From: Savitreella phatthalungensis
Lineage: Eukaryota
Length of the DNA: 21,365 nucleotides
Direction: 5' to 3'
NCBI GenBank assembly: GCA_051599415.1
Contig: AP039713.1
Location: forward strand, 186,001 to 207,365
This document shows, one piece after another, positions 1 through 21,365 of the stretch. The position numbers were made by a program, and so were the translations under genes. Under the pieces are notes generated by a model. That model worked only from the letters and a program-made list of their open reading frames with translations. It did not search any database and was not told where the DNA came from. The first letter of the stretch is position 1; every line of letters begins with the position of its first letter.

Positions 1-507
1 TTGAGCGTGTCACAAGTGAGAAGCCAGCTGACCGCGTGTAGACATCAAGCGCTGTCTTCAGCGCATCCAGCGAGTCAAACGAAGCACCTAGAAGCTCCTC
101 CATGGTGTCTGAGAGCACACAGTGAAAATGCACGTTCATGTCCTATTCTGCACATGGGCTGTCACAATCAGCACAGTGGCGGCATGGCAAGGGTATCTGA
201 CCAATCAGCACTTCCTGTTTTAGGACTGGCTGCGACAGAGTTACTGTATTTGGTCAATCTAGCAATTGTGTGACAGTTCTTTAATTCAGTAAAACTTTTG
301 TGCGTGTATCCGGATCGTTTGTGCGTGTATCAGTCCCCTAAAACTTGTTTTCTGTCAAGGGTATCTATCCCATGTTCGGCTGCGCTGCATGGCGCCCCAC
401 ACCGCATCCTCAATCTCAACCCTGTCTACGTATTTGCGTACTCCCAGCAACGATTCCATCGTGTTTGCTTTGACTGGACTGGACTGAGCTTGGAGCAAAG
501 CTGGAGT

Positions 508-1119
508 CTATGCAACGAGCTGAATACCGCGAGTCACATCGACGACACGCACGCCGTCCTTGTCGACGCACTTTGTGACAAAGCCACCGAGAGACAAGGG
601 CATCCGCCGCTCCAGTTCCTCGTACCCTTTCTTGAGCAATGCAAGGGCCTCCTCCATCGGCGTCTCTGGCGTCATGTGCCTGTCAAACATGGAGAGCAAG
701 TAGTAGGAGGCGTATCCTTGAGCGGCGTATGGCACCTCCGCCTTCGTGCCGAGGTAGTCGATCCAGTAGAGCTTGGCGGTATCGTCTGTGATGTCGTACC
801 CGCCAATCAGCAGGTTCACCTGGTACGGGTGTCTGGACCGGAGGCTGTCTGCCAGCTCCCGTCTGACAAAGGAGGAGACTGCCTCTGTATGGAGTTCGAG
901 TTCCTCGTTCCTGCGAGAGTAGAGGGCGACGTTGGCGGTGACGTATTCTGCAAATTGGACCGTGTCTCCTGGTTCGCCCGAGTAGAGCATCAGGTTGTGT
1001 TTGTTGAGGACGCGCGACTTGTCGTCGTCTGGCTTCATGATTGTGATGCCGCGAACCTGGTTGAGGTTGCTAGCGAGCAGGACATACCCTGGTCCTCTGA
1101 CGCCGATCAACACCTCCAT
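508..1119 (-). CDS. PRE1: 20S proteasome core subunit beta type-4 (PSMB2/Pre1)
   Basis: 203-aa intronless ATG-TAG ORF. It shows beta-4 hallmarks: MEVLIG..G.GYVLLAS, GITIMK.DDDK, GEPGDTVQFAEY, ELADSLRSRHPYQVNLLIGGYD, LYWIDYLGT, PYAAQGYASYY.LS..DRH and ELERRMP. Confidence 0.96.
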   Translation of the reverse strand: MEVLIGVRGPGYVLLASNLNQVRGITIMKPDDDKSRVLNKHNLMLYSGEPGDTVQFAEYVTANVALYSRRNEELELHTEAVSSFVRRELADSLRSRHPYQVNLLIGGYDITDDTAKLYWIDYLGTKAEVPYAAQGYASYYLLSMFDRHMTPETPMEEALALLKKGYEELERRMPLSLGGFVTKCVDKDGVRVVDVTRGIQLVA

Positions 1120-1900
1120 TCAGGTCTGAGTATATTGGAGTGGAGAAAGAGACTGAACGTTGTCAATGAGATGACCCCCTAGTGATTCCTGCTATGGCGT
1201 TTGATGGAGAATGTAGTGTATGTACTTGTGGGTGTGCGTGTACGCGTGTATGCCTATACGTACGCCTGTGTATGGGTTCTTACGTCTACGGGGTGTCAAC
1301 CAGTGTGCATTCAATCGATCGCGTGCATTCTTGCCCACATGCATGCAATCGACCATACTGAATCACTTTAACTTTGAGTAAAATTTGAAGGTTAAAATTC
1401 AAGATTCAGCTTATTATTTTGATGTCAGCCTGGATTCATGGACACAATTAATGGGAAGCATATAAATTCAGTATCCAATATCTATTGAAATCCAACTCTA
1501 GTACAATCGATTCGATATAAGATTCAAGAGATTGAGTACGACCCAATTCATGTCATCGAAATGATCCATTCGGTTGAGTCGTAAAAATCCGTCATAATCG
1601 ATCATAGATGGATTCGTTATCGTCATTAGATGATTAAGCCTCCTAAAATGGGAGCTTTATTGATTGGGATTCTTCCGAATAGCACGGCCCATGCATCCAT
1701 TAAAATTCAACAGACCCGCGGCGAGTTCCAGCTAACAATCAAGAGCAGGATCAATGGCGAAATATGGAAGACCAATCGTCTCAGATCGACGTATACGTAA
1801 TTAATGATTGATTTAATTGAACTTTGGGATTTGAGTCATTACAATTGTATATATCTGAAACACTCGGTCCTTACAAATCGTACTCGTCTTCCGAATCCAA

Positions 1901-2070
1901 CGCACAGCACAGCACAGCACAGCACACAGCACATACACACACTCTCTACAGCATCAGCATCAGCATCAGCAGCGCACATACACTTACACACACACGCGCA
2001 CACACACACGCGCGCGCACACACACACACACGTAGACTCAGACACTCACTCACACACACTCACAGACACG
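1901..2070 (+). repeat. Compound microsatellite: (CACAG)n, (CAGCAT)n, (CA)n/(CG)n upstream of the CK1 gene
   Basis: Directly visible: cacagcacagcacagcacagcac, cagcatcagcatcagcatcagc, and cacacacacgcgcacacacacacgcgcgcgcacacacacacacacg. Confidence 0.85.
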
Positions 2071-2385
2071 CTCAAACCCACCTAAGCTACAGGTATACGC
2101 CTCAACTGTACGCGCACAACCTTCTATCACATACACAGTCACAAATCCTCATCCACGCTCATCACTTCACACAGGCAAAAAACCCTTTTTCCTCTTCCCT
2201 CCCCATCATCCACTCTCGCAAGTGCACTAGCCTTCACATCAATCAGCCAGCGACAAAAAAACAAATTACAGTCGCCTTGATTCTGAACCCATAGATTCCA
2301 ACGCGCAGGTCGATCAAGGCCTCTCCTTTTCCTCTTCCTCCTGCCCACGCGCGAGGCAGAACTTCTTGAAGGCGGATTTCCTATC

Positions 2386-3591
2386 ATGTCCTCCTTCACA
2401 GCCCCAAATAACATGGACCTACGGGTGGGCAACAAGTACAGAATCGGCAGAAAGATTGGCAGCGGTTCATTCGGTGACATCTATCTCGGCACAAACATCA
2501 TTTCTGGTGAAGAGATCGCCATCAAGCTCGAATCAATCAAGGCCAAGCACCCACAGCTCGAATATGAGGCACGTGTCTACAAGGCGCTTGCGGGAGGAGT
2601 CGGCATTCCCTTTGTGCGATGGTATGGCACAGAGTGCGACTACAATGCCATGGTCCTTGACCTTCTTGGCCCATCCCTGGAAGATCTCTTCAACTTCTGC
2701 AACCGCAAATTCTCACTCAAGACCGTCCTCCTTCTCGCAGATCAGCTCATCTCCCGCATCGAGTACATCCACGCAAAGTCCTTCATCCACAGAGACATCA
2801 AGCCTGACAACTTCCTCATGGGCATCGGCAAGCGCGGCAACCAGGTCAACGTCATCGACTTTGGTCTGGCGAAGAAGTACAGAGACCCGCGCACACACCT
2901 TCACATACCCTACAGGGAGAACAAGAATCTGACGGGTACAGCCAGATACGCGTCCATCAACACACATCTTGGCGTAGAGCAGTCCCGGCGTGACGACCTC
3001 GAATCTCTTGGGTACGTGATGATGTACTTCTGCCGCGGATCTCTCCCATGGCAAGGACTCAAAGCAGCGACCAAAAAGCAGAAGTACGACCGGATCATGG
3101 AGAAGAAGATGACCACGTCGACGGAATACCTCACTCGCGGCTATCCGAACGAGTTCGCCATCTACCTCAACTACACGCGCTCCCTCAGATTCGACGACAA
3201 GCCGGACTACTCCTACCTCCGCAAGCTCTTCCGCGATCTGTTTGTCAGAGAAGGATTTCAGTACGACTACGTCTTCGACTGGACGATCTTCAAGCACCAG
3301 GGAAGCAAACAGGTCTCTGGTGACGTCGGCGCCGGTCAGCCATCGCAGCAGCCACCTCAGACCTCACAGCAGCCTGTCCCGCAAATGTCCGGACAGCATG
3401 TCGGGGCGTCTCCGTCAAGACTGCCGCAGGGTACACTGCCGCCGCAGCAAGCGCAGCAGCAGCAACAACAACAACAACAGTCACAGCAACAGCAGCAACC
3501 TCTCCCTAGCTCTCAGTCGCAGCAGCAACTCGGTAGCGACCGCATGCTCCGGTCTCAGGCCAAGCAGCACAACCACGACGGCTGGTACTGA
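2386..3591 (+). CDS. HRR25: Casein kinase I, delta/epsilon type (Hrr25/Hhp1), with Q/P/S-rich C-terminal tail
   Basis: 401 aa. Contains [92 protein letters not shown] and FDW. There is no C-terminal CC motif, so it is not the Yck/Cki class. The start could be M1 or M10. Confidence 0.96.
3445..3498 (+). repeat. CAG/CAA polyglutamine tract in the CK1 tail
   Basis: Encodes [18 protein letters not shown] in the kinase frame. Confidence 0.85.
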
Positions 3592-4052
3592 GCTCAATGC
3601 TCGCCTCGTCTCGTCACCTAATGGTTGTCGAATCGTCCAGTCCGATGACACAACGTCACATCTGACACTGAGATCGTGTCTGATCAGTCTTTGAGTTTGA
3701 GTCTGAGTCTGGATTAGAACCCGACTATTACAGCTTTTTTGTCGCGCTTCGGGGACAAAGATTCCCCAGCGTTCGAGAGGACGCTCTAGAGAGGAAGCGT
3801 CTGCTTGTGCTCGCGGCTCAGCTGCCGTGGGAGTCAAGTCGGACCTATGACATTCCGCACGCTTCAACCGTACTAAACCGTACGCACCGCACCCACTCTT
3901 TCCGCTGTCCGCCAAGCCAACCCCCACACTCGTAGTAATGCCCAGTCTCCAGATCCACTCCAAAGCCACACCAGAGCCTCATTGTGGTCGATACCGAGAT
4001 CGTGTACATTGAGGATGTGTTTTGAGATCGTTATTACGATGTACTATGCTCT

Positions 4053-5054
4053 TCAACTCGTCGAAAGTGCCCAATCGACCGCTTCGCCGACGCCTTTAGC
4101 TATGTGATGTGCCCCAACCTTGTCCAGCGCTTCCCGATCGCTGCCCTTGAAGACGCCCGTCCTGACGAGCACGGGCACCCAGCCGTAGTCGATCGCGCCG
4201 CGAATATCGCTCGACGGATTGTCACCAACCATGTATACCTGCTCAACCTCACCACCTGCGATCTCCCTAAGCACCCGCTCAGCAAAGCTGTACGTATGTT
4301 TTGTGGGTTTCCCATACTGCACGTACTCGAGAGGATCAGCACGGGCAGCAGGCTTGTCATGTGCATGGTCGCCCGCCAGTCTAAGCTCGTCGCCAGTCGA
4401 CTTCCACAACGCACACAGCAAGTCACGGAAAGCACCCTGACCCATCCGCGGACCACCCTCGTAGGCGCTCGCCCACAGCAGATCCGGGTTGCTGAAGTAC
4501 AGCGGCAGCTTTCGCGGCATCCCCTCAGACTTACCGAGACGGTGGTGGCCGCGCAAGATATCTAGAATCGCTGTCGCGTCCAGACCCCAATCGCGCGGGT
4601 CGTGGTAGACGTACAAGGCGTCGATGGGTGAGCGTGGGAGGGCTCTGGTGGACTCCTTCTCCGCCGGGGTGAGCGTGTGGTAGGGCCAGAGGGTAGGGTC
4701 GTCAGCGAGCATATCGAGCGGTGTGGTCACCTTCGTGAACCCGTACTCGTCCTCGGCCAGCCGCCGGCATGCGTCCCCTACACCCCCACACACAAGCACG
4801 TGCTTGTACCCGTACCGCCTCGGATGCTCGCGGAACGGCGTGTGCGACTGTACCAGCTGCCGCCGATCCAGCGGCACGTCCAGCAGTCGCTGAAGCTTCT
4901 CCAGTCGCTCGCCTTCGCTCGTACCACCCCCGTTCGTCAGCAAGATGAACGGCACCTGTTGACGCTGCAGCTTGAGCAGGCTCTCACGCGCACGCGGCAG
5001 TGCAGTTGCGGATCTCAGCAGCACACCATCAATGTCGAATGCGAATGCTCGCAT
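4053..5054 (-). CDS. HAD-superfamily hydrolase, subfamily IIA, CECR5/HDHD5-like
   Basis: 333 aa. Motif I AFAFDIDGVLLR, motif II FILLTNGGG, family motifs QSHTPF, DPRDWGLD, FSNPDLLWA and PRMGQGAF, motif III GKP, motif IV YMVGDNPSSDIRGA, then LVRTGVF. An in-frame stop lies 14 codons upstream of the ATG. Confidence 0.93.
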   Translation of the reverse strand: MRAFAFDIDGVLLRSATALPRARESLLKLQRQQVPFILLTNGGGTSEGERLEKLQRLLDVPLDRRQLVQSHTPFREHPRRYGYKHVLVCGGVGDACRRLAEDEYGFTKVTTPLDMLADDPTLWPYHTLTPAEKESTRALPRSPIDALYVYHDPRDWGLDATAILDILRGHHRLGKSEGMPRKLPLYFSNPDLLWASAYEGGPRMGQGAFRDLLCALWKSTGDELRLAGDHAHDKPAARADPLEYVQYGKPTKHTYSFAERVLREIAGGEVEQVYMVGDNPSSDIRGAIDYGWVPVLVRTGVFKGSDREALDKVGAHHIAKGVGEAVDWALSTS

Positions 5055-5216
5055 GTGGACGCCCGCTTCTGTCTTGGATGGGGTGGGATGAGATTAAAAT
5101 AGAAAGATCTGATTGACGCCATTGCATGCATCGCGGTGTATGGTGCAGTGGCTATCTATACCTCCATCGAATATTCAGAAATCTACTACTGTACAGTACG
5201 GTACAAAATCTGCGTC

Positions 5217-6713
5217 TCAATGACGTACATTGCAGAGCTTAACACCCTGCATCGCCGCCAGCTTGTATTGCTGGAGGGCGATGCCAAGAGTCTCTGTGAG
5301 GAGAAGCTCCTGACCGCCGCGTGAGTCCTCGAGCATGTCGACGATTCGCCAGATGGAGAAGATGACGTGTCGGAATGCAGGTCCGCGGTGGCGCTGCATG
5401 TCCTGAGCAAAGTAGTCGCGCTCCTCCCCACGCCGCCAGAACGCGGCCACGTATAGATCCGGGAAGGCAGCATCGATCTTGAGGTTGTCTGTGAAGCCAG
5501 CATACACACCAGACATGTATCGAATCGCCGCACGCATATCGCTCTCCGGGATGAACGGTGCGAGGAACAGGAGGAAAACGTACGGGATGGTGGACGGCTG
5601 GGTCATGTTCGGGTCGACGAATCGGATGACTGGCGAGAACGCGAATCCGGGCTCCGCGCACGACAAGTACACCTCTCTGCCGGGCATCCGCTCCAGCATC
5701 GCCTTGTACAGCGAGATCTGTCGGAGAGCCTCTTGCGCCCGTGGCATCAGCCTTACCATCAGCTCGCCCACTCCAGATGGGTCGGCGGCGTAGGACGTGT
5801 AGAACTCCTCGCACAGCGGCATCACGTGGCCGTAGCATTCTGCCGTCTTGGCAAGGAGTCCACCGAGTGACTGCGACTGGATCGGTGCGTGCGCAAACTG
5901 CGGCCACTGCGTGTCGTGGCTACGGGTGATCAAGGAGCTGTGAGCGAGGCGCTCAGTCAGCTGGCACAGGTATGAAGGGAGTTCTCGCTCGTTTCGGGGG
6001 GTGGACTCGATCTGCTCGTCCGTCGGCGAGTCGCGCTCGAGTTCGAACCGGTTGGTAGCGATGTAGGAGATGCGCGTAGCGGCGTCGACGTGCATCAGCA
6101 GTGCTTCCTGGTTGCCGAGGAATGACTCGACCTCTGCCAACATCAGCGTCGCTGACCAGAGTGCCAGGAAGTCTTGGTTTGAAAGGAGGGCAGCCTCGCG
6201 CGAGGCCAGCAACCGGCGCATCAGTCCAACAGTCCGGGCGTAGAATCCGAGCGCCTCGGTCTGTCTGCCGAGTCGGAGTGAGGTGTAGGACGCGAGAGCA
6301 ACGGAGAGCACGTCCCGATCGTGACCCTTGGCCATGCCCGGCAGGTAGAAGTTGGCCCAATTGGTGCACCTTCTGGGTGCCCTGACCTGACTCCGGTACT
6401 GCATGATCGTCGGCAGAATTGATTTGCGGGGCAATCCCAGGTGCTCGGTCCATGCGCAGATCTGGTGGGAGTACAGGTGAAACTGGCCGACGTAAAACTC
6501 GATCGGGGTAGACGTATCGGTAGGCGAGAGCGTAGGACGTGGCGGTCTCTTCTGAAGCTCTACCACGGCCTGTGACTCCCGAGGCCGCAAGTTCTTCGTC
6601 GCTCTGCGGACTGGCCACATACAGTCATAGCCAGACACCCGACATCTCGAGCAGACGGGGTAGACCTCATCGCACTTGTAATGTCTCTTCCTGCAGGTGT
6701 GGCATCCAGGCAT
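5217..6713 (-). CDS. Zn(II)2Cys6 binuclear cluster transcription factor (GCxTCRxRxxKCDE type)
   Basis: GCHTCRKRHYKCDEVYPVCSRCRVSGYDCMWP gives C-x2-C-x6-C-x6-C-x2-C-x6-C, followed by a helical region (ALGFYARTVGLMR, LLMHVDAA) resembling fungal-specific TF middle domains. The ORF track start at 6818 is GTG; the first ATG is 6713 (498 aa). An upstream exon cannot be excluded. Confidence 0.85.
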   Translation of the reverse strand: MPGCHTCRKRHYKCDEVYPVCSRCRVSGYDCMWPVRRATKNLRPRESQAVVELQKRPPRPTLSPTDTSTPIEFYVGQFHLYSHQICAWTEHLGLPRKSILPTIMQYRSQVRAPRRCTNWANFYLPGMAKGHDRDVLSVALASYTSLRLGRQTEALGFYARTVGLMRRLLASREAALLSNQDFLALWSATLMLAEVESFLGNQEALLMHVDAATRISYIATNRFELERDSPTDEQIESTPRNERELPSYLCQLTERLAHSSLITRSHDTQWPQFAHAPIQSQSLGGLLAKTAECYGHVMPLCEEFYTSYAADPSGVGELMVRLMPRAQEALRQISLYKAMLERMPGREVYLSCAEPGFAFSPVIRFVDPNMTQPSTIPYVFLLFLAPFIPESDMRAAIRYMSGVYAGFTDNLKIDAAFPDLYVAAFWRRGEERDYFAQDMQRHRGPAFRHVIFSIWRIVDMLEDSRGGQELLLTETLGIALQQYKLAAMQGVKLCNVRH

Positions 6714-7283
6714 GACGTTTCGAAGACGCGTGCGAACTAGTGAGGAAAACGATAGCCGTGAGACGTGCCCAAGGCACGGCAGGGCGTTGTCTTTATGGGT
6801 TCGACAGTCCGAGCGCACGGGGTTGGTCAGGTTATACTCTTTCGCTCACCATCTCTCTCTTTCTCCCTCCCTGTCACCCTGAACAGGGAATATCCGAGTC
6901 AAATGTGACCCGAATACCCGGGACCTATAGCTCTAGCACCAGCTCCGGCCTATGTCCTTTTAGCACGAGTTCCGAATGCCCGGATGGCGGCCCCAATTCA
7001 GCGGTGCGCCGCCGGAGCTCTGACAATTCCGTAAATCAGCCGCGGAAGTCCACGTGCTTTGATGGTTGACATCTCACAGAATACATCCAATCGATCAATC
7101 TATCAGACCGATGGATAATTTTCATACAAAATAAGTCTTTCAGAGTGAATTCTGAATCTAGCTGGCCTTATGAACACCAGTGGGTTCTAGCGCACCCCAA
7201 AATGTGTGGAAGGTGGTGGATGCAGATCTACAGGCGGCTCCCCAGTAAAATCTGCCGATCGAGGCAAGTGAAGAGCACGTTGC

Positions 7284-7333
7284 AGGGAAGTTCAAGGGAA
7301 GTTCAAGGGAAGTTCAAGGGAAGTTCAAGGGAA
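7284..7333. repeat. 11-bp tandem repeat (AGGGAAGTTCA)x4.5 in the TF/MFS divergent intergenic region
   Basis: Four perfect copies start at 7284, 7295, 7306 and 7317, followed by a partial AGGGAA. Confidence 0.9.
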
Positions 7334-8496
7334 TCAAGACAGAGTCGGAGGAAGATCGTCAGATAAGTAAAGAAAACCAGCCAGCGATCAACGGTAAAGG
7401 GACAATGTCGATGATACGATGACGCAGTTCATCCGAGCCGACCCATACACGAATGATTCCGCTTGTTCCAGTAGTCGCACCAGTACTCACGAATGTACGC
7501 GTGCAAGCACTCTAGATGAGACGTGACGATTTGACGAACGCGGAAGCCGACGCGGGTGTAGTTTGTGTAAGTATACTAAGTCCGCTGACTCTCGTGGAGA
7601 TATCGTACCCACCTCAAGCGTCTACAACATCCTTCAGGAAGCGTGAATAAACGTGACCAGCATCCCAAACTCACTCACTGTACTCAGCACTCAATAACGA
7701 GCTCACCTGCCCTTCTAGGATACTTTCAGAATACCTGACCAGGGAATATCGATTCATTCATATAGCTGGATCCGCTTACTGGAAATATCACGCGGAATGG
7801 TAGCGCGTGATTCGTCCAAATCCGCCATTGTAACTCACCTCATGTGATTCATCGAATATTGTTGGGCTCTTGATCCATTCATACATTCTACATCCTGTCA
7901 GGTCTGTAGAAAGTTGGACGTATCTGTGCGAGGTATACGAAAAAGTAATTGTTGTTCAACCTCAGTTCATTCGACCAGTGAAGTGTTCTGTGATTGGATC
8001 GGACAAAAGAATCGTTCAACTCTAGACTCTCATTCATATCTATTAACAGTAGAACCAGCGCTGGATCGAGTTCTCTGTCCTACCTGCGCAAGTAGAATCC
8101 AAACCTCCTCGATATCATGAAGATGAATTGACTTCCCACTCAAAAACAACTCCCGTCACCCACAATAGCCAACCAAAGTCCATAAGCACTCTCATCTCCG
8201 CTCAATTGTTTATATCAACCAGGCGAGATCTCCACTGGGCCAGTCAAAGCAGGTGAAGGAAAAGCTTGAAGAACCTAAAGTCTGAGCCGTTGGTAGGTCT
8301 CTCCCCCCAGATCGACCCCAGAAGATCCAGAGTCAAGGCTCCACGCTCGTGAAACCGCTTCAAAACAACTTATAACAAACCATCAGGACGTTCGTGTAAC
8401 GATCTTCAGAGGTCTTCCGAGCTCTTTGACGTTCATCTCATCTCCACCTCCACCTCCACCTCCCTACGCATCCTTATCCTCTTTCTAATACACAGC

Positions 8497-10350
8497 ATGG
8501 CTTCACATAAGGGTCCAGTGGTGCAGCTCCATGACGATGTAGAATCGCTGAGCGAGAAGGCAAGCACGCCGCCGTCAGCACTCGAATCGAACCAGTACAG
8601 CTATCTCAAAGATAAAACAGATTCAAATTGGACAGAGCGACAGGACAGCTATGCGCTTGAGAAGACGCAGACAGGCAGCACGACCGCCAGCAGCAGGCTT
8701 GAACCATCTGCGACGCGGGATGCCTCGAAAGGCGCAGACCAGCCAGCGCCAAAAATCGACAGGAAGATCTTCCTCGCCTGTCTGTCGCTCTCTTTCCTAT
8801 GGACAGGTTCACAAATTCCGCTCTACCTGCTTCTCGCGAGTGTCAATGCAACGCTCGAAGATATCGGTGGTGCTAATGTCCAGGTCTGGTTCGTGCTCGG
8901 CCCGCTCGCCGCTCTCGCTGCCATTGCACCTGTCGCAGGCTCACTCTCAGACATTCTGGGACGACGATACTCCATCCTCGCAGGTGGTCTGAGCATGGTC
9001 ATCGGTCTCGTCCTGATCGGCTCAGCTCAGAACGTCGCGATGGAGCTGATTTCCATGCCTTTCACCGGTATGGGAGCTTCCCTGCTGGAGGTGAACGCGC
9101 TCGCTGCCGTCAATGAGATCGCTCCAAACAAGCACCGCGGATTCTACACCTCCGTCCTCACATGGACAATCATCCCCTTCGCCCCAGCAGGTATCTACGC
9201 GACCATGCTTTCCTCGTACGCCGACTGGCGCTGGAACGTCTGGATCCCGCTCATGTGGGTTGGAATTGGAATCGTCATGTCATGGTTCTTCTACAACCCG
9301 CCACCGCGCAAGACCGTCGCTCGCTACACCCGCGTCGAGATCCTGAAGCGGATCGACTGGATCGGATACGCCCTCAGCACCGCCGGTCTCGTACTCTTCC
9401 TCTTCGGCCTCGGCAGCGGCGGCAACACCGCTCCCTGGAAGTCCGCGACCACCATTGTCCCGCTCATCGTCGGCGTCGCTCTTCTGTGCTTACTCGCCTT
9501 CTGGGAGATGCACGCCAAGCGTCCGCTCTTCCCGCTCGGCATGTTCAAGAACTTCAGGGTGTTCTTCCTGACCCTCATCATCACTGCAGTCGCTGGAGCA
9601 CAGTTCTTCACCATCCTCATCCTCTTCCCGAAGTTTGCCAGCGCAGTCTACCTGCCGACACCGGAAAAGCTCGGCGGAATGATTACGGCATCCCAGTTCT
9701 CCATCTTCTTCGGTGCATCCGTCTTCTCGGCCTCAGTCTCGAAGTTCCACGGTACGATTAGACCGCAGATGATGCTGGCGTGTGCACTCATGGCCGCCGG
9801 CTACGGCAGTATCGGCGCTTTCTCCTACACGAACACAGTCGGACCGACCATCATGGTTATCCTCGGTGGCATTGGCGTCGGCGGTGTCATCCTCCCGGCA
9901 GCCACCATCACGCAACTATGCACGCCAGACGAGTACATCGGTGCAGTGACGGCCATCACATTCGTCGCTCGTGTCGTCGGCGGTGGCGTCGGCTTTGCTG
10001 CCTCCTACGCTGTTCTCAACTCCAAGATGACCTCCCTCTACAACTCGTACCTGACCAACAAGACTTCCCTCGAGATCGTTACCCTCTGTCTGAAGGGCGG
10101 CCTGTCGGTTGACCAGATCGAGGACTTCCTCAAGGCTGTCGCCCTCGACGATCTCAGAACAGCACGCGAAATCTCCGACAACGACTTCCTCGTCAAGGCC
10201 GTTCAAGTACTGTCTCGACCGCTGTGGCAAATCGCCTTCAAGGAAGTCTTCCTCGTCACCTTAGCCTTCTCCCTGCTCGGCTTCGTCGCAGCCATGTTCC
10301 TCGGCGACGTGCGCAAGTACTCGACAGGACACATCGCCATGCACCTCTAG
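8497..10350 (+). CDS. MFS drug/toxin efflux transporter, ~14 TM, TRI12-like (DHA2-related)
   Basis: 617 aa with a hydrophilic N-terminus followed by many TM segments. Contains SFLWTGSQIPLYL, MFS motif A GSLSDILGRR, EIAPNKHRG, WRW, FFYNPPPR, IDWIG..L...GL.LFL.GL..GG...PWKS and WE....RPLFP..MF. Confidence 0.9.
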   Translation: MASHKGPVVQLHDDVESLSEKASTPPSALESNQYSYLKDKTDSNWTERQDSYALEKTQTGSTTASSRLEPSATRDASKGADQPAPKIDRKIFLACLSLSFLWTGSQIPLYLLLASVNATLEDIGGANVQVWFVLGPLAALAAIAPVAGSLSDILGRRYSILAGGLSMVIGLVLIGSAQNVAMELISMPFTGMGASLLEVNALAAVNEIAPNKHRGFYTSVLTWTIIPFAPAGIYATMLSSYADWRWNVWIPLMWVGIGIVMSWFFYNPPPRKTVARYTRVEILKRIDWIGYALSTAGLVLFLFGLGSGGNTAPWKSATTIVPLIVGVALLCLLAFWEMHAKRPLFPLGMFKNFRVFFLTLIITAVAGAQFFTILILFPKFASAVYLPTPEKLGGMITASQFSIFFGASVFSASVSKFHGTIRPQMMLACALMAAGYGSIGAFSYTNTVGPTIMVILGGIGVGGVILPAATITQLCTPDEYIGAVTAITFVARVVGGGVGFAASYAVLNSKMTSLYNSYLTNKTSLEIVTLCLKGGLSVDQIEDFLKAVALDDLRTAREISDNDFLVKAVQVLSRPLWQIAFKEVFLVTLAFSLLGFVAAMFLGDVRKYSTGHIAMHL

Positions 10351-10771
10351 AGGTCTATATCTCTTCTCTTTTCAACTTCTGTAACATTATTCGAACGTCA
10401 TGTCATATTCTCTTCCATGCCTCCGTGCTCGGCTGTGCTTCTCTCGTTTTTCCTCGTCAGGATCTTTCTAATGTGCAATTTGCGTTCAATCTGCTCAACG
10501 CGTCCTTGCGACCATGTCGCCTGGTTGGCAGAAATACATCCTCCTACAGCGCGCATGCAATCAGCCACAGTGCCTCATCTACGCTGACGGTTCGACGTTG
10601 TCGCGGTTTTTAGAGAGCCGTCGACGTCGTCGCGGGTTTGTGAGAGTGTCTGTCCGTTCATGTTTGTTGCTCCTCGTCTCTGATGTCATTCGCGTCACAA
10701 ATAGGCACCAGCACCATATAAATGAATTCAAATGATTCTTCGTTGAGAGCATGTGACCGCCGCTTGCCGAC

Positions 10772-11518
10772 ATGACTACAGAAGACCATGAAGACGGCTT
10801 CCCGCATCCACCACAGCTTCTGAGCAGAGATGTGTCTATCACTGACGCACCGCGCAGGGCGTACACGACGCAGGAGCCCGTGGAAAAGCGCAGAAAGTTG
10901 GAATGCGATACAATCAACGAGCTGATCAAGCAACGCGACAAAGCACTCGATGAGCTGATCAAGCAACGCGACAAAGCACTCGATGAGCTGGTCAAGCGAC
11001 GCGATAAAGTCCGGGACGAGCTCATCGAGCAACGCGACAAAGCACTCGATATACTCAACGAAGAGCGACTCCAGACCAGGCGCGCACGGAAGGAGCGCGA
11101 CCTCATTCATCACCTTGCGAATGAACGCGGCCAGCAGGTGACCGCGCTGCTGCAGGAGGTGACTGGCCATCTCAGCGTGCGACAGACGCTCGAAGGCGAG
11201 TTCCTCCGGGTCACGGAAGCGTATCGCGAGCTCAAGCGGCTTACAAATGCAAATGCCGCCCAGGCTAGAGCAGCACAAGCGCAGTCGACAATTTCTGGCA
11301 ACTCTTCGACGACCACATCCGGGTCAGAAGGTGCACCACCCAAGATATCCGTGTCAGAACCTGCTCAAGCCGATCCGTCCTCGATGCCCAACAAAGTAGA
11401 CGAGGGTGTCCGCGCAATCTCTCGGCTCACCGCAGCGCTGGTAGAACAACAAAAGTTCAGATCAACGCTCCTGCAGATTCAGAAGCTTCTGAATGACTAT
11501 CCTGTCCGCAAGCTCTAG
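10772..11518 (+). CDS. Hypothetical coiled-coil protein with 11-residue repeats
   Basis: 248-aa ATG-TAG ORF with coding-like C/G-ending codons. It has in-frame 33-bp repeats (ELIKQRDKALD), an S/T/P linker and a helical C-terminus. No family recognised. Confidence 0.65.
   Translation: MTTEDHEDGFPHPPQLLSRDVSITDAPRRAYTTQEPVEKRRKLECDTINELIKQRDKALDELIKQRDKALDELVKRRDKVRDELIEQRDKALDILNEERLQTRRARKERDLIHHLANERGQQVTALLQEVTGHLSVRQTLEGEFLRVTEAYRELKRLTNANAAQARAAQAQSTISGNSSTTTSGSEGAPPKISVSEPAQADPSSMPNKVDEGVRAISRLTAALVEQQKFRSTLLQIQKLLNDYPVRKL
10919..11050 (+). repeat. 33-bp coding tandem repeat x4
   Basis: gagctgatcaagcaacgcgacaaagcactcgat is exact at 10919 and 10952, with diverged copies at 10985 and 11018. 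Confidence 0.9.
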
Positions 11519-11721
11519 CAACCACGATATAGGCTATAGTATCAATATCATAACAACAGCCGCTGCAAGAATGAATCCCCGCGACTACACGATCAAGGCC
11601 TATAGAACGTGTCCCGTGTACGGCAAAGATTGTCACACATCGTCACGAACCTCGTCACGGATCTCGTCAGGTAGTCGCACCGCTGCGTTCAATCATTTCG
11701 TCTCGTTAGGATCTACCTCCG

Positions 11722-12039
11722 CTATCGCAGGTTCAGTTCGCGCTCAAGCCGTTCAACTCGACGCTCCAGCCGGGATACCAGGCTGACGTGCATTCCAGCA
11801 GACTCCATTGTCGCCTGCAGCTGTGACATTGCGAGCGGAACCCTCATGATGTCCTGCATCGTCTGTGAGATCGTCTCCAGCGTCCTTTTGAGTCCGCGAA
11901 TGGTCCGGCGCAGCGATCTCCAGCTCGGCACCACCTCTCTCGCGCTCTCCTTCAAGGCTTCAGCCACCAGTACCACCACCTCACCGATCCCGCTCAGCGC
12001 AGCCGACGTCGCTGGAAACAGTTTCTCGATCGTGTGCAT
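11722..12039 (-). CDS. Small hypothetical helical/coiled-coil protein
   Basis: 105-aa ATG ORF with amphipathic helices (LRRTIRGLKRTLETISQTMQDIM, LVSRLERRVERLEREL). It converges on 10772-11518. Confidence 0.45.
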   Translation of the reverse strand: MHTIEKLFPATSAALSGIGEVVVLVAEALKESAREVVPSWRSLRRTIRGLKRTLETISQTMQDIMRVPLAMSQLQATMESAGMHVSLVSRLERRVERLERELNLR

Positions 12040-12825
12040 CCTTGTTGAACGGTGGTGCGTGTGTCTGCGTCACGGATGATATCCCGTGCAAATCAAGTTG
12101 AGATCATGTGACCTCAATCGACAAAAGAATAGAGTAGTTGGCGAAGCATACAGAGCCGTCATGATGGCGGCGTCAATTGGCTACAGCGATCACGCCATGA
12201 GAGCTCTGCCTATCTCTGGCCCGTACAAGTCAAACACAGAGTTGCTGGCGTATTTTGATGACGGCGCGATTGCATGACGACCGCGTGTCTGACGGCACAC
12301 GACGAGCAGCCGGCGATATGACGCATATTGGAATGAAAAGCGTTCCTAAAGCGATGATGGGCGCAACACACGTCCCACCCACTGCACACGATTGCAAGGG
12401 CGATATAGAGGCTGACAGTGAGCAACCGACACTCCTCAGCGCTGATGCCAGTACGAATCGGGGAATTTTATCTGGGGATCTTGAGGACGTCGCCAAAGGT
12501 TCCCAGAGAGTGACGCGTGATACGACAGCTTCATCTCACATATCTGTGACACGAGCGATTCTTAGCCAGGGATCTCAAGACATACGCAGTCAGTGCGAGC
12601 GAGCAGCGTACGCTGGGGATCTCACCTCGACGACGGTAACGTGCTGACGCTCCGGGAAGCGCAGAGAGTGTCATCAAAACAGCCTAGCTCTCGCTCAGAC
12701 GGTTCGCGCTGAATACGATATGGTCATCTGCAACCGATTGGCCTCACGACGATGTCGGACCGCGCTCTCAACAGGCGCCTCAACGGACGGTCACCGACCG
12801 GAGCGCACGATCGACAACACGCGCA

Positions 12826-13518
12826 TCACAATCGATGACGAGGGCACACGCGACTGACTTCGCACTCGCAAGAACAAAATTTCAGGCCTGTATGGACAAG
12901 GCAGCGACGCAAAGCACGCATCTCGATCGTCTGAATCGAGGATACGTTCCCGCGGACATCTGGGACGAATGCGACTCCATAGCCATAATGAGCAGAATCG
13001 GGTAGTAGACATCGGTTTTCATATCTCCATCTATACAGCCAACAACAGGGAGCACGAGCGTGGATGAGATGGGCGACGTAGTGTAGGGTCATCTCCGGAG
13101 AATAGCTCGAGTGAGCGACGCAGGAGCCACTGCGCGCAGTCAGTTGATGTTACAGCCACTGGACGTGCATCTCCACGACCGAAGTCCCCGACAGGAAGCT
13201 CAATGTAGGGTAGAGACTGTAAATTCTCGATCAGATCCGGAGCGACGAGCGCGGCTGGGGTAGAAGATTGAGCCCCGTCGATCGGATCCCCCATTGACGT
13301 CTCCGGGACCTCATTCGATTGGGGAGCCTGAGCGTTCTCGATCAGATCCGCGGCGTCGAGCTCAGGAGGTCTCAAGAGCAGGGCTGACCCCTAGCAGGTG
13401 TATGCGCTCTCGGACACTGAACAGTGAGCTCGACCGGACGAGGAGGTGGTACTTTTCTGATCCGGTTTGCTAAAAGAAGCTCAAGAGAAGCGAGCGACTG
13501 TGGTTTGTTATCTGTCAT
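12826..13518 (-). pseudogene. Possible decayed or frameshifted orphan gene
   Basis: An ATG at 13518 opens 48 codons (MTDNKPQSLASLELLLANRIRKVPPP...) that stop at 13372. There another frame continues (RPPELDAADLIEN...APDLIENLQSLP, 13375-13031), and a third frame runs 13092-12826. An exact 16-bp repeat, ttctcgatcagatccg, occurs at 13224 and 13335. No homology recognised. Confidence 0.25.
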
Positions 13519-14196
13519 GGCAACAGCTCTCGCTGGACGAGCATCCACAGCAGGGCCAGTGCCAGGTGTCGGCGGGTCAGCGCTTGGGCGTCTGTTTCAT
13601 CCGCTGCGTCAGTCACGTGCTCGCGATCAATCGAGTTTCTATTGTTTTGTCTGATGTTGAAGGTCAGAGACGGTTGAACGCTGACAGTTGAGCACCATTG
13701 ACGTTATCGCCTTCGATATCCCTTCGAAGAGCTGTCGTCATCCATGCAGTCTGAATGATGGACGCTAAAGATGTCCTTCCGAGCGCTCTCGACGTAAGAT
13801 GGCTAGTCAGCCCTAGCGAAGCTGGACCGATAGGTGTGGGTGGCCGTCCACATTGGTGTTCCTGTGCATATGTGTGGACGCGAGATTATGCAGCATTCGA
13901 CCACAAACCTCTATTTTGCCCTCCAACTATATTGCATGCATGATTGAATGGTCGCGTGGCAATCCGGTGAGTTGTCTAATTTCACGTGATGGCTCCAGAA
14001 GGTGGTTACCCGTTGCCGGCTGTTTCATTTTTCATTCTGTCAGCATCCTCGTCATCATCCTTGCTCGTCCGTCTACGACATCGTTGTGATCGTCGAGCGC
14101 TCCTCTATTGTCCAGCGCCCACCTAGTCAATCATCGGTCTTCTTCCTCACCCGTGACTAATCCCTAGAGGACATTTCCATTGTCACCGTCGTCCTC

Positions 14197-15153
14197 ATGG
14201 AGTCAGTCAAGGAGGAGTCCCGACCTCAAGAGAATCCGAGCGACAATCCGAACGAGGACTCAGGCGCATCAGCGTCCATGTCTGTAGCCGGCAATACTAC
14301 CCGCTCAACTCAAGCTGCGCAACCTGCGCGCGTGCATGTCCATCCGGGAGACTTCTCTCCTGGTCCCGTGTCTTCGACAGGCCTGGCTGACCGCAGGCGG
14401 GCGTTATCAGCTTCCATCCGCGTCTATCTTACACTCGGGTACGACTGCGTTGACGGACATCAGATTGACGACATTCTCAACAAGCTGTGGCCCTACGTGG
14501 AGTCCACGTCTGGTGAGTATCGCGATCTTGCTGCCTATGGCAAGACTCGAGCGCGCGAGTACATCGCTACCTCCATTGCCGCCTTCCGCTACGCAATCGA
14601 ACTCGTCGAGACCATGCTTCCGCCGACCAACAATGCCGTGCTTGCCATCAGGGACATGTACAATGCCGGCAGCATCGATCTCCAGGACATCTACCCGTAC
14701 GCAACTCCCCTGATCGATTTTCCTGCTTCTTGCGTCAAGTCTACAGTCTTCAATGACTACTATCGGTTGATCTTTTCGGCTTTCGGCAAGCATATGCTTG
14801 CGGTGATTCGAAGGGAGCTGCCGAACACAAATGGTACTCAATCAGACAGATCGACCACGGTCTTCAAGGAGCTGCGAACGTTTGCGGCGGCAAAGGGCTT
14901 TGCCCTACCGACCATCAACGATGTCGCCTTCTTTCCTGCTGTCGATCAGGAGTCTTCCGAGAGCGCTGAAGTACGCCGCCGCCTTGCCTCCACGCAGCGT
15001 GTGATTGCTCTAGTCGACGATCCTTCCTTCCAACCAGGACTGTTCGAGTCGGCCGTCACGCCTGAGGCTCCCTCAAATGACGACGCTCGGAACAACCTGC
15101 CGCCGGTCTCAGAACTTCTCCGGCAGTCAGCTCGCCGATTTGGACGCCCTTGA
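14197..15153 (+). CDS. Hypothetical protein (disordered N-terminus, helical core, C-terminal LPPVSELL)
   Basis: 318-aa ATG-TGA ORF preceded by a pyrimidine-rich leader, with strong preference for C-ending codons like the neighbouring real genes. No family recognised. Confidence 0.7.
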   Translation: MESVKEESRPQENPSDNPNEDSGASASMSVAGNTTRSTQAAQPARVHVHPGDFSPGPVSSTGLADRRRALSASIRVYLTLGYDCVDGHQIDDILNKLWPYVESTSGEYRDLAAYGKTRAREYIATSIAAFRYAIELVETMLPPTNNAVLAIRDMYNAGSIDLQDIYPYATPLIDFPASCVKSTVFNDYYRLIFSAFGKHMLAVIRRELPNTNGTQSDRSTTVFKELRTFAAAKGFALPTINDVAFFPAVDQESSESAEVRRRLASTQRVIALVDDPSFQPGLFESAVTPEAPSNDDARNNLPPVSELLRQSARRFGRP

Positions 15154-15466
15154 AATACACACACAGTCACAATTTATGAACGGACCTGAAGTCTCGTAGC
15201 TGCTCAGTATATTATCCCACAACAAATTTAGCGCACCCATTGTTGTCGTTCACGTGCGCCACCGGAGATCGTTTGACGAAAGTGAACACCCCACACGCGC
15301 ATGTATCGCTTTGTGCATCGCCTGCGCCTTGTGATACGTATATGGCACTTTTACAGAGTGGTCGTACACGCGGTTTGTGCCCGGACTACCATCATCCTTC
15401 ACGTCAATTCAGCACTGTCGCTAAAGTCGCCCACAGAACACTGCTCATCATTAATCTCGCCGTCAC

Positions 15467-15985
15467 AATCAGGAAGCTCGTCATCCTGACGGCTGGCCCC
15501 TTCATCAACCTCCACGGACAAGCATCATCGTCGGCGGGCAAGCGTGAACTTCCACGGACAAGCGCCGTCGATTCAACCCGCTCGCCACGGTCGCGACCAG
15601 TAAGCTCGTCATCTACAGAATGCTCGTCATCTTCGTCACACTCGCCGAGCCGTGCCTAGGAAGATTGTCGCCTGGAGCAGCAGCCTCGTCGCCGTCGTCT
15701 ACAGAAACGCTCGACGTCTTTCGCCTCCTCAGGGCCGCGATCAAGAAGCTCATCGTCTAGAAAACGCTCGTCATCGTCATCCTCCTCAAGATCAACATTA
15801 AGCACTCTCGTTGCCGCCGTCTGCAGAAGCGCTCATCGTCCTCTGCGTCCTCACGGGCGCGAACAAGAAGCTCGTCGTCTTGAGATCGCTTATCTGGAAG
15901 ACGCTCGTCTGGAGAACGCTCTTCATCCTCATCGTCCTCCCTGTGATCAGAAAGATCGTCGTCTGGAGAGCGCTCGTCATCCTTC
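15467..15985 (+). repeat. Degenerate repeat tract, consensus ~GATCAAGAAGCTCGTCGTCTRGAGAACGCTCGTCATCCTC
   Basis: Related units near 15467 (aatcaggaagctcgtcatcc), 15595 (gaccagtaagctcgtcatctacagaatgctcgtcatc), 15696, 15739 (gatcaagaagctcatcgtctagaaaacgctcgtcatc), 15818, 15861, 15906 and 15945 (gatcagaaagatcgtcgtctggagagcgctcgtcatcc). Confidence 0.65.
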
Positions 15986-16129
15986 TCCAGAGCGCGTATC
16001 ATCCTCATCACTCTCGACATTGATCCAGCGCCCTCCGTCGCAGTCGGCGACAGATCGCTCCACACCGGCAGCACGCTCGTCGATCGCGGTCACCTTATCA
16101 GCGGCTCCAGGATCGTCTGGACTGATAGC

Positions 16130-17785
16130 ATGCCCGATCTGAGTCGAATCTACAAGGAACTCCGAGAGCTCGCGGCGACGTCTCCTCCTTCCGAGACCTT
16201 AACAAACTTCATCATCAGGCGGCAAAGGGATCATCGTCGGCCATGCGCGCCTGTCACTGTAGCGTACGACAAGGCGAAACCCTCTCCAATCCCGCGCCTT
16301 GTCCGACTAAATCGGTACCAGACCGCCCTCATTGTGATGATGCCCCGTCCGATCACCACCAGAGGCGGCCAATCTTGGGTCGCCAGCGCCTGCAAAGAGC
16401 TCAAAGGCTATGATCGTGTTGAGGATCTTTCCTCAGACGCACAGATCATGAAGTGGGCTCTCAGCGACTGGCTGCACCTGTACAAGTGGGAGAAGAAGAA
16501 AGAGCCTCAAGGGTGTCGAGGCTTCAGCATCGCCACGCCTGTGATCCTCTACATCCTCAGGCAACTTGGCAAGCAGAACGTCCCCGATCGCGCCAGGGAA
16601 CTTCTACACATGAAGATGCTCGTCGAGGCCATGTTCCGATACATCACTTGCGAGACCCATTCCAACGCTCGAGCGTGCAGGATGGGTGAAGATCAGCTAT
16701 ATCTCATCGCAGGCATCAGTCGCGAGGGTGAGATTGCGCGCGGTACAAGACCTACGAGTGATCTCAGGAATCTCAATATGAGGCTCTATGCAGGACGCTC
16801 GAAGAACGGGACCAGCAGGCTGCTCGGACACATCCATGCCACAGACCCGAATGACATTCCTGGCGATACTCGACGCGGCAATCGAGGCGGTAATCGAGGC
16901 GACAATCGAGGCGGCGATCAAGGCGGCAATCGATCAACAAAATCCAATCGGCGCCGACACGTACAAGATGTTGACGAGACCCTTTACAAGCTTCATGACG
17001 GCAGGGAGGGCGCCGAGACACTTCTCTTCTTCCAGTGGCAAACAAATCGGCTGGATCGCGATGTCGAGGAATCGCTTCTTATCTCAATTGCACCCTGTCA
17101 CTACCTCAGCAGTCTGACAGGCTGCAATATGATCGGCAGCGACACCTGTGGCGCACTCCCGATGCCGCCGATCATTGCTCAGAATCCCATGGGGCGCTGG
17201 AAGGAGGTCATCAGGAAGGCGTTCAGCTATCTGCTCACCTATGACGGCAAGTACACGGCCTTCATGACTCCTGGTCCCTTCAAAGGGTGGACAATCACCA
17301 CAGCAGAGAACAAGCCAGGCAAGCCGAGAGTCGATCAGGGGTTCCTACGAATCTTCCGGAATATGGATCTTGCAGTACAGAAGACATGCGATCACTTCGG
17401 GATCAGCTACACCACCATTGACGTCAGTCGCGCTATCGCTATACTAGGCTGCAGGCCTGTAGTGGCTGACGATCGACGTCAGAGGACGCTCGACGCTTGG
17501 ATTTCTGCAGGTCCAGATGGGGAAGGAAACAGAGACGAGATTGAAGACGAGATTGAAGACGAGATTGAAGACGAGATCGAAGACGAGATTGAAGACGAGA
17601 TCGAAGACGAGATTGAAGACTACATCGAAGACGAGACTCCAGCCGAGATCGGCGAAATCGAAGACGAGATCGAAGACGGGATGGAAGACGAGATCGGAGA
17701 TGAGATTGAGAAGGTGGACGAGACCGCAGGCGAGACTGAGGAGGTGGACGAGACTGCAGGCGAGATCATAGAGATTTCAGATTGA
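16130..17785 (+). CDS. Hypothetical protein with putative GIY-YIG nuclease domain, RGG insert, PIP-like box, acidic DEIE tail and terminal SIM-like motif
   Basis: 551-aa ATG-TGA ORF. In order: QLYLI (aa189), LYAGRSKNGTSRLLGH (Y220, R230, H234), EESLLI (E313/E314), GCN (N333), QRTLDAWI (aa451), (DEIE)7 and terminal EIIEISD. The ORF itself is well supported; the functional labels are motif-level inference. Confidence 0.7.
   Translation: MPDLSRIYKELRELAATSPPSETLTNFIIRRQRDHRRPCAPVTVAYDKAKPSPIPRLVRLNRYQTALIVMMPRPITTRGGQSWVASACKELKGYDRVEDLSSDAQIMKWALSDWLHLYKWEKKKEPQGCRGFSIATPVILYILRQLGKQNVPDRARELLHMKMLVEAMFRYITCETHSNARACRMGEDQLYLIAGISREGEIARGTRPTSDLRNLNMRLYAGRSKNGTSRLLGHIHATDPNDIPGDTRRGNRGGNRGDNRGGDQGGNRSTKSNRRRHVQDVDETLYKLHDGREGAETLLFFQWQTNRLDRDVEESLLISIAPCHYLSSLTGCNMIGSDTCGALPMPPIIAQNPMGRWKEVIRKAFSYLLTYDGKYTAFMTPGPFKGWTITTAENKPGKPRVDQGFLRIFRNMDLAVQKTCDHFGISYTTIDVSRAIAILGCRPVVADDRRQRTLDAWISAGPDGEGNRDEIEDEIEDEIEDEIEDEIEDEIEDEIEDYIEDETPAEIGEIEDEIEDGMEDEIGDEIEKVDETAGETEEVDETAGEIIEISD
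16877..16933 (+). repeat. 12-bp coding repeat (GGCAATCGAGGC-like) x~5, encoding GNRG/RGG units
   Basis: ggcaatcgaggc ggtaatcgaggc gacaatcgaggc ggcgatcaaggc ggcaatcga. Confidence 0.85.
17534..17629 (+). repeat. 12-bp coding repeat (GACGAGATYGAA)x7 plus one variant, encoding (DEIE)7DYIE
   Basis: Directly visible. More degenerate copies and a duplicated EVDETAGE unit continue to about 17765. Confidence 0.92.
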
Positions 17786-17919
17786 CGAGCACGAACGTCA
17801 TAGATCTAGCCAGCAATTCAATTGTGTATCAATAGACCTTTCGAGAGGCCGTGTGAAGAGCGAGGTGGCACCGGATGGAAGGGGATAGGATCGGCATTTA
17901 CTGAGGATAAGAACAGCAT

Positions 17920-19580
17920 CGAATAAGACCACGAGGGAAACCACGAGGATATGACATCATTGGACTCAGCAAGACCACGAGAGAGGCCGCGGTATCGAGT
18001 TTGGCGAGATCGGAAGTCAAGAAGTGATATCAAGCTTGTCGCCCACGAGGGAGATCGATCGACATTGATTTAAGCGAGACTGTGAGAGAAGTGACGATAG
18101 CGAGCTTGGCACAAGAAGAACAAAAATGAGATCGACATCGACTTACGTGGGACTACGGGAGGCATGGATCAACAGCGCTTTAAGCGAGACCTCAAGGAGG
18201 GTAGATCGAAATCGGATTCGGCAGGATTTGTCGAAGAGGTGAAGCGATATCGATTCGAGCGAGATTGTGAGATGGCAACACAGAGTCAAACGAGGCACTG
18301 CTATCGGCAATGATATTGATCCTGGCGTGAAGACGAAGGAGATCACGATGTCAATCTCGGCGAGAGATGGATTGACCGAGTACCAAACGTGCGGCATCGA
18401 GTTAAGTGAGTTCTCGAGGAGATGACAAAAAACGATCTCGGCTACGCAGAGGTGACATCATTGGACTCAGCAAGACCACGAGGGAGGCTGCGATATCGAG
18501 TCTGGCGAGATTGGAATTCAAGAAGCGATAATGTCGATTCAAGCAAGACTGCGAGATGGCAGCACCGAGCACTTAAGAGTCAAGCGTCATGTGTAGCCGC
18601 GAAGTGTCCTGGGAACCTACTAGCGACCGTGTATAGAAAAGGTGTCCTCGGAAGAAGAAGGGTAAGAGCGGCATTGAGTTGAGCCAGACCACAAGGGATC
18701 ACAAAAACGATCTCGGCTACGCAGAAATGACATCATTGAATTCAGCGAGACCACGTATGGGGCTATGAGGATAGTATCAATCGATTCCCCCTAGAATCTG
18801 AGCAATGTGGCGATTTTTGATCCCAAACCAATTTGGATTGACCGAGTGAGCGGGTCAAATGTCAGGTCCCACCCGGTCACTCGGCACCACGTCAGCCACG
18901 ACAGCCCCATTGTTTCATTCACAGCTGGACATTCGTACTCGCTGCTCTCCCGTTCCATTTGTCTGTCGTAAAGCAAGCATCTAGGACGAACACAAGCTTG
19001 GGCGAGGCTGAAAGCAAGAACGAGCGGTCTCACTGTTGGCGAGACTAAAGGAAGGGCGACTAGTCTCACGTTTGGCGAGTCCAAACGGCCGCTGACGATA
19101 GGATTTAGCCAGACCACGAGACGGACGGATCGACATGAATCCGTCATAATAAACTTTGAGACGTTGAGAGGAATTACAATCGATTGACGGGATCTCATGC
19201 GTGGCCATGCGAAAAGCCAGATGGCTCTGAAAACGCAATTGAGGATAAGATCGACACCGAGTCAAGCGAGCCCACGGAATAAATGAATCGATATCAATTT
19301 GTCACGCGGAGTTCCGAGGAGCTTCTAGAAGGCAAGTGGAGAGCGAGCTGGCACCAATTGACTTAAGTAAGACTACGAGGCAGGTGGCGAAATTGGATGC
19401 CGATCCAGATTGATTACAATCACAATGCCACTCCCGATTGAATGTGCTAGAACCAGAAGGAGACGGCAATATTGAGCTCGGCAAATTCTCTGGACACTAG
19501 CGAGACAAGGAGATGACTGCATCAAAAATGGCAATGGAATGACGGTGGTGAGATCGACATGGAGTTACGCGAGAGGCTGT
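17920..19580. repeat. Degenerate subtelomeric repeat field with internal segmental duplications
   Basis: The core ~GATCGACATCGATTYAAGCRAGACYRYGAG recurs many times. 17952-18029 matches 18453-18530 at 71/78 nt, and 18428-18480 matches 18703-18755 at 48/53 nt (hand aligned). Confidence 0.75.
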
Positions 19581-19643
19581 AATGAGCGTAGCTCAGTACG
19601 AAGCAGATCAACTCATGTGGCGACGGCTAGTGATCCTCAATGC

Positions 19644-19773
19644 CCAGAGGAAGGAAGTGCGAGGATCGCCCAGCGGAAGGTAGCGCCAGAATCGCCCAGA
19701 AAAAGGCAGCGCGAGAATCAGCCAGAGGAAGGTAGCGCGAGGATCGCGCAGAAGAAGGCAGCGCGAGAATCGC
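19644..19773. repeat. 26-bp minisatellite x5 (consensus CCAGAGGAAGGYAGCGCGAGRATCGC)
   Basis: Units start at 19644, 19670, 19696, 19722 and 19748 with exact 26-nt period. Confidence 0.9.
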
Positions 19774-21185
19774 CAAGACATGCATGACTGTGAGGAAAAT
19801 GACGTCAAATCAGGTGAAACGCGATCGTGAAAAGCACAGCCGTTTCAGATTGATTTTTAGAGCGTTTGGCGAGGACTGGTGGCTCAGAGATGTTTGAACC
19901 CATCAATCGATGATCATGTCGTCATGGGGTTTCCGGTACTGGGCACGCAGTCAATGCAATCAGAAGGGTGGCGTCGCGGTCAATCCCGATCTAGAGCGAC
20001 AAAGTCCAAACGAGTCTACTGAGTTGTGAAAGGGATCATGCGACCAGCGATGAGTATGGGCTGCTGCAGATACAGGCAGAGCGAGCACGCGATTCGACAG
20101 AAAAGGCAAGACCGGCAGCAAGATAAGAAGAGAATGAGGGAGCGAAAAAACAAGATCGGCGACGCAGTTCTGCGGCTGAAACAAGATCGGCAGCGGGATA
20201 ACAAAACAACGACGACAGCGGAAAGATATGCGTGTCGACAAATGACCAATATCTGCAAAAGTAACGTCAATGAAGGATTTATGCTGTGGAGGACAAAACA
20301 AAAGAAGCGGACGCGTTTGTCGCATGAGTCAAGCAAGAGAAGCGTCTGAAACACCGCAAATGTGAGCGATAGCGGGAGCATCTGCCATTTTGAGGGGAAA
20401 TCGACAGCCCTCAGGGTCATAGACGGCAAGAAACGTCCCAATCGCCGTGTCAAGGCATGTTTCACACGAGATGGGGGTTCATTGTGTGGTGAACAGGAGG
20501 GAAATGACAATTCGACTCCAGTGAAGGCGCCGAGTGAGAGTGTGGCTGGCAAGGTTTGTTGACGCAATGAGTGGCATAGGAAAATGATCAACCAAACCAT
20601 TGGGGCGGGAATCAGCACCATGTAGTGTAGTGACGGAGTGGAATGCCGACACAAGACAGACAGGAGTATCAGATTTTGAGGATGGAGACGGCGCAATGGT
20701 TGTAGCGTTCATAAGCGTGAATGCAAATGCACGACGGTGGGATGGCGAAGAAATTGATTGGATGCAGACGGGACAAAAGCCATGAGTTCAAAGTGTAAAA
20801 TGAGGCAGTGGCGAAAATAAGTGACACCGTAAACAAACATCGAGATTAACCCACGTTAGAAGCGTGTACGCGGGAACGTAACAAGGTAGCAGGCCAGTAG
20901 CGTAGAGACAAGGATAGCTGAGGAGAGAGCCCCCAATCGTGCATTGGAACAGTAAGACCGATAAGGCCATTCAAATGAATAACAGAATTGAAAGCGAGAG
21001 GGGAAGTGCGGGAAGCGTGAAAGGCGAAGGACGGATGGAACATAAGTAGACCCCAGCAGGAGCGAATGCGTGCAGGCGAGCATAGCAAAGCAGCAGGCGT
21101 GAGCGGAGAAACGATGTTTGCGAAGGACCGGAGCAGAGCGAGAGTTGGGGCATTGGTTAGTTTGACGGCGGTTAGTTTTTGTGGG

Positions 21186-21295
21186 TCAGGGTCAGGGTCA
21201 GGGTTAGGGTTAGGGTTAGGGTTAGGGTTAGGGTTAGGGTTAGGGTTAGGGTTAGGGTTAGGGTTAGGGTTAGGGTTAGGGTTAGGGTTAGGGTT
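21186..21295 (+). repeat. Telomere: (TCAGGG)3 followed by (TTAGGG)15 + TT
   Basis: TCAGGG x3 at 21186-21203 and TTAGGG x15 at 21204-21293. The G-rich strand runs 5'->3' toward the end of the window, as expected for a right chromosome end. Confidence 0.97.
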
Positions 21296-21365
21296 AGGTG
21301 CTGTTCTCGCAAAGGCAGAAAGTAGTCTTAACCTTAGCAATACGTAACTGAACGAAGTTGTCAAA
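21296..21365 (+). other. Untrimmed Oxford Nanopore native barcode (NB06/BC06) with flanks plus ligation adapter; technical artefact
   Basis: AGGTGCTG (21296-21303), TTCTCGCAAAGGCAGAAAGTAGTC (21304-21327), TTAACCTT (21328-21335), AGCAATACGTAACTGAACGAAGT (21336-21358). These match the ONT barcode flanks, barcode 06 and the Y-adapter bottom strand as recalled from the kit sequences. Confidence 0.95.

Follow-up and report, generated by a model that had tools for sequence, protein, structure and literature searches.

The right end of contig C25 in the genome of the leaf yeast Savitreella phatthalungensis carries a two-gene subtelomeric nuclease cassette, which is a real feature of this genome and an arrangement hitherto undescribed. 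Its second gene, G1, probably encodes a divergent nuclease of the GIY-YIG type with predicted nuclease activity, and its first, gene A, encodes an orphan protein; the same pair recurs at the left end of contig C19. We tentatively explain the cassette as a selfish nuclease-plus-partner module, probably of the toxin-antidote kind, that moves between chromosome ends. The window is the whole 21,365-nt stretch of DNA that was analysed, and positions given without a prefix refer to it.

The genome consists of 12.7 Mb in 27 contigs, of which the window forms the right end of C25; telomere repeats are present on all 54 contig ends, the window's included, and the proteins of this assembly are labelled as those of S. 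phatthalungensis, a Taphrinales yeast. By profile matches, the genes in the window's left half are ordinary ones (a proteasome subunit, a protein kinase, a HAD hydrolase, a zinc-cluster factor and an MFS transporter), past 10.4 kb there are orphans only, and from 10.3 to 21 kb this end has almost no DNA in common with other ends. One of these orphans, a single-copy ORF of 248 aa (10772-11518), has a basic stretch and a coiled-coil repeat with a unit of 11 residues. Between 17786 and 21130, blastn finds about 70 nt (21053-21121) common to other ends and no more, and the C19 left end has a telomere-adjacent repeat of about 1.3 kb common to most ends. Telomere-linked helicase-type ORFs occur at several ends (L067:6824-9712 and L013:283-3057), one of them with weak OrsD, integrase and DEAD matches. 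At both contig ends the telomere repeat is flanked on its outer side by a similar non-telomeric tail (21299-21365 and L004:1-67), which resembles untrimmed nanopore adapter plus barcode. The features of the window that concern us are:

12583..12844, plus strand: segment S, 262 nt, 74% identical to C19:14426-14166
14197..15153, plus strand: gene A, first gene of the cassette, a 318-aa orphan; homologue at C19:7854-8780
16130..17785, plus strand: G1, GIY-YIG-like nuclease gene, 551 aa, from the ORF list and its translation; paralogue at C19:10278-11558
16130..16669, plus strand: N-terminal domain of G1, aa 1-180, basic and mostly helical; conserved in the paralogue, with 48 identities in 161 aligned columns
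16688..17137, plus strand: GIY-YIG-like catalytic core, from invariant residues in the two-copy alignment A1 and an ordered-pattern test
16850..16963, plus strand: RGG/GN low-complexity insert after the Arg helix; a tandem repeat and a gap in alignment A1
17150..17450, plus strand: C-terminal domain (aa 341-440) that is conserved in the paralogue, where 37 of the 112 columns aligned over aa 341-457 are identical
17510..17785, plus strand: acidic tail made of repeats, 50 of its 91 residues being D or E; the paralogue has no such tail
21183..21298, plus strand: telomere repeat (GGGTTA)19, from a repeat scan of the window

G1 is open for 551 codons in the standard code and ends 3.4 kb from the telomere; beyond it lie only short or low-complexity ORFs (at most 201 aa). 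We reject an assembly artefact on the evidence of one contig of run X1, possibly the assembly's own source, which spans 10961-17562 with zero differences from the window. The 551-aa protein was absent from the protein collection when six start sites were tried. Its GC3 falls within the 0.62-0.65 of the cassette genes, which is nuclear-type and close to that of two neighbouring housekeeping genes on C19. The domains on either side of the core belong to no known family: the N-terminal domain has no Pfam match and a best structural Z of 5.5, which, coming from a low-confidence model, is not meaningful, and the best Pfam E value for the C-terminal domain is 0.14. The low-complexity insert that had been noticed before the Glu helix is indeed present, with a 12-nt tandem repeat at 16862-16933, and the acidic repeat runs from 17533 to 17765. 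Both insert and tail are missing from the paralogue, and we therefore regard them as accessory.

A genome search identified that paralogue at C19:10278-11558 (426 aa), 10 kb from the C19 left telomere and 26% identical to G1 over 439 columns (pairwise E 2e-35). The view of G1 as a stand-alone orphan is thus wrong, since one paralogue exists at another chromosome end and each copy stands second in a conserved cassette of two genes. In the ORF we find the order QLYLI, LYAGRSKNGTSRLLGH, DVEESLLI and TGCN as it had been read, with the core residues Y191 (16700), Y220 (16787), G222, R230 (16817), H234 (16829), E313/E314 (E314 at 17069) and N333 (17126). Six of six residues (Y191, Y220, R230, H234, E314 and N333) are kept in the paralogue, for which the joint chance is 0.001 with residue-type-matched rates and 0.002 with a flat rate, 126 of 394 aligned columns being identical; G222 is likewise conserved. 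The check suggested earlier, conservation of Y191, Y220, R230, the Glu and N333 in a homologue, therefore comes out in favour of every one of them, and of the two glutamates put forward as metal-binding it singles out E314, as E313 is not conserved.

Taken along the core, the GIY tyrosine is Y191 in LYLIAG of G1 and Y179 in IYLLIG of the C19 copy, and the YIG equivalents are Y220-A-G222 and Y214-V-G216. Arg at +10 (R230 and R224) and His at +14 are present in both copies and agree with the sequence of I-TevI. There follow the linker strand (LLFFQW and LVIHW), the Glu (E314 and E282) and GCN with the final Asn (N333 and N299); an Arg helix after YIG is seen in one low-confidence model only. This order agrees with the core order given in the part of PMC3045582 available to us, namely GIY-YIG hairpin, helix with the arginine, linker strand and helix with the glutamate. 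The spacer from GIY to YIG is 29 residues in G1, close to the length first estimated, and 35 in the C19 copy, versus 10-14 in 14 of 14 GIY-YIG controls. A short hairpin of 10-14 residues is usual, not strictly defining, for the superfamily; at the level of sequence, both copies have its catalytic-residue features but not its usual hairpin length. The catalytic set is intact in both copies, though their DNA has ceased to align. Directly downstream of the C19 nuclease copy is a single-copy 229-aa orphan (L005:2053-2742) that has no counterpart in the window.

Library searches gave weak leads. Neither copy has a GIY-YIG match in Pfam, NCBIfam or PADLOC. Across the 38,880 families of PHROGs, the sole match listed for the paralogue's core is phrog_5123, a GIY-YIG homing endonuclease (E 0.28), and G1's own core has none. 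We also built a GIY-YIG profile of our own from control domains, using 14 of the 15 retrieved and leaving out one short match; in its ranking of 512 ORFs the two copies came 8th and 12th, at E 13-16, which is not significant. In a profile-profile comparison, hhalign matched up the YxG..R..H block (E 0.081), with a score that 2 of 60 column shuffles also reached. In the Atlas, GIY-YIG clusters scored 0.84 and 0.88, under its 0.9 mark and behind unnamed Ascomycota clusters (0.88-0.90), among which distant fungal relatives may exist. Two AlphaFold2 models, computed from 2-sequence alignments, had mean pLDDT values of 41.8 and 40.0 and gave no reliable core, so that four fold searches were uninformative, also as regards families that they did not list.

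We also used motif patterns. The first was over-fitted (0-1 of 14 controls recovered) and was discarded as evidence. A loose ordered pattern was composed with the targets already in view, and its spacer limit was widened to suit them. It detects 12 of 14 known GIY-YIG domains and matches G1 but only 3 of 2000 shuffles of G1, so that the motif set exceeds chance. Among 512 subtelomeric ORFs of at least 180 aa it matches five, both cassette nucleases and three members of a second family, and none of the other 507; with 3 to 7 matches in 2000 shuffles per target, about one chance match is expected among the 512. The GIY-YIG assignment made from the sequence at the outset thus gains from residue conservation in the paralogue and from weak, concordant leads, while no fold or significant profile match confirms it; the fold and the nuclease activity of G1 are predictions.

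None of the searches returned a relative from outside this genome. A phmmer search of 1.84 billion representatives returned the paralogue alone. Word-index searches of limited reach with alignment A1, the paralogue's core and the second family returned this genome's proteins only. Scans of viral, metagenome and prokaryote contigs confirmed none of their candidate stretches (0/51, 0/469, 0/70, 0/296 and 0/166). Phage tblastn gave E values of 1 or worse, or nothing, with one of two inspected matches antisense to annotated genes, and PDB sequence searches matched the RGG insert or nothing.

Gene A and its C19 homologue are 22% identical over 261 columns (pairwise E 1e-10), and the homologue is the top non-self match of gene A in a genome search (E 0.0027). 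At both loci gene A lies upstream of the nuclease gene on the same strand, with gaps of 1.0 and 1.5 kb; tight linkage of a gene pair at several loci, a feature of toxin-antidote drivers, is thus seen at two of two. Genome searches found two full-length copies of each gene. When 96 end segments of 10 kb and the window were searched with profiles, neither gene turned up in a third complete copy, and extra gene A fragments lay solely beside the C19 copy. At 10 right-hand contig ends, coverage of the second 10 kb came from the whole-genome single-protein searches, which are less sensitive than the profile and pattern searches used elsewhere. The cassette occupies 2 of 54 chromosome ends, with no young duplicates. 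Gene A has no methyltransferase match in Pfam, NCBIfam or PADLOC. In run X2, whose kind is unrecorded, depth is very uneven and a contig (13991-15233) brackets gene A; contig depth is no measure of expression. Among the samples listed, one contains this DNA and none of RNA does; run X3 matched neither the window nor core genes, which does not amount to absence.

The two cassettes differ in orientation: the C25 one faces its telomere, and the C19 one faces the opposite way. Segment S, which is unique to the two cassette-bearing ends, has the same orientation relative to the telomere at both. It contains stops and one indel, shows no codon periodicity and no Rfam match, and looks like a decayed gene. 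Since the cassette is inverted relative to telomere and segment S between the ends, it has been rearranged as one unit and flipped at one end; that S is common to both indicates that the two ends have common ancestry. S can be aligned as DNA and the coding pairs cannot, which implies either unusually fast protein evolution or later exchange of S. Scans of ORFs from the two loci gave no match to a transposase, integrase, reverse transcriptase or capsid family, and the window's 10.3-21.15 kb contains no terminal inverted repeats. An autonomous transposon, which needs a transposase or reverse transcriptase and boundaries, is disfavoured for this reason. A FLEX-like GTAAAYA motif, of the fission yeast type, is not found near the window's gene A or nuclease gene. 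The C19 left end, alone of 135 loci, has a perfect 16-bp palindrome with two GTAAACA sites (L004:4645-4660 and 7339-7354), one copy of which sits between gene A and a broken second-family gene; these sites resemble a forkhead/FLEX site.

That second family emerged from clustering of the subtelomeric ORFs and is found on C16, C17, C19 and C13, 4.5 to 18 kb from telomeres. Its copies and the two inverted repeats of the C19 left end are:

L087:547-1917 (C16): intact second-family copy, from ORF clustering
L088:8042-9376 (C17): intact second-family copy, from ORF clustering
C19:5380-6570, minus strand: second-family copy broken by stops, from ORF clustering
C13:4522-5640: second-family copy broken by stops, from ORF clustering
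L004:9134-9629 (C19): hairpin of gene A fragments with 233-nt arms, 89% identical, from an inverted-repeat search
C19:13101-13784 (L005:3101-3784): second inverted repeat, built from coiled-coil gene repeats; matches the C17 coiled-coil gene

The family has a like ordered GIY-YIG-like motif, with spacers of 31-33 residues and the Arg-His pair at +16 rather than +10. At C16, C13 and C17 a coiled-coil repeat gene, encoding 1285, 493 and about 1600 aa respectively, is arranged head-to-head with it, and the family's gene starts 44, 44 and 95 nt away. The window's own 248-aa coiled-coil ORF was considered as a homologue of these partners and rejected, as no homology was detected. Neither was any detected between the two nuclease-like families (hhalign E 0.44 and 0.77), and the second has no library match and no outside relative in the searches. 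We regard it as a separate family of similar anatomy, for which the putative nuclease assignment, made from sequence, is weaker than for G1.

The hairpin of gene A fragments sits between gene A and the nuclease gene on C19 and folds at -414 kcal/mol versus about -158 for 10 crude shuffles. Of 97 end segments, 5 have hairpins of at least 100 nt, and two of the 5 belong to the C19 left end; further long inverted repeats, not more than 10 kb from other telomeres, are at L014:2848-3355, L017:7290-7836 and L062:1493-1950. Inverted repeats derived from drivers serve as suppressors in the cases of Dox/Nmy and pseudo-Kindr (PMC12941216, in the part available), and by analogy the C19 hairpins could be RNAi suppressors, or else scars of broken-end repair. 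The gene A hairpin is a point in favour of a selfish module; against it count the hairpins in 3 other end segments and the consideration that a hairpin aimed at the antidote would harm its own carrier.

The selfish module reading is drawn from this anatomy: a nuclease-like gene with its catalytic residues intact always stands beside its own fast-evolving partner at chromosome ends, and copies are born and die in the second family, where a nuclease-like gene again has a dedicated partner. In such a module, G1 would be a GIY-YIG-type DNase with a long GIY-YIG hairpin and two lineage-specific flanking domains, encoded by the second gene of a selfish cassette. The nuclease would act as a poison by breaking the DNA of progeny, and the protein of gene A, inherited with it, would be its cognate inhibitor or regulator, such that cells or spores inheriting the cassette would survive and siblings without it would die. 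Persistence would come from ectopic recombination onto new chromosome ends, with both genes diverging together. We infer toxicity, the role of gene A and drive from this anatomy. A functional precedent is Spok, in which killing depends on a predicted nuclease domain (PMC6660238, as far as the available text goes). Counting against the module are its having two old copies only, with no young duplicates, and the lack of a FLEX-like site near the window's pair, and against drive the statement, in the accessible part of PMC8877625, that neither ascospores nor any sexual cycle has been observed in culture. Of the two roles envisaged at the outset, a selfish element fits the anatomy better, and no positive evidence was found for the promotion of subtelomeric recombination. 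A wider proposal, which we consider rather doubtful, is that two independent long-hairpin GIY-YIG families, each with its own partner, are DNA-cutting toxin-antidote drivers (or end-homing elements) hopping between ends, and that the host answers with partner-gene hairpins.

The pair could also be a nuclear homing-type element, whose nuclease would cut a cognate site at cassette-free allelic or ectopic ends; gene conversion or break-induced replication would then mend the cut end by copying the one that bears the cassette, with gene A giving specificity or control. GIY-YIG domains are typical of homing endonucleases (PMC1564403, available text), the sole PHROG match is to such a family (E 0.28), the inversion and the two fold-back repeats at the C19 locus resemble break-repair scars, and segment S is confined to these two ends. 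We nevertheless think homing unlikely, because the cassette is at only 2 of 54 ends in copies only 26% identical, no NUMOD or HTH DNA-binding module scored, and the C25 end from 10.3 to 21 kb has almost no DNA in common with other ends. A domesticated host enzyme, by analogy with Slx1-Slx4, would be a lineage-specific structure-selective nuclease with gene A as activating partner, at work when subtelomeres recombine or telomeres are processed, which was the first of the two roles envisaged at the outset. Such an enzyme would fit with the fact that two intact pairs have been kept over a long time and that GC3 is 0.62-0.65, near that of two neighbouring housekeeping genes on C19. It is improbable given that a separate Slx1-like gene is present on C4, that the broken second-family copies would go unexplained, and that a host repair nuclease is expected to have relatives in other fungi, whereas the searches returned no homologue from any other organism; the telomeric position is uninformative about where the protein acts.

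G1 might also be a fast-evolving subtelomeric orphan of another fold with a convergent motif, the pair having an ecological or contingency role. Its atypical spacer, the want of a significant profile or structure match and a pattern test tuned with the targets in view speak for convergence, to which we assign a low probability: six of six residues named beforehand are conserved, three weak leads (Atlas, PHROGs and hhalign) concur on GIY-YIG, and the ordered motif, which the other 507 of 512 ORFs all lack, recurs in the second family. Finally, a large mobile element or a virus, now extinct, may have left the genes behind as relic or cargo, and their retention at the ends would then serve defence or self/non-self recognition and not drive. 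Both are indeed single open frames without relatives amid decayed sequence (segment S and fragments of other orphans). This is very unlikely in view of the failure to find a relative in viral contigs, an integrase, transposase, reverse transcriptase or capsid family in the scanned ORFs of either locus, or terminal inverted repeats in the window's 10.3-21.15 kb.

Like GIY-YIG superfamily members (I-TevI, the UvrC N-terminus, T4 EndoII and Slx1), G1 has the GIY Tyr, YxG, linker strand, Glu helix and final Asn, and like I-TevI it has Arg at +10 and His at +14; unlike them, its core is mid-protein between two domains of no known family, its hairpin is longer and it has no significant library match. 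It is not an Slx1 orthologue, since Slx1 is characterized by a C-terminal RING finger and no final Asn, while G1 has the Asn and no RING match, and an Slx1-like gene lies elsewhere, on C4. A Penelope endonuclease was rejected as no reverse transcriptase rose above noise in the scanned ORFs of either locus, the one 21-residue match to PADLOC RT_I-B (E 0.042) being at noise level. An intron-encoded or mitochondrial homing endonuclease was rejected on the lack of an Rfam intron (in the window and C19 1-20 kb) and of NUMOD, and on GC3 of 0.63-0.65. These scans of the loci accord with the initial reading that RING, reverse transcriptase and group I intron context are all missing. Nuclear GIY-YIG nucleases, according to the available part of a survey, are Slx1, an ankyrin/LEM group and enzymes of retroelements or ciliate elements.

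Among selfish elements, wtf and tdk1 of fission yeast are single-gene toxin-antidote systems and are not known to be nucleases. They share the subphylum with our yeast and are lineage-specific toxin-antidote genes, and wtf moves to new loci (PMC12941216, available part); no Pfam family links either to gene A or the nuclease. Spok of Podospora is alike in being a fungal, multi-copy, relocating element with a predicted nuclease (PMC6660238), and it differs, according to the accessible text, in being one protein with a PD-(D/E)XK nuclease and a kinase antidote, whereas here we see a GIY-YIG-like core, no kinase and a separate partner gene, and drive is only conjectured. The nearest positional precedent is UMAG_11064 of Ustilago maydis, a homing-endonuclease-type GIY-YIG gene at a fungal chromosome end; as the available part of PMC7593156 describes it, this is a mitochondrial insertion of recent date, whose active site is mutated and which is apparently non-functional, unlike G1 with its nuclear-type GC3, intact motif in two ancient copies and conserved partner gene. 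The GIY-YIG restriction endonucleases Eco29kI and Hpy188I (PMC1564403 and PMC3045582, both in part) likewise have a core enlarged by insertions and terminal extensions and are paired with a second gene. Their partners are cognate methyltransferases, while gene A has no methyltransferase match and the host is a eukaryotic nucleus. In full-text searches of the open literature we found no report of a GIY-YIG nuclease as such a driver in a eukaryotic nucleus, nor of such a cassette.

A paired, subtelomeric, long-hairpin form of GIY-YIG would represent a family not described before. Should it prove to be a driver, the fungal spore killers Spok, wtf and tdk1 would be joined by one that kills by a different chemistry and consists of two genes, and the setting is the subphylum of fission yeast, where drive is directly testable. 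Even without drive, the two cassettes offer two small, cloneable nuclease-partner pairs with clear putative catalytic residues to mutate.
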